Positions 1 through 58,086 of a DNA stretch of 58,086 nucleotides are shown in pieces. Origin of the DNA: Bacteroidota bacterium. Lineage in GTDB: Bacteria > Bacteroidota > Bacteroidia > Bacteroidales > FEN-979. The notes below the pieces were generated by a model that searched no databases, was not told the origin of the DNA, and saw nothing but the letters and a program-made list of their open reading frames with translations. The stretch lies in contig JBAXBP010000002.1 of the NCBI GenBank assembly GCA_037141915.1, forward strand, positions 1-58,086, written 5' to 3'. Both the position numbers and the translations under genes were made by a program. Each line of letters begins with the position of its first letter. Within the stretch, counting starts at the first letter, position 1.

Positions 1-161
1 CATTCGAGAACGATCTCATCGCGATTCTCATTCTTTACTTCAAGTGAATCATAAATATTCGGGAGAGACATTCCTTCGTCAAAAGCCACGTCAATGACCG
101 GACCGATGATCTGCAGAATTTTCCCCTTCACCAGATCTTTCTTGGGACTTTTCGCTTGCAT
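1..161 (-). CDS. atpD: ATP synthase F1 beta subunit, N-terminal fragment (gene continues past window start)
   Basis: Reverse translation from ATG at 161 gives MQAKSPKKDLVKGKILQIIGPVIDVAFDEGMSLPNIYDSLEV. This matches the GxIxQxIGPVxDV N-terminal barrel motif of F1-beta. It is absent from the ORF track because it runs off the edge. Confidence 0.75.
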   Translation of the reverse strand, partial: MQAKSPKKDLVKGKILQIIGPVIDVAFDEGMSLPNIYDSLEVKNENRDEIVLE

Positions 162-181
162 ATACTTTTGGAAAATTTATA

Positions 182-189
182 CAAACCTA
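182..189 (-). promoter_or_regulatory. Bacteroidota -7 box TAGGTTTG (TAnnTTTG) for atpD
   Basis: Plus strand reads CAAACCTA. It lies 21 nt upstream of the atpD ATG. Confidence 0.5.
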
Positions 190-232
190 CATCAAATTGA
201 CGAAATGTCCAAGCATGGACAGAATAAATCCG

Positions 233-240
233 TATTTTTG
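233..240 (+). promoter_or_regulatory. Bacteroidota -7 box TATTTTTG for the M23 peptidase gene
   Basis: Exact TAnnTTTG match, 39 nt upstream of the ATG at 279. Confidence 0.45.
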
Positions 241-278
241 CCGTTTCTCATTCAGTCAACCCTAACAAATTTCCGAAC

Positions 279-1142
279 ATGTACATGAGCAAGAAATGGT
301 TGCTTGCCCTGGTTTTTGTCCCTATTATGTCTTACGCACAGCGTAATGTCGATGCCATTGTCGACACTGTTGAATCAAAAAGCGGGACTGTTCTCCTGTA
401 TAAAAACCATACCTGGGAGTTCCTCGAAAATGAACCCGTCATGATGAGTATTGAGGAAGATTCCACAGGGGTATTCAGCAAACAATGGATTAACGACCAG
501 ATATTCGCCTACCGTATTCAAAGGGATTCTATAAAAGACACCCTGCTTGTCCTTGTCGATTCCCTGCATCGTTTTCACATGCCGGTATACGGCCATCTTT
601 TCCGTGGATTCACCTACACGCATAAAGGCCTTGATATCAAACTCGATAAAGGCGATACTGTAAGGGCTGCATTCAACGGGGTGGTTCGTTATGCAAAATA
701 CAACCGGGGAGGGTTTGGCAACCTAATCATCATCCGTCATTATAACGGGCTTGAATCCTATTACGGCCATAATTCAAAACTGCTGGTCAAAGTCAACCAA
801 GTTGTAAAGTCCGGCGACCCTATATCGCTGGGAGGATCTACAGGGCGAAGCCGGGGTCCACATTGCCATTTCGAACTAAGGTACAAGGATGTTCCACTGG
901 ATGCCCTGAGAGTCATTGACTTCGACAACCAGAAATTGATCGCTGCGCGTTTCCCTATCACCAAAAAAGTATTTTATCCCAACAATTACGATGTCAATGC
1001 CGTTTACCACAAGATCAAAAACGGAGATACCATCGGCCACCTGGCCAGGAAATATCGCACCAACGTAAAAGAGATCTGCGCCATGAACAAGATCAAGCCG
1101 AATTCGAGGCTGAGGGTGGGGAGTACGATCAGGGTCAGATAG
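279..1142 (+). CDS. Secreted M23 family metallopeptidase with C-terminal LysM domain
   Basis: Signal peptide MSKKWLLALVFVPIMSYAQ. M23 motifs HKGLDI and GPHCHFE. C-terminal LysM-like YHKIKNGDTIGHLARKYRTNVKEICAMNKI...GSTIRV. Confidence 0.85.
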   Translation: MYMSKKWLLALVFVPIMSYAQRNVDAIVDTVESKSGTVLLYKNHTWEFLENEPVMMSIEEDSTGVFSKQWINDQIFAYRIQRDSIKDTLLVLVDSLHRFHMPVYGHLFRGFTYTHKGLDIKLDKGDTVRAAFNGVVRYAKYNRGGFGNLIIIRHYNGLESYYGHNSKLLVKVNQVVKSGDPISLGGSTGRSRGPHCHFELRYKDVPLDALRVIDFDNQKLIAARFPITKKVFYPNNYDVNAVYHKIKNGDTIGHLARKYRTNVKEICAMNKIKPNSRLRVGSTIRVR

Positions 1143-1303
1143 CAAAAAGCGAAATCGCTCGCTTCTTCACAACGCTGCTACGGTTGCTGCGTCGCTCGCA
1201 AAAACTTTATTCGTGTACCAATTTAGATTTTACTCGCTCCTGGCACCTGATGCAGCTTTTGTGAAAAGCTTCGCTAACTACAATTTCGCTTTTCGCCATT
1301 TCG
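1143..1303. repeat. Intergenic palindromic repeat element, copy A (partner at 5918-6039)
   Basis: Blocks 1177-1197 and 1234-1253 are exact reverse complements of 5997-6017 and 5941-5960, with the same 36-nt spacing. The left arm (aaaagcgaaat..cttcacaa.gctgc) is also the imperfect reverse complement of the right arm. Both ends carry AGCGAA octamer arrays. Confidence 0.7.
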
Positions 1304-1906
1304 CTATTTCCCAGAGGGAAAAATCTTCTTCTGAAATACAATCAGCATCAGCACCCCCGTGGTTATGGCCGAATCGGCTACGTTAAAGACGGGCCTGAAG
1401 AACACCAGCTCATCGCCTCCGAACATGGGGACCCAGTTCGGGAAATGGGTTTCAATGATGGGAAAATAAAACATGTCGACCACCTTGCCATGAAGGAAGG
1501 AGGCATAACCCCCGCCTTTCGGGAACACTGTCGCTAGCTGCATAAACGAACTCTCACTGAAAAACAGTCCGTAGAAAGCCGAATCAAGAATATTCCCGAT
1601 AGCACCTGCAAGGATCAGGGCAATGCAGACGATCAGCAGGTTTCCTGCCCCTTTTTTCGTGACATTGTAAAGCCAGATAAAAATGGCGACAATGGCAAAA
1701 AGGCGGAATATACTAAGCATAAGCTTGCCCCATTGCCCGCCAAGTTTCATCCCGAATGCCATGCCTTCATTTTCTGTAAAATGAAGATAAAACCAATGGC
1801 CTATGACCGGATGGCTTTCTCCCAGGTAAAAAGCAGATTTGATCCAGATTTTGATAACCTGATCCAGGACAAGGATCAGAAATACGATCCAGAAGGCTTT
1901 TTTCAT
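1304..1906 (-). CDS. lspA: Lipoprotein signal peptidase (signal peptidase II)
   Basis: 200-aa polytopic membrane protein with GNILDS and FNVADS motifs. It sits in the conserved ileS-lspA neighbourhood, with a 4-nt overlap to the upstream gene. Confidence 0.9.
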   Translation of the reverse strand: MKKAFWIVFLILVLDQVIKIWIKSAFYLGESHPVIGHWFYLHFTENEGMAFGMKLGGQWGKLMLSIFRLFAIVAIFIWLYNVTKKGAGNLLIVCIALILAGAIGNILDSAFYGLFFSESSFMQLATVFPKGGGYASFLHGKVVDMFYFPIIETHFPNWVPMFGGDELVFFRPVFNVADSAITTGVLMLIVFQKKIFPSGK

Positions 1907-2352
1907 TCTTCGTGATCCGGGAGGTCTATTGCCTGACGGGGTGTAAGTGAAGGCGCTGCCTGAACGCGTTTTGCTTCAATACTCAAGGTTGCATGGGGAA
2001 CCGAACGTAAACGGTCCTTGGGAATAAGTTTGCCTGTAACCCGGCATATGCCGTAAGATTTATTTTCGATACGGATCAGAGCGTTCTCAAGGGATTTGAT
2101 GAATTTTTCCTGGCGTGCAGCAAATTTACTGTTCTCTTCTTTTGAAAACACCTGGTACCCTTCCTCAAGAACCTTGAATGTAGGCGAGGTGTCGTTGGTA
2201 TCATGCTCATTACCCGTGGTGTATGCATCAGTTAGCAGCTGCAGGTCATTTCTGGCCTTCTCAAGCTTCTGAAGTATGATCTGCCTGAACTCATCAAGCT
2301 CTTCATCAGTATATCTTGTTTTGGCTTTCTCCGGTGCTGTTGCTTTTTTCAT
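1903..2352 (-). CDS. TraR/DksA family zinc-finger transcriptional regulator
   Basis: 149 aa with a coiled-coil N-terminus and C-terminal YGICRVTGKLIPKDRLRSVPHATLSIEAK. It occupies the conserved position between ileS and lspA. Confidence 0.75.
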   Translation of the reverse strand: MKKATAPEKAKTRYTDEELDEFRQIILQKLEKARNDLQLLTDAYTTGNEHDTNDTSPTFKVLEEGYQVFSKEENSKFAARQEKFIKSLENALIRIENKSYGICRVTGKLIPKDRLRSVPHATLSIEAKRVQAAPSLTPRQAIDLPDHEE

Positions 2353-2416
2353 AGCTCTTCAGGTTAAGGTTCTAAAATAAACAACGACAGAAATAAAGCT
2401 CCCTGCCGTCTTCAGT

Positions 2417-5400
2417 TCAATCCACCTTTTCGATGGAAATTTTGGTTTTAATAGTTTCTGTCAGCTCAATCTCATCAATGTCATTGCCTTCTAATATTGA
2501 AATAACCGAAAATGACTGAGCCAGAATTTCGTTGCAAATATAAGAATTATTCCGATTCACCGCTTCATCCATTTCAGGATGAGACAGCACTTTAACGTGG
2601 ATCTTATCGGTTACCTCGAATTTTTTATCCTTGCGAAGGTTCTGGATACGGTTGACCAGTTCCCTGGCAATGCCCTCATTTTTCAATTCAGGCGTGATGG
2701 TTGTATCCAATGCCACCACCAATGGCCCGAGGACAGCTGAAATATACCCCGGGAGGTCGTCGGTCAGGATCTCAACATCGCCTGTTTCAAAAGTATAGGT
2801 ACTCCCGTTGGGATAAGTTTTCGTATATGATCTTTCCCTTTCAAATTCAGCGATGACAGCCTGGTTCCATTCTTTCATATCCTCGGCTATCATTTTCATA
2901 TCCTTGCCGCATTTCGGGCCTAGCTTTTTGAAATCGGGTTTTATTTTTTTGGATATAATTCCCTCTGTATCAGTAATGTATTCGATCTGTTTCACATTCA
3001 CTTCCGAGAGGATGAGATTTTTCACCAGTTCTACCTGTTCTTTCAGCTTTTCGTTAAGAAGGGGGATAAGGATGCGGTTCAGCGGCTGGCGAACCCTGAT
3101 GTTGGTTTTTTTACGGATAGACAAGGTAAGCGACGAGATTTTCTGGGCGGTTTCCATCCTTTCTTCAAGGTTCTTGTCTATAACTGCCGGATCAGATTTG
3201 GGAAATTCATTAAGGTGCACCGAATCGGCACTGCTTCTTCCTGTCACATTATTAAGGTCGATAAACAGGCGTTCGGCGAAGAAAGGTGCGATGGGTGCGA
3301 TCATCCTGGAGATCGTCTCAAGGCAGTTATAAAGGGTCTGGTAGGCGCTGATTTTATCGGCGCTGTAATCACCTTTCCAGAAACGCCGTCTGCTGAGACG
3401 AACGTACCAGTTGCTCAGGTGCTCATTCACAAAATCCATGATTGCCCTTCCTGCCCTGGTAGGTTCGTAATCGGCATAGCTTTCATCAACAACGCTAATC
3501 AGTGAGTTGAGTTCCGACAATATCCAGCGGTCTATCTCGGGGCGCTCATCCAGAGCCAATTCCTTTTCAGAATAAGTAAACCCGTCAATATTTGCGTAAA
3601 GCGCAAAGAAGGCATAGGTATTATGAAGGGTCCCGAAAAACTTGCGCTGAGCTTCGACTATACCGTCGGTATCAAATTTCAGGTTATCCCAGGGCTGGGA
3701 ATTGGTGATCATGTACCAGCGCGTGGCATCAGGTCCGAATTTTGTAAGTGTTTCGAAAGGATCCACACCATTTCCCAGGCGTTTCGACATTTTATTCCCT
3801 GCCTTGTCAAGAACAAGCCCGTTAGAAACACAGGTTTTGAACGAAACCGAATCAAAAAGCATCACTGCAATGGCATGCAGGGTAAAGAACCAGCCGCGGG
3901 TCTGGTCAACCCCCTCGGCAATGAAATCGGCGGGGAAATAGGATTCCAGGCTGCGCGACTTGTCAAAGGGGTAATGATACTGGGCATAAGGCATGGCGCC
4001 TGAATCGAACCAGACGTCGATAAGGTCGGTTTCCCGGTACATGGGAAGTCCGTCGTCACTGATCAATATAATATCATCTACAAACGGGCGGTGAAGGTCG
4101 AAGGTATGATAATTCGCATCACTCAGATCACCTTCGTTAAATGAAGCCAGCGGGTTGGTTTTCATGATCCCTGCTGCAAACGCTTTTTCGATTTCCTTCT
4201 TCAGCTGTCCAACCGATCCTATGCAGATCTCCTGTTTCCCGTCTTCAGTCCGCCATATAGGAAGAGGGGTTCCCCAGAACCTTGAACGGCTCAGGTTCCA
4301 GTCGACGAGATTCTCGAGCCAGTTCCCGAACCTTCCGGTACCTGTCGATTCAGGTTTCCAGTTTATGGTATTGTTCAGGCTGATCATTTTATCCTTGTAG
4401 GCCGTAGTACGTATGAACCAGGAGTCGAGGGGATAATACAGAACAGGCTTGTCGGTACGCCAGCAATGCGGATAGGAATGTTCGTATTTCTCAGATTTGA
4501 AGGCTTTGTTCTCGTGTTTCAGCCTTACGATGATGTCAATATCAACGGGCGGGCATTCCTTGTTTACGCAGTCGTCATCATATTCAACCTTCACATAACG
4601 GCCTGCAAATTCTCCCATCTGTTCAGTGAAACGGCCCTGCTTGTCAACCAGGGTAAGGGATCCGAGCCCATACTGCCGGCCAACCCTGAAGTCGTCAGCA
4701 CCGAAGCTGGGAGCGATATGTACTATACCTGTTCCGTCAACCGTGGTAACAAAATCACCAATAACAACCCGGAAAGGATCTCCATCCTCAGGCAGTGCAT
4801 AAGGAAGAAGCTGCTCGTAGCGAAGGTTTTCAAAATCCGATCCCTTATATTCCGCAATGATCCTGTATGGTATGTTCTTCTGGCCTTCGTGGTAGTCCTC
4901 CAGTTCAAGAGTTGAATTTTTCTCGGGGAGGTACTGGTGTAAAAGATCCTTCGCCATGATCACCGTCTGCTCGCGGAAGGTGTAAGGATTAAATGTCCTG
5001 ATAACCAGGTAAGCAATATCTTTCCCGACTGCAAGCCCGGTATTTGAGGGTAGGGTCCAGGGAGTGGTTGTCCATGCAAGAAAATACACATCGCCGAACA
5101 GATCTTTGAACAGGAAATCCGATTTTTCATCGCGGATGACCTTGAACTGGGCCACAACCGTATTGTCTTTTACTGTTTTATAAGCTCCCGGCTGATTAAG
5201 TTCATGGGTGCTCAGGCCTGTCCCGGCTGCGGGTGAATATGGCTGGATGGTATAACCCTTGTAAAGCAACCCTTTTTCATGCAGTTTGCTCAGGAGATAC
5301 CATACCGATTCAATGTATTTGTTGTCGTAAGTGATGTAAGGATCGTCAAGATTGAGCCAGTAACCCATCTGAACGGTAAGCTCATCCCAGAGGTCCTTGT

Positions 5401-5785
5401 ATTTCATCACCTCGCTGCGGCATTCTTTATTGTAATCTTCTATGGAAATCTTTTTACCGATGTCTTCCTTGGTGATTCCGAGTTTTTTCTCGACCCCGAT
5501 CTCGATAGGGAGCCCGTGGGTATCCCAGCCTGCCTTACGGCTCACATAGAACCCCTTCATGGTCTTGTAGCGGCAGAAGATATCCTTGATGGTCCTGGCC
5601 ATCACATGATGTATGCCAGGTTTGCCATTTGCCGAAGGGGGGCCTTCGTAAAAAACATAGAGAGCATTGCCTTTTGTCAGTTCAAGGCTTTTCTCAAAAG
5701 TATCATGCTCCTTCCAGTATGATTGTATGTCTTTCCCGGTTTTTGTAAGGTCGAGATTTCCGTATTCGGTGTATTTCGTTTCCAT
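2417..5785 (-). CDS. ileS: Isoleucine--tRNA ligase
   Basis: 1122 aa. HIGH-region PPSANGKPGIHHV, KMSKS motif KMSKRLGN, WCISR-like WNLSRSRFWG. Confidence 0.95.
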   Translation of the reverse strand: METKYTEYGNLDLTKTGKDIQSYWKEHDTFEKSLELTKGNALYVFYEGPPSANGKPGIHHVMARTIKDIFCRYKTMKGFYVSRKAGWDTHGLPIEIGVEKKLGITKEDIGKKISIEDYNKECRSEVMKYKDLWDELTVQMGYWLNLDDPYITYDNKYIESVWYLLSKLHEKGLLYKGYTIQPYSPAAGTGLSTHELNQPGAYKTVKDNTVVAQFKVIRDEKSDFLFKDLFGDVYFLAWTTTPWTLPSNTGLAVGKDIAYLVIRTFNPYTFREQTVIMAKDLLHQYLPEKNSTLELEDYHEGQKNIPYRIIAEYKGSDFENLRYEQLLPYALPEDGDPFRVVIGDFVTTVDGTGIVHIAPSFGADDFRVGRQYGLGSLTLVDKQGRFTEQMGEFAGRYVKVEYDDDCVNKECPPVDIDIIVRLKHENKAFKSEKYEHSYPHCWRTDKPVLYYPLDSWFIRTTAYKDKMISLNNTINWKPESTGTGRFGNWLENLVDWNLSRSRFWGTPLPIWRTEDGKQEICIGSVGQLKKEIEKAFAAGIMKTNPLASFNEGDLSDANYHTFDLHRPFVDDIILISDDGLPMYRETDLIDVWFDSGAMPYAQYHYPFDKSRSLESYFPADFIAEGVDQTRGWFFTLHAIAVMLFDSVSFKTCVSNGLVLDKAGNKMSKRLGNGVDPFETLTKFGPDATRWYMITNSQPWDNLKFDTDGIVEAQRKFFGTLHNTYAFFALYANIDGFTYSEKELALDERPEIDRWILSELNSLISVVDESYADYEPTRAGRAIMDFVNEHLSNWYVRLSRRRFWKGDYSADKISAYQTLYNCLETISRMIAPIAPFFAERLFIDLNNVTGRSSADSVHLNEFPKSDPAVIDKNLEERMETAQKISSLTLSIRKKTNIRVRQPLNRILIPLLNEKLKEQVELVKNLILSEVNVKQIEYITDTEGIISKKIKPDFKKLGPKCGKDMKMIAEDMKEWNQAVIAEFERERSYTKTYPNGSTYTFETGDVEILTDDLPGYISAVLGPLVVALDTTITPELKNEGIARELVNRIQNLRKDKKFEVTDKIHVKVLSHPEMDEAVNRNNSYICNEILAQSFSVISILEGNDIDEIELTETIKTKISIEKVD

Positions 5786-5802
5786 CCATTAAAAAAAGTG
5801 TG

Positions 5803-5810
5803 CAAAGGTA
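5803..5810 (-). promoter_or_regulatory. -7 box TACCTTTG for the ileS operon
   Basis: Plus strand reads CAAAGGTA, 18 nt upstream of the ileS ATG (5785). Confidence 0.55.
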
Positions 5811-5838
5811 GTTAAAATCCGGTAAATAAGAAAGAAGG

Positions 5839-5866
5839 ATGTACCATGTACTATGTACAATGTACA
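5839..5866. repeat. Heptamer tandem array (ATGTACN)x4
   Basis: ATGTACC ATGTACT ATGTACA ATGTACA. It uses the same word family as the arrays at 11811-11838, 31225-31252 and 31313-31340. Confidence 0.85.
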
Positions 5867-5917
5867 AATGTGTTGCATTTTAATTAACGAAGCACCTCAT
5901 TCAAGCTGCATTGTAAT

Positions 5918-6039
5918 GAGCGAAGCATTTTGCATGAGCGGCATCAGGTGCCAGGAGCGAACCAATTCTAAAATGGTTAAAGGATGAAGCTAATGTGAGC
6001 GACGCAGCAACCGTAGCCGCGTTGCAAAAATGCGAGCGG
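5918..6039. repeat. Intergenic palindromic repeat element, copy B (partner at 1143-1303)
   Basis: Contains exact 20-nt and 21-nt inverted matches to copy A (5941-5960, 5997-6017) with identical 36-nt spacing. The flanks are roughly three-quarters identical by eye. Confidence 0.7.
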
Positions 6040-7206
6040 TTAATGCGGGAACATCAGAGTGACGCTGGCTCCGCCTCCGGGGTTATTCCTTACCTCAACT
6101 TTTCCGCCATGTGCATCCATGACCATTTTGGCAAGGCATAGATCAAGCCCCACGTTTTCATCTACATGCTGGTCCCCTACCCCGAAAAGAGTAAACAGGT
6201 TTTTAAGCGAATGCTCATTAAAACCGGGCCCGTGATCGGTAATTTCACAGCCTGAATATCCTTTCCATATAACCGGTATTATGCCGATCTCCGCTTCGTC
6301 GGGTGAATATTCAATTGCATTTTCAACCACCCCAAGGAAACAATTTTTCATCAGCTTTTCGTTGCCGTTCACCATAAGACCTGTCAGGGATGGATCGAGC
6401 ATGATTTTAAGACCTTTCCGGCCTATCTGGTGAGTATATTCGTTTAGAGAGGCTTCAAGAGTTTTTCCGACGGATACAGGTTTTCTCGGAAGAGGGTTCT
6501 CCCTGGCTATAAGTTCGGTGAGCTGGAGCACCACGGCAAGAAATTTCTCGAGGCGCATTGAAGAATGGTAAATAAAACCGACTTGCTCTTTCAATTCAGG
6601 AGTTTCGACTTCATCCTGGAGGATATTGGTAAATCCAAGGATTGCATTCAGGGGAGTTCGCACTTCATGATGGATCATGTGCAGGAAGTCTGTTTTAGCC
6701 TTATCAAGGGATTGCAGACTGTGGTATGCTTTTTCAAGTTCCTCGTGGGCCGACCTTAGTGCTTCTGTCCTTTCTTCCACTTTCTGCTCAAGCCATGAAT
6801 TGACTTCGAGGAGCTGCTGACGGCTGGATTTCAGTTCAAGATGAGTTCTGACCCTGGCAAGAAGCTCTTCCGGTGAAAACGGCTTGGTGATATAATCAAC
6901 ACCGCCACTTGTAAATGCCCTGTTGAGACTGGCCATATCTGTCCTTGCAGTGAGAAAGATCACAGGCGTAAGGTTGTTTGCAGGCATGCTTTTGATCCTG
7001 ATACAGGTCTCATAACCATCCATCCCGGGCATCATGATATCGAGCAGTATCAGGTCATAATTTTCAGTTTCAAGCAATTTGATTGCTTCTGGACCGCTGA
7101 ATGCGTAATCGACCTGGTAACTCAGGGGTGCAAGCAGCGCAGCCAGCACCTTAAGGTTCTTGGGGTTATCATCGATGGCCAGTATTTTAAAATTCCGGGA
7201 TTCCAT
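6040..7206 (-). CDS. Hybrid response-regulator/histidine kinase (REC - coiled coil - HisKA - HATPase_c)
   Basis: REC domain KILAIDDNPKNL...DLILLDIMMPGMDG...LTA. H-box HHEVRTPLNAILGF. ATPase boxes VENAIEYS and DHGPGF. Start set at the ATG giving MESRNFKILAIDD; 7245 is also possible. Confidence 0.8.
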   Translation of the reverse strand: MESRNFKILAIDDNPKNLKVLAALLAPLSYQVDYAFSGPEAIKLLETENYDLILLDIMMPGMDGYETCIRIKSMPANNLTPVIFLTARTDMASLNRAFTSGGVDYITKPFSPEELLARVRTHLELKSSRQQLLEVNSWLEQKVEERTEALRSAHEELEKAYHSLQSLDKAKTDFLHMIHHEVRTPLNAILGFTNILQDEVETPELKEQVGFIYHSSMRLEKFLAVVLQLTELIARENPLPRKPVSVGKTLEASLNEYTHQIGRKGLKIMLDPSLTGLMVNGNEKLMKNCFLGVVENAIEYSPDEAEIGIIPVIWKGYSGCEITDHGPGFNEHSLKNLFTLFGVGDQHVDENVGLDLCLAKMVMDAHGGKVEVRNNPGGGASVTLMFPH

Positions 7207-7337
7207 ACAAGAAGATTTGAACCTGTGAATATCGCTCCTTTCCATCAGATTCAATGTAACGCAACCGGATTTTTTTGAACAGGGACCTGTGAATTCAATC
7301 CCTAACAATAAAAAGATGTTATGTTAAAACCTTTTAC

Positions 7338-7345
7338 TATATTTG
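7338..7345 (+). promoter_or_regulatory. -7 box TATATTTG for the nitroreductase-PAS-thioredoxin-fold operon
   Basis: Exact TAnnTTTG match, 18 nt upstream of the ATG at 7363. Confidence 0.55.
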
Positions 7346-7362
7346 AGTAATTTTTTTGCATT

Positions 7363-7899
7363 ATGCGGGAAACCTCAGAAATAGTACTTGAAAATATCTT
7401 TCAGCGAAGGAGTGTGAGAGTTTTTACGGGTGAAGCTGTTGATCATAGTGTACTGATGACTTTAATGAAAGCCGCCATGTCAGCACCTTCGGCAAGGAAC
7501 CGCCAGCCGTGGACCTTTGTTGCGATTACAGAACGCGGCATACTGGATCAGCTTGCCGAAGGACTTCCGAAAACGAAAATGCTTTACCAGGCAGGGGCCG
7601 CTATCATCGTTTGCGGCGATTCCTCTGTCGAACTCCAGGATGGGGCTGCCGACTTATGGTACATAGATGCAGCGGCCTGTTCCGAGAATATCCTGCTGGC
7701 GGTCCAGGCAATGGACCTGGGTGCGGTGTGGAGCGCCCTTTTTCCATATGAAGAAAGGTCATGTCACGTGGCGAAAGTCCTTGGCCTGCCTGCTCATATC
7801 CAGCCCTTCTCTGTTATTCCGATCGGACATCCCGCAGGTGACGAGATGCCGAAAGACAAATTCAGGCCTGAAAGAATACATTGGGAGAAATGGGAATAG
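7363..7899 (+). CDS. Nitroreductase family protein
   Basis: 178 aa with N-terminal QRRSVRVFTGE and a SAPSARNRQPW motif, both typical of the NADH oxidase/flavin reductase fold. Confidence 0.8.
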   Translation: MRETSEIVLENIFQRRSVRVFTGEAVDHSVLMTLMKAAMSAPSARNRQPWTFVAITERGILDQLAEGLPKTKMLYQAGAAIIVCGDSSVELQDGAADLWYIDAAACSENILLAVQAMDLGAVWSALFPYEERSCHVAKVLGLPAHIQPFSVIPIGHPAGDEMPKDKFRPERIHWEKWE

Positions 7900-7946
7900 C
7901 TTTACAGGCAACTAAAACAGAATAATAATATCTAATTGACAGGGTG

Positions 7947-8279
7947 ATGGAATGGATAGAAAAGCTTGACGGGTCGGTGATAGTGAGTGACCTTAATGGG
8001 AAAGTGATTTACGCTAATGAGACAGCCGGACGTGTTTTTGTGAAACCCGGCGAACCGCCACTGATTGGCCGTGACCTGATGAGCTGCCATAACGAGAATT
8101 CAAAAAAGATCATTGGAAAAATAATGGAATCAAGGATTAAGAATGTATACACCATTGAAAAAAAAGGAAGGAAGAAACTGATCTACCAGACCCCCTGGAT
8201 CGTTGACGGGGAGCTGAAAGGGCTTGTGGAATTATCTCTTGAGATCCCTTTTAACCTGCCTCATTTTGTGAGGGAATAA
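7947..8279 (+). CDS. Stand-alone PAS-like domain protein
   Basis: About 110 aa. GSVIVSDLNGKVIYANETAGRVF ... GRDLMSCH ... LIYQTPWIVDGELKGLVELS follows the PAS fold pattern. Start taken at ATG 7947; a GTG at 7944 precedes it. Confidence 0.55.
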   Translation: MEWIEKLDGSVIVSDLNGKVIYANETAGRVFVKPGEPPLIGRDLMSCHNENSKKIIGKIMESRIKNVYTIEKKGRKKLIYQTPWIVDGELKGLVELSLEIPFNLPHFVRE

Positions 8280-8291
8280 AAAAACTAAACT

Positions 8292-9527
8292 ATGACGAAA
8301 TTTTTCGGGTTGTTAATCCTGGCAGCCATTCTCTCGGGCGGATGCATGCATCGCAATACGCTGAAACAAGGGCCTTACCTCGGCGTCATCCGTATCGACA
8401 GCTCCGATGATAAAATGGACCTTCCTTTCAACATGATCTACGCCCAGTCGCCCGATGGTCAGAAAGTAATGCAGGTGAGCAATGCCGGGGAGGTGATTAT
8501 GATAAGTGAATTTGCAGTTTCCGGTGATACGGTTTTTATGAAATTCCCTGTTTACACTTCCGAGATCATCGCTTTGATAAGGCATGATTCACTTATCGGC
8601 AGATATTATCCGAAAGGCAAAGAAGATGGATCCTGGTATAAATTTTATGCTGTTCAGGGGATGACCGACAGGTTTCCCTGGGCAAATAAGAAACCAGATG
8701 TAAACCTGACAGGCCGTTGGAAGATCAGCGAAAACAGAGGCACTTCCGATTCAACATTCATGATTGGTGAATTTGTTCAGGACAGTAACCATATTGCAGG
8801 CACTATTCTTGATCCCGCAGGCGATTATCGATTCCTTGAAGGAAAAGTTTCGGGGAATAAATTCATGATCTCAGCAGTGGATGGCGCTCATACGCTGATA
8901 CTGACAGCCGACATTTCCCCTGTTGGTAAACTTGTAAACGGAAGGTTAACAGGAAGCCCGAGGTGGAAAACAAGCTGGAAGGCTGAGAGAAATGAGACTT
9001 ATATGCTTCCTAAGATGGATGAACTGCTAAAGTTAAAACCCAATGCCCCTCTTTTCAATTTCAGCCTGCCGGAAATCAATGGTGACATAGTTACACTTAA
9101 TGATCCGAAATTCAAGGATAAGGTGGTCATTGTGATAGCTATAGGCACATGGTGCCCGAATTGCCTGGATGAAACCATGTTTTTTAAAGACCTTTACACT
9201 TCATACAAGGACAAGGGGCTTGAGATCGTTGCCCTTTGTTTTGAAGGGAAGACTTTTGAAGCATCCAAAAAGCCTATGGGAAGGTTTATAGCCCAGACAG
9301 GTGCAGAATACTCTTTTCTCTATGCAGGCCCCCGCGGAGGCGAAGCCCTGCATTCAGTCCTGTATAACCTGGAAGGCCGCTGGGCCTACCCGTCATCAAT
9401 CTACATTGACAGGAATAGGGTGATAAGAAAGGTCGAAACAGGTTTTTACGGCCCCGGAACCGGGAAGCATTACAAAGACTATACGGAAGAAACCACGAAA
9501 TTTATTGAGAAGTTGCTGAATGAATAA
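8292..9527 (+). CDS. Lipoprotein with C-terminal TlpA/thioredoxin-like domain (WCPNC)
   Basis: Lipobox LSGGC. The C-terminal roughly 150 aa carry a WCPNC redox motif in an AhpC/TSA-redoxin context. The N-terminal roughly 250 aa are unassigned. Confidence 0.75.
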   Translation: MTKFFGLLILAAILSGGCMHRNTLKQGPYLGVIRIDSSDDKMDLPFNMIYAQSPDGQKVMQVSNAGEVIMISEFAVSGDTVFMKFPVYTSEIIALIRHDSLIGRYYPKGKEDGSWYKFYAVQGMTDRFPWANKKPDVNLTGRWKISENRGTSDSTFMIGEFVQDSNHIAGTILDPAGDYRFLEGKVSGNKFMISAVDGAHTLILTADISPVGKLVNGRLTGSPRWKTSWKAERNETYMLPKMDELLKLKPNAPLFNFSLPEINGDIVTLNDPKFKDKVVIVIAIGTWCPNCLDETMFFKDLYTSYKDKGLEIVALCFEGKTFEASKKPMGRFIAQTGAEYSFLYAGPRGGEALHSVLYNLEGRWAYPSSIYIDRNRVIRKVETGFYGPGTGKHYKDYTEETTKFIEKLLNE

Positions 9528-9563
9528 AAGGCGAAATTTCGCTTTTCGCTATTTCGCTATTTT
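9528..9563. terminator. Convergent-gene spacer: palindrome GCGAAATTTCGC plus octamer array (TCGCTATT x2, TCGCTTT)
   Basis: 9531-9542 is a perfect 12-nt palindrome. 9539-9561 is three tandem units of the AGCGAA word family. The element fills the whole gap between two convergent stop codons. Confidence 0.5.
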
Positions 9564-10553
9564 TTAATATGCCCACTTAACCCATACGCTTCCCCAGGTA
9601 AAACCTCCCCCGAAAGCAGCAAGTATCACATTGTCGCCTTTTTTCAGTTTGTTTTCCCATTCCCAGAGACATAACGGTATGGTGCCTCCGGTGGTATTGC
9701 CGTAACGTTCAATGTTTATCATGACCCGGTCTGTTCCGACGCCCATGCGTCGGGCAGTCGCATCTATAATACGCAGGTTTGCCTGGTGAGGAACGAGGTA
9801 TGCAACATCTTCCGATTTCAGGTTGTTCCTTGCCATGATCTCTGCAGCCGCATCCGCCATTTTAGTCACTGCAAACTTGAAAACAGGCTGACCTTCCTGG
9901 TATACGAAATGTTCTCCGGCATCAATAGTCTCATATGAAGATGGTTTCAGGGAGCCACCAGCCTTCATGTGAAGGTGTACCCTGCCCGATCCGTCCGATT
10001 GCATGATGGAATCCATGATCCCAACTTCATCTTCGGTAGGCTCAAGTAAAATCGCACCTGCGCCATCCCCAAACAGGACACAGGTCTCACGGTTGGTGTA
10101 GTCTACGATGGATGACATTTTATCAGCCCCCACAACAATGGCTTTTTTAATTGAGCCTGTCTCGATGAATTTGGATGCCGTCACCAGTGCATAAATAAGA
10201 CCTGAACAGGCAGCATTCAGGTCGTAACTGAACGCATTCTTTATCCCGGCCTTGTCACAGATTATATTTGCTGTTGCAGGGAATACCATATCCGGTGTAA
10301 CAGTAGCGCAGATCAAAAGACCAATCTCTTCGGGACGCGTTCCTGTTTTCTCACACAGGGCTTTTACAGCTTCGGCTCCCATATCGGAAGTTCCAAGACC
10401 TTCTCCCTTCAGTATATGCCTTTCCTTAATGCCAGTACGCGAGATGATCCATTCATCAGAGGTATCGACCATGGACTCCAGCTCTTTATTGGTAAGAATG
10501 TAAGGAGGAACCCAACCCTGAATTCCTGTGATTGCAGCCCTGATCCTGGTCAT
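9564..10553 (-). CDS. fabH: 3-oxoacyl-ACP synthase III
   Basis: Active-site LNAACSGLIYAL, VPHQANLRII and YGNTTGGTIPL. Start set at MTRIRAAITG (ATG 10553), 10 nt after the plsX stop. Confidence 0.92.
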   Translation of the reverse strand: MTRIRAAITGIQGWVPPYILTNKELESMVDTSDEWIISRTGIKERHILKGEGLGTSDMGAEAVKALCEKTGTRPEEIGLLICATVTPDMVFPATANIICDKAGIKNAFSYDLNAACSGLIYALVTASKFIETGSIKKAIVVGADKMSSIVDYTNRETCVLFGDGAGAILLEPTEDEVGIMDSIMQSDGSGRVHLHMKAGGSLKPSSYETIDAGEHFVYQEGQPVFKFAVTKMADAAAEIMARNNLKSEDVAYLVPHQANLRIIDATARRMGVGTDRVMINIERYGNTTGGTIPLCLWEWENKLKKGDNVILAAFGGGFTWGSVWVKWAY

Positions 10554-10563
10554 TGGATGATGT

Positions 10564-11523
10564 TTAAAAATTGTTGATTGTGTACTGCTCAAGCGCATGT
10601 TTGATTTTGGCAGGCAGCTCAGCTAAGGTGATTTCCCTCGAAAGCAGGATCATGTTTTTAATTGCTGTACTGTTTGATATCCCGTGGCCGACGATCACGT
10701 TCCCGTTCACGCCCAGGATAGGGGTGCCTCCATAGATCTCATAGTTGAAACGGTCGAGATAAGAATCTTTGATCCCGCGTTTCACCAGGACCCTGTACAT
10801 TGCTTCTATCTGTTTCAGCACGATGTTTCCGACAAACCCGTCGCATACGATGACATCAATATTATCCCTGAATAATTCCCTTCCTTCAACATTTCCGATG
10901 AAATTATAGTCTTTTGAATCTTTCATCAGCTGGAAGGCCGACTGGGTTGTAAGGCTGCCTTTTTTTTCCTCTGATCCTATGCTGAGAAGGCCTACCCTCG
11001 GATTCTTTACATGGAATACATTTTCTGCAAAAAGCGACCCCAGCAGCCCGAACTGGTACATGACGTCGGGTTTGGCATCAGGATTGGTTCCCACATCAAT
11101 AAGAATGGACATCCCTCCGTTCTCTTTTGCAATATATGCAGGAGAACTCGGGCGGATGATCCCCTGGATATTCCCGACACTGTAGATCGCTCCGACAAGC
11201 ATGGCACCGCTGCTTCCTGCACTGGCAAAGGAATTGATCTCCTCATGCTTCAGAAGCCGGAAACCTGTTGAAATACTTGAGTTTGGCTTGTTAACAAGAG
11301 CCTTTGTAGGGCTTTCATCCATCTCTATCAGATCGGGGGCATCCACGATCTCAAATATCGAAGGACTTACATTTTCTTCCTTCAGGAAAGCAAGAATAAT
11401 ATCCTTGTCCCCGATCAAAACGATCTTGTCACTGGGAGGCAGCTCTTTATGAGCCATCAATGCACCATGCAAAGTAGCATTAGGTGCAAAATCACCTCCC
11501 AAAACATCTAACCCGATCCTCAT
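10564..11523 (-). CDS. plsX: Phosphate acyltransferase PlsX
   Basis: 319 aa, MRIGLDVLGGDFAP... Family-typical N-terminus and conserved rpmF-plsX-fabH order. Confidence 0.9.
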   Translation of the reverse strand: MRIGLDVLGGDFAPNATLHGALMAHKELPPSDKIVLIGDKDIILAFLKEENVSPSIFEIVDAPDLIEMDESPTKALVNKPNSSISTGFRLLKHEEINSFASAGSSGAMLVGAIYSVGNIQGIIRPSSPAYIAKENGGMSILIDVGTNPDAKPDVMYQFGLLGSLFAENVFHVKNPRVGLLSIGSEEKKGSLTTQSAFQLMKDSKDYNFIGNVEGRELFRDNIDVIVCDGFVGNIVLKQIEAMYRVLVKRGIKDSYLDRFNYEIYGGTPILGVNGNVIVGHGISNSTAIKNMILLSREITLAELPAKIKHALEQYTINNF

Positions 11524-11583
11524 TAGCCAGAATTTTGGTGAACGACTGATTAATTCGTCGGCGAATAATCCCGCATTTCAGGA

Positions 11584-11769
11584 TTATTCCGCAGCTGCCT
11601 TTACAACAGCCTGCTTCCCACGGTAATAACCGCATTCCGGACATACCCTGTGGTAAAGAACCGGTGCGCCGCAATTGGTGCAAAGGGCAAAGGTAGGGCT
11701 TTCAGCTTTATCATGTGTCCTTCTTTTATCCCTGCGTTGATTCGAAATTTTTCGTTTAGGATGTGGCAT
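11584..11769 (-). CDS. rpmF: 50S ribosomal protein L32
   Basis: MPHPKRKISNQRRDKRRTHDK plus the CTNCG...CPECG zinc ribbon. Confidence 0.92.
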   Translation of the reverse strand: MPHPKRKISNQRRDKRRTHDKAESPTFALCTNCGAPVLYHRVCPECGYYRGKQAVVKAAAE

Positions 11770-11810
11770 ACTATTTATGTATTAATGTTGGTCTGAATAT
11801 TTCTCTTCAT

Positions 11811-11838
11811 TTGTAAATTGTACATGGTACATTGTACA
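11811..11838. repeat. Heptamer tandem array (TNGTACA)x4
   Basis: TTGTAAA TTGTACA TGGTACA TTGTACA. It lies 10 nt downstream of the yceD-like stop, inside the yceD-rpmF spacer. Confidence 0.85.
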
Positions 11839-11848
11839 TTCTTTTCCT

Positions 11849-12361
11849 TTATTCTTTTTCCTTCAGTTTTCTCAGTACCTCCCATCGCGGATCAGGCTCA
11901 TGAGTAAGGTCAGGATCTTCAAGTCTCTTTATAACGTCAGGATTACAAAGACTTTTTCCTTTACTGTCATTCCCGTGAACACGGTGTGCCGGCAACATCA
12001 CGCACACATATTCATAAAGGAAGTGGCTGATATCAACCCGGCCATCAGATTCCTTGATAATCCGGATGTCTTCACTTTCTTCCTCGTAGTGGTCGCTGAG
12101 CTTTACAACCAGATTCTGCTTGCCGCTGATTTCAACAACCAGCGGATCCCCGCAACGATCACAAACCATACCGAGGGTCCCAAAGATATCGAAACGGAAA
12201 ACAAGCATCCGCTCATCTTTCTCCATCTCAGTGATAATCTTTATGTTACAGTCCGCGATATCACTATAACTATAATGTTCAAAGAACGAATGATCTAAAG
12301 TGAATTCAAAATTATGCAGTCCTGGTTTCAATCCACTGAACTGGATCTGGTATTTCTCCAT
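11849..12361 (-). CDS. YceD/DUF177 family protein
   Basis: About 170 aa with MVCDRCGDPL and a second Cys cluster. It sits immediately upstream of rpmF, as in the conserved yceD-rpmF operon. ATG at 12361; a GTG at 12370 is an alternative. Confidence 0.8.
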   Translation of the reverse strand: MEKYQIQFSGLKPGLHNFEFTLDHSFFEHYSYSDIADCNIKIITEMEKDERMLVFRFDIFGTLGMVCDRCGDPLVVEISGKQNLVVKLSDHYEEESEDIRIIKESDGRVDISHFLYEYVCVMLPAHRVHGNDSKGKSLCNPDVIKRLEDPDLTHEPDPRWEVLRKLKEKE

Positions 12362-12388
12362 TTTGTCCACTTGACTTCAAAAAGCCTG

Positions 12389-12396
12389 CAAAATTA
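12389..12396 (-). promoter_or_regulatory. -7 box TAATTTTG for the yceD-rpmF-plsX-fabH operon
   Basis: Plus strand reads CAAAATTA, 19-28 nt upstream of the candidate starts. Confidence 0.55.
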
Positions 12397-12450
12397 AAAA
12401 TTTATTTGATGACTACCAAAACTGTTATAAGCCATATACTTGTATTTCTA

Positions 12451-12458
12451 TATATTTG
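12451..12458 (+). promoter_or_regulatory. -7 box TATATTTG for the proline dehydrogenase gene
   Basis: Exact match, 20 nt upstream of ATG 12478. This argues against the longer ORF-track start at 12406. Confidence 0.55.
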
Positions 12459-12477
12459 CCCCATAAAATTCAAGATT

Positions 12478-13389
12478 ATGTTCAATAAGATTATAACCTG
12501 GATGATCCCTTTCATGCCCAAAAAACTGGTATGGATCTTCTCTAAAAAATACATTGCCGGCGAGACTATCGATGATGCCGTAAAAGTAAGCAGGGCGCTC
12601 AATGCCGATGGTATCAAGATCACCATTGACCTTCTCGGAGAGTTCATAACCACGCTTGATGAGGCTGCCGAAAATAAAGCTGCCTACCTCTCTATCATTG
12701 ACAGGATCCAGAAAGAAAAGATTGACGGGAATTATTCTTTGAAACCAACAAGTTTCGGGTTGCTTCTTGATAAGCAGGTATGTTTTGCACATATCCTCGA
12801 AATCGTTGCCAAAGCCGCTTCCTACGGCAATTTTGTTCGTATCGACATGGAGGACTCACCTTGTACCGACCTTGAGATCGAACTCTTCAGGAAGCTGAAA
12901 CAGGAATTCCCGGCGAATGTCGGGCTGGTAGTCCAGGCCTATATGAGACGAACGCTTCAGGACCTTAAAAACCTGAAGGATATTCATTCGGCTGAAACCC
13001 CTTTGAATTTCAGGCTTTGTAAAGGTATTTATGTTGAACCTGAGGCAATTGCATATAAAAAGTACCCCGAGGTCAATGAGCATTACCTTGAGGATCTTGA
13101 GTTCATGTTTGCCAACGGTTATTACCCGGGCATTGCAACCCATGACAGGCCCCTGGTTGAAGGTGCGTATCAACTGATTGAGAAATTCAAGGTCCCAAAG
13201 CACCTCTACGAATTCCAGATGCTTTACGGTGTAACCCCCGATTTAAGAAAGAGCATAGTCGATAAAGGGCATACGATGAGAGTGTACGTTCCGTTCGGGA
13301 AGGAATGGTTCGGTTATTCAACACGCCGGTTGAAAGAAAACCCCAAGATGGCAAGCCTGATTATTAAGGCGTTGTTTATAAGGGGGTAG
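12478..13389 (+). CDS. Monofunctional proline dehydrogenase (PutA-type PRODH barrel)
   Basis: FRLCKGIY, GIATHD, EFQMLYGV and YVPFG..W..Y..RRLKENP motifs of the PRODH family. No P5C dehydrogenase domain is present. Confidence 0.85.
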   Translation: MFNKIITWMIPFMPKKLVWIFSKKYIAGETIDDAVKVSRALNADGIKITIDLLGEFITTLDEAAENKAAYLSIIDRIQKEKIDGNYSLKPTSFGLLLDKQVCFAHILEIVAKAASYGNFVRIDMEDSPCTDLEIELFRKLKQEFPANVGLVVQAYMRRTLQDLKNLKDIHSAETPLNFRLCKGIYVEPEAIAYKKYPEVNEHYLEDLEFMFANGYYPGIATHDRPLVEGAYQLIEKFKVPKHLYEFQMLYGVTPDLRKSIVDKGHTMRVYVPFGKEWFGYSTRRLKENPKMASLIIKALFIRG

Positions 13390-13390
13390 T

Positions 13391-13542
13391 TGAATTGCGA
13401 ATATTGAATTATGAATGGAATAATCGAATACTCGAATAACGAATTATGATTTAAGAATTTGAATTACAGATCATTCAGAATTCAAAATTCGTTATTCTAT
13501 TATTCTATTATTCAATCTTTTTCATATAAAATTCGGAATTCA
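13391..13542. terminator. About 150-nt imperfect palindrome built from GAAT/CGAAT words; candidate bidirectional terminator
   Basis: 13391-13405 pairs with 13528-13542 (13/15). ggaataatcgaatactcgaataacgaatt pairs with aattcgttattctattattctattattca (about 26/30). The inner stem is TTTGAATT/AATTCAAA. The element fills the entire gap between convergent stops. Confidence 0.6.
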
Positions 13543-16500
13543 TTACTTAAAGGCTTTTTCCGGCATCCCGTCACCGCTGAGTCCCAGCCTTGCAAAATAA
13601 GTCGGGACGGATTTACCCATCAGGCTATCCACATACATTTTTGCAAGGTATTGTCCCAGCATGAAACCCTGGCCCCTCAGGCCGAGGAACAAACCTGATG
13701 CCGGGTCGATAACCATCCTGGGTTCAACATAATAGCCGGCCCATACCGCCTGGAAGCCTACCGAAGAAAGCTCCGGTATCCAGTTTGTAAATACTTCGGA
13801 AGCGATCTCAACAAAATCCTCGGAATTGACCTTTATGTTTTTTTCAGATTCCTGAGGATCTACTGCCGGTGAGGCACAACCAATGATTTGTCCTGTTTCG
13901 GCCAGTTGCTGGCCATACACTGCAGAGAATCCCTTATACTTTCTCCTGTCGATCAGCATGGGAAGCGGGCTTCCGTCTTTACCAAGCATGGGCAGGCGGC
14001 GTGTGATAAAGGCCTGGTGCTTAACAGCATAATGGCCCGTTTCAAAGCCCAGCATTTTGGCAAATTTACCCCCTTCAGGCCCAAGGGCATTGATAAAGAC
14101 AGGGGTCTCAAATTCAATATATTCCTTCTGATGGTTCATCGCCAAAACCTTGTATTGTCCGTTCTCGCGGCTTACATCCACAAGCCGGCAATCCTCTTCT
14201 ACCCTTCCGCCTTTTTCAATTCCTATACGGCGGATCAGGTCGATGACCCTGCCGGGTGTGGCCTGCCAGCAGTCTTTGGTGATAAGAGCTGCAAGGTAAT
14301 TGCTCATAGCTGGATTTATCCTCGGGGATATCTCTTGGGGGAAGTCTTTTGGCTCAACCATGAAAGCATTGGACCACGACATTGAAGTCTCCAGGGCCTT
14401 GAACATCTCCTGGTCATGGGCAAAAGTGACATACAGGATCGGCCTGAAATCAACATTATGGATTTTCTGAAGGTCCCTGAATATTTCGAGATTATGATTT
14501 GCTATATCGCTGAGTTCGGGCACCGAGAAGTTCGGACGGCCTCCTGCAATGTTACGCCAGGAGGCGCCCCTGCCGAAATTCAACAGTACAGGCTCCTTGC
14601 CGGCCTCGCTCAGGTAACGGAACAAGGCGCTACCCCCGATGCCGCCTCCGGCAACCAGGGCATTCACCTTCACTTTCTTGGTCTTCTTACCGTTGATCTC
14701 GGTAATGACCTGCTCATGCACATTCCGGGGATACAACTCGCCCATGGAAACCTGGTTCGATAAAGGCCCGCGGGGTGTAGGTTCTCCAACTATGCTGATC
14801 CCTGTTCCGGCCAGGCGGGTCTTGAGGCGTTTGATACAACGTTTTCCCCTGCAGGCGCCCATTCCAAGCCTGGTGGTATGCTTAACCTCATCCACCGAAA
14901 TAAATTTCCTTTCACCTATTACCTCCATGATCTCGTCAAGGGTTACATCATCGCAATGACAAACATAGGTGGCCTCTGCCGATTCATTCCGGTGAGGCTT
15001 AAATTCAACGGGCTCGGGGTAAATGGTTTTGGCAATAAATCCCCTGACGGCAGTGAGATATTCCCCATGGATGTCAATTGCCCTGACCCTTGCGATATTC
15101 GTTTTATTATGCTTTTTGAAGATCTTTTCCACTACTCCCTCTCCCAGCTTTTTGCCGTTGTTATCAACCAGGAAACATTCTGATTTCTCTTCAACTGCAT
15201 ACTCGACAGGCAGGAACAGCCAGTCTTTTTTGAAATTATACCCGAAGATGGCCAGGCCCGGGCACTGGTAAACACAGTCCATGCAACCAGTGCATTTACC
15301 GAAATCTATTTCAGGAACATTACTGGTGGATGACTTGGTGATGGCCCCGTTCGGGCATGAAAATGCGCAGGGATTGCAGGCAAAACCGTAAAGGCAGTCA
15401 ATCAGGACAAATCCTTTCTCATTCATCCTGTCCGCGGAGGGCAGGTACGGGTCCTGTATAATGCGGACCGGGTGCTGCTGGGAATCAATATATTCTTTTG
15501 AAACGGAAAGGAAGGCATCATAATCGTAACGTTCTCCCATCTCCTGGAGGATCTCGTAAGCGACCTGTTTGCCGCGGAGAACAGCACTTGTTCCTTCACC
15601 AATGCGGATTGAGTCGCCTGCTCCGAAACATTTCCTGCCAAAGACTTCATTTCCCTTGATGAGAAGCTGGTCATCGCACACAAGGCCCGTGCATATATTG
15701 ATGGCGTCAATGCCGTCTATTACTTTTTCTGTACCTGGTACTGGTTTGAAATTTTCGCATTCGGCTACCACGGCGCCAATAATTCCATCATGTGTTTTAT
15801 TCGGAATGGCCTTAAGGAGGATGTGGGATGTGAGAACAGGAATACCCAGCCTTCTTACCCTGTTTGCCTGCACAGGAAAGCCTCCTTCGTTCGGAAGGGC
15901 TTCTATGATCGCTTTTACCCTGGCCCCGGCCTGCATAAGCTGGTATGAGGTGAGGTATCCAATGTTCCCGGCACCGACGGTGAGTACATTCTTCCCGAGC
16001 AGGGTCAGCTCGCTGTTCATCATTTTCTGAACCACGGCTGCCGTGAAAACTCCCGGGAGATCATCATTTTCAAAGGTGGGCATGAACGGGACAGCGCCTG
16101 TTGCAACGATAAGGAATTCGCTGTCAACAAAATAGATTTCATCGGTGAGGATGTTCTTTACTGCAAGCCTCCCTCCTTCAAGGATATCCCATACCGTAGA
16201 ATTAAGGAATATGCCTTCATGATCCTCACCTGCTAGAGTTTTTGCAATGTCGAATCCCCGCATCCCTCCGAATTTTTTCTCCTTTTCAAAGAAAAAGAAC
16301 TGGTGGGTCTGCATCAGGAACTGCCCGCCAATCTTGTCATTATTATCGATCACTATGCAGTCGACCTTATGCCTGTTAAGCTCTTCACGGGCTGCCAGCC
16401 CGGCCGGGCCGGATCCTATAATGACTACCGTAGATTTATACACTTTCAGAGGTTCGTTTTTTTTCACCTCCGAAGGATTTGGCTCGAAATTATGAGGGAT

Positions 16501-16776
16501 CTCTCTTACTTCCTTTATGCCATCCACCCTTGTAATACAGATCCTTTTGATCTGATCATCGACAAGCATCTCGCATGCTCCGCATTTTCCAATGCCGCAT
16601 TCAAGGCTTCGTTCACGGTTTTTGAGACTGTGACTGTGTACAGGGAAACCTGCCTGGTGGAGGGCAGCAGCAATAGTAAACCCTTTTTCTCCGGTAACCG
16701 CCCTTCCTTCAAAAAGGAAAGTGGTGGTGTTCGGTTCGGGAATGTCAAGGATGGGGTGTTTCGATATCTTATACAT
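13543..16776 (-). CDS. Multidomain FAD/Fe-S oxidoreductase: 2Fe-2S + pyridine-nucleotide-disulfide oxidoreductase + 2x[4Fe-4S] + BFD-like 2Fe-2S + DAO-type FAD oxidase
   Basis: Motifs in N-to-C order: CGIGKCGACEM; VVIIGSGPAGLAA and VLTVGAGNIGYL; CNPCAFSCP and CTGCMDCVYQCP; CHCDDVTLDEI...GMGACRGKRC; ALVAGGGIGGSAL. ATG at 16776; the track start at 16782 is TTG. Confidence 0.8.
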   Translation of the reverse strand: MYKISKHPILDIPEPNTTTFLFEGRAVTGEKGFTIAAALHQAGFPVHSHSLKNRERSLECGIGKCGACEMLVDDQIKRICITRVDGIKEVREIPHNFEPNPSEVKKNEPLKVYKSTVVIIGSGPAGLAAREELNRHKVDCIVIDNNDKIGGQFLMQTHQFFFFEKEKKFGGMRGFDIAKTLAGEDHEGIFLNSTVWDILEGGRLAVKNILTDEIYFVDSEFLIVATGAVPFMPTFENDDLPGVFTAAVVQKMMNSELTLLGKNVLTVGAGNIGYLTSYQLMQAGARVKAIIEALPNEGGFPVQANRVRRLGIPVLTSHILLKAIPNKTHDGIIGAVVAECENFKPVPGTEKVIDGIDAINICTGLVCDDQLLIKGNEVFGRKCFGAGDSIRIGEGTSAVLRGKQVAYEILQEMGERYDYDAFLSVSKEYIDSQQHPVRIIQDPYLPSADRMNEKGFVLIDCLYGFACNPCAFSCPNGAITKSSTSNVPEIDFGKCTGCMDCVYQCPGLAIFGYNFKKDWLFLPVEYAVEEKSECFLVDNNGKKLGEGVVEKIFKKHNKTNIARVRAIDIHGEYLTAVRGFIAKTIYPEPVEFKPHRNESAEATYVCHCDDVTLDEIMEVIGERKFISVDEVKHTTRLGMGACRGKRCIKRLKTRLAGTGISIVGEPTPRGPLSNQVSMGELYPRNVHEQVITEINGKKTKKVKVNALVAGGGIGGSALFRYLSEAGKEPVLLNFGRGASWRNIAGGRPNFSVPELSDIANHNLEIFRDLQKIHNVDFRPILYVTFAHDQEMFKALETSMSWSNAFMVEPKDFPQEISPRINPAMSNYLAALITKDCWQATPGRVIDLIRRIGIEKGGRVEEDCRLVDVSRENGQYKVLAMNHQKEYIEFETPVFINALGPEGGKFAKMLGFETGHYAVKHQAFITRRLPMLGKDGSPLPMLIDRRKYKGFSAVYGQQLAETGQIIGCASPAVDPQESEKNIKVNSEDFVEIASEVFTNWIPELSSVGFQAVWAGYYVEPRMVIDPASGLFLGLRGQGFMLGQYLAKMYVDSLMGKSVPTYFARLGLSGDGMPEKAFK

Positions 16777-16806
16777 ATGCAAGTATGGTTAAGTGAAACG
16801 AGGGTA

Positions 16807-16814
16807 CAAAATTA
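16807..16814 (-). promoter_or_regulatory. -7 box TAATTTTG for the multidomain oxidoreductase
   Basis: Plus strand reads CAAAATTA, 31 nt upstream of ATG 16776. Confidence 0.5.
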
Positions 16815-16852
16815 CATTTTTTTGCATGAACCTACACAACCTGTGAATATTT

Positions 16853-17788
16853 TCACAGATGAAAATCAAATCCGAACGACAGTAAGTTTTCCATCCTGAG
16901 TTGTTTACTTACGTCTTCATCGTAAAACAGCCTTGTCTGGAGGCTGGTTTTAAGATAATTGTTGATCCTGTATGCAAAGAGGTTTTTCAATGTCAGATCA
17001 ACCTGTGATTTGTCGGCCTTGAACAGCAATAAATCGCAATTCCATTGAAGTCTGTTACCTATTTCACGGTCGACAAGCAGGTGCATGCTTAGCCCGTATT
17101 CGATGTGCTTTCTCTGTCCCTTTTCCACTCCGTAAAATGAATCACGGCCTGTTTTATCAAAAATGCCCTGATCGAGCAGCCAGGTCAGTTTAGCTGAACT
17201 GAGGCCGATATCGATTATCCCGGTTTTTTTCAGTTCGAAGCCAAGGCCGCCCGAGAAGGTGCAGACCAGTGGGGTGAGAAAAGATGAATTTATTGTCCTG
17301 GTAACTGAACCTCCCGCTCCCGCCGTGGCATCCCAGGCATTAAATATCCTTGTTGTAAGAATGGAAGACAGCATGAGCCTTAAACCATGATCCAGGGTAT
17401 AGCTGATCCTGGTAGTAAGCGTATTTTCGTCGGTCTGGAACTTAGAGATGCTGTCAAGATAATAAACAAGCCCGAGGTTGTGAACAAGATCGTTGGTGAT
17501 CTGAACCCGTTTCGAAATAATGCTGATCTTGTATTTTATGCTTTGGAGGAAGGCCAACTGGCCGGCGGTTTTATCGTCCTTGCCGTTAATGCTGGAATAG
17601 GCTGTTGCTGAAATACTGTAATCGAATTCATCGTGGAGGCTGAATCGACCTGGCAATGCCGGGAATTTTGGCCTGAACACCAGCGAATGGCCCGAATTAT
17701 CCCAGTTCAGGCCCTGGGCATCAAGTGACGCCGGAATCAGACATGCTGCAAACAGGCAGCCCAGGAATACCATTTTCCCCATTGCCAT
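16853..17788 (-). CDS. Putative outer-membrane beta-barrel protein (possibly DUF3078-like)
   Basis: Signal peptide MVFLGCLFAACLIPASLDAQG and an alternating amphipathic pattern throughout. No catalytic motif was recognised, and the family name is a recollection. Confidence 0.5.
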   Translation of the reverse strand: MAMGKMVFLGCLFAACLIPASLDAQGLNWDNSGHSLVFRPKFPALPGRFSLHDEFDYSISATAYSSINGKDDKTAGQLAFLQSIKYKISIISKRVQITNDLVHNLGLVYYLDSISKFQTDENTLTTRISYTLDHGLRLMLSSILTTRIFNAWDATAGAGGSVTRTINSSFLTPLVCTFSGGLGFELKKTGIIDIGLSSAKLTWLLDQGIFDKTGRDSFYGVEKGQRKHIEYGLSMHLLVDREIGNRLQWNCDLLLFKADKSQVDLTLKNLFAYRINNYLKTSLQTRLFYDEDVSKQLRMENLLSFGFDFHL

Positions 17789-17817
17789 TCAGTGATTGGT
17801 TATGCCTGAACGACCTC

Positions 17818-18435
17818 TTATCGTGTTTTTGTTTCAGTCCTTATTAATTTCCCCGAAGCATTCCAGAAATCAAGGATGTCCATATCGACAAACAATACAT
17901 TCACTTTCCCCGACTGAGCAGGCTGCGATTTAAACGCGGAAGCTGCAATGCAAAAACTTGATTCATTAAATTTGCCCATGAATTTTGCCCAGAAAATAAC
18001 GCAGGTGAAAGCATATTTTGAAGGATCAAGATCTACCTTCTCCCCTATAGGCATCAGGTCCTTTTTCAGCCTGCCGAAAGTTGTCAATGAGTCGATCCTG
18101 CATGACTGGCTGATTTTCAGGTTCCCTGCAAAATCAGTCTCAACCCCCGAGCAGAATGTTGAATCCTGTGTGATGATGCGGTAACCTGCTGAATTATAAA
18201 ACTGGGACCTCCCGGGGAGGTTTTTGTTTTTGCACCAGTCTACCAGGCCTGCAGAATCCCTGAATACACATAAGTATGAGGGATAGGCAGGGGAATACAG
18301 ATCCAGGTCATGCCTCACCGATTCAACTGTTTCTATCTGAGGATCTTTGACAGCGTATTTTCTCATCATTGCCGGTTTGCAGGCAAACAGTCCTGCCAAA
18401 ATGAGGGCAGGCAAAACAAACTTCATTCTTTTCAT
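17818..18435 (-). CDS. Hypothetical lipoprotein
   Basis: Lipobox LAGLFAC after MKRMKFVLPALI, with 8 further Cys residues. No family was recognised. Confidence 0.55.
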   Translation of the reverse strand: MKRMKFVLPALILAGLFACKPAMMRKYAVKDPQIETVESVRHDLDLYSPAYPSYLCVFRDSAGLVDWCKNKNLPGRSQFYNSAGYRIITQDSTFCSGVETDFAGNLKISQSCRIDSLTTFGRLKKDLMPIGEKVDLDPSKYAFTCVIFWAKFMGKFNESSFCIAASAFKSQPAQSGKVNVLFVDMDILDFWNASGKLIRTETKTR

Positions 18436-18487
18436 AATCTGGTTGATTTTTTAGAAGAAAGAAAAGGTATTTTGTTTTTATAAGGGA

Positions 18488-18515
18488 TGCCGGGAATACA
18501 AATGAAATCCCGGCA
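18488..18515 (-). terminator. Hairpin TGCCGGGA-12 nt-TCCCGGCA downstream of the 163-aa gene
   Basis: Perfect 8-bp GC-rich stem located 48 nt after the stop at 18563. No clear U-tract follows. Confidence 0.4.
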
Positions 18516-18562
18516 CCCCCTGACCTTAACATCTGTTGAAAAATGCAGCACCCGGCTGATTA

Positions 18563-19054
18563 TTATATCGGGAAAGTAACCAGGTAAGAGTGTGCGGATG
18601 CATCATACACAACAGTATACGATCCCGATTTAATGGTGACCTGGCTGAGCGTTCCGAGTTTCCTGGCTACAGGTTCTGAGAACGTATAAGGATCTTCAAA
18701 CGCCAGGGTTCCGCTTCTAAAATATGGAAGGGCAAACCCGCTCTCGTATTTCTGGAGGTCTCCCTCGGAAACCATAAGTTCAAGCTGCCCTGCAGCATTG
18801 ATCCTTGCCTGTGCCTGGCACTGGCCTGAACCCGATCCTGCAGCTTTATCAGTCCCGACTTCAATATCGAAACAGATACCGAAGCCCGATTGGCACTGCA
18901 GCTTCGGGCGATGAAACGTGATAATGAGCTTGATCCAGACTGAGTAACAAGGCGATGGCCCGGGGTTAACATTTGCTGACACATATTGTCCTGCATGCAC
19001 TGCACCGGCGGCAGTAAGCATGCTTACTAAACAGATTGCAATAATTTTTTTCAT
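18563..19054 (-). CDS. Hypothetical secreted protein
   Basis: Signal peptide MKKIIAICLVSMLTAAGAVHA and four Cys residues in the first half. No family was recognised. Confidence 0.55.
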   Translation of the reverse strand: MKKIIAICLVSMLTAAGAVHAGQYVSANVNPGPSPCYSVWIKLIITFHRPKLQCQSGFGICFDIEVGTDKAAGSGSGQCQAQARINAAGQLELMVSEGDLQKYESGFALPYFRSGTLAFEDPYTFSEPVARKLGTLSQVTIKSGSYTVVYDASAHSYLVTFPI

Positions 19055-19325
19055 GGCTTTCAGATTTTATTTTTCCCTCTCCTGATGCGGGGAGAGGTTC
19101 CGCCGGCCCTTGATAAAGCGGGAAGGCCGTAATTCCCGCACATTAACACAAATCCTAACATTGAAAACGTCACTTTAGTTAACTTGTATCCACAGATCCC
19201 CCTTTCTTTTTCCTCTTAATCCGGCATAAACCTGAAAGTGATATGTTATATGAAAAAAAATATTTAATCCAATAGGAATCATTATTTTAGGATAAACGCT
19301 TGGATTTTATCTAAAAAATTTTTAG

Positions 19326-19333
19326 TATCTTTG
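19326..19333 (+). promoter_or_regulatory. -7 box TATCTTTG for glgA-like gene
   Basis: Exact match. It is only 9 nt before the TTG track start (19342) and 39 nt before ATG 19372, which favours the ATG. Confidence 0.55.
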
Positions 19334-19371
19334 CAGCGGATTTGAATCAGGATAAAAAATCAAAGGAAAAC

Positions 19372-20199
19372 ATGGAAAAAACAAAAGTTCTTTTTGTTAC
19401 ACAGGAAATCACGCCTTATCTTAAAGACAGTCATATGGGAATGATCGGGCGTTATCTTCCTCAGGGTATCCAGGAGAAAGGAAGGGAGATCCGTACATTC
19501 ATGCCCCGTTTCGGAAATATTAATGAAAGGCGAAACCAGCTGCACGAAGTCATCCGTTTATCCGGGATGAACCTTATTATAGACGAGACTGATCATCCGC
19601 TTATCATCAAAGTGGCTTCAATTCAACAGGCCAGGATGCAGATTTATTTTATTGATAATGAGGATTATTTTCAGAGAAAATATACCTTCCACGATAAAAG
19701 CAACAAATTCTTCACTGATAACGACGAAAGGGCGATCTTTTACTCAAGGGGGGTCATAGAAACAGTTAAAAAGCTGGGCTGGGGCCCCGATATCATTCAC
19801 TGCCACGGATGGATGACAAGCCTCGTTCCTCTGTATATCAAAAAAGCTTATTACGAAAACCCCCTGTTTACCGACACCAAGATCATTATTTCGCTTTATG
19901 ATGATGATTTTACAGAGGTCATGAACAAGAATTTCGCAGAGAAAGTCAAACTTGACGGAATAAATGCCAAGGACCTTAAACACTATAAGACGGCAAACTT
20001 CGTTAATCTTATGAAATCAGCGATAGATTTCGCAGATGGCGTTATAATAGGATCGCCTTCTGTTAATAAGGAAATTATGGACTACCTGAAAAATACCGAT
20101 AAACCTTTCCTGAAGTTTCAGCCAATGGACAGGTATATTGACGCATTTTCTGATTTCTATGATGAGATCCTTGTCGCTGAGCCGGTTTCAGTTGATTAA
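19372..20199 (+). CDS. glgA: Short glycogen/starch synthase-like protein (N-terminal GT5 domain only)
   Basis: KVLFVTQEITPY...GRYLPQ...IIHCHGWMTSLVPLY matches the N-terminal half of glycogen synthases. At about 275 aa it is the short Bacteroidota form. Confidence 0.7.
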   Translation: MEKTKVLFVTQEITPYLKDSHMGMIGRYLPQGIQEKGREIRTFMPRFGNINERRNQLHEVIRLSGMNLIIDETDHPLIIKVASIQQARMQIYFIDNEDYFQRKYTFHDKSNKFFTDNDERAIFYSRGVIETVKKLGWGPDIIHCHGWMTSLVPLYIKKAYYENPLFTDTKIIISLYDDDFTEVMNKNFAEKVKLDGINAKDLKHYKTANFVNLMKSAIDFADGVIIGSPSVNKEIMDYLKNTDKPFLKFQPMDRYIDAFSDFYDEILVAEPVSVD

Positions 20200-20219
20200 C
20201 CAAAAGATCCGATAAGCCA

Positions 20220-21566
20220 TTGAAGTCAAAACTCCGTTATCTTCTGCCAGCACTCGTCCTGCTTTGCCTGAGCGTTCTGGTTAATTATTCTTGCAAGAAA
20301 GATCCATACCAGGTAGGTCTTGACCTGCTGCCCCCAAGCGACACCCTGAAAATAAAATCAACCGATACCTGTACGGTCATTGCTTACACTGAACGCGTTG
20401 ATTCTGTTGCAACCAGCAACTGTTCGGAGTTGTCACTCGGAAGCATTGCCGATCCGGTATTCGGCAACTCAACCATAAGTCTTTATACACAACTACAGCC
20501 TTCCTCCACCTCGGTAGATTTTGGCACAGCCCCTGCAGTTGATTCACTTATCCTGATGCTTTATTATTCGGGCTACTACGGTGATACTACAACCCAGCAA
20601 AAGATCAGGGTATATGAAGTGGCACAGGACATGCGCCTCGATTCGGGATATTATTCCAACAGGCAGATGCAGGTCAATCCGACCCTGCTGGCTGACCTTT
20701 CATTTAAGCCTCATCCAAAAGACAGCGTTAAAATTAAGGGCAATATGTATTCTGCTCACATCAGGCTGAACCTGAGCAAGTATTCAAATTATTTTGCGAA
20801 TAAATTATTGTACGGCCCGCCTTCGGTTTATTCCACAACCGCTATGTTCAGTACATTTATGAAAGGTTTGTATATAGAAACCGAAGCGGTGAACTCCGGA
20901 GGGGCATTGCTGCATTTCGACATCTCGTCAAGCATGTCAAAAATGTTGATGTATTTCCATAACTCAGCTGCCGACTCACTCGCCTATTCCTACCTTCTGA
21001 ATTCAACCTGTGCCAGGTTCCTTCATATAGATCATTTCAATTATTTCAATGCTGCCCAGGATCTTAAACAGCAAATTATTAACAGGGACACCCTGCTTGG
21101 TAAAAATATGCTTTATCTCCAGGGGCTTGGAGGTACAAGGATCAGGTTCCGCATGCCTTATATCATGAATTTTTCAAAGAACAGGAAGGTTGCAATTAAC
21201 GATGCGTTATTGCAGTTCAACAATGCTTCTACCGACACTACCCTGAAACCACCCCCTCTCCTGATCTGTATCCGCGACAGTGCCGGCCTGATAGGCTCGG
21301 TTATCGACGAACTTGAAGGCACATCATACTTCGGCGGGTCTTACAATAAGTCCTCCGGTTCATATTTCTTCAGGCTTACTCGCCATATACAGAAACTTAT
21401 TACGGGATATTATCCAATAAACCGGGATCTGTTTATCCAGGTAAATGATCCCCTGAAGAATATTATATATCCCAACCGTGTCACCATCAATGGTTATAAA
21501 CCATTATTACCTGGCGCACAACCTTCAAGGTTCAGGTTGCTTATAACCTACACACTGCTCAATTAA
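20220..21566 (+). CDS. Lipoprotein, DUF4270-like
   Basis: The TTG start is needed to keep signal/lipobox MKSKLRYLLPALVLLCLSVLVNYSC. I recall that glgA-DUF4270 pairing is common in Bacteroidota; this was not verified here. Confidence 0.5.
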   Translation: MKSKLRYLLPALVLLCLSVLVNYSCKKDPYQVGLDLLPPSDTLKIKSTDTCTVIAYTERVDSVATSNCSELSLGSIADPVFGNSTISLYTQLQPSSTSVDFGTAPAVDSLILMLYYSGYYGDTTTQQKIRVYEVAQDMRLDSGYYSNRQMQVNPTLLADLSFKPHPKDSVKIKGNMYSAHIRLNLSKYSNYFANKLLYGPPSVYSTTAMFSTFMKGLYIETEAVNSGGALLHFDISSSMSKMLMYFHNSAADSLAYSYLLNSTCARFLHIDHFNYFNAAQDLKQQIINRDTLLGKNMLYLQGLGGTRIRFRMPYIMNFSKNRKVAINDALLQFNNASTDTTLKPPPLLICIRDSAGLIGSVIDELEGTSYFGGSYNKSSGSYFFRLTRHIQKLITGYYPINRDLFIQVNDPLKNIIYPNRVTINGYKPLLPGAQPSRFRLLITYTLLN

Positions 21567-21584
21567 GTTCTTTCTATTATTTAT

Positions 21585-21592
21585 TATCTTTG
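21585..21592 (+). promoter_or_regulatory. -7 box TATCTTTG for glmS
   Basis: Exact match, 20 nt upstream of ATG 21612. Confidence 0.55.
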
Positions 21593-21611
21593 AACTTTAA
21601 ATGGTTTTGTT

Positions 21612-23450
21612 ATGTGCGGAATTGTAGCATATGTCGGCCCTAAACAAGCCTACCCTATACTTATTAAAGGCTTGCGCAGGCTTGAATACAGAGGATATGA
21701 CAGTGCCGGTGTTTGCCTGCTGAACAGCGAGTTGAAAGTTTGGAAATGCAAGGGTAAAGTTTCGGAACTGGAAAAATATATTGAAGGCCAGGACCTGGGA
21801 GGTACCATCGGAATGGCACACACCCGCTGGGCCACTCACGGGGAACCCAACCAGGTCAATGCCCATCCCCACTACTCCCAGAGCAAGCATCTCTCGATCA
21901 TCCATAACGGGATCATTGAGAACTATCTTGTCCTCCGCAAGGAATTACTGCAAAGAGGCTTTGAATTTACAAGCGATACCGATACCGAGGTCCTTATACA
22001 CCTTATTGAAGATATTCAGCATAACGAAAACGTCAGTGTTGAAGAAGCAGTACGTATCGCCCTCACCCAGGTTATAGGAGCTTATGCCATAGTTGTTCTT
22101 TCACAGGATCATCCCGATATGATCATAGCCGCACGCAAGGGCAGCCCTATGGTCATCGGTATCGGGGAGGATGAGTTTTTCGTCGCCTCCGACGCTACTC
22201 CCATCATTGAATATACCGATAACGTGGTTTTCATGAACGACGAGGAGATCGCCGTGATGGAACGGCACAAGGAGCTGAAAATGAAGACTATCCGCAACCA
22301 GGCAAGGACACCCTATATCCAGAAACTGGAGATGAGCCTGACTGCCATTGAAAAAGGCGGGTTTCCTCATTTCATGTTAAAGGAGATCTTTGAACAGCCT
22401 CATTCCATTGAGGATTCCATGCGCGGCCGCCTGCACCTTGACCAGGATTGCGTGACTCTCGGCGGTATCAGTGATTTCCTTCCAAAGATTCTCAATGCCG
22501 ACCGCATCATCATAACCGCATGCGGAACATCCTGGCATGCCGGCCTTGTCGGGGAATACATCATCGAAGACCTCGCCCGCATCCCTGTCGAGGTTGAATA
22601 CTCTTCCGAATTCCGATACCGGAACCCGGTGATCGGCGAAAAAGACGTTATTATCGCAATATCCCAGTCAGGGGAAACCGCTGATACACTGGCAGCCATT
22701 GAACTGGCAAAGTCGAAAGGGGCTACTGTACTGGGGATCTGCAATGTAGTCGGGTCATCCATTGCCCGGGCAACTCACGCAGGGGTTTACACCCATGCCG
22801 GGCCTGAGATCGGAGTCGCATCCACCAAGGCATTTACTGCACAGGTTGTTGTGCTTACCCTGATAGGCCTGCTGCTTGCCGAGAAGAAAGGCAGCATCCC
22901 TGAATCCCAGCTCCACAAGCTAAGGTTTGAACTCGGACTGATCCCGTCTAAAGTTGAAAAAATATTGCAGCGGGCCGATGCCATTAAAAAAATTGCAACT
23001 ATATATCAAGACAGCACGAATGCCCTGTATCTTGGCCGCGGCTATAATTTCCCTGTCGCTCTTGAAGGAGCCCTTAAACTCAAGGAAATTTCATATATCC
23101 ACGCCGAAGGATATCCTGCCGCCGAAATGAAACACGGCCCCATTGCGTTGATTGATAAGAACATGCCTGTATTGTTCATTGCCCCAAAACATGGGATCTA
23201 CGAAAAAGTGATCACGAACATTGAGGAAGTGAGAGCCCGCAAAGGCAACATCATCGCAATCATCACCGAAGGAGATGAAAGTGTACGCAAACTGGCCGAT
23301 CAGTTTATCGAAATCCCCGACACCGCTGAAATGCTGGTGCCTCTGCTGGCGACAATCCCGCTTCAGCTTTTATCATATTACGTTGCCGTTATGCGTGGCT
23401 GCAACGTAGACCAGCCGCGTAACCTTGCCAAGAGCGTCACGGTGGAGTAG
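21612..23450 (+). CDS. glmS: Glutamine--fructose-6-phosphate aminotransferase
   Basis: N-terminal MCGIVAYVG (Ntn Cys), two SIS domains, and C-terminal NLAKSVTVE. Confidence 0.95.
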   Translation: MCGIVAYVGPKQAYPILIKGLRRLEYRGYDSAGVCLLNSELKVWKCKGKVSELEKYIEGQDLGGTIGMAHTRWATHGEPNQVNAHPHYSQSKHLSIIHNGIIENYLVLRKELLQRGFEFTSDTDTEVLIHLIEDIQHNENVSVEEAVRIALTQVIGAYAIVVLSQDHPDMIIAARKGSPMVIGIGEDEFFVASDATPIIEYTDNVVFMNDEEIAVMERHKELKMKTIRNQARTPYIQKLEMSLTAIEKGGFPHFMLKEIFEQPHSIEDSMRGRLHLDQDCVTLGGISDFLPKILNADRIIITACGTSWHAGLVGEYIIEDLARIPVEVEYSSEFRYRNPVIGEKDVIIAISQSGETADTLAAIELAKSKGATVLGICNVVGSSIARATHAGVYTHAGPEIGVASTKAFTAQVVVLTLIGLLLAEKKGSIPESQLHKLRFELGLIPSKVEKILQRADAIKKIATIYQDSTNALYLGRGYNFPVALEGALKLKEISYIHAEGYPAAEMKHGPIALIDKNMPVLFIAPKHGIYEKVITNIEEVRARKGNIIAIITEGDESVRKLADQFIEIPDTAEMLVPLLATIPLQLLSYYVAVMRGCNVDQPRNLAKSVTVE

Positions 23451-23510
23451 TATGGAATGCGGGTAACAAGAAGAAATATCAGGCGGTAAAAGGCACCTCC
23501 AAAATCAAAT

Positions 23511-23963
23511 TTATCCTTCTTTTCTTTTACCCTTTACAGCATATGAGATTGAATAAATTTCACTATGGATGTATATACTGTACCCGAATTTAAAGTTGAC
23601 ATTTCCTGTACCATCAAAATTCCCTGAGAAAAAACCTGTGGGATAATAGTCCTTTACAAAGGAAGGATAGGTAATAATACCATTGGAGTCAACATCAGGG
23701 GAGATTGAAAAGATGTACATTATCTGGTATGGTAAGAATTCCATTTCCCATCGTTTGAAAAAATCATCATAATACACATAACCATCATACAGAATTGTAG
23801 TGTCAGGGGAACCTGTGTTTTTGATGAAGGTGGAAAAAGAATAATACCCGGTATATTCAACCTTCGGGACGACAGTATTTTGTGAGTTGTCCTTCTTACA
23901 TCCAAATATGAATGTCAACGTGATAAGGATAACAACCCGGCAAAAAACAGCTGTGTATTTCAT
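23511..23963 (-). CDS. Hypothetical lipoprotein
   Basis: Lipobox TFIFGC after a hydrophobic N-terminus, and a Tyr-rich mature part. No family was recognised. Confidence 0.5.
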   Translation of the reverse strand: MKYTAVFCRVVILITLTFIFGCKKDNSQNTVVPKVEYTGYYSFSTFIKNTGSPDTTILYDGYVYYDDFFKRWEMEFLPYQIMYIFSISPDVDSNGIITYPSFVKDYYPTGFFSGNFDGTGNVNFKFGYSIYIHSEIYSISYAVKGKRKEG

Positions 23964-23980
23964 AATGAAATGTCCTCTCC

Positions 23981-24008
23981 CGGTTCACGGTTCACGGTTC
24001 ACGGTTCA
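23981..24008. repeat. Perfect heptamer tandem array (CGGTTCA)x4
   Basis: Four identical units. On the minus strand the array reads (GTGAACC)n and starts 3 nt after the sodB TAG. Confidence 0.9.
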
Positions 24009-24011
24009 CGG

Positions 24012-24587
24012 CTAAAGCCTGGATGCAACCGCAGCCCAGTCGACCAGCTTCCAGAAGTCAGCTATATAGTCGGGACGGGCATTACGTTTGTCGATGTAAT
24101 AAGCATGTTCCCAGACGTCACAGGTGAGGATTGGCTTTGCACCTCCCTTCAGGGGATTGCCTGCATTGCTCTCCTGGACGATTTCCAGGGTGCCGTTTTC
24201 TTTTTTCACCAGCCAGGCCCAGCCTGAACCGAACAGGGTTGCAGCTGCGGTTGAGAATTTATCCCTGAAATCGCTGAAAGAACCGAAATTCTTTACAATG
24301 GCTTCTGCCATCGCTCCTGAAGGTTCACCACCTCCCTGGGGTTTAAGGCAGTTCCAGTAAAAGGTATGGTTCCAAACCTGGGCCCCATTATTGAAAATAC
24401 CGCCGGATGCCTTGCGGATAATGTCTTCAAGTGAAGAGTTCTCGAATTCAGTCCCGGCGACCAGCTTGTTCAGGTTGTTTACATAAGCCTGGTGATGCTT
24501 TCCATAATGGTACTCAATGGTGGTTTTTGAGATATAAGGTTCCAATGCATCCCATGCATACGGAAGTTTAGGCAATTCATGTGTCAT
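24012..24587 (-). CDS. sodB: Fe/Mn superoxide dismutase
   Basis: LPYAWDALEPYIS, HYGKHH, AQVWNHTFYW and DVWEHAYY. Confidence 0.93.
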   Translation of the reverse strand: MTHELPKLPYAWDALEPYISKTTIEYHYGKHHQAYVNNLNKLVAGTEFENSSLEDIIRKASGGIFNNGAQVWNHTFYWNCLKPQGGGEPSGAMAEAIVKNFGSFSDFRDKFSTAAATLFGSGWAWLVKKENGTLEIVQESNAGNPLKGGAKPILTCDVWEHAYYIDKRNARPDYIADFWKLVDWAAVASRL

Positions 24588-24614
24588 AATGATTGATTTT
24601 TAAGTTTTCAATTG

Positions 24615-24622
24615 CAAAGATA
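24615..24622 (-). promoter_or_regulatory. -7 box TATCTTTG for sodB
   Basis: Plus strand reads CAAAGATA, 28 nt upstream of ATG 24587. Confidence 0.5.
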
Positions 24623-24697
24623 ATAAGTCCCGGGCGGGAAATAAAATTATTTAGAATGATTCTTATTCGCCGTGATGAACATGACGAATGATCAAGG

Positions 24698-24739
24698 GTT
24701 ATGAGTTATGGGTATAACTTATCACACATAACTCATAAC
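24698..24739 (-). terminator. Hairpin with perfect 13-bp stem GTTATGAGTTATG / CATAACTCATAAC, built from inverted heptamers
   Basis: Stem arms are 24698-24710 and 24727-24739 with a 16-nt loop. It lies 36 nt downstream of the S41 peptidase stop at 24775. Confidence 0.55.
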
Positions 24740-24774
24740 GAATCACCTGGAGGGCGCCATTACGCCCGTCACGA

Positions 24775-26382
24775 CTATTTCCCTTTATTCCTGATTACTT
24801 CAACCGCCTTATTGAACGCGGGGTCTATTGTATTCAACACAGGATAAAATCCTTCGTTGTCGAGAATATTCCTTCCGATATAAGCTTTGGTCAGCACCTT
24901 TGCCCTGTGGTCGCTCTCAGGGAGGTTGCGCCCTTCATGCTTCAGTCCTTTTTTCAGGGCATAGGCAAGAAAATCGGCATACATCGCATCGGTAACCTGG
25001 AACTTTGCTTCAAAGTCATCCACATTTTTAAACCGGTTCAGCTGGGACCTGTATTTATCGGTGTAATCAAAAGCCCACTGAAAAATAAGCCCTTTGTTTA
25101 CAGCCAGGTTATAAAATTTCAGTGTGGAATCTTTTTCTATAGGGATAAAAATATCGGGCATGATCCCGCCCCCGCCGTAAACAACTTTGCCCGCAAGGGT
25201 CTTGAACTTCAGTGAATCCGGGAATTTAATGCTATCGGGATGCTCCAGTTCCCCGTTCAGGTAACGGTGGTAATAATCGTTGTTATATTTATCTAGGCCT
25301 TCCTTATAGGGCTTCTGTATGCAACGCCCGCTGGGGGTGTAATAGCGGGCAACAGTAAGCCTCACCGCGCTGCCGTCTTTCATATTAAGCTGTTCCTGCA
25401 CAAGGCCCTTACCGAATGAACGTCTTCCCAGGACAATTCCCCTGTCATTATCCTGAATAGCCCCGGTTACGATCTCTGAAGCGGAAGCCGAGAATTCATC
25501 GATCATTACCAGCAGTGTACCCTGCTGAAAAATGCCCTGTCCGTCGGAAAAGTATTCTTCTCTCGAATGGTTGGCCCCCTTGGTGTACACAATAAGCCGG
25601 CCTTTAGGCAGGAACTCATCCGCCAGGTCAACAGCAGCAGTAAGATAACCTCCCCCGTTACTTCGAAGATCAAGGATAAGTTTCGTCATTCCATCCTTTT
25701 TAAGCTGTTCAAGGGCCGCATGTACCTCATCATGGGTGGTAGCCGAAAAATTATTAAGCTTGATATAGCCAACGCCATGTTCAGGCAGGTAGGCAATGTC
25801 CATGCTGTAGGTTGGGATCACATCCCTGGTGATAGTATAATCAATAAGACCTTTCACTCCCCGCCTGAAGATGCTCACATTGACCCGGGTTCCCTTGGGA
25901 CCCTTCAGTTTCCGCATTACATCGTTGGTGGCAATCTTGATGCCTGCAACATTCTTTCCTTCGATCTTAACAATACGGTCTCCGGCTTTGATGCCCAGCT
26001 TTTCCGATGGGCCGTTTGCGATCGGGAGGATCACCGTTACCGTATCATTCTCAATCCTGAACTGCACGCCTATGCCTTCAAAACTGCCAAGGAGGGGATC
26101 CGTCGCATCATGAAACTCGGCAGGAGTGATATAGGTTGAATGCGGATCGAGGCTTTCAAGCAAACTGCTGATGGTTTTCTCCTCCAGCCTTGCTTTGCCG
26201 ATGGTATCCACATAATTCTTCTGAACATATTGCAAAACCTGCTCAAGCTTGCCCGAACCCTGTAATTTAAAAACACTGAGTCCCGATGAGTGAGTGTACA
26301 GCCAAATACCCAGGAACATCCCTGCTATCATAACCAGGGCGAACCATATGGGCATGTATGGATTGATCTTCTTCTTTTCCAT
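24775..26382 (-). CDS. Carboxy-terminal processing (S41) peptidase with PDZ domain
   Basis: PDZ segment GIKAGDRIVKIEG and S41 motifs DLRSNGGG and FSASASEI. Start moved to MEKKKINPY because the -7 box overlaps the longer track start. Confidence 0.88.
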   Translation of the reverse strand: MEKKKINPYMPIWFALVMIAGMFLGIWLYTHSSGLSVFKLQGSGKLEQVLQYVQKNYVDTIGKARLEEKTISSLLESLDPHSTYITPAEFHDATDPLLGSFEGIGVQFRIENDTVTVILPIANGPSEKLGIKAGDRIVKIEGKNVAGIKIATNDVMRKLKGPKGTRVNVSIFRRGVKGLIDYTITRDVIPTYSMDIAYLPEHGVGYIKLNNFSATTHDEVHAALEQLKKDGMTKLILDLRSNGGGYLTAAVDLADEFLPKGRLIVYTKGANHSREEYFSDGQGIFQQGTLLVMIDEFSASASEIVTGAIQDNDRGIVLGRRSFGKGLVQEQLNMKDGSAVRLTVARYYTPSGRCIQKPYKEGLDKYNNDYYHRYLNGELEHPDSIKFPDSLKFKTLAGKVVYGGGGIMPDIFIPIEKDSTLKFYNLAVNKGLIFQWAFDYTDKYRSQLNRFKNVDDFEAKFQVTDAMYADFLAYALKKGLKHEGRNLPESDHRAKVLTKAYIGRNILDNEGFYPVLNTIDPAFNKAVEVIRNKGK

Positions 26383-26400
26383 TCTAAAAAATATTACCGC

Positions 26401-26408
26401 CAAAGATA
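26401..26408 (-). promoter_or_regulatory. -7 box TATCTTTG for the S41 peptidase
   Basis: Plus strand reads CAAAGATA, 19 nt upstream of ATG 26382. Confidence 0.55.
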
Positions 26409-26417
26409 CCGAATTCT

Positions 26418-26425
26418 TAATTTTG
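26418..26425 (+). promoter_or_regulatory. -7 box TAATTTTG for the alpha/beta hydrolase
   Basis: Exact match, 20 nt upstream of ATG 26445. It is back to back with the box at 26401-26408. Confidence 0.55.
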
Positions 26426-26444
26426 CAGCATCAACGACAACGTC

Positions 26445-27416
26445 ATGAGTAATAGAATACGGATATTCCTGTTGATTATTGCAATGTTTGGTATAACAGC
26501 CGGGCCGGCTATATCCTCTCCAATCCCCAGGACCTTTAGAAATCCTTTCAGGAACAGCCATATTCTTGAGGTTGATTCTGTTCTGATCCATTACAGACTG
26601 TGGACTTCAAACACCAGGCCGGCAAAGGGGAGATTGCTGTTTATCCATGGCTTCACAGGTTCCACCTACTCTTTCAGGAAGAATTATGACAGCCTGGTGA
26701 CTGCGGGCTATGATATCCTGGCTCTTGACCTTCCTGCTTTTGGTTACAGTGACAGGGGAACCTGGATCAATCAATCACAGAGCCACCGGGCAATCCTGAT
26801 CTGGAAACTGATCGATTTCATTAACAAAAGCGACACCACCAAGTGGAACATCATAGGGCATTCCATGGGAGGAGCGGTTGCCGAGGCCGTAGCCCTGATG
26901 AAACCCGGCCGTACGAAAAGCCTTACCCTGGTTGATGCCATATTCTTTAAACAGAACAGCGGGCTAATGAGTGTTGCTTTCTCCCCTGCTAAGTACAAGA
27001 AATTAAAAAAGTTTTATGTGGATTACGTGGGCCAATATCTTCTGACCTACGACCGTATGGCGAAATGGCTTGAAAACGGGTATAAAACAAAGCCTGATTC
27101 GTCGGATGTCACCGGATATATGATGCCTCTGAGGATTCCGGGGACCGCAGAAGCCTTTGTGAGTACGTTCTCAAACTGCAGTGAAGTGGTACCACTGAAT
27201 TCCGAAACCCTGAAAAACATACCTGTATTGGTGATCTGGGGAAGCAAGGATGGATGGCTGCCTCCCCGTTCCGCAACAGTGATACGGACCCTTGTTCCGC
27301 AGGCCGAGATCCATACGATCATGGGAGCCGGGCATATGCCCATGGAAACGCATCCTGTTGAGTTTAACGGGATACTGCTGGAGTTCCTTAACAGAAGTAG
27401 CGAAGTAGCGAAGTAG
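26445..27416 (+). CDS. Alpha/beta hydrolase
   Basis: LLFIHGF, the nucleophile elbow GHSMGG, and a C-terminal GAGHMP histidine motif. An N-terminal signal-like segment is present. Confidence 0.8.
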   Translation: MSNRIRIFLLIIAMFGITAGPAISSPIPRTFRNPFRNSHILEVDSVLIHYRLWTSNTRPAKGRLLFIHGFTGSTYSFRKNYDSLVTAGYDILALDLPAFGYSDRGTWINQSQSHRAILIWKLIDFINKSDTTKWNIIGHSMGGAVAEAVALMKPGRTKSLTLVDAIFFKQNSGLMSVAFSPAKYKKLKKFYVDYVGQYLLTYDRMAKWLENGYKTKPDSSDVTGYMMPLRIPGTAEAFVSTFSNCSEVVPLNSETLKNIPVLVIWGSKDGWLPPRSATVIRTLVPQAEIHTIMGAGHMPMETHPVEFNGILLEFLNRSSEVAK

Positions 27417-27419
27417 CGA
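27396..27419. repeat. Perfect octamer tandem array (AGTAGCGA)x3 spanning the hydrolase stop codon
   Basis: Three identical units. They encode the final residues ..SEVAK and the TAG at 27414-27416. Confidence 0.9.
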
Positions 27420-27422
27420 AAA

Positions 27423-28517
27423 TCAGTCTTCCCTCACCACCGGGCAATCGAAGGGAATTCCTACCTTTTCACCATCTTTCCTGAGGTCGTCAACAATAGG
27501 TTTAATCAGGGGAACTCCGTGTTTCTCATTGTATTTTGCATATTCGAATTCCTTTTCACCTGCTATCAGGATCTCATCCCGGCCTGTTGCGATGGGAGAA
27601 TTCTTGAGCAGGTCGATCATGCTGTCCATGGACTCCTTAAAATCAACCAGGGGGCGGAAAGCTTCGATATTTATTGCCATGAAGAAATGGGAAACGCCGG
27701 TGGGGTCAGGGCGACCTGGTCCACCTACGTTAGTAAGAAAATTACCTCCCGACAGCATGGAGCATAGCACCTCAACCAGCAAAGCAAGCCCGAAGCCTTT
27801 GTAACCCGCAGTAACTTCCATACCTCCCAAGGGCAGAAGCGCACCGTGGCCGCCAGGTTTGATTTTCGAAGGTTCATTCGTAACCTGCCCATCCTCGTCA
27901 ATACCCCAGCCTATCGGGATATGCTCATGCTTTTTATCATAGATCTGTATCTTGCCATACGATACTGCGGAAGTTGCCATATCGAGAAGATAAGGATGCC
28001 GTTTCCCTGAAGGCGCTGCCAGTGCGATTGGATTGGTTCCCAGCACGGCCGTTTTTCCAAAAGTTGGAGCGACCAGTGGTTGTGAGTTTGTAAGGCTTAA
28101 ACCTATCATGCCTTCCTTCAGGGCCATCAATGCATAGAATCCTGCAATCCCGTAGTGATTACTGTTTTTCACCGTAACGGCACTGATTCCTGCCGTTTTC
28201 GCTTTGTTAATAGCCATGCGCATTCCTTTATACGACACGACCTGCCCGAGTCCGTTCCCTCCGTCGATCAGCGCGGTGGAAGGGCTTTCGGTGATGATTT
28301 TAAACGGAGTTTTTGGATCCAGCCATCCTTTGCTGATCCTGCTTCCGTAATACGAGCCGAGTCGCTGCATGCCATGTGATTCAACACCCCTGATATCGGC
28401 GCAGATCAGTACCCTGCCAACGGTCTTTGCATCTTCCTGTGAAACCCCGAGTTTCGTCATGTAGCGGATCACGAAATCCATCAGGTCGCTCCTCTGAAAT
28501 CTGAGAATTGGTTCCAT
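27423..28517 (-). CDS. Ldh_2 family (malate/L-lactate/sulfolactate-type) NAD(P)H oxidoreductase
   Basis: GVESHGMQRL, NSNHYGIAGFY and LGTNPIALAAP motifs. Confidence 0.8.
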   Translation of the reverse strand: MEPILRFQRSDLMDFVIRYMTKLGVSQEDAKTVGRVLICADIRGVESHGMQRLGSYYGSRISKGWLDPKTPFKIITESPSTALIDGGNGLGQVVSYKGMRMAINKAKTAGISAVTVKNSNHYGIAGFYALMALKEGMIGLSLTNSQPLVAPTFGKTAVLGTNPIALAAPSGKRHPYLLDMATSAVSYGKIQIYDKKHEHIPIGWGIDEDGQVTNEPSKIKPGGHGALLPLGGMEVTAGYKGFGLALLVEVLCSMLSGGNFLTNVGGPGRPDPTGVSHFFMAINIEAFRPLVDFKESMDSMIDLLKNSPIATGRDEILIAGEKEFEYAKYNEKHGVPLIKPIVDDLRKDGEKVGIPFDCPVVRED

Positions 28518-28543
28518 AATTAAAAATTTAGGATGTACAATGG

Positions 28544-29746
28544 TTATTTGATAATATAGTTTTCAACGACCCATTTTGCAAACGGGAAACTGCTGGTAAA
28601 AGCAGGGGAGACCGCATTCAGCACATGAATGGTCTGCCCGTCGCCTTCCACCACGAAATCCATCACCAGTTCCATCGTTTTAATATTCATAAGCTGCGCA
28701 CGGATTCCAGGTTTGCTCCACTCGGTAAATCCCGATTTATCGATATGGTGGACCAGCTTGGTTGCCATGTTCACGAAATGTGATTTGTTGTACTTTGCCA
28801 TCTCCTCAAAGGCAAGACTCCTGAAGCCAAAAGCATTGCTGAGGAAGAGCTTTGCTTCCCAGCTGAGGATATTGAAAAGCTCTCCTCCCCTGAAATTCTC
28901 AAGTCCCTTGTAATTCTCCCTCCAGAAAGCGGGTATGGAAGTCGGCCCTATCTTTATAATTCCATCTACCGTTACGGTATAATGAACCCCCAGGAAAGGA
29001 TTTTTAAGATTTGGGACCGGGTAAATATTCGTTCTTATCGGCTTGTCTTTCTTAGTATACTTGAGGTAAATTCCCTTGAACGGGATGATGGTGTATTGCT
29101 CTGAAAAGCCGAAATCCCTGGCAATCTTGTCGGCATATAGCCCGGCTGCATTGATGATCTTATTTGCAGTGATCTGCAAACCTCCTGTTGTTTCAACCGT
29201 GTTGCTGTCTTGTTTACGTTTGTACCCCTGGGAAAAATGAAATTTTATACCTGCAGCCTGTAACTCCTTTCTCAGGAAAATGTTCACTTCCACAGGGTCA
29301 ACGGTTGCGGTATCAGGAGAAAAAAGCGCCACCTGGGTGGTTTTTGCATTGGGATCTATCTCTTTCATCTCCTGCCCGGTGATCACGCTCACATTTACCC
29401 CGTTCTTTTTGCCTCTCTTTTCGAGTTCATAAATACCGTCTATCTCCGACTCATTCGTGGCAACGACGACTTTTTGGCATTCGTTGATCCGAAGACCATT
29501 CTTTTTTACATATTCCTTCAACTGCTGATTGCCATCGCGCGTAAATTTCGCTTTCAGTGAATCCGCCGAATAGTAAAACCCTGCATGAAGAACACCGCTG
29601 TTCCTTCCGCTGCTGTGATACGCCACATCAGCTTCCTTTTCAATCATTATTATGTGCGTATCCGGGAAACGTAATTTCAGTTCCCTTGCAATGGCAAGCC
29701 CGATAATCCCTGCCCCTATAATAAGGTAATCCGCTTTTTCAGCCAT
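28544..29746 (-). CDS. L-2-hydroxyglutarate oxidase-like FAD-dependent oxidoreductase
   Basis: DYLIIGAGIIGLAIAREL, then EKE...HSSGRNSGVLHAGFYYSADSLKAKF as in LhgO. Confidence 0.75.
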   Translation of the reverse strand: MAEKADYLIIGAGIIGLAIARELKLRFPDTHIIMIEKEADVAYHSSGRNSGVLHAGFYYSADSLKAKFTRDGNQQLKEYVKKNGLRINECQKVVVATNESEIDGIYELEKRGKKNGVNVSVITGQEMKEIDPNAKTTQVALFSPDTATVDPVEVNIFLRKELQAAGIKFHFSQGYKRKQDSNTVETTGGLQITANKIINAAGLYADKIARDFGFSEQYTIIPFKGIYLKYTKKDKPIRTNIYPVPNLKNPFLGVHYTVTVDGIIKIGPTSIPAFWRENYKGLENFRGGELFNILSWEAKLFLSNAFGFRSLAFEEMAKYNKSHFVNMATKLVHHIDKSGFTEWSKPGIRAQLMNIKTMELVMDFVVEGDGQTIHVLNAVSPAFTSSFPFAKWVVENYIIK

Positions 29747-29748
29747 TC

Positions 29749-30123
29749 TTATTTTCGTGTTACTTTGTCAACAAAATATTCAGTATCCCCTCTCCACATC
29801 AGCTTCCCGTTTTTTTGTTTATAATGTACCGTGACGGCATTGCCGGTAAGTTTTGTAAGTGAGTCGGCAACCTCTTTGTCAGTGACGGAGAAGAGGAATT
29901 TCTCAGAAGCCAGGGGCACATTCTGGCTGCTGGTCACACTGCTCAGAATTATTTCCCCTTCCCAGGTTTTGAATATTTGCCCGCGGTAGGAGAATTTCTG
30001 TAAAATTCCTGTTCTTTCTCCTTCGCTGTAGGTGAAGTAATACTTCCCGTAAATAAACGCCGCAAACACCAGAAGGAGGATGATGATTGCCCAGGTATAG
30101 AACTTTTTGATCTTGGTTTTCAT
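29749..30123 (-). CDS. Small membrane-anchored hypothetical protein
   Basis: One N-terminal TM (WAIIILLLVFAAFIY). Its stop lies 2 nt before the LhgO-like start. Confidence 0.55.
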   Translation of the reverse strand: MKTKIKKFYTWAIIILLLVFAAFIYGKYYFTYSEGERTGILQKFSYRGQIFKTWEGEIILSSVTSSQNVPLASEKFLFSVTDKEVADSLTKLTGNAVTVHYKQKNGKLMWRGDTEYFVDKVTRK

Positions 30124-30142
30124 AACACATGGATTGGTAATA

Positions 30143-30150
30143 CAAACATA
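30143..30150 (-). promoter_or_regulatory. -7 box TATGTTTG for the membrane protein-LhgO-Ldh2 operon
   Basis: Plus strand reads CAAACATA, 20 nt upstream of ATG 30123. Confidence 0.55.
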
Positions 30151-30204
30151 AAAATTTGTTTTGATTTTTTATCTTCGCCGGGAAAATAAAACATACTCCT
30201 TATT

Positions 30205-31224
30205 ATGATTAATCTCCTGCTGACCGGAGGGTCCGGTTTCCTTGGGAAGTTCCTGGTCGCGGAACTGCTCTCTCCCGACTCCCCTCTTCAACTGAAAACA
30301 TTACGCATCTTTGATACCGCGCCTTATACAGGCAGCGCCGATCCACGGATTGAATATATCCCGGGGAATGTCCTCGACATAGAGGCATTGAAAAAAGCCT
30401 GCATGGGAATTGACGTTGTAATTCACTCTGCAGCAATCGTCGACTGGGGGACCCATCCTCCTGAAGAAGTTTATAACGTTAATACCAATGGAACAGCTAA
30501 TGTTATTAAAGCCTGTACGGCGGATGGCGTGAAGGCGCTTGTTTTCACGAGCTCTCTCGACGCAGTGTTCGGCGGCAAGTCCCTGGCCAACATTGATGAA
30601 AGCCTCCCTTATCCTGCAGAGTATCCCAATATGTATTGCCGCAGCAAAGCCGAAGCTGAGAAACTGGTGGCTGCCGCCAACAGCTTTGCTTTAAAGACAG
30701 TCACCCTCAGACCTGCAGACATATGGGGTGAGGGAGACCCTTTTCATATCGGGTCCCTGATTAAAATGGCGAAAGGGGGCTTTTATGTGAGACTTGGCAA
30801 CGGCAAATCAAAGTCCCAGCATATCTATGCAGGGAATATGGCTGTTGCACATATCCAGGCTGCCAAAGCCCTGCTTGGCGGGAATGAGAGTGTTCCCGGA
30901 CAGGTATATTTCATAACCGATTCGGAAGGTACCAACTTCTTTCATTTCTATGATGCAATTGTAGCTCCAGCCGGGTACAGGATATGGCCAAGGAATTTCT
31001 GGATCCCCCGTCCTGTAGCAATCACTATGGGAGCGCTTTCGGAGTTCTCGGCACTGCTCATCCGCCCAGTAAAAAAAGTAAACGTGACATTCAGCAGGTT
31101 CGCGGTAATCTATACCTGCAATGATTTTACTTTCTCAGCTGAAAAAGCAAAGAGGGATTTCTCATTTAAACCGAAATACAGCAGGGAGGAAGCCTTCAGG
31201 AAGACAGTGGAATACTATAAATAA
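30205..31224 (+). CDS. 3-beta-hydroxysteroid dehydrogenase/NAD-dependent epimerase family protein
   Basis: Rossmann LLTGGSGFLGKFL, catalytic YCRSK, and extended-SDR length. Confidence 0.75.
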   Translation: MINLLLTGGSGFLGKFLVAELLSPDSPLQLKTLRIFDTAPYTGSADPRIEYIPGNVLDIEALKKACMGIDVVIHSAAIVDWGTHPPEEVYNVNTNGTANVIKACTADGVKALVFTSSLDAVFGGKSLANIDESLPYPAEYPNMYCRSKAEAEKLVAAANSFALKTVTLRPADIWGEGDPFHIGSLIKMAKGGFYVRLGNGKSKSQHIYAGNMAVAHIQAAKALLGGNESVPGQVYFITDSEGTNFFHFYDAIVAPAGYRIWPRNFWIPRPVAITMGALSEFSALLIRPVKKVNVTFSRFAVIYTCNDFTFSAEKAKRDFSFKPKYSREEAFRKTVEYYK

Positions 31225-31252
31225 TGTACAATGTACAATTTACCATGTACAA
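31225..31252. repeat. Heptamer tandem array (TGTACAA)x4, third unit degenerate
   Basis: TGTACAA TGTACAA TTTACCA TGTACAA, starting at the nucleotide after the TAA stop at 31222-31224. Confidence 0.85.
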
Positions 31253-31312
31253 ATGAAGTCGTCGACTTTTTGGGTTTAAGTAAGCAATTAAGGCAGGCTA
31301 TTCCCAAATAAT

Positions 31313-31340
31313 TGGTACATGGTACATGGTACATTGAACA
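31313..31340. repeat. Heptamer tandem array (TGGTACA)x3 + TTGAACA
   Basis: It ends 2 nt before the DsrE-like stop (31343) and is roughly complementary to the array at 31225-31252 (about 13/15 over the best segment). Confidence 0.85.
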
Positions 31341-31342
31341 TT

Positions 31343-31678
31343 CTAAAAAGTAATGACCCTGTCGTCGGTGTGGAGATACTGGGTAAGCACATCACCCATA
31401 TATTTTACTTCGATACCCAGCGACCTGATCACGGAGGTCACCCCGTAGGCTTCGGTACAACCCCTGCAGGCTTCGACAAGGATCCCGCATTGCCTCACAA
31501 AATCAAGTTCGGCCTGAACCTCTTTGTCATGAGCCAGCAGTTTAGCGGAAGGTCCCCATATGACAACATTTATCTCATCCCACCAACCCATGCTTTTGGC
31601 ATCCATAAGATAAACGAAGATCATTCTCATGGCCACATCTTTCTCTCCGGTCGACCAGACGACATGCAATTTTTTCAT
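31343..31678 (-). CDS. DsrE/DsrF-like family protein
   Basis: 111 aa, MKKLHVVWSTGEKDVAMRMIF...VVIWGPSAKLL...EACRGC, the typical small DsrE fold pattern. Confidence 0.6.
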   Translation of the reverse strand: MKKLHVVWSTGEKDVAMRMIFVYLMDAKSMGWWDEINVVIWGPSAKLLAHDKEVQAELDFVRQCGILVEACRGCTEAYGVTSVIRSLGIEVKYMGDVLTQYLHTDDRVITF

Positions 31679-31703
31679 AGTACCGGCTTGGGTATCAACA
31701 GGG

Positions 31704-31711
31704 CAAATATA
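31704..31711 (-). promoter_or_regulatory. -7 box TATATTTG for the DsrE-like gene
   Basis: Plus strand reads CAAATATA, 26 nt upstream of ATG 31678. Confidence 0.5.
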
Positions 31712-31764
31712 TTAAAAAACGTGATGACCCTTGCGATCGTGTTGATCGTGATAAAATAATTCTT

Positions 31765-32265
31765 CTATTTCAACTGTGGCAGCTTAAGGCCGGCATGCAG
31801 TTCACGATCGGTATATTCTTTCTGTTTTGCCAGGTCTGCAGCTTCAAACTGCTCCTCCGGGCTCAGTGCTTTCATGGTCATGAATTTTTTCATCCTGGCA
31901 TTCAGCAGTGAATCTTTTTTAACTGTCGCCTGGTATTCAAGGTTTACAACCCAGTAATAATTCTCCCAGCATTTCCTCAGTTTCTCAGATGGGGTTACCA
32001 GTGAAAAGTACTGGGCGAGCAACCTTCTCGGTCCGACTTCATTATTCAGAACGATCAGGTTCGTGACATAATGGTCGTACTGTTTCACTTCATTCAGGCC
32101 TGCCGCCCGGTCCCTGAAACCGTAGTCGATCACCATAGTTACAATGACAAGGGCAACCGACCCGATCAGCCATTTCACCACATCAAAGATCAGTTTCATT
32201 TTCTGAAGCTCGGTCATTTGTTTCTCTGATTTCAGATTTGTCTCTTTTGTTGATTTTTCTTCCAT
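31765..32265 (-). CDS. Hypothetical single-pass membrane protein
   Basis: Charged N-terminus, then TM VKWLIGSVALVIVTMVI. No family was recognised. Confidence 0.5.
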   Translation of the reverse strand: MEEKSTKETNLKSEKQMTELQKMKLIFDVVKWLIGSVALVIVTMVIDYGFRDRAAGLNEVKQYDHYVTNLIVLNNEVGPRRLLAQYFSLVTPSEKLRKCWENYYWVVNLEYQATVKKDSLLNARMKKFMTMKALSPEEQFEAADLAKQKEYTDRELHAGLKLPQLK

Positions 32266-32286
32266 AGCGTTGGATGTTTAGGAGGT

Positions 32287-32470
32287 TGGTTTGTGGATTT
32301 CAATGCATTCCGATGAATCAGGAACTTCTGCGGGGTCCCCTCCCGGCGAAGCTTAGGTAAAAGCCAGGCAGAGAAGTGAGTTTACGAACGGCTTGCCTGG
32401 CTTAGTAAGCGAGCCGATGGTGGGTCGCAGAAGTTCCGTAACAGAGGAATGCACGAAATCCCAAAAACCA
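32287..32470 (-). ncRNA. Candidate rod-like structured RNA (stand-alone sRNA or long 5' leader)
   Basis: Five nested helices, including perfect 12-bp (32321-32332/32426-32437), 10-bp (32361-32370/32394-32403) and 8-bp (32304-32311/32446-32453) stems. A 14-bp closing stem (32287-32301/32455-32470) begins a few nt downstream of an exact -7 box. Confidence 0.45.
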
Positions 32471-32476
32471 GCATCA

Positions 32477-32484
32477 CAAATATA
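32477..32484 (-). promoter_or_regulatory. -7 box TATATTTG immediately upstream of the structured RNA candidate
   Basis: Plus strand reads CAAATATA. The predicted TSS (about 32470-32472) coincides with the first nucleotide of the closing helix. Confidence 0.5.
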
Positions 32485-32510
32485 ATAAGGAATGGAAGAA
32501 AAATCAAGTC

Positions 32511-33812
32511 CTACAACCCGGCCACCAGCTGTTTCAGCCTGGTTTCGGCAACCTTCATGTTGTACTCGAAATTATAGAAGCGGGCGAGGGAGTTTGCATA
32601 ACTCTCCTGGGCCTGGCGGACTTCGAGAGCGGTGGTCTGCCCAAGCCTGAGCCTTTCCATGGAGATCCTGAGGTTTTCTTTTGCAAGGGTCAGGTTGTCC
32701 CTTTCAATGGTTAGCAGTTGTTTCTGATCATCATAATCGGTAAGAGCCGATTTCAATTCAGTGTTGACCTGGAGTTTTACATTCTCAACGGTGTATTTTG
32801 CACTTTGGAGCTGAATTTTTGCAGCCTTCACCTGCCTCAGGGCATTGCCTGCCTGGTATATGGGAATGTTCAGCACACCTCCCAACAGGGGGCCGTATGT
32901 ACGGCTTGTAATCACATTGGAAGCGGAATTATCGTTCTGGTTATAATTGAACGAAGCCACCATGCTCAGCTTCGGAAGCCTGTAGGTTTTATATTCGTTC
33001 AGGCTCAGCAGCGCAATATCTGCCTGTTTCTGGTAATTCAATACCGAAGTGTTGTTCGAATAAAGTTTGTTCATAAGGTCGACAGGGTCGGGTAAATAGT
33101 TCAGGGGAATGGTATCGGCCACTTCGAACTGGGTATCCGGATCACGCGACAGGGACTGGTTAAGCGCACGCTTTGTATTCCTGATAAAATTGATCTGGCT
33201 GATCTCGGCTTCCTTGTTGACGTTAAGGTCGATCTTCGCCTGCAGCAGGTCGTTCTTATGCGCAATCCCTGCCTCATAGCCTTTCTGGAGTATCCTCACC
33301 CTCTCGAGGCTGTATGCCATGACATCGCGGATCGCAAGGAGCTGCTGTTTGGTCTGAACAACCTGGTAGAATGCTACGATGACAGTATATACGGTATTCA
33401 TCACCTGGTCCCTGAACTGTATTTCGCCAAGTTTCTGAACCTGGTTCAGTTTGTTCTTTGTAATGAACATTTTAGTCCCGTCAAACAAAGTCCAGTTCAA
33501 CGCCAGGCCGGCGGTGAATGCATTGGAGGACCCTGCGGCAGCAGTGATCGTGCTTCCGCTGGAAAGGTTCATATATACATTGTTCACCGAGTAATTATCC
33601 GTGCCGAGAATCCCGATGTTAGGCAGCATACCGGCATTTCCGGCGGTATTGTTGACCTTAGCTACATCAGCGTTATTCCTGGCAACGAATACGTCGTAGT
33701 TGTTCTTCAGGGCGATATCAACCGCCTGGTCCACTGTCATTATGTTCTGGCCGAACCCGGGAGTAAAACAAAGGAAGGCTGCAAATAACAGCGCGATTAT
33801 CTTATTCTGCAT
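32511..33812 (-). CDS. TolC family outer-membrane efflux protein
   Basis: Signal peptide and two repeated coiled-coil/beta halves. It is the last gene of the RND operon, with an 11-nt overlap to the pump gene. Confidence 0.88.
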   Translation of the reverse strand: MQNKIIALLFAAFLCFTPGFGQNIMTVDQAVDIALKNNYDVFVARNNADVAKVNNTAGNAGMLPNIGILGTDNYSVNNVYMNLSSGSTITAAAGSSNAFTAGLALNWTLFDGTKMFITKNKLNQVQKLGEIQFRDQVMNTVYTVIVAFYQVVQTKQQLLAIRDVMAYSLERVRILQKGYEAGIAHKNDLLQAKIDLNVNKEAEISQINFIRNTKRALNQSLSRDPDTQFEVADTIPLNYLPDPVDLMNKLYSNNTSVLNYQKQADIALLSLNEYKTYRLPKLSMVASFNYNQNDNSASNVITSRTYGPLLGGVLNIPIYQAGNALRQVKAAKIQLQSAKYTVENVKLQVNTELKSALTDYDDQKQLLTIERDNLTLAKENLRISMERLRLGQTTALEVRQAQESYANSLARFYNFEYNMKVAETRLKQLVAGL

Positions 33813-36800
33813 AGCCTTCGGAATAATCAGGTGTTTGTGTTTTTTTACCAGACATCATTACGTACATGGCAGGGATAACAAAAAGTGTCAGGATGAGTGA
33901 AAACAGCAGTCCTCCTACAACGACGATCCCCAGAGGGGTGCGGCTCTGAGCACCTGCTCCAAGGGCCAGTGCTATCGGCATGGCTCCGAAGATGGTCGCC
34001 AGGGAAGTCATCAGGATTGGGCGCAGTCGGGCAGCTGCGGCCTCGAATGCTGCTTCGCTTTTCGACAATCCCAGTTTCCTCTTCTGGTTGGCAAACTCGA
34101 CAATCAGGATCCCGTTCTTGGTCACAAGCCCCACAAGCATGATCATACCGATCTCGGAGAAAATATTCAATGTGCTCCCGAAAATGAAGAGGGAAAGCAA
34201 TGCCCCTGTAACTGCCAGGGGGACAGTGGTCATGATGATTAATGGGTCGATGAAACTTTCAAACTGTGCCGAAAGGATAAGGTAGATCAGAACAAGGGCC
34301 AGCACGAAAGCAAATGAAGTGTTTGAACTGCTCTCGGCAAAGTCGCGTGAAGGTCCAAGGAGATCGGTCTGAAAAGTATCATCGAGGGTTTCCTTGGCGA
34401 TCTTTCTCATAGCGGTTATACCTTCGCCCAATGTCTTGCCCTGTGCCAGGGATGCTGAAATAGTGGCCGATTTATACCTGTTGTAATGGTAAAGGGTTGG
34501 CGGCTCGCTGCTTTCCTGCATTTTTACCAGGTTATCCAGCTGAATCAGCTGCCCGCTGTTGCTTCTGACATACATCGATGCTATATCTGCCGGCTTATTC
34601 CTGTTCTCACGGTCAAACTGCCCTATCACAAAGTATTGCTTCTCATTCCTCAGGAAATACCCGTATCGTTTCCCGCTAAGTGCAAACTGAAGCGTGTTTG
34701 AAATATCGATGGTATTGATCCCCAGGTCGGTTGTTTTCATCCTGTCAACAATAATGTTGATCTCGGGCTTATTGAATTTAAGGTTTACATCCACATTTCC
34801 GAAAGTCGGGTCCTTGCGGGCCAGGTCCAGGAACTTGGGTACTGCTTCCCTTAACTTGTCGAAATCAAGGTTCTGTAAAACAAACTGTACAGGAAGCTGT
34901 GAGCCTGCGGCAAGGGAAGTCGAGATGGTCTGTTCCTGTATCGGTATGATCCTTGCTTCGGGGAATTTCTTGTAAATTTTCACGAGCCTGTCATAAACCT
35001 GCTGCTGCGTGGTTTTCCGCTCATTGGGTTCTACAAGAAAGATGTTGACGCCCCCGGTATTGGTCGAAGTGTTGCCGAAACCTGAACCTGTTCTTGCAAA
35101 GATCAGCCTTGCTTCGGGGACCTTGACGCGCAAAGTGTCGGAAATCCTGCTGACCAGCCTTTCCATATAATCGAAATCGGTGCCTTCAGGTGCGGTGATG
35201 GTTGTCCTGAGAATGCTGTGATCTTCCAGCGGCGCAAGTTCCGATTTGATTGACTTAAACAGTACAACAACCAGTACAAGGCAAATCCCCAGGACAACGA
35301 GGCTTATCCATTTCTTTTCCATAAACCGGCCCAGCAAGGCACGGTAACCGTTGTCAAGCCATACAAAAAAAGGCTCGGTCTTACGGTAAAACTTCAGGGA
35401 TTTAATATCTGCCGTACCCATTTTCACATTAAGCACGGGTGTAAGTGTAAGGGATACAAAAGCGGATATGAGCACTGAGCCTGCAAGTACAATCCCAAAC
35501 TCCCTGAAAAGTCTTCCCGTAAACCCTGACAGGAAAATAACAGGAATGAAAACTATAGCCAGTGTAACGGATGTGGCGATGACAACGAACAGTATCTCCC
35601 GGGTCCCTGCAAATGCCGCCTTGTACTTGTCCATCCCGTGTTCTATCTTTTTGTAGATGTTCTCGGTAACCACGATCCCATCGTCGACTACAAGCCCCGT
35701 TGCGAGAACGATTGCAAGAAGGGTAAGAACGTTGACTGAGAACCCGAAAATATACATCAGGAAAAAAGATCCGATAAGGGAGACAGGGATATCGATCAGG
35801 GGCCTCAAGGCAATTACCGTATTGCGGAAAAAAAGAAAGACTATAATCACAACCAGCGTTATCGCTATCAGGATAGTTTCAGCCACGTCAGTAACCGACT
35901 GTCTCATGAATTTGCTTTTGTCGTAACCTATATCAAGCTGCATCCCGGCCGGCAGGTTTTTCTTGATCTCTTTGAACCGTTTAAAAAACTCATCGGCAAT
36001 CGCGATCTGGTTTGATCCCGGCAAGGGGATAAGAGCCAGGGAGATGCCTGTGGCTCCATTCAGTTTGACCCCGGTTTCATCAACTTCGGCGCCCAGCACA
36101 GCTTCCCCGATGTCATTAAGGCGTATCACCTGGTCATTCGTCTGCCTGATGATCATATTATTGAAATCATCCTCAGTGGTCAACCTGCCATAGGTCTTCA
36201 CTATAAGTTCGGTGGCACCGCCCCTGACCTTGCCACCCGGAAGGTCCACATTTTCCTTCATCAGGGCCGTATTTACGTCTTCGGCGGTCAGGTTGTAAGC
36301 TGCCATTTTCCTTGGATCAAGCCACAGGCGCATGGCCGGCCGTTTCTGCCCGTAAAGCATGACAGAACTGACGCCGGGTATGGTCTGAAGCTTTTCCTGC
36401 AGCACATTCTCGGCATAATCACTTAGCTCCATCGGATTCATGGTAGTACTCTGCACAGCGACGGTAATGATGGGATCACTGTTGGCATCGGCCTTCGACA
36501 CTACCGGGGGCGCATCCAGGTCCTGGGGCAGGTTCCTGGCACTCTGGCTTACCTTGTCCCTGACGTCATTGGCAGCCTTTTCAAGGTCGGCTCCTACATT
36601 GAATTCCACCGTGATATTACTCGATCCTGTGGAAGAAGAAGAAGAAATGGAACGCACGCCTTCGATGCCGTTGATGGACTTTTCAAGAGGCTCGGTCACC
36701 TGCGATTCAATGATATCGGCATTAGCTCCTGCATAGGAAGTCTGGACGTTGATGGTAGGCGGGTCAATTGCAGGGTAAAGCCTCACACCAAGGAATGAAA

Positions 36801-36885
36801 AGCCCACGAAACCAAACAGCACAATGACGAGACTCATCACAATGCTGGCAACAGGCCGCTTTATCGCGAAATCGGAAATTGTCAT
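33802..36885 (-). CDS. RND efflux transporter permease (AcrB/HAE1 type)
   Basis: 1027 aa, N-terminal FAIKRPVASIVMSL, 12-TM layout with two large periplasmic loops. Confidence 0.92.
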   Translation of the reverse strand: MTISDFAIKRPVASIVMSLVIVLFGFVGFSFLGVRLYPAIDPPTINVQTSYAGANADIIESQVTEPLEKSINGIEGVRSISSSSSTGSSNITVEFNVGADLEKAANDVRDKVSQSARNLPQDLDAPPVVSKADANSDPIITVAVQSTTMNPMELSDYAENVLQEKLQTIPGVSSVMLYGQKRPAMRLWLDPRKMAAYNLTAEDVNTALMKENVDLPGGKVRGGATELIVKTYGRLTTEDDFNNMIIRQTNDQVIRLNDIGEAVLGAEVDETGVKLNGATGISLALIPLPGSNQIAIADEFFKRFKEIKKNLPAGMQLDIGYDKSKFMRQSVTDVAETILIAITLVVIIVFLFFRNTVIALRPLIDIPVSLIGSFFLMYIFGFSVNVLTLLAIVLATGLVVDDGIVVTENIYKKIEHGMDKYKAAFAGTREILFVVIATSVTLAIVFIPVIFLSGFTGRLFREFGIVLAGSVLISAFVSLTLTPVLNVKMGTADIKSLKFYRKTEPFFVWLDNGYRALLGRFMEKKWISLVVLGICLVLVVVLFKSIKSELAPLEDHSILRTTITAPEGTDFDYMERLVSRISDTLRVKVPEARLIFARTGSGFGNTSTNTGGVNIFLVEPNERKTTQQQVYDRLVKIYKKFPEARIIPIQEQTISTSLAAGSQLPVQFVLQNLDFDKLREAVPKFLDLARKDPTFGNVDVNLKFNKPEINIIVDRMKTTDLGINTIDISNTLQFALSGKRYGYFLRNEKQYFVIGQFDRENRNKPADIASMYVRSNSGQLIQLDNLVKMQESSEPPTLYHYNRYKSATISASLAQGKTLGEGITAMRKIAKETLDDTFQTDLLGPSRDFAESSSNTSFAFVLALVLIYLILSAQFESFIDPLIIMTTVPLAVTGALLSLFIFGSTLNIFSEIGMIMLVGLVTKNGILIVEFANQKRKLGLSKSEAAFEAAAARLRPILMTSLATIFGAMPIALALGAGAQSRTPLGIVVVGGLLFSLILTLFVIPAMYVMMSGKKTQTPDYSEGYAE

Positions 36886-36890
36886 ATGGC

Positions 36891-37934
36891 CTATTTTACT
36901 TTGGCGAATTCAAGTTTCATATCCGGCTTGATAAACAGCACTCCGGTTGTAACCACGGTATCCCCGGCATTAAGGCCTGTAAGCACTTCAAGGCTTCCCG
37001 ACTGCCGCACGCCGGTCTGAATGGGTACAAACACTGCTTTACCTTCCCTGGAGACTATTACTGTCTTTTTTCTTTCACTCATAATTATACACTGAGTGGG
37101 GATCATCAGTGCATTGCGGTTTTCGTTAAGTCTCAGCTGGACGTTGGCATAAGCGCCCGGCGTAAGGGCCGGGGCATGCGCTGTGACTACAGCCCTTGCC
37201 TTGAGGTTCCGGGTGTTCTGATCAATTCCTTCCTCAGTGGCCATTACCTCCGCATTATATTTATTGGTATCGCCCTCTACTGAAAATTTGACCTTTGTGC
37301 CCTTATGGATTAACTGGCTGTATTTGCCAGGTACAGCAAAATCAAGTTTCATCTTATCCGATTCCCTGATCGTGGCGAGGGGTGTCGAAAGAGTCACCTG
37401 GGCGCCAAGACTGATGTTTCGCAGGCCAATGACCCCGTCGTATGGCGCAAGGACTTCTGTCTTGCTGATATCGGCTTTCAACAGGTCGATGTCGTTCTTT
37501 GCGGAACTTACGATCAGCGCCTGCTGGTCATATTCTACATGGCTGATCCCATCAGCCTTTAACAGTTCGGCCTGCCTGTCGAGGATCTCTTTCCCAATAG
37601 TATACTGGTTCTGTGCTTTTGCCAGCTGGGCCTGAAGGTCGAGGTCGAAGATCTTTACCAGGAGAGTTCCTTTTTTTACAAATTCCCCTTCGGGCAGGTT
37701 CAGCATCACCACCCTTCCGGCAGCTTCAGGCATCAGCACTGTTTCTTCAAACGGCTTCAGGGTACCAGAGATCCCTATGGTCTCGTCTACTACCGCCGGA
37801 CGCAAAACGTAACCCTCAATAAAAGATATGGACGGCGCCTCTTTCCCGGCATTCTTTTTCTTTGCACCTGTACACGACCCTCCTATCAGCAGGATAGCCG
37901 CAAGGATCAAATTAAAATATACATTATTTTTCAT
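36891..37934 (-). CDS. RND efflux periplasmic adaptor (membrane fusion protein)
   Basis: Lipobox LIGGSC and lipoyl/beta-barrel MFP pattern. It sits directly upstream of the pump. Start set at MKNNVYF. Confidence 0.88.
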   Translation of the reverse strand: MKNNVYFNLILAAILLIGGSCTGAKKKNAGKEAPSISFIEGYVLRPAVVDETIGISGTLKPFEETVLMPEAAGRVVMLNLPEGEFVKKGTLLVKIFDLDLQAQLAKAQNQYTIGKEILDRQAELLKADGISHVEYDQQALIVSSAKNDIDLLKADISKTEVLAPYDGVIGLRNISLGAQVTLSTPLATIRESDKMKLDFAVPGKYSQLIHKGTKVKFSVEGDTNKYNAEVMATEEGIDQNTRNLKARAVVTAHAPALTPGAYANVQLRLNENRNALMIPTQCIIMSERKKTVIVSREGKAVFVPIQTGVRQSGSLEVLTGLNAGDTVVTTGVLFIKPDMKLEFAKVK

Positions 37935-38008
37935 ATGTCTCATGAGGGCCATGCCCCTGGCCTTGATTTTTTGTTACTGCCGTGAAGGGGATTCCCGGCC
38001 CTGGAACA

Positions 38009-38016
38009 CAAAATTA
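38009..38016 (-). promoter_or_regulatory. -7 box TAATTTTG for the RND operon
   Basis: Plus strand reads CAAAATTA, 75 nt upstream of ATG 37934. Confidence 0.4.
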
Positions 38017-38138
38017 GAAAATATACAATTCTGTGCTTCGGAAATCCTCCAAACTCCCTTATTTCACCTATAAATCACCCGCTTTTACCGATCATAAACA
38101 AGGCATCAATCAATAGTATCAACCCCGTCAATACCCGG

Positions 38139-38738
38139 TTAAGAAAATACCAGGTTCAGGGGGATCATCTCCTGCTCTTCAGGGGTGCGCATGGCATTGA
38201 TCAGCTTGCAGCCCCGGAAGTGAGGCAGATCGGCTGTCCAGATATCCCGCGTCAGCAATTTGCCTTCAGCGATCAGCCTTGCACGGCAGGTCCCCTCAAG
38301 CAGGGGATGCATGGGAGTGAACCACTCCCGGTCATCAAAAAACATAAGGTTTGCGATACTGGAATCAGTGATCAGCCCTCCTTTAACAATTATGATATCA
38401 TCGCATTCACCCCTCTTTTCAAACAATGCTTCAAGTTCAGCCCTGTCATAAAATTTCAGATGGTAATCAATAGAATCACATAACACCATCCTGAGGCTCC
38501 TGACAGGCCGCCTTATATATTTGCTGAAGCTTACCCCGGTGATCTCTTTCTCATACACTACCTTGCACCTCACCGAACCCGTTCTGAATTCAGCCGGGAC
38601 ACGGATCTCCCGTTCAAGATCAATGTTCTGCAATGCAGGCATGCTCCGTTTCATCCTTTCTTCATGCCAGCACAAATGCAACGGCTTCCCGTTTTCTATC
38701 CGTATGGTTTCAAACAAACGGCACATAGACCTTATCAT
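38139..38738 (-). CDS. pabC: Class IV aminotransferase fold protein, probable aminodeoxychorismate lyase
   Basis: FETIRIENGKPLHLCWHEERM N-terminus typical of ADC lyase-like proteins. It overlaps the end of pabB. Start is 38738 or 38726. Confidence 0.65.
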   Translation of the reverse strand: MIRSMCRLFETIRIENGKPLHLCWHEERMKRSMPALQNIDLEREIRVPAEFRTGSVRCKVVYEKEITGVSFSKYIRRPVRSLRMVLCDSIDYHLKFYDRAELEALFEKRGECDDIIIVKGGLITDSSIANLMFFDDREWFTPMHPLLEGTCRARLIAEGKLLTRDIWTADLPHFRGCKLINAMRTPEEQEMIPLNLVFS

Positions 38739-39681
38739 TGAGTTCCTTATACTCGCTTTCGCAATCACTCAGGGCAGTGATACCTCCCCCGCTTCTGAAT
38801 CGCAGCATGCCATCCTCATTCTCAATAAATCTTATCATCACTGCGGATGTGAGAGCCCTTCCGCTGAAATACCCGAAAACACCGGTGTAGAAACCACGCC
38901 TGTCATTCTCCGCTTCGTGTATGACCTCCACGGTTTTCTCCTTGGGGGCGCCGCTCACGGAACCTGCAGGAAGCAGCTTGAACAAGTCCTCACCGAGATG
39001 TCTCCAGTGGCCTTTTGGCAGCCTTCCGCTGATCTCGGAACTCATCTGCAGCAGGTCACTGCGGTTGGTGTTGATCCTTTCAATGTACCTGAAACGATCA
39101 ACTTTCACCGAAGCCGAGACCATCGCCAGGTCGTTCCTGATCAGGTCAACAATGGTGTTGTGCTCGTAATATTCTTTCCTGTCGTTCAGTAGCATGTTTT
39201 CGGCATCGGGGACTGAAGCGTCAATGGTGCCTTTCATGGGGTTTGAACGAATAATGCCGTCCTCTATCCGTATAAAAGGTTCAGGCGAAAATACTGTAAA
39301 ATGGTCAGCGAAAAGGAGTTTATAGGGCGCCCTGCTGATATTGAAAAGGTCCTGCAGGTTCAACGAGGTCTCAAGTTCTGTTGGAAAGGTCAGGTTTACA
39401 AGGTAGGTGTCGCCCCTTTTCAGGTGCCAGCTCACTTTTTCGAATGCCAGCCTGTAACTATCGTAATCAGGAGGTTTAGGGATAAAACTGAACGCCCTTG
39501 CAGGTATTGGTCCCGGCACTGTATTCCCTGCTTCTCCCATCCCGAAAAAAACGCCGTTCTCCCCGGCCTCGGGAATAGTCAGAACAGCTGTATTCAGGCC
39601 TTCAAAATCAGTTACGAAAAGAAATGGGATGCCCTTAACGGCATATTCGTTAATTTTACTGCATGCATCATCCCTTTTCAT
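38710..39681 (-). CDS. pabB: Aminodeoxychorismate synthase component I (short, chorismate-binding domain only)
   Basis: PFIRIEDG, NPMKGT, DRKEYYEHNTIVDLIRND, PAGSVSGAPK and RGFYTGVFGYF motifs. The track ORF has a 74-aa upstream extension antisense to pabA. Start set at MKRDDACSKINEY. Confidence 0.8.
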   Translation of the reverse strand: MKRDDACSKINEYAVKGIPFLFVTDFEGLNTAVLTIPEAGENGVFFGMGEAGNTVPGPIPARAFSFIPKPPDYDSYRLAFEKVSWHLKRGDTYLVNLTFPTELETSLNLQDLFNISRAPYKLLFADHFTVFSPEPFIRIEDGIIRSNPMKGTIDASVPDAENMLLNDRKEYYEHNTIVDLIRNDLAMVSASVKVDRFRYIERINTNRSDLLQMSSEISGRLPKGHWRHLGEDLFKLLPAGSVSGAPKEKTVEVIHEAENDRRGFYTGVFGYFSGRALTSAVMIRFIENEDGMLRFRSGGGITALSDCESEYKELNDKVYVPFV

Positions 39682-40249
39682 GAAGATACTGCTGCTCGAT
39701 AACCACGATTCTTTCACTTTCAACCTGGTTGAACTTCTGCGTAATAACGGCAAAGTTAGCTTTAATGTGGTTAAATCCGATGAAGCGGATATCCCCTCGG
39801 TAATGCAGTATGATAAAATCATCTTTTCACCAGGGCCGGGTCTTCCCGAGGAGCAGCCTGCAATGTTCAGCATTTTAAAGGAATACACAGGTATTAAACC
39901 CATACTCGGGATCTGCCTTGGGCTTCAGGCTATCGCACTCTTTTACGGAGGTGAGCTTTTCAACCTGTCGAAAGTGGTGCATGGGCAACCGAGAGAGGTT
40001 AAGATCATTAGCCCTGTACACTATATTTTCAAGGGCATCGCGCCGGGATTCAAAGCGGGGCTATACCATTCATGGGCGGTTTCGGAAGATTCACTCCCCT
40101 CCTGCCTTGAGGTCACTGCACGTTCAGGCGAAGGGATCATCATGGGGCTTGCTCATAAGGATCTTGATGTATGCGGATTGCAATTCCACCCCGAGTCGGT
40201 CATCACTGATCACGGACAGGGAATGATGGATAACTGGATCGCCCGGTGA
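39680..40249 (+). CDS. pabA: Aminodeoxychorismate/anthranilate synthase component II (glutamine amidotransferase)
   Basis: MKILLLDNHDSFTFNLVELL, the catalytic GICLGLQA, and LQFHPES. Confidence 0.88.
   Translation: MKILLLDNHDSFTFNLVELLRNNGKVSFNVVKSDEADIPSVMQYDKIIFSPGPGLPEEQPAMFSILKEYTGIKPILGICLGLQAIALFYGGELFNLSKVVHGQPREVKIISPVHYIFKGIAPGFKAGLYHSWAVSEDSLPSCLEVTARSGEGIIMGLAHKDLDVCGLQFHPESVITDHGQGMMDNWIAR
39751..39758 (-). promoter_or_regulatory. -7 box TAACTTTG for pabB-pabC, located inside the pabA coding sequence
   Basis: Plus strand reads CAAAGTTA, 70 nt upstream of the pabB ATG. A near-consensus TAATTTTA for pabA lies at 39651-39658, inside pabB. Confidence 0.4.
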
Positions 40250-40256
40250 ACAGGGC

Positions 40257-40967
40257 TTACGTCTGCATCGGCACCTCGATCAGGAGGATGTCTGAAGCAG
40301 TTTCCGCCTTTACATTCACCCTCAATGTGTCTGAAACGCCAAGCCCGTCGCGGGTTTCAAGCTTCGTACCGTCAACATCCGCAGTCCCGTTGATCATCAT
40401 GATATAAACTCCATGCGAGGGATCATGAAGCTCATAATCCGCTGCTTTACCTTTGTCAAGCAAGATCCTTGAGAACCAGGCCTGCTGGTTCAGCATCAGC
40501 GCTCCTTCTTCATCAGGAGCTACCAGTATTTGCCAGCGGTTCAACCTGAGGGCGGGATCGAATTCTTTCTGGTCATACCTCGGCGTAATGTTCTTCTTTG
40601 AAGGGAAGATCCAGACCTGGAAAAGGTTCACAGTGGCTTCGGGATCGGCATTATATTCGGAATGAAAGATGCCTGTTCCTGCACTCATCACCTGGACTTC
40701 GTTCGGCCCGATCTGCTGTGTATGCCCCATGCTGTCCTTATGCTCCAGCGTTCCTTCCAGGACGATGGTGGTGATCTCCATATTGTCGTGGGGGTGACGG
40801 CCGAAACCTTCTCCTCCCGCAATATAATCGTCGTTAAACACTCTCAGCGAACCGAAATGTATCCTTGAAGGGTCATAATAACTGGCAAAGCTGAAAGTGT
40901 GCCAGGTGTCGAGCCAGCCGTGGTCTGCATGACCACGACTGCTCCCCCTGAAAATTATGGATTTCAT
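40257..40967 (-). CDS. Pirin family protein
   Basis: GFGRHPHDNMEITTIVLEG cupin motif; 236 aa. Confidence 0.88.
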   Translation of the reverse strand: MKSIIFRGSSRGHADHGWLDTWHTFSFASYYDPSRIHFGSLRVFNDDYIAGGEGFGRHPHDNMEITTIVLEGTLEHKDSMGHTQQIGPNEVQVMSAGTGIFHSEYNADPEATVNLFQVWIFPSKKNITPRYDQKEFDPALRLNRWQILVAPDEEGALMLNQQAWFSRILLDKGKAADYELHDPSHGVYIMMINGTADVDGTKLETRDGLGVSDTLRVNVKAETASDILLIEVPMQT

Positions 40968-40979
40968 AAAATTCCTTTC

Positions 40980-41519
40980 TTACTGAACTTTTGCAAGTTC
41001 GATATTCAATGCAAGTTTCACTTCATCGGCAACTACCATTCCACCGGCTTCGGTGATGGCATTCCAATGCAGGTTAAAATCCTTGCGGTTAAGTTTCCCG
41101 TTAAGTTCAAACCCGGCTTTGATGTTGCCATAAGGATCCTTCATGATGCCGCCGAATTCGACTTTCATGTCGATGGGGCGGGAAGTGCCGCGGATGGTGA
41201 TATCGCCGCTCATCAGGAATTCATCTCCTGAAGTCTTTTTAAATGAGGTCGACTTAAAAGTAAGTTTGGGATGATTTGCTGCATCGAAGAAATCGACTGA
41301 TTTCAGGTGGCCGTCACGGTCGCCGACACCGGTGTTAATGCTGTCAACATCCGCTGAAAATTCAACCTCTGCATCGCTGAAATCATCGCCATTGGATAAA
41401 AGCATGCCTTCAAATTTTTCGAATTTGCCGGTCACCGTTGAAATCACAAGATGCTTTACTTTGAAATTGATCTCTGAATGATAAGGGTCAATTGCCCATT
41501 TTGTTTTTGCTGTTTCCAT
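40980..41519 (-). CDS. YceI family (polyisoprenoid-binding-like) protein
   Basis: WAIDPYHSEINFKVKHL..VTGKF motif. Start set at METAKTKW because a -7 box lies inside the longer track ORF. Confidence 0.82.
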   Translation of the reverse strand: METAKTKWAIDPYHSEINFKVKHLVISTVTGKFEKFEGMLLSNGDDFSDAEVEFSADVDSINTGVGDRDGHLKSVDFFDAANHPKLTFKSTSFKKTSGDEFLMSGDITIRGTSRPIDMKVEFGGIMKDPYGNIKAGFELNGKLNRKDFNLHWNAITEAGGMVVADEVKLALNIELAKVQ

Positions 41520-41597
41520 GATTGTTTTTTTAAGGAATTGCCGGCTTGTTTTGTTGCCGGGGTATCCGATGGTTTGTGTTTGTTTTGTTTGATGCAG

Positions 41598-41605
41598 CAA
41601 AATTA
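41598..41605 (-). promoter_or_regulatory. -7 box TAATTTTG upstream of the YceI gene
   Basis: Plus strand reads CAAAATTA, 79 nt upstream of ATG 41519. Confidence 0.4.
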
Positions 41606-41680
41606 CCACGGTCCCTGTTCACCGGAAATGTATAAATCATGGTTTCAATTGGAAAAATCATGGTTCCTCAGCCAACTGCC

Positions 41681-41715
41681 TGCCGGCTGCCCTTTGCTGA
41701 CTGCCGACTGCTGAC
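41681..41715. repeat. Heptamer tandem array (TGCNNNN)x5, last three TGCTGAC TGCCGAC TGCTGAC
   Basis: The array abuts and overlaps the TAG stop of the mevalonate kinase gene by one base (41715-41717, minus strand). Confidence 0.75.
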
Positions 41716-42659
41716 TAAATGTTTAGTTCAACATTGATTGTGTCTATTCCTGCAGACCTGAATATTCCCCCGGCCCTTTCGGGATCCGTTGAGAATCCAA
41801 GCATGAAGCCTCCCCCTCCTGATCCGCACAGTTTAAGGTAAAAGCTGTCTTCGGCCAGTCCCCGGGCCCATATTTCACTTAGTTTTCCGGGTATCAGCCA
41901 ACTCATATTCTCCAGCTGGAACCGTGAAAGATCTTTAACAGCCCCGGTGAATGCCGCCCCGTTTCCATCGGCCAGGCAGGAAATACAAATGTTATTCAGC
42001 CTCCCGAGTTCTTCCCCTGGCCCTGGTCCCCCTGTGCCCTGCCTGAATTCTTTTACGGTTCTGCGGATGAGTACCGACGTTTCTTCCTTCTTTCCGGCAT
42101 CGGCAAGGAACACCTGCATCTCCGAAGGTATAGCACCACAGAGGTCTGCCTGAACTATACTTCCTGATCCCTGCAGCCTGAGCGGCATGTCAAGATAAGA
42201 CAACATGGGATCGAATCCCGAGCTAAGGCCATGGAACCACGATTCCATCAGGATAAAGAACGACCTGAGGGAACGCCGGTTTTCGTCGCCGGGACTCTCA
42301 ATGGAGCTTATAGGATCCCTTGCGTAATTGCCGTAAATTGCGGCACACAAGGCACCGGAGCTGCCGATCCCGCTCCTGGAAGGGATGTCAGATTCAAGAA
42401 ATAAACCCTTATCTATGTCCTCGCCGAGCTGATCAAGATCAAGGACATCTTTTATTTCCTTGTTGCTGCAGAGCCACTCATTATAATATTTTTCGAGGAC
42501 GCTGTTTCCCTGCCCTCGACCCTTCATGTTTTCTTCTGAAGGCAGGGCCAGGCTTGCCCCGAAACGCCTGAATGGCAATCCCAGGGCTTCATATCCCTGG
42601 AGCAGTGAATACTCCCCTATAAGAAGGATCTTCGACGGATATCTGCGCCCTGGTTTCAT
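41715..42659 (-). CDS. mvk: Mevalonate kinase (GHMP kinase)
   Basis: GHMP motifs KILLIGEYSLLQG, IPSRSGIGSSGALCAA and KLCGSGGGGFMLGF. It is the last gene of the mevalonate operon. Confidence 0.75.
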   Translation of the reverse strand: MKPGRRYPSKILLIGEYSLLQGYEALGLPFRRFGASLALPSEENMKGRGQGNSVLEKYYNEWLCSNKEIKDVLDLDQLGEDIDKGLFLESDIPSRSGIGSSGALCAAIYGNYARDPISSIESPGDENRRSLRSFFILMESWFHGLSSGFDPMLSYLDMPLRLQGSGSIVQADLCGAIPSEMQVFLADAGKKEETSVLIRRTVKEFRQGTGGPGPGEELGRLNNICISCLADGNGAAFTGAVKDLSRFQLENMSWLIPGKLSEIWARGLAEDSFYLKLCGSGGGGFMLGFSTDPERAGGIFRSAGIDTINVELNI

Positions 42660-44746
42660 ACTGCGTCGTTCTCCCGGGAAATACGGATGGGGCCTTCACC
42701 GCGCTTATCGTCTATGAAACGGCCGTCGGTACAAAATTCAAGGAGTTGTTCCCTGATAAAGTTTTTAATACTTAAGGAATGTGCTGCAGGATAAAGAAGG
42801 TGAACATTAGGGCCCGCATCGAGGGTGAAACAGGCAGGAAGCCCTTTCGTGCGCGCTTCTCTTATCTTTTGAATTACCTGCAGGGTTCCGGTATGCATCA
42901 GTATATTGCTGCCTTTGGATGTCATGATGAGTGAATGCAGGCTAAGGGCCTCGTTCTCGATCACTGAGGCAAACTGCTCAAAGTCGCCGGTCTGCATGGC
43001 CTGCAGGCATGCTGCAAGGTTTTGCCTGGCCTGTAAATATCTTGCTGATGCCAACGGATGCGAGTCCATCAATGCATGCCCTGCCGTACTCGGCAATGAC
43101 TTTGCTTCAGCCGAAACGATAAGGATAGCATCGTGAATTTCAAGGAAATCATTATGGACTGCCAATTTCAATGGTATCGCCCGTTCATCCGAAGAACCCT
43201 GTATCAGCGGGGTTTCACCCCATACGGTATATCCGCCGTAAACCGAGCGGCTCGCACTCCCGGAACCCAAACGGGCCAGGCCTGATGCAATCCGCCGGAA
43301 TTCATGATCAGAGAATTGCTTTCCAGAGATCATTTCATCGATATCGAGGACACAGAGGGTAAATGCCGAAAATCCTGAAGCGGATGAGGCTATGCCTGCA
43401 GAATCAGGAAAGCTGTTGCTTGTCTCCGCCTCGAAAGAATATCCATCAATCCAGGGGAACACCGGTTTCAGCACAGAGAGGAAGGTTTCAAGCCCGGGCA
43501 TGAAAGGATGAGCGGGATCGGCATTGACTGAGATCATCTCTCCGTTACCTCCCGGGATCGCTGTAAGGCATGTCCTGCTCACAGCCCTGGCCAGGGTCAT
43601 GCTCAGGGAGGGGTTCGCGGGGAGCTGCCTGCCCTTTTTACCCCAGTATTTTATAAATGCTATGTTCGACGGGCTTTCCCAGGTAACGCTGAGATTGCCT
43701 CCCCTGGTCAGGGCCGGGGATGAATGAATGACGGGGGCAACAATTTCATTCGGTTCACTGCAGATGTCATCGTAGGTGAACACCTCCGTTATCCCGTAAT
43801 CCTCAAGAATTTGTTCAACTACATCGATGGGCTGCATGCTTACGAACATGGCGAAATCGCCGCCCCATGCACCCAGTGATTTAACTGCACCGGGGAAATC
43901 CGGAAACCGGGTCTTCAGCACATCCCGGTGAAGGATGCGGCTTAATATGGCTTCATGTTCATGGACCAGTCTGCATAATTCTTCGGGACGTACTGCATTG
44001 CCTATGGCAAACGACAGTTCGGAGATCCTCGCGATATCTTCATTTAAAAATTTCGCTGAAGCTTTGAATTTCTCGACTTCAACCGGGCTGTCTTGTTTCT
44101 CACCAAGCCAGGCAAAATATGCATGGTTTTTAAGTGCTGTTCCCGGGCGCATGAGTGAAACAATGGCTTCTTCAGGGTTGAACCCATGCCCGGGATCAAG
44201 CTGATAAAATACCGGCCCTGCCGAGGATGCGCAGGCTATATCATAACCAGAACCATTGGAAACACTTTTATAAAGAGCGGCTGCACCGACCCCGGCCCAT
44301 TGTGCCACAAGGGATATAAGGCTTGAACTGCTGCCAAGCCCCCATTCCAGGGGATAATCGGCTGTCACTCTCACATTCCATCCCTGCCCTGGTTCAATGA
44401 ATGAGGGGTTGAGTATCCTTGCCTGCCTGAGCAGGTTTTCAAGGAATTTTGAAATTCCCTCCTTGCCTCTGAGTTCGGTGTCGGGTGAGACCACTTTAAG
44501 GGACTCCGAATCAATCACAGCACGGAACCACACCCCTGAGCTGTCCTCGCTGGTCCATTGCAGGAACCTCCCGCAAATTTTCTCCTGCTGCATCACCTGT
44601 CCGAATCTCAATGGAACAGCCAGGGCCCTGACTCCCGACAGCACAAGGTATTCCCCCGAGATTAGCAGTTTGCCTCTTGCAGTGAAAGTTGTTTCCCCTG
44701 CTTTCGAAATTGCAGATGCTTCTTTGGGTTCAGTTCGCGCTTGCAT
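42656..44746 (-). CDS. Fusion protein: GYDIA-motif GHMP kinase (candidate phosphomevalonate kinase) + diphosphomevalonate decarboxylase
   Basis: Residues about 20-328 carry KLLISGEYLVLSG, WGLGSSSSLISL, SGYDIACAS and GAWGGDFAMFV. Residues about 351-696 carry SPSNIAFIKYWGKK and AGIASSASGFSAF, typical of MVD. The reading frame is uninterrupted. Confidence 0.75.
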   Translation of the reverse strand: MQARTEPKEASAISKAGETTFTARGKLLISGEYLVLSGVRALAVPLRFGQVMQQEKICGRFLQWTSEDSSGVWFRAVIDSESLKVVSPDTELRGKEGISKFLENLLRQARILNPSFIEPGQGWNVRVTADYPLEWGLGSSSSLISLVAQWAGVGAAALYKSVSNGSGYDIACASSAGPVFYQLDPGHGFNPEEAIVSLMRPGTALKNHAYFAWLGEKQDSPVEVEKFKASAKFLNEDIARISELSFAIGNAVRPEELCRLVHEHEAILSRILHRDVLKTRFPDFPGAVKSLGAWGGDFAMFVSMQPIDVVEQILEDYGITEVFTYDDICSEPNEIVAPVIHSSPALTRGGNLSVTWESPSNIAFIKYWGKKGRQLPANPSLSMTLARAVSRTCLTAIPGGNGEMISVNADPAHPFMPGLETFLSVLKPVFPWIDGYSFEAETSNSFPDSAGIASSASGFSAFTLCVLDIDEMISGKQFSDHEFRRIASGLARLGSGSASRSVYGGYTVWGETPLIQGSSDERAIPLKLAVHNDFLEIHDAILIVSAEAKSLPSTAGHALMDSHPLASARYLQARQNLAACLQAMQTGDFEQFASVIENEALSLHSLIMTSKGSNILMHTGTLQVIQKIREARTKGLPACFTLDAGPNVHLLYPAAHSLSIKNFIREQLLEFCTDGRFIDDKRGEGPIRISRENDAV

Positions 44747-46043
44747 CGATGAAATGTTTTACTGCATCGTAACTGATCTTTTTTCCTGAAAAATATTCTT
44801 CCGCTTTTTTACGAGAGTCTGCATTCATATTCATGGAATTCAGGATATTGGAAAGATGCAGCCGCATATGGCCTTTCTGTATCCCTGTCGTGACAAGGCT
44901 TGTGAGTGCAGCAAAGTTACTGGCCAGGCCTGTTGAAGCCACAATGGCCATCAGCTCCCGGGCGTTGGGATTGCCTAGTATCTCAAGAGCAAGCCTTGCA
45001 AGGGGGTGGAGGTTGGTGATACCACCAACAGTTCCTATTGCGAGAGGGATGGTTAGTGAAATTGTAAGGATGCCGTTAACTGTACGGCAGCTGCTAAGGG
45101 AGCGGTACACCCCGTCCCTGGCGGCAAAGGCATGAGCGGCTGCTTCTGCCGCCCTGTAATCGTTCCCTGTTGCCATCAGCACCGCATCAACCCCGTTCAT
45201 GATTCCTTTGTTATGGGTAACGGCCCTGTAGGCATCCCCTTCGGCGATGGTATATGCCAGCATGATCTTCTCTGCAAATTCATCAACAGAAAGGTTCCCT
45301 GCAAAAGGCCTCAGTTCTGCCAGGCTGCAGGAGGCTTCAACTGTGACCCTGCAATTCTCATTGTAATTGCTCAATATGGACATGATGTGCTGGTAACGCC
45401 TTTCTTTCACATGGTTGTTCATGGCAAGGTAAGCCTCCATCCCCTCGGCCAGTTCTTCGAGGCAGGTGTTCATGAAATTGGCACCCATCGAATTCACTGT
45501 ATCCACTTCCAGCTCCAGCTTATAAAGCTTTTCCATGATCCCGCAGGCATCGATCAGCCTCAGGTTAAGCACACCGCCTCCCCTTCTTACCATGCTGGCC
45601 GTGGTCTTCTTCAGCCTGTCAAGAAGGAATAAATGAATATGGTCCCAGTGCTGATGCAGAAAACGAGGATCGGTGAACCAGCGGAAATACACATGCCCCA
45701 ATTTTACCGTTGATACCTGCTTTACAGTGAAGCCTCCCCTCTCGGCCCAGAAACGGGCTGCATGTGATGCGGCTGCAATGACCGAACTTTCTTCTATCGC
45801 CATCGGCACATGATATACCCTGCCGTCAACCATTACATTGGGCGCAATACCGAATGGAACATGGAAACTGCTGATGGTGTTTTCGCTGAGCTCGAGGAAA
45901 CTCTTTCGCGTGGCCGGATCTTCGGCCAGGTAACTTTCCATCTCCTGCTCCGTCGGTCCAGGCCAGCGGCATAAAGCTGCAATAAGACGCCTCTTTTCTG
46001 TATGGCTTAATTTTGAAAATCCCTTGATTATCCTGCCTTTCAT
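44730..46043 (-). CDS. mvaA: Class II hydroxymethylglutaryl-CoA reductase
   Basis: 437 aa with no membrane domain. Motifs ENTISSFHVPFG, NSMGANFMNT and AIGTVGG. Confidence 0.85.
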   Translation of the reverse strand: MKGRIIKGFSKLSHTEKRRLIAALCRWPGPTEQEMESYLAEDPATRKSFLELSENTISSFHVPFGIAPNVMVDGRVYHVPMAIEESSVIAAASHAARFWAERGGFTVKQVSTVKLGHVYFRWFTDPRFLHQHWDHIHLFLLDRLKKTTASMVRRGGGVLNLRLIDACGIMEKLYKLELEVDTVNSMGANFMNTCLEELAEGMEAYLAMNNHVKERRYQHIMSILSNYNENCRVTVEASCSLAELRPFAGNLSVDEFAEKIMLAYTIAEGDAYRAVTHNKGIMNGVDAVLMATGNDYRAAEAAAHAFAARDGVYRSLSSCRTVNGILTISLTIPLAIGTVGGITNLHPLARLALEILGNPNARELMAIVASTGLASNFAALTSLVTTGIQKGHMRLHLSNILNSMNMNADSRKKAEEYFSGKKISYDAVKHFIDASAN

Positions 46044-47041
46044 TCCTGTTCTTTTATCTTTAAAAATGCACGCGCAAACTTCAGGCCGCTGATCTGCCCG
46101 GCGATATACATCCGCAGGTCTTCATAGTCCCCCCTTGCCACGGCCAGAAAAGCTGATGCCTGCCCGAAAACAGCCGGTAACAGGCTCCTCGAAATATGAT
46201 AATACCCGTCGAGAAAATTCTTTATGCCTCCCGAGATGATGATCTGCCTGCACCCTGATCCCTTGCTTTCAGCAACCAGCCTGTTGATGGTTTCAATCAT
46301 ATCCGAAGCTGTGTTCCCTATCATTGCCAACGGACCGTAAAGCTCCCTCTGCCATGCGGTGCTGCGGGCCAGCTCAACTTTTGCAAAGTTCGTCCCCCCG
46401 AAAGCAGCCAGCTCAAATGCTTCAATGGGAAGGCTCATCACCCTGGCAATACTCACCGGGCCCATGCCCTGCCCCACTTCCTTAACAATCAATTTAAGCC
46501 TGCTCAACTCAAGAAATTCCTGAATGGTTTCAAAAGGAGGATTTTTCAAAACATCTCCTTCCATCTGTAACCATTCCTGCACCGGGTTAACATGAACGAT
46601 CAGGCCGTCGGCCCTTAAGCGTTCAACAAGTTCCACAAGCCTTCGCCAGCTGCCGTCAAACAGCATGTCTTCAAGCTGGACTATCCCTATATTGGCATAT
46701 AAGGGGAGCTCATCCCCGATTACCGGACGCATGTCAAAATCGGGCAGGTAAAGGTCGTTTGCAAGCAATATCCTGCAGGATCCCAGGCCCATTCCCATCC
46801 CGAACTCCCTGCATGCCCTTGCAAGATTGGTGTTGATGGTCCTGGCAAGCGCCGTACCCCCTGTCATGCTCGATACCCATATCGGCACCCTGAGGGTCTT
46901 CCCCAAAAATGTAAAAGGCGGTATCTCCCCCTGGCGGTGAGAGCCTGTCATAGGTTCATAATCAAACCTGCGGTCTATCTCTGCACCGGCTGCCTGAGAA
47001 GAAAATGCTAACTCAATATGGTCGTTTTTCCTGGCTTCCAT
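46040..47041 (-). CDS. fni: Type 2 isopentenyl-diphosphate delta-isomerase (FMN-dependent)
   Basis: N-terminal RKNDHI, SSMTGG, FGGTNFA, and an ISGGI FMN-binding tail. Confidence 0.88.
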   Translation of the reverse strand: MEARKNDHIELAFSSQAAGAEIDRRFDYEPMTGSHRQGEIPPFTFLGKTLRVPIWVSSMTGGTALARTINTNLARACREFGMGMGLGSCRILLANDLYLPDFDMRPVIGDELPLYANIGIVQLEDMLFDGSWRRLVELVERLRADGLIVHVNPVQEWLQMEGDVLKNPPFETIQEFLELSRLKLIVKEVGQGMGPVSIARVMSLPIEAFELAAFGGTNFAKVELARSTAWQRELYGPLAMIGNTASDMIETINRLVAESKGSGCRQIIISGGIKNFLDGYYHISRSLLPAVFGQASAFLAVARGDYEDLRMYIAGQISGLKFARAFLKIKEQE

Positions 47042-47058
47042 TAAACATAAAAAGCCAG

Positions 47059-47066
47059 CAAAGTTA
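47059..47066 (-). promoter_or_regulatory. -7 box TAACTTTG for the mevalonate operon
   Basis: Plus strand reads CAAAGTTA, 18 nt upstream of the fni ATG (47041). Confidence 0.55.
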
Positions 47067-47177
47067 ATTTAAATCAGTCTAAATAAAACAATAATTTAAA
47101 AATTACTGTGGATGTGATCCTCATCAGATCAATCGGGGTCCCTTCAGCTCAAATGCAGATGGATTGATACGCGCGTC

Positions 47178-48053
47178 TCAGCCTGAATGTGTTTGCCTGA
47201 ACTCCAGTACGGACTGCCCGGCGCCGGTTTTGAAAAATTTACTGAAATGGGAAGGGTCGTCAAAGCCCAGGTCAAATGCTATTTCCTTGCTGCTTTTTGC
47301 TGTGAAGACCGCCGTTCTTTTTGCTTCAAGGAGGATACGGTGTTGTATGAATTCCTTGGCGGAGGTGCCAACATTCAATTTGATCACTTCATTCAGATAA
47401 TTAGGGCTGACGTTCATGGCTCCTGCGTAATCCTTTACCTGGTGCCACCGGCTGAACCTGGTTTCCACGAGGTTTTTGAACCTCCTGACCATCGCTTTTC
47501 CAACTTCAATATCCTGGGTATTGGTATTTGGGAAAAGGCTGCAATGCGAATTGCATTCAATCAGGAAGAGTTTCAGGTATGCTCCCAGGGTTTCCAGTTT
47601 CATCTCCTGGTCCGAGGCATAGGCATCCTTAATATGGCTGGCAAACTGCAGGAGGTTCTCCAACCTGGGTCCCGAAAATGGCAAGGCAGGAGTTTCACTG
47701 CTGTCGCGGAAAAGCCTGAGATTGGAAATAAAATCTTCGCGTATGCTGTTCTTCATCAGGAACTCAGGCGTGAACAGGATAACCAGTCCCGTGGTTTCAG
47801 GGCCTGAAATGATTTGGTGGACCTGGTTCGGGCTAACAAAAAAGATATGATGCGGCAGTATAGGGTATTCATTGAAATCAACCACATGCCTTCCCGAACC
47901 GCTGAACGGCCAGATGACCGAATAATAATGATGACGGTGAGGATCATCGGCTATCCCCTGCTGGCGGTCGGCAATCTCTTCCATAGTCCTCAGAACAAAA
48001 GATGCCGGAATCCCGTTATCAAGCAACTCGAGGCTGTAAATTTTTTTCTGCAT
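47178..48053 (-). CDS. AraC family transcriptional regulator
   Basis: N-terminal cupin-like sensor and a C-terminal double HTH (YAGAMNVSPNYLNEVIK ... IAFDLGFDDPSHFSKFFK). Confidence 0.88.
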   Translation of the reverse strand: MQKKIYSLELLDNGIPASFVLRTMEEIADRQQGIADDPHRHHYYSVIWPFSGSGRHVVDFNEYPILPHHIFFVSPNQVHQIISGPETTGLVILFTPEFLMKNSIREDFISNLRLFRDSSETPALPFSGPRLENLLQFASHIKDAYASDQEMKLETLGAYLKLFLIECNSHCSLFPNTNTQDIEVGKAMVRRFKNLVETRFSRWHQVKDYAGAMNVSPNYLNEVIKLNVGTSAKEFIQHRILLEAKRTAVFTAKSSKEIAFDLGFDDPSHFSKFFKTGAGQSVLEFRQTHSG

Positions 48054-48100
48054 TATTTTTCCGAATGAAGGAGATCAGTTGCTTTGCACCTCACCGCCTG

Positions 48101-48607
48101 CTAATGTTTCACATCCAAAGTATCAATGGCGAATTTTACAGGAACGACCAGGCTTGATTCAATCGGTTTGCCATCAGTTTCGGCAGGTTTCCATTTCGGC
48201 ATGAGTTTTATCACCCTCACCGCCTCTTCATCGCAACCTGCTCCTATCCCCCTCATTGCAGAAACATTATCCACGGAGCCGTCCTCTTTAACAGTGAATC
48301 CTACGTACACCTTACCCTGGAGTTTTAACTTGAGCGCCTTGGGCGGATATTTCAGGTTCCTGTGAATGAACTGGAATATAGCCGGATTTCCACCGGGGAA
48401 TTCAGGCTGCCTGTCAATTTTCTTAAGTGTATAATCCTCCTCTTTCACAGGGTTGCCCTGGACTGGTTTTTGATGCCTTGGCGGAGACAGTACTGCAGGT
48501 CCTGCCTGTGATTCGTAAGAATTATACTGGGCACGACATGGCATACCGGTGACGATCCCTGCAAACATCAGTAACCCCAGAATCAGGGCTTGCATTGTCG
48601 TGTTCAT
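48101..48607 (-). CDS. TonB family energy transducer
   Basis: N-terminal anchor, Pro-rich linker, and C-terminal PEFPGG...KALKLKLQGKVYVGFTVKEDGSV TonB_C domain. The start is uncertain (48607-48646). Confidence 0.8.
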   Translation of the reverse strand: MNTTMQALILGLLMFAGIVTGMPCRAQYNSYESQAGPAVLSPPRHQKPVQGNPVKEEDYTLKKIDRQPEFPGGNPAIFQFIHRNLKYPPKALKLKLQGKVYVGFTVKEDGSVDNVSAMRGIGAGCDEEAVRVIKLMPKWKPAETDGKPIESSLVVPVKFAIDTLDVKH

Positions 48608-48651
48608 TGACCTTCCCTGTCCCATATATGAAACATAAATTCCCATCAGCA

Positions 48652-48659
48652 CAAACATA
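48652..48659 (-). promoter_or_regulatory. -7 box TATGTTTG upstream of tonB-araC
   Basis: Plus strand reads CAAACATA, 45 nt upstream of ATG 48607. Confidence 0.4.
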
Positions 48660-48748
48660 TAATAAATTTCAGGGACCGGCAATATTTTTCAAGGATTTGT
48701 TTATTACCGCGGATTTCCTCAAATTTGACAAGGCAAAATCCCCGGGGT

Positions 48749-49429
48749 ATGAAATTTTCGCTCAAAAAGATGTTCCGTGAAAATATCAAATGGAATATTG
48801 TTTTTCTTGCACTGGTTATTTTTACAGTGTTTTTCATCCCGGTTTTTTCAGTCACTCTTGAGAAAATCCTCTATGACCTGTCGTTCACTCTTATATTTTT
48901 TCTCGGATACATCACTTCCAACAGGAGACACCCTGTGTTTCTTCCATTATCGATCTGCGCCCTGATCCTGATCTGGGTTTCAGCAGTCTTTAAAATGCCA
49001 GTTTTATTTGCATTTTCTATTTCAATGAACATCCTGTTTTTCGTGATGGTTACCTGGTCACTGATAAGACATCTCATTGAATCAAAATCTGTCACTATAC
49101 GCCTGATATTTGATGCCATAATCATTTATCTCCTGATCGGGCTGATCTTTGCAATGATTGTAAGCCTGGTCGACAAATTTGATCCCGGGGCCTTCCGTTA
49201 TCCCGTTGCAGGAGGGAGCGCTCCCGTGTTTCATCTTAATGATTTTATTTATTTTACGTTTACCACCTTATCCACCACGGGTTATGGTGATATCATCCCC
49301 CTGAAACCTTATACCCGCTCCCTTTCCATCCTGATTGCCATTACAGGCCAGATGTATATCGCAATAATAATTTCCATGCTGGTGGGCAAGTATGCCGCCT
49401 CAGCCCGGGAAGACAGGAAGGATGAATAA
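48749..49429 (+). CDS. Potassium channel family protein (pore domain only)
   Basis: Selectivity filter TLSTTGYGD flanked by TM helices. No RCK or CNB domain follows. Confidence 0.8.
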   Translation: MKFSLKKMFRENIKWNIVFLALVIFTVFFIPVFSVTLEKILYDLSFTLIFFLGYITSNRRHPVFLPLSICALILIWVSAVFKMPVLFAFSISMNILFFVMVTWSLIRHLIESKSVTIRLIFDAIIIYLLIGLIFAMIVSLVDKFDPGAFRYPVAGGSAPVFHLNDFIYFTFTTLSTTGYGDIIPLKPYTRSLSILIAITGQMYIAIIISMLVGKYAASAREDRKDE

Positions 49430-49460
49430 GGTAATACTGAAGAAAAATCCTTTTTTTCGT

Positions 49461-50987
49461 TTATGGCTTCAGCCCGGCTTCAAGCCAGTCTTTTACAAAC
49501 TCAACCCAGATGTCAAGCTTGTCGAAAAGCTGCTCAGTAGGCGGATAAGGTATGATCACGTTCGGACTGATCCCGATATTATCGATTGGATTATCGGGAA
49601 GCCGGCGGGAACGGGTCATAGGATACCTCATATAGTATTTTCCTGAAGGCAGGTCAATAGGGACAGAATTGGAATAATCAAGCACTCCTGCCGTATTCTG
49701 ATTACCGAATAAGGTGACTTTCTTACTTGTTTTTGCAGCCAGGAGAAACTGCTCGGCTGAAGATCCGTTGCCTTCATTGATGATGATGCCGACCTGCCGG
49801 GGATTCCGGTAGACAGTATCTTCTTTTACAATTTTATCTTTACCCATCATCGGATGGACCACATACCCCCCGGGATTCTTTTTCATTTCATCCAGCAAAA
49901 CCTTTGTCCATTTTATGTCCTCAGAGCTTTGGCCCTGGACGGGATTTTTCAGTGCATCTTCATACAATTTAATATTATCCTCACAGGCATACCATTCGAC
50001 CCCTTTACTAAAATAAGGATCGGTATAGATCAGGCTGAAAAGCAACTGCCATTCATCGTCCTGCCCGCCCCCGTTGTTCCTCAGGTCAATGACCAGGTTG
50101 GGCCTCGTCATTATATCCTGCCAGTGATCCCTGATCACTTTTTCAATCTTATCTTTAAACCCGTCGAAGCCGTTAGCCCTGATAAAGAAGGTGCTGTCGC
50201 TCAGGATCCCAAAGGTGAAAAAGGTGTTGCGTCCGTTAGGGTGAAGCGGTATATAGGACTTCATAAGGGCCAGGTCGTTCCTTGGCGAAGCCGATTTCCT
50301 GACCAGGAAACTCTGGTCGTGTATCTCAAGCACATGCCTGTTCACATGCAGGCTGGCCATGGTTTTCCTGACCCTCGCCCCTTTCCAGGTAGTATGCAGT
50401 TTTACTTTGAAGAGGGTATCGCCTGCCGGCGGATTGCTAAGCCCGTCTGTTCCTGCTGCTCCCGTCGGTGCGAATTCAAACATCACCTGCCCGGGCTTCC
50501 ATCCACGGTAACTCACCGAAATACCAAGGTAATTCCGAGTTGCAGTATCCCTTATAACAGCCATCTCTCCCCAGCCCGAAATCCATAGCCCTTCAGGGGT
50601 CCGCGATCCGGCAGTCCTCCTGAAAAGCTCAATGGTATCGACGGAAATATTCCTGCCGTAACTGGAAGTGTCTTCCTCCACCCAATCCTTGTCAGGTCCC
50701 GGGTTCACGCGAACCTTGAGATGATGGTCAGTGAAAAATCCGCAGTACTCATCCAGGTATAGCCAGCATGAATCTGGATACTTTTCAATCTTTTTCCGGA
50801 GGTCCTGCTCCAGGCGGGCAAGCTCCGTCACCTTATCCCCCCTGATCTTGACATCATAACCGGGGTAATCTGCCCTGATCTTTTTGACCACAAAATCGAA
50901 ATCGGTAAGACATGACGATTGCTGTGAAACAGCAACGCTCCCGCCGAGCAGCAGGACGAACAATGGAAGAAATGATTTTTTTAACAT
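49461..50987 (-). CDS. Secreted S41 family peptidase (non-PDZ, tricorn-core-like)
   Basis: Signal peptide, plus DLRNNGGG and GNGSSAEQF serine motifs. Confidence 0.8.
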   Translation of the reverse strand: MLKKSFLPLFVLLLGGSVAVSQQSSCLTDFDFVVKKIRADYPGYDVKIRGDKVTELARLEQDLRKKIEKYPDSCWLYLDEYCGFFTDHHLKVRVNPGPDKDWVEEDTSSYGRNISVDTIELFRRTAGSRTPEGLWISGWGEMAVIRDTATRNYLGISVSYRGWKPGQVMFEFAPTGAAGTDGLSNPPAGDTLFKVKLHTTWKGARVRKTMASLHVNRHVLEIHDQSFLVRKSASPRNDLALMKSYIPLHPNGRNTFFTFGILSDSTFFIRANGFDGFKDKIEKVIRDHWQDIMTRPNLVIDLRNNGGGQDDEWQLLFSLIYTDPYFSKGVEWYACEDNIKLYEDALKNPVQGQSSEDIKWTKVLLDEMKKNPGGYVVHPMMGKDKIVKEDTVYRNPRQVGIIINEGNGSSAEQFLLAAKTSKKVTLFGNQNTAGVLDYSNSVPIDLPSGKYYMRYPMTRSRRLPDNPIDNIGISPNVIIPYPPTEQLFDKLDIWVEFVKDWLEAGLKP

Positions 50988-51058
50988 GGCATGAAGTTCT
51001 TACACAAAAATAATAATTTAATATCTTTACTTAAATTTTATTCATGCCGGTTCGCAAA

Positions 51059-51093
51059 CATCCTGCATCCTGCATCCCGAATCCTAAAGCCTC
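51059..51093. repeat. Degenerate heptamer tandem array CATCCTG CATCCTG CATCCCG AATCCTA AAGCCTC
   Basis: Five consecutive 7-nt units ending 15 nt upstream of the alpha-2-macroglobulin ATG. Confidence 0.7.
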
Positions 51094-51108
51094 CCAATTC
51101 CCAAACCC

Positions 51109-54100
51109 ATGTCACGCCGCAAAAAAATTCTCTCGTTCATAGTGATACCGGCCCTGGTCATCATGGTATCATTAGCCATCATCCAGGTCTTCCATAAAAA
51201 AACTTCAGGACCCCTGGTTCACGTCAATCCTGCCTTCAGGCAGTATGTACAGGCATTCACCTCAGGGCTGGTACCCTCCCATTCCACGATAAAGATCAGG
51301 ATGAATGATGAGTTTGTCGATTCCTCTTCCATGAACATCCCTGTAAAAGAAGACCTGCTGAGGATCAGCCCATCGGTCAAAGGGACCACCTTCTGGAGCG
51401 ACAGCCGTACCATTGAATTCAGGCCCGACGAGCCCCTGCCCCATGATATGGTCTATACAGTGGAGTTCTGCCTGTCAAAACTTCTCACAGTACCCTCCAC
51501 TCTTAAAACCATGGTATTCCAGTTCAGGACCATCCGCCAGGATTTTGATGTGGGCATCGACAATCATAAAGCAATCTCGGAATCGGACCTGACTAAAGAA
51601 GTCCTTGCCGGAACAATTTTTACAGCCGATGTGGCGGATGACAAACAGGTGGAACTGATGCTCACCGCGAACCAGGACGGGAATTCGCTGCCTGTTACCT
51701 GGCAGCATGATTCAAAGAACAACAAGCATTTTTTCCAGCTTGGCTCCATTGTAAGGGACGACAGGGTATCGACAGTGAATCTTAACTTAAACGGGAGCCC
51801 CATAGGGTCATCCTCAAATAAGGAATTTACTGAAGAGATACCGGCCCTGGGCGATTTCAGGTTTATTGAGATCAGGAATATTGCATCGGGAGATCCCTAC
51901 TTCGTGCTTCGGTTTACCGACCCTCTCAAACATGACCAGAACCTCGAGGGCCTTGTCCATATCGGGAAATACACCAACCTCAGGGTCACCTCCCAGGATA
52001 ATGAACTCATCGTATACCCTCCTGCACAGCTTGAAGGCAGCCCTATGATTACCGTTGAACCCTGGCTCAGGAACTGCCAGGGGAAAGAACTGGGCCGGCG
52101 AATGGTTCAGAAAATTTCCCCCGAGGAGAACAAACCCATGGCCAGGTTCGTTGGCAACGGCGTGATCATGCCTTCATCCAACGGGATGCTGCTCCCCTTT
52201 GAAGCGGTCAACCTGAAAGCGGTTGAAATTAAAGTCATCCGCGTATATGAAAATAATATACTGCAGTTCCTGCAGGTAAATGAGCTTGGGTCAGCCGACG
52301 ACCTTTCAAGAGTTGGAAGGGTGGTGCTGAAGAAAACAGTGCCACTTAACGGGGCAGCGGACTATGGGCGATGGAACAGGTATTCCATTGACCTTTCAAC
52401 CCTGATGAAAGCCGAACCCGGGGCGATCTATTCGGTTAGCCTCAGTTTTAAAAAGCAGTATTCGACTTACCCCTGCACTGAAGAAGTGAGCCGGAATCTT
52501 CAGGATATGGTTGTCATCCAGAACCACGAACGCGAGAATGAACCCAACAAATGGGGATATTACAGTTACTATGAGGATGAGGAAAATGATAACGGTGGAT
52601 GGAATAACTACCAGTGGAACGAACGCGACAACCCCTGCAAGGCTTCCTATTATTTCAACCGCAGGGTTACGCGCAATGTTTTCGCATCGAACCTTGGAAT
52701 GATAGCCAAGGGAGGCGCAGAAAATGAATTTATTGTCTTCGTCACTGACCTTATCACTTCAAAACCATTATCGGGAGTAAAAGTCGAATTCTACAACTAC
52801 CAGCAGCAGATCTTAGGTAATGCCAGTACCGACGGGGATGGGATGGCGACAGCCAAACTTGCATCCAAACCTTTCTTTGCAGTGGCAATGAAAGACAAGG
52901 AGAAGGCTTACCTGAAGCTCGCCGAAGGCAACTCCCTTTCTCTTTCCATGTTCGATATAGGAGGAGAGCCGGTTCAGAAAGGCATTAAAGGATTCATTTA
53001 CGGCGAAAGGGCTGTGTGGAGGCCTGGTGATTCTATTTACCTGACCTTCATCCTGGAGGACAAAAGCAAGAAACTTCCTTTAAACTACCCTGTGAATATG
53101 GCTATGTACAACCCGGCAGGTCAGATGGTTATCCGTCTTGTACTCAATTCTTCAGTGAATGGATTCTATGCATTCAAAACAGCAACCCAGCCTTCCTCGC
53201 CGACAGGGAACTGGCTCGCGAAAGTGAAAGTTGGAGGTGTGGAATTTCAGAAGACAGTGAAAATTGAGACTGTCAAACCCAACCGCCTTAAGATACGGCT
53301 GGATTTCAGCAAAGCATACCTTGCAAAAAACAGGATACCCCCGGCACAGCTTGAAGCAAGCTGGCTTACGGGGGCAACCGCCAGGGGGCTTAAAGCGGAA
53401 GTCAACCTCACCCTCACAAAATCGGTCACCGCATTTAAACAGTTCCCGGCCTATACCTTCGACAATCCTTCGGCAGGCTTTGCCGCAGAGAATATCAGCG
53501 TTTTCGAAGGAAAGCTCAATAATGAAGGCCAGGCGGTGATAACACCTGTGATCCATGTCACCAACGTCGCCCCGGGGGTGCTTAATGCAGCTTTCGAGAC
53601 CAAGGTTTTTGAAGAAGGAGGCGACTTTTCCATAGACCGTTTTACCATACCTTATTATCCCTACGTTTCCTTCGCAGGCCTAAAGGTTCCGCTTCCTTCG
53701 CAGAATGACAGGGTTTTATATACAGACAAGTCTTACGATATCGACCTGGTGAATGTTGATCCCGAAGGGAATGTTGTTCCTTCGAACAGGCTGAAAGTTG
53801 AAGTGTTCAAACTGGAATGGAGATGGTGGTGGGATGATTCGGAAAGAAGTTCAGCCGACTTTGTATCCACATCCCATCTCAGGCCGGTGGATTCAGCAAC
53901 TGTCAGGACTTCAGGAGGAAAAGGCGTTTACAAGTTCAGGATTGATTATGATGAGTGGGGAAGATACCTCATAAGGGTTACCGACAGGATGTCGGGTCAT
54001 ATTGCAGGGAAGATAGTGTATGCCGACTGGCCCGGTTATTTCAGGATGCCCGGGGGTGAAAAACAGGCGGCTTCCATGATCACCCTCACCACTGACAAAT

Positions 54101-56676
54101 CGAAATACTCAGTTGGTGAAACAGTCAAAATAAGCCTCCCTACCTCCCCCGACGGACGAGCTTTGCTGACCATTGAAAACGGGTCTGAGGTGCTGAAGTC
54201 ATTCTGGACACCTACCAGCAAGGGAAGTACGGATATCAGTTTCAAGGTGACTGCTGATATGGCGCCCAACTGTTACGCATTTGTCACCCTGATCCAGCCT
54301 CATGCACAAAGCAAGAATGACCTTCCGATACGATTGTATGGCGTTGTTCCAGTGTTCGTGGAAGATAAGCAGACTCACCTGAAACCTGTCATAAGTGTAA
54401 AAGGCAAACTGGTCCCCGGGGAACCGGCTTCTATAACTGTGAGTGAAGCCGGCGGCAGGCCCATGTCCTATACCCTTGCCGTGGTGGATGAAGGCCTGCT
54501 TGACCTGACCCGCTTCAAAACCCCTGATCCATGGAGTGTTTTCTACGCCAGGGAGTCCCTTGGAATCAAAACCTGGGACCTGTTCGACCAGGTGATGGGT
54601 GCTTTCAGCGGAGACTTGCAGAGGATACTGAGTATTGGCGGTGACCTTGAACTCCACCGGGGAGGACTTAAAGCCAACCGTTTTAAACCGATGGTGAAGT
54701 TCTTCGGCCCCTTTGAACTCAGGAAAGGCGAAACCCGCACTACCACCTTTAAAATGCCTGAATATATCGGATCGGTGAGAGTGATGGTGGTTGCGGCATA
54801 TGACGGGGCCTATGGTTCCGCAGAGCAGGCTGTGCCTGTGAAAAAGCCACTGATGGTGCAGGGAACTCTTCCCAGGGTGCTTGGACCGGGAGAAACAGTG
54901 AAGCTCCCGGTAAGCGTGTTCGCCATGGAAAAGAATATGAAGAATGTTAAAGTCACCATTGATGTGAATGAGTTCTTCCAGGTTAATGGCCTGAACAGCC
55001 GGGAACTGACCTTCAGCGGAATCGGTGACCAGCTTGTCAATTTTGATCTGAAAGCTGGCCTGATGACAGGTATCGCGAAGGTCAGGATCACAGCAGTGAG
55101 CGGGAAAGAAAGGGCCGAAAACAAAATAGAGATCGACATCAGGAATCCCAATCTTCCGGTGACGGATGTGTTTGAAAAGAGCATCCCGCCGGGTGGAAAC
55201 TGGAGCCAGGATTTCGTCCCGCGGGGCATACAGGGCACCAATTCAGGCTCCCTTGAACTTTCATCAATGCCTCCGCTGGACCTTGAGAAATGGCTGTCGT
55301 ACCTGATCCATTATCCTTATGGGTGCGTGGAACAGACCACTTCCTCGGCTTTTCCCCAGCTTTACCTGAAAGATATGGTGGAACTCAGTGCTGAGGCCAA
55401 AACCCGGACCGAGCAGAACATCAAATCGGCCATGCAGATGCTGAGGTCGTTCCAGTTATCGAACGGAGGGCTAACTTACTGGCCTGGCTCGGCATATACC
55501 GATGACTGGGCAACCTGCTATGCCGGGCACTTTATGCTCGAAGCCGAGAAAAAAGGCTTTACTGTTCCTCCGAATTTCCTGGCGGCATGGAAAGTATACC
55601 AGAGGGAAAAAGCTGTTTCCTGGACATACAATTCCAGCTTTTTCAACAGTGACCTGGTTCAGGCATACCGATTGTATACCCTTGCCCTGGCAAGGGTACC
55701 CGAGATGGGAGCCATGAGCAAGCTTATTGAGAAAAAGGATCTTTCACTCACTGCAAAGTGGAGGCTGGCGGGAGCCTATATCCTGGCCGGGAAACCGGAG
55801 GTTGCCCAGCATCTTACCAACGGTATTGGAACAGCCGTCGAGACATACAGCGAACTTTCAGAAACATTCGGCAGCGGCCTGCGCGACAGGGCCATGATAC
55901 TTGAGGTCCTCAACCTTCTGAATATGAAGACCAAAGCAGCCCCTCTGGCCAGGGATATTGCTGCAGAACTATGCAGCTCGGGCTGGCTCAGCACCCAAAC
56001 CAGCGCTTATTGCCTGATCGCACTCAGCGGCTTCTATCCCCAGCAGGGAGGCAGCGGACTTAACGCTTCCTATAGTATTGACCAGGGTGAAAATGGGGTT
56101 GTCAAAACCGACCGTTCGCTGTCGGTCAGCAGCATTGATCCTAAACCCGGGCGCAAACAAACCCTGAAGGTGGTCAATAATGGGAAGAATCTGCTTTACG
56201 CAAGGTTGCTCCTTCGTGGAATACCGGCCAACGGGGATTCGTCATCCGCCAGCAACAACCTTAAGATTTCGGTATCATATCGGGGCCTTAAGAAGGAACC
56301 CGTAGCCGTGAACAGAATTGCCCAGGGCGAAAGCTTCATTGCAGAAGTCAGAGTCACCAATCCCGGTCTGAGGGGTGCATACAGGAATCTGGCACTGAAC
56401 CAGGTGTTTCCTTCGGGCTGGGAGATTATGAACGCAAGGATGAGTGAGATGGCCCAGTCCCTGACAAAGACTTCCGATTTTACTTACCAGGATGTGCGTG
56501 ACGATAGGGTTCTGACGTATTTCGACCTGGCTGCCGGGGAAAGCAAGGTGTTCAGGGTCATGCTGATAGCTGCTTACCAGGGCAGGTTCTACCTCCCTCC
56601 TGTTCAGTGTGAAGCCATGTACGACCATTCGATCAATGCCCGGGCCGCCGGCTGCTGGGTAAGCGTGGGGAATTGA
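51109..56676 (+). CDS. Bacterial alpha-2-macroglobulin family protein with thioester motif
   Basis: 1855 aa with an N-terminal signal-anchor helix. The thioester site YPYGCVEQTTSS has CVEQ at 55324-55335, in frame. It is followed directly by pbpC. Confidence 0.9.
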   Translation: MSRRKKILSFIVIPALVIMVSLAIIQVFHKKTSGPLVHVNPAFRQYVQAFTSGLVPSHSTIKIRMNDEFVDSSSMNIPVKEDLLRISPSVKGTTFWSDSRTIEFRPDEPLPHDMVYTVEFCLSKLLTVPSTLKTMVFQFRTIRQDFDVGIDNHKAISESDLTKEVLAGTIFTADVADDKQVELMLTANQDGNSLPVTWQHDSKNNKHFFQLGSIVRDDRVSTVNLNLNGSPIGSSSNKEFTEEIPALGDFRFIEIRNIASGDPYFVLRFTDPLKHDQNLEGLVHIGKYTNLRVTSQDNELIVYPPAQLEGSPMITVEPWLRNCQGKELGRRMVQKISPEENKPMARFVGNGVIMPSSNGMLLPFEAVNLKAVEIKVIRVYENNILQFLQVNELGSADDLSRVGRVVLKKTVPLNGAADYGRWNRYSIDLSTLMKAEPGAIYSVSLSFKKQYSTYPCTEEVSRNLQDMVVIQNHERENEPNKWGYYSYYEDEENDNGGWNNYQWNERDNPCKASYYFNRRVTRNVFASNLGMIAKGGAENEFIVFVTDLITSKPLSGVKVEFYNYQQQILGNASTDGDGMATAKLASKPFFAVAMKDKEKAYLKLAEGNSLSLSMFDIGGEPVQKGIKGFIYGERAVWRPGDSIYLTFILEDKSKKLPLNYPVNMAMYNPAGQMVIRLVLNSSVNGFYAFKTATQPSSPTGNWLAKVKVGGVEFQKTVKIETVKPNRLKIRLDFSKAYLAKNRIPPAQLEASWLTGATARGLKAEVNLTLTKSVTAFKQFPAYTFDNPSAGFAAENISVFEGKLNNEGQAVITPVIHVTNVAPGVLNAAFETKVFEEGGDFSIDRFTIPYYPYVSFAGLKVPLPSQNDRVLYTDKSYDIDLVNVDPEGNVVPSNRLKVEVFKLEWRWWWDDSERSSADFVSTSHLRPVDSATVRTSGGKGVYKFRIDYDEWGRYLIRVTDRMSGHIAGKIVYADWPGYFRMPGGEKQAASMITLTTDKSKYSVGETVKISLPTSPDGRALLTIENGSEVLKSFWTPTSKGSTDISFKVTADMAPNCYAFVTLIQPHAQSKNDLPIRLYGVVPVFVEDKQTHLKPVISVKGKLVPGEPASITVSEAGGRPMSYTLAVVDEGLLDLTRFKTPDPWSVFYARESLGIKTWDLFDQVMGAFSGDLQRILSIGGDLELHRGGLKANRFKPMVKFFGPFELRKGETRTTTFKMPEYIGSVRVMVVAAYDGAYGSAEQAVPVKKPLMVQGTLPRVLGPGETVKLPVSVFAMEKNMKNVKVTIDVNEFFQVNGLNSRELTFSGIGDQLVNFDLKAGLMTGIAKVRITAVSGKERAENKIEIDIRNPNLPVTDVFEKSIPPGGNWSQDFVPRGIQGTNSGSLELSSMPPLDLEKWLSYLIHYPYGCVEQTTSSAFPQLYLKDMVELSAEAKTRTEQNIKSAMQMLRSFQLSNGGLTYWPGSAYTDDWATCYAGHFMLEAEKKGFTVPPNFLAAWKVYQREKAVSWTYNSSFFNSDLVQAYRLYTLALARVPEMGAMSKLIEKKDLSLTAKWRLAGAYILAGKPEVAQHLTNGIGTAVETYSELSETFGSGLRDRAMILEVLNLLNMKTKAAPLARDIAAELCSSGWLSTQTSAYCLIALSGFYPQQGGSGLNASYSIDQGENGVVKTDRSLSVSSIDPKPGRKQTLKVVNNGKNLLYARLLLRGIPANGDSSSASNNLKISVSYRGLKKEPVAVNRIAQGESFIAEVRVTNPGLRGAYRNLALNQVFPSGWEIMNARMSEMAQSLTKTSDFTYQDVRDDRVLTYFDLAAGESKVFRVMLIAAYQGRFYLPPVQCEAMYDHSINARAAGCWVSVGN

Positions 56677-56677
56677 A

Positions 56678-58086
56678 ATGGCTGAGCGACGGAAGTTGCG
56701 TCTGAATCTCAACCGGCGCTGGTACTATTGGTTTGCTGCAGTATTGCTGGTTTATATCATGCTGCTGATAGCCTGGCCCCGGCATTTGTTTCGCGACCCG
56801 TCATCAACCGTCGTATATGACAATGAAATGAGGCTCCTCGGGGCCAGGATCTCTCCCGACCAGCAATGGAGGTTCCCCGAGAGTTCAGGTGTGCCTTTGA
56901 AGTTCAGCAAAGCCATCATCTGTTATGAGGACCAGTGGTTCCGTTTCCATCCGGGGTTCAACCTCGTGGCAATGATCAGGGCGGTTGCCCTCAATATAAG
57001 GCATCATAAGATTGTCAGCGGAGGAAGCACCATCAGCATGCAGGTGATCCGCCTGGAGAGGAAAAACAGGGAGAGAACCTATACTGAAAAGGCTATTGAG
57101 GTAAGCCTTGCTTTGTTAATGGAACTTACCTCTTCAAAACAGGAGATTCTCAGGCTTTATGCTTCCCATGCTCCTTTCGGAGGCAATGTGATAGGAATTG
57201 AAGCGGCAGCGTGGAGGTATTTCGGTATTAATGCCGACCAGCTTTCATGGGCCCAGGCAGCAACCCTGGCCGTGCTGCCGAACAGTCCGGGCCTTATCTA
57301 TCCGGGGAGGAACCCCCGCAACCTGCTGGCCAAACGTAACCGCCTTCTCGATCGTTTGTGGTACCAGGGGAAGATAGACCTTGCCACCTGCGAACTCGCA
57401 AAGTGTGAACCTTTGCCGGGTAAACCTTATCCGTTGCCCCGGCTTGCCCCTCACCTGCTCGACCGCATTGCAATGGAAGGTTACAGGGGTGAAAAGGTGC
57501 AAACTACCATTAACGGGATGCTCCAGGAAAGGGTGAACAACATCCTTGAGCTTCACGGGATACAACTTGCAGCCAACGAGATCCATAATGCTGCAGCCAT
57601 TGTACTGGAAGTGAAGACAGGGAGAGTACTGGCATATATAGGAAACCTCAGGCGAAGCGGAAAGACCGATCACGGCAATGATGTGGATGTGATCATTTCC
57701 CCGCGAAGTACCGGCAGCATTATGAAACCCTTTCTTTACGCTGCAATGCTTAACGATGCGCTTATCCTTCCCAATACCCTGGTTCCGGATATACCTGTAC
57801 AGATTGGCGGTTTCATTCCCGAAAATTACAACCTCACTTACGACGGGGCCGTACCTGCGAAACGGGCTCTTTCAAGGTCCCTGAACATCCCTGCTGTAAA
57901 GATGCTTCAGACTTTCGGGTATACCCCGTTTTACAACCTTCTGAAAAATATCGGGATGGGCACCCTCACCAAACCATCCGATCATTACGGACTGGCAATC
58001 ATCCTGGGAGGGGCTGAAGCGAAACTCTGGGACCTTACCGGGATGTATGCTTCAATGGCCCGCAGCCTGGAGCATTATACCCATGG
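56678..58086 (+). CDS. pbpC: Penicillin-binding protein 1C (transglycosylase/transpeptidase), 5' partial, continues past window end
   Basis: Manual translation from ATG 56678 gives MAERRKLRLNLNRRWYYWF...ICYEDQWFRFHPGFN...GGSTISMQVIRL...RKNRERTYTEKAIE (GT51 motifs). There is no stop before 58086, so it is absent from the ORF track. Confidence 0.88.
   Translation, partial: MAERRKLRLNLNRRWYYWFAAVLLVYIMLLIAWPRHLFRDPSSTVVYDNEMRLLGARISPDQQWRFPESSGVPLKFSKAIICYEDQWFRFHPGFNLVAMIRAVALNIRHHKIVSGGSTISMQVIRLERKNRERTYTEKAIEVSLALLMELTSSKQEILRLYASHAPFGGNVIGIEAAAWRYFGINADQLSWAQAATLAVLPNSPGLIYPGRNPRNLLAKRNRLLDRLWYQGKIDLATCELAKCEPLPGKPYPLPRLAPHLLDRIAMEGYRGEKVQTTINGMLQERVNNILELHGIQLAANEIHNAAAIVLEVKTGRVLAYIGNLRRSGKTDHGNDVDVIISPRSTGSIMKPFLYAAMLNDALILPNTLVPDIPVQIGGFIPENYNLTYDGAVPAKRALSRSLNIPAVKMLQTFGYTPFYNLLKNIGMGTLTKPSDHYGLAIILGGAEAKLWDLTGMYASMARSLEHYTH

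Follow-up and report, generated by a model that had tools for sequence, protein, structure and literature searches.

Intergenic palindromic repeats that are transcribed together with neighbouring genes are encountered in several bacterial groups, and include the Correia elements (CREE) of Neisseria, the ERIC/IRU elements of enterobacteria, RUP/BOX, and other MITEs (PMC2649163, PMC2229807, PMC3184786, PMC10969869). Such repeats can create RNase III substrates or change the stability of the mRNA in which they reside (PMC2649163, PMC2229807, PMC3184786, PMC10969869). A different arrangement is found in Clostridium difficile, where flgB (154 bp) and cwpV are governed by leader segments that invert downstream of a fixed promoter (PMC7446863). 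In plastid non-coding DNA, small 'flip-flop' inversions are associated with hairpins (PMC6444266, PMC7393888).

The stretch of Bacteroidota DNA analysed here (58,086 nucleotides, referred to as the window) contains, in the spacer between a tolC-type gene and a gene for a 166-aa membrane protein, a palindromic element that shares features with each of these systems. Like the CREE, ERIC and MITE repeats, it is an imperfect palindrome in the range of 100-200 bp with terminal inverted repeats, it is located between co-oriented genes and is predicted to be part of an mRNA, and among relatives it is found in either orientation or is missing. Those repeats are dispersed in many copies and are usually accompanied by target-site duplications, whereas the present element was found at one locus in everything that was searched, has no such duplication, and appears to have been inherited vertically under constraint. 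Like the flgB and cwpV segments, it measures some 150-200 bp, has imperfect inverted repeats, and is situated between promoter and coding region, so that its orientation changes the leader RNA and not the promoter; however, those segments are flipped by the recombinase RecV within clonal populations and have non-palindromic interiors, whereas here the orientation is fixed per lineage and the interior is itself a hairpin, and flipping therefore changes loops only. The plastid flip-flops share with it the recurrent and phylogenetically incongruent inversion between the arms of a stem-loop in a spacer, with breakpoints at the base of the stem, but they have short loops and are generally regarded as neutral, in contrast to the conserved and structured interior of 153-165 bp on a bacterial chromosome that is described here.

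Two classes of structured RNA are also relevant. With 6S RNA (RF00013 and related models) the element has in common a length of approximately 180 nt and a predicted long, interrupted helix, but it has no covariance-model match, is not universally conserved, being missing or deleted in close relatives, varies in orientation, leads into an mRNA instead of a terminator, and is closed by a hairpin loop. 6S RNA accumulates as a discrete and stable species in which a large central bubble imitates an open promoter; the internal loops predicted for the present element measure at most 8x9 nt. Hairpins in the 5' UTR of the ompA type stabilise bacterial mRNAs, the known examples being short (10-30 nt), and to our knowledge the described 5'-terminal stabilising stem-loops have neither terminal inverted repeats nor an inversion polymorphism. 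Like these stem-loops, the element begins a few nucleotides from the predicted 5' end and leaves the AUG region open. Stabilisation of this type would be independent of orientation, and a comparable effect at this locus is suggested by analogy.

Structure of the hairpin and geometry of the predicted leader

The tolC-type gene (32511-33812, minus strand; PF02321, OEP) encodes an outer-membrane factor and is the last gene of an RND efflux operon, with the pump and MFP genes upstream of it. Downstream, on the same strand, lies the gene for the single-pass membrane protein of 166 aa (31765-32265), which has no assigned function. Synteny of these two genes is conserved in orthologous loci, and the MEEK start of the 166-aa protein, which is also conserved in orthologues that lack the element, is ancestral. 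Neither this protein nor a 111-aa protein had a convincing family in Pfam, NCBIfam or PADLOC; assignments to SecE (166 aa) and DsrE (111 aa) were rejected as their scores were below the cut-offs.

An earlier note on this DNA, made from the sequence alone, had described five nested helices in the spacer, and direct reading of the sequence recovers every one of them at its proposed position. The outermost stem (32287-32301 with 32455-32470) comprises 14 bp with one mismatch and one bulge, and is followed inward by a perfect helix of 8 bp (32304-32311, TGCATTCC, with 32446-32453, GGAATGCA), a perfect helix of 12 bp (32321-32332, GGAACTTCTGCG, with 32426-32437, CGCAGAAGTTCC), a helix in which GGC and GCTTA (32345-32355) pair with TAAGC and GCC (32406-32415), and a perfect helix of 10 bp (32361-32370, AAGCCAGGCA, with 32394-32403, TGCCTGGCTT). 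The apical loop of 23 nt (32371-32393) is purine-rich on the plus strand and pyrimidine-rich on the minus strand, and the internal loops are predicted to measure 8x9 nt or less. Minimum-free-energy folding of the 245-nt spacer reproduced this rod on both strands, at -87 kcal/mol for the minus strand (z = -7.0) and -102.4 kcal/mol for the plus strand (z = -8.4), with 0 of 200 shuffles as good in either case; with DNA parameters the hairpin reached z = -9.1. The hairpin of approximately 185 nt is thus real, with a fold far beyond chance, and it is the largest inverted repeat of the window. G-U pairs are scarce, amounting to 1 of 58 pairs on the plus strand and 4 of 59 on the minus strand, as would be the case if folding were required of both strands.

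The dyad reaches beyond the helices that had been noted before. Its outermost repeat pairs 32492-32507 with 32250-32265 (16/16 bp), of which the tolC-side arm (TTGATTTTTCTTCCAT on the minus strand) is located just past the tolC stop, and the gene-side arm (ATGGAAGAAAAATCAA, minus strand) consists of the start codon and five further codons of the 166-aa gene. Since the tolC-side arm is upstream of the predicted transcription start, it would be present only in read-through RNA from tolC, and in the predicted fold of that RNA the two arms form a closing helix of 16 bp over the AUG. Only the window lineage has this helix without mismatches; L008 retains 14/16 bp and L006 13/16 bp.

The promoter that the same note had placed directly upstream of the hairpin was borne out by comparison. 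A -33 element ([C/T]TTG; CTTG at 32505-32508, minus strand) and a -7 box of the Bacteroidota TAnnTTTG type (TATATTTG, 32477-32484, minus strand), separated by 20 nt, are found at the same place in orthologous spacers, including loci of which the tolC gene is only ~70% identical. The same arrangement is present in L018, L020 and L023, and the -7 box, which is outside the flipped segment, is invariant in all orthologous spacers that keep the promoter, with or without the hairpin. A sigma-70-type scan also matches TTGATT-17-TATATT at the -33 element. Transcription is predicted to start near 32472, leaving 0-3 unpaired nucleotides at the 5' end and an open AUG region in either orientation of the core. 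The rod ends at 32287, 21 nt before the ATG (32265), which agrees with the spacing given earlier. Bacteroidota initiate translation without a leading Shine-Dalgarno sequence. A sequence scan of the core detected neither a TAnnTTTG promoter box nor a terminator-like site inside it.

Inversion, loss and conservation among relatives

A quasi-palindromic core of 165 bp (32296-32460) is inverted between lineages. It is bounded by terminal inverted repeats, a 16-mer on the left (32296-32311, GATTTCAATGCATTCC) and a 15-mer on the right (32446-32460, GGAATGCACGAAATC), and because this asymmetry flips with the core, the inversion breakpoints must be within or outside the outer GATTTC; all alleles share these breakpoints, which are confined to at most 6 bp per end. 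Orientation A occurs in the window and in L001-L005, L028, L008-L010 and L017, and orientation B, its reverse complement, in L006, L007 and L019, as well as in a remnant in L022 and L024-L027. This distribution conflicts with the gene tree, as the window (A) has L025 (B) as its sister and L008 (A) has L006 (B). Nearly all helix pairs are of the Watson-Crick type, and an inverted core consequently reproduces the helices and alters the loops only; the fold, the 5' end and the accessibility of the AUG are the same in both orientations, and loop composition alone differs. An assembly artefact was rejected as the origin of the inversion, as the arms share no perfect identity longer than 12 bp, far shorter than assembly k-mers, and either orientation was recovered repeatedly from independent samples and with independent assemblers. 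An inversion large enough to include the outer stems was rejected as well, as reverse-complementing the A flanks does not yield the B flanks.

The outer stem belongs to the flanks and not to the flipped core. Its 5' arm (32461-32470, minus strand; TGGTTTTTGG in the RNA) pairs with its 3' arm (32287-32295, minus strand), and the arms differ in sequence between haplotype A (GGTTTGGG/CCCAAACC) and haplotype B (GGTATTGC/GCAATTAC), with pairing kept in both. The flanks as a whole are mosaic and hypervariable.

The window clade and the P0020 lineage have the element, and L011, L018, L020 and L023 lack it. L023 has a precise empty site, at which a spacer of 78 nt joins both flanks (GGTAATCC^CAATACC) and which already contains the small palindrome from which the outer stem is derived; this is the basal lineage, so the empty site may be the ancestral state. 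Approximately 85% of the core is deleted in L022 and L024-L027, the deletion allele being joined at microhomology; in the closest relative of the window, the deletion of about 85% has removed the promoter as well. In L024-L027 the remaining spacer is 61 nt long and without promoter. Judged by these absences and near-complete deletions in relatives, the element is dispensable.

Where it is retained, the core is better conserved than any other 165-bp stretch of the 6-kb locus, with an identity of 97.6-98.2% against a locus mean of 81-86% and a sharp fall in identity at the element ends. Its divergence of 0.018-0.024 compares with a tolC dS of 0.26-0.69 and dN of 0.02-0.05. None of the 8 variable sites of the core falls within any of the five helices (hypergeometric P = 0.002), and unpaired positions differ pairwise by only ~6-9%, compared with 22-45% for synonymous differences (pS). 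The conservation of these unpaired positions is left unexplained by a function that resides in the helices alone. Moreover, the loops are of skewed composition (A21 G15 U10 C3 on the plus strand; C19 U16 A10 G2 on the minus strand), which looks like one 'sense' RNA strand and fits poorly with indifference to orientation.

A more diverged copy was recognised through P0200, a single ORF of 48 aa that was obtained from the translated core frame and represents the same 245-nt spacer in a distant lineage. Codon-constrained inference from this ORF gives at least 12 forced differences in 146 nt, with 42 of the 44 testable pairs still able to form and the apical loop retained. Because it occupies the same spacer, the P0200 copy is a diverged orthologue and not a dispersed copy, and it speaks for an old element that has been passed on vertically and changes about as fast as nonsynonymous sites do.

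A proposed leader hairpin and its alternatives

Three options had been raised for this structure, i.e., a 6S-type or other stable small RNA, a long cis-regulatory leader, and a MITE-like palindrome acting as terminator of the tolC operon, of which the cis-regulatory leader fits best. Our preferred reading, to which we assign a probability of roughly 0.4, is a locus-specific leader hairpin, located at the 5' end, that is constrained in its pairing and retains its function when inverted. It is supported by the strength of the fold, the conserved promoter, substitutions that leave the pairing intact, outer stems that differ between the haplotypes and yet pair, and the diverged P0200 copy, as well as by the lack of further copies in the sequences searched and the constant orientation within lineages; in L020, moreover, a different hairpin occupies this position of the leader. 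The locus would then contain a single-copy cassette, which is composed of the 165-bp core and outer stems derived from the flanks and occupies the middle of a small palindrome that was already there, 1-3 nt past the position where transcription from the own promoter of the 166-aa gene is predicted to begin. Transcription from this promoter, which we infer from the sequence, would yield a rod of ~185 nt at the 5' end of the mRNA, with the AUG region single-stranded. The hairpin may act in cis as a 5'-terminal or intercistronic stem-loop that protects or processes the message and separates it from RND-tolC read-through; in read-through RNA of the window lineage the additional 16-bp helix would close over the AUG. 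Flips would be rare events that occur at the foot of the hairpin, by recombination or by template switching, after which both types of allele may have spread or sorted among lineages. Both orientations are proposed to persist because inversion keeps the helices and changes loops only.

If this reading is true, the locus provides a natural case of a structured leader that works after inversion, with the same helices both ways, and of a long palindrome that is kept, flipped, trimmed or lost at one chromosomal site among close relatives. It would also offer a testable case of how Bacteroidota separate a downstream gene from operon read-through. For screens it would mean that a very strong fold z-score combined with a promoter is not enough to identify an RNA gene, and that very high conservation of a hairpin is compatible with orientation flips; loci of this kind would be misclassified by RNA screens that rely on covariation and by inverton finders alike.

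The strongest alternative, although an unlikely one, is that the core is a MITE-like, non-autonomous mobile element of 165 bp with 16-bp terminal inverted repeats that enters the middle of a small palindromic target in this leader either way, in which case the similarity between lineages would reflect recent spread and not function. The terminal inverted repeats, the clean empty site of L023 and the occurrence of both orientations favour this part of the earlier proposal, and the sharp drop in identity at the element ends, the star-like core tree with private substitutions only, and the patchy distribution (window clade and P0020 lineage versus L023, L018, L011 and L020) point the same way. 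The many scattered near-identical copies by which a MITE was to be recognised were, however, not found. No second copy of the core was detected in the 58-kb window, the part of the source genome that was searched (BLAST, word size 7), nor in 204 kb of window and related loci (nhmmer). An exact-pattern scan with a 20-nt core pattern, TGCATTCCN{8,9}GGAACTTCTGCG, returned only the orthologous L017 and chance matches from species-representative genomes and the JGI metagenome collection, and no match from viral contigs. BLAST did not find the core in phage and plasmid collections. Four single-arm pattern matches (L013-L016) were attributed to chance, and one translated frame of the core found nothing among 5.8 billion proteins. 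Target-site duplications are lacking, as the flanks are mutually inverted and not direct repeats in both haplotypes, and no ORF of the 58-kb window has a recombinase, integrase or transposase domain in Pfam. In addition, mobility would require at least four independent insertions into one site, and the divergence of the core scales roughly with dN out to P0200, which fits vertical descent.

Somewhat less probable again is a programmed inversion switch (inverton), in which a trans-encoded recombinase flips the core at the 16-bp inverted repeats, and leaders with purine-rich or pyrimidine-rich loops differ in premature (e.g., Rho-dependent) termination or in stability. Such a switch would account for a segment bounded by inverted repeats that is seen in both orientations, in conflict with the gene tree and with identical breakpoints in all alleles, as well as for a strong conservation that extends to the loops and for the strand asymmetry of the unpaired bases; the flgB switch of C. 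difficile, which operates via Rho, provides a precedent downstream of a promoter (PMC7446863). Orientation was nevertheless constant within each lineage in 7/7, 4/4 and 2/2 independent assemblies, which came from different samples and assemblers. This speaks against frequent switching while leaving room for a minority state. Logan contigs pass straight through the element without interruption, and orientation matched the flank haplotype in all five cases (5/5), which suggests two old alleles rather than fast switching. Furthermore, the 58 kb contain no recombinase, the core contains no promoter or terminator, and its inversion alters almost nothing but loops.

A further possibility, which we regard as doubtful, is that the core is a functional RNA or DNA module maintained as two alleles, A and B, which are long-lived and shared across species, and that inversion switches between a leader with purine-rich loops and one with pyrimidine-rich loops, thereby setting different expression levels of the membrane protein. 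Such a leader switch by inversion, here in environmental Bacteroidota, would be of a type that has not been described before; its signal would reside in the loops alone, and its helices would be unchanged.

It is improbable that the structure is primarily the 3' end hairpin of the RND-tolC operon, a REP/ERIC-like stabiliser or terminator that is only incidentally part of the next leader. Its position 40 nt past the tolC stop would suit this role, which is by nature independent of orientation; no other terminator is visible, and the two units are naturally coupled by the short spacers of L024-L027 (61 nt, without promoter) and L023 (78 nt). On the other hand, the promoter is located between tolC and the hairpin, and most orthologues have no comparable hairpin after tolC. 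The suggestion of an intrinsic terminator did not hold, as the hairpin lacks a U-tract, the sequence following it is A/C-rich, and zero terminator-like sites were found in 32100-32700.

Equally hard to favour is a palindrome without function that arose and was remodelled by replication template switching or inverted duplication at a site prone to repeats, and of which the stems are kept complementary by arm-to-arm correction. The genome is rich in arrays of 7-8-nt words, and unrelated repeats or palindromes occupy the same site elsewhere: L018 has heptamer arrays, L011 has direct repeats of 35 nt, and the leader of L020 has, at the same position, a different hairpin of the word-array type with a perfect stem of 17 bp (z = -5.4). 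The microhomology at the joint of the deletion allele and the mosaic, hypervariable flanks are compatible with such an origin too. It does not explain, however, why mismatches, bulges and loops are conserved 5-10 times below the synonymous rate in both orientations, nor does it explain the purine/pyrimidine asymmetry of the loops.

An independent stable small RNA gene, 6S-like or otherwise trans-acting, that is transcribed from the TATATTTG promoter is very improbable, since its rod-like shape of ~185 nt, the promoter directly upstream, a core conservation on par with structural RNAs and a plus-strand loop composition like that of known structured RNAs are set against the lack of any Rfam match and of a terminator after the hairpin, a transcribed strand that, relative to the sole promoter, is opposite in sister lineages, absence or deletion in close relatives, and a single known locus in the genome and metagenome scans. 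A cis-acting leader hairpin is more likely than a 6S-like gene because the element is single-copy in the sequences searched, varies in orientation among close relatives and is lacking from other relatives. The Rfam search concerned included 6S and covered 32000-32800 on both strands, where no family was found inside the hairpin (cmscan, E <= 10); scans of the whole window, L006, L020 and L023 gave no hit at gathering thresholds. Readings of the element as attC-, dif- or retron-like were rejected, as it has no R-box consensus and is accompanied by neither an integrase nor a reverse transcriptase. Finally, the only match nearby, a weak one to the RAGATH-1 hammerhead (18.9 bits versus a gathering threshold of 56.3), considered to be due to chance, is located outside the hairpin at 32495-32594, where it spans the 3' end of tolC and the upstream part of the spacer.

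Locus and promoter

The element, a quasi-palindromic core of 165 bp (32296-32460), lies in the 245-bp spacer (32266-32510) between the genes for a tolC-type outer-membrane factor (32511-33812) and a 166-aa single-pass membrane protein (31765-32265), both on the - strand, as are those for the RND pump (33802-36885) and the RND membrane-fusion protein (36891-37952), the latter containing a 26-nt tandem repeat (37686-37739; 2 copies, 85% matches). The order from tolC to the 166-aa gene is kept across relatives, and a 111-aa ORF downstream (31343-31678, - strand), whose sole match is a sub-threshold DsrE/DsrF-like Pfam (21 bits versus a cut-off of 22.7), is syntenic in all of them; a 146-aa ORF overlapping it on the opposite strand (31319-31759, + strand) is probably spurious. 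The source organism belongs to the Bacteroidota, is uncultured, and is recorded solely in metagenomes. The content of the 58-kb window is core metabolism (IleRS, fatty-acid synthesis, mevalonate pathway, SOD, alpha-2-macroglobulin), with no tRNA and no Rfam family at gathering threshold in the window and no integrase, transposase, or recombinase domain among its ORFs; the element resides in housekeeping chromosome.

The promoter proposed in the earlier note is real, consisting of TATATTTG at 32484-32477 with CTTG 20 nt upstream (32508-32505). The consensus of the Bacteroidota -33/-7 promoter is TTTG / TAnnTTTG, and the 20-nt spacing fits this type. The unit [C/T]TTG-20 nt-TATATTTG is also found immediately 3' of the tolC stop in three related loci without the hairpin (L018, L020, and L023; tolC DNA 70-83% identical to the window); the promoter is older than the hairpin. 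Transcription is predicted to start at about 32472, leaving 0-3 unpaired nt ahead of the outer stem.

Structure and conservation of the hairpin

All five helices described earlier could be read from the sequence (32287-32301/32455-32470, 32304-32311/32446-32453, 32321-32332/32426-32437, 32345-32355/32406-32415, and 32361-32370/32394-32403), and the same rod was obtained by folding the spacer as the - strand (-87 kcal/mol, z = -7.0) or the + strand (-102.4 kcal/mol, z = -8.4). With DNA parameters z was -9.1, and in none of these three tests did a shuffle fold as well. The hairpin is the largest inverted repeat of the window, and its dyad reaches beyond the limits first proposed: the start of the 166-aa gene (32250-32265; ATG and first five codons) recurs as its exact reverse complement in the 16 nt at 32492-32507, 3' of the tolC stop. 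The match is complete (16/16) in the window lineage and falls to 14/16 in L008 and 13/16 in L006. The mirror copy of the gene start (ATGGAAGAAAAATCAA, + strand) overlaps the -33 region of the promoter. The + strand has a single G-U pair in 58 and the - strand has 4 in 59, a scarcity expected if pairing is needed on both strands.

With copies oriented alike, no other 165-bp stretch of the 6-kb locus is as well conserved as the core. Core identity between the window lineage and L006 is 97.6% (locus mean 81%, next-best 165-bp stretch 93.9%), and 98.2% between the window lineage and L008 (86% and 92.1%, respectively). Pairwise core divergence is 0.018-0.024, with tolC dS ranging from 0.26 (L006-L008) to 0.69 (window lineage-L006) and dN from 0.02 to 0.05. 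The four cores align without indels, and their 8 variable sites, each private to one lineage, all fall outside the five helices (P = 0.002). A translated-core search additionally retrieved a single 48-aa ORF, P0200, from the distant P0020/P0123 lineage; it was called antisense to tolC, lies in the same 245-nt spacer, and represents a diverged core copy in the orientation of the window. Over 146 nt, a codon-constrained comparison of P0200 with the core forces at least 12 differences and one indel; 42 of the 44 testable pairs can still form, and 2 pairs of the 12-bp helix are necessarily broken. Since the core, P0200 included, diverges at about the nonsynonymous rate of tolC, old vertical inheritance under constraint fits better than recent invasion. 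Two features are awkward: conservation at unpaired core positions also exceeds that at synonymous sites (4-8 times), and unpaired bases are strongly strand-biased (+ strand, A21 G15 U10 C3; - strand, C19 U16 A10 G2).

Orientation, deletion, and empty-site alleles

Among the sequences compared, the relatives reveal what appears to be a cassette rather than an RNA gene. Contigs encoding a 166-aa protein identical to that of the window also match its spacer at 100%, with the core in orientation A, which is shared by the P0003 lineage (L008-L010, L017; 86% DNA identity to the window). In orientation B, the 165 bp occur as the exact reverse complement; this form is found in the P0002 lineage (L006 and L007, with 85% identity to the window and 91.5% to L008) and in the P0001 lineage (L019). 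The inverted unit is 32296-32460, with ends GATTTCAATGCATTCC and GGAATGCACGAAATC, and a 1-base length difference between the repeat copies moves with the core in all four lineages, which puts the breakpoints inside the outer 6 bp or just beyond them. Outside this unit, the promoter and outer stems are not inverted. The outer stems occur as two haplotypes, A (GGTTTGGG/CCCAAACC) and B (GGTATTGC...GCAATTAC), that differ at mirrored positions with pairing kept in both, and core orientation agrees with flank haplotype in 5/5 lineages. No perfect identity between the arms exceeds 12 bp, and each state was independently reproduced, which rules out an assembly artefact as the source of the inversion.

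Orientation conflicts with the tolC tree, ((window:A, L025:B), (L006:B, L008:A)), which requires at least two core flips, or one flip followed by allele transfer between lineages. The latter fits the mosaic pattern nearby: across the right flank and the first 30 codons of the 166-aa gene, L008 and L019 are 98% identical, compared with 85-87% further downstream, suggesting that short recombination tracts adjoin the palindrome. Sequence in the N-terminal 27 codons (window 32185-32265) is hypervariable, with a mosaic pattern among lineages; identity between L006 and L008 is about 77% over this stretch and about 99% downstream.

The closest relatives of the window (L022, L024-L027; tolC DNA 94.5%) carry a deletion allele with a 61-nt spacer, which lacks the promoter and about 140 nt of the core and retains 25 nt in orientation B. 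Its recurrence in 14 contigs from several assemblers indicates that it is real. The tolC stop region (..GTAGGACTT) is fused to ..CCGTAACAGAGG of the core (L022 1476-1512; L025 2934-2970, equal to window 32511-32530 joined to 32436-32460), and at this junction there is a loose resemblance between the 3' end of tolC (GCTGGTGGCCGGGTTGTAGGACTT) and the core arm (GATGGTGGGTCGCAGAAGTT). With its promoter removed by the deletion, the 166-aa gene presumably shares a transcript with the efflux operon in this lineage. The basal lineage L023 (tolC about 83% identical to all others) has a clean empty site in a 78-nt spacer, ...GCAGGTAATCC^CAATACCGACC..., which is itself a small palindrome.

Proposed role and rival explanations

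On the best reading, the element is a hairpin cassette, specific to this locus and constrained by pairing, at the extreme 5' end of the leader of the 166-aa gene. In either orientation the predicted transcript would begin with the rod and leave the AUG region open; in read-through RNA from the efflux operon, an extra 16-bp helix, perfect in the window lineage only, would bury the AUG. Inversion of the near-pure Watson-Crick helices would rebuild them and alter only the loops, which may explain why both orientations are tolerated. The element is probably transcribed and may act as a 5'-terminal or intercistronic stabilizing, processing, or insulating element.

A site-specific MITE-like element is a main rival, favored by the clean empty site, the terminal repeats, and the star-like core tree; the core's slow divergence speaks for old inheritance rather than recent invasion. 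No second core copy was found in the window (the part of the source organism covered), 204 kb of related loci, 185,579 species-representative genomes, IMG/VR, phage/plasmid collections, or the JGI metagenome collection, which is incomplete and returned just one of several known JGI loci. The element does not pass the tests that define a dispersed MITE. Another main rival is a programmed inversion switch in the leader, of the type known from C. difficile flgB and cwpV (PMC7446863). Of the features of an inverton, the element shows only the structural ones, and within each lineage independent samples and assemblers agree on the orientation (7/7, 4/4, and 2/2), giving no sign of fast phase variation. 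The element, which lies behind tolC in a region with no terminator-like site, could also be a 3' hairpin of the efflux operon; it does not pass the defining tests of an intrinsic terminator. A neutral, repeat-prone palindrome, also a main rival, has to be set against the conservation of the core. The stand-alone, 6S-type sRNA offered in the earlier note is least likely, given that no Rfam family and no tRNA/tmRNA matched, the element does not pass the defining tests of 6S RNA, no terminator-like site was found, and the element behaves as a cassette in relatives.

The closest known counterparts are intergenic palindromic repeats that are transcribed, e.g., Correia/CREE and ERIC (PMC2649163, PMC2229807, PMC3184786, PMC10969869), leader-embedded inversion switches (PMC7446863), and the hairpin-associated small inversions of plastid spacers. 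As a leader hairpin that is conserved, single-copy, and present in two orientations, the element unites very high conservation with flips of orientation, an unusual combination that read-level and transcript data could test.

In orthologues more distant from the window, the place of the 165-bp core right behind the promoter is taken by heptamer arrays in L018 (2932-2965; GCCATGA x3 and GTGATGA x2), a 35-nt direct repeat in L011 (about 2885-2960), and an unrelated hairpin in L020 (2921-3000; 17-bp perfect stem, z = -5.4) built of AGCGAAx words (AGCGAAG/AGCGACA/AGCGAAT). This site seems to attract repeats and palindromes. Tandem arrays of 7-8-nt words, e.g., ATGTACA, ATTTCGCT, CGGTTCA, and GAAGTAGC, are abundant in the intergenic spacers of the window (5839-5867, 9536-9562, 11811-11840, 13390-13516, 23981-24011, 27394-27420, 31213-31352, and 51059-51085) and look like a genome-wide repeat class of the source lineage. 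Several form palindromes (13415-13458/13473-13516 and 31213-31254/31311-31352, the latter between convergent genes).
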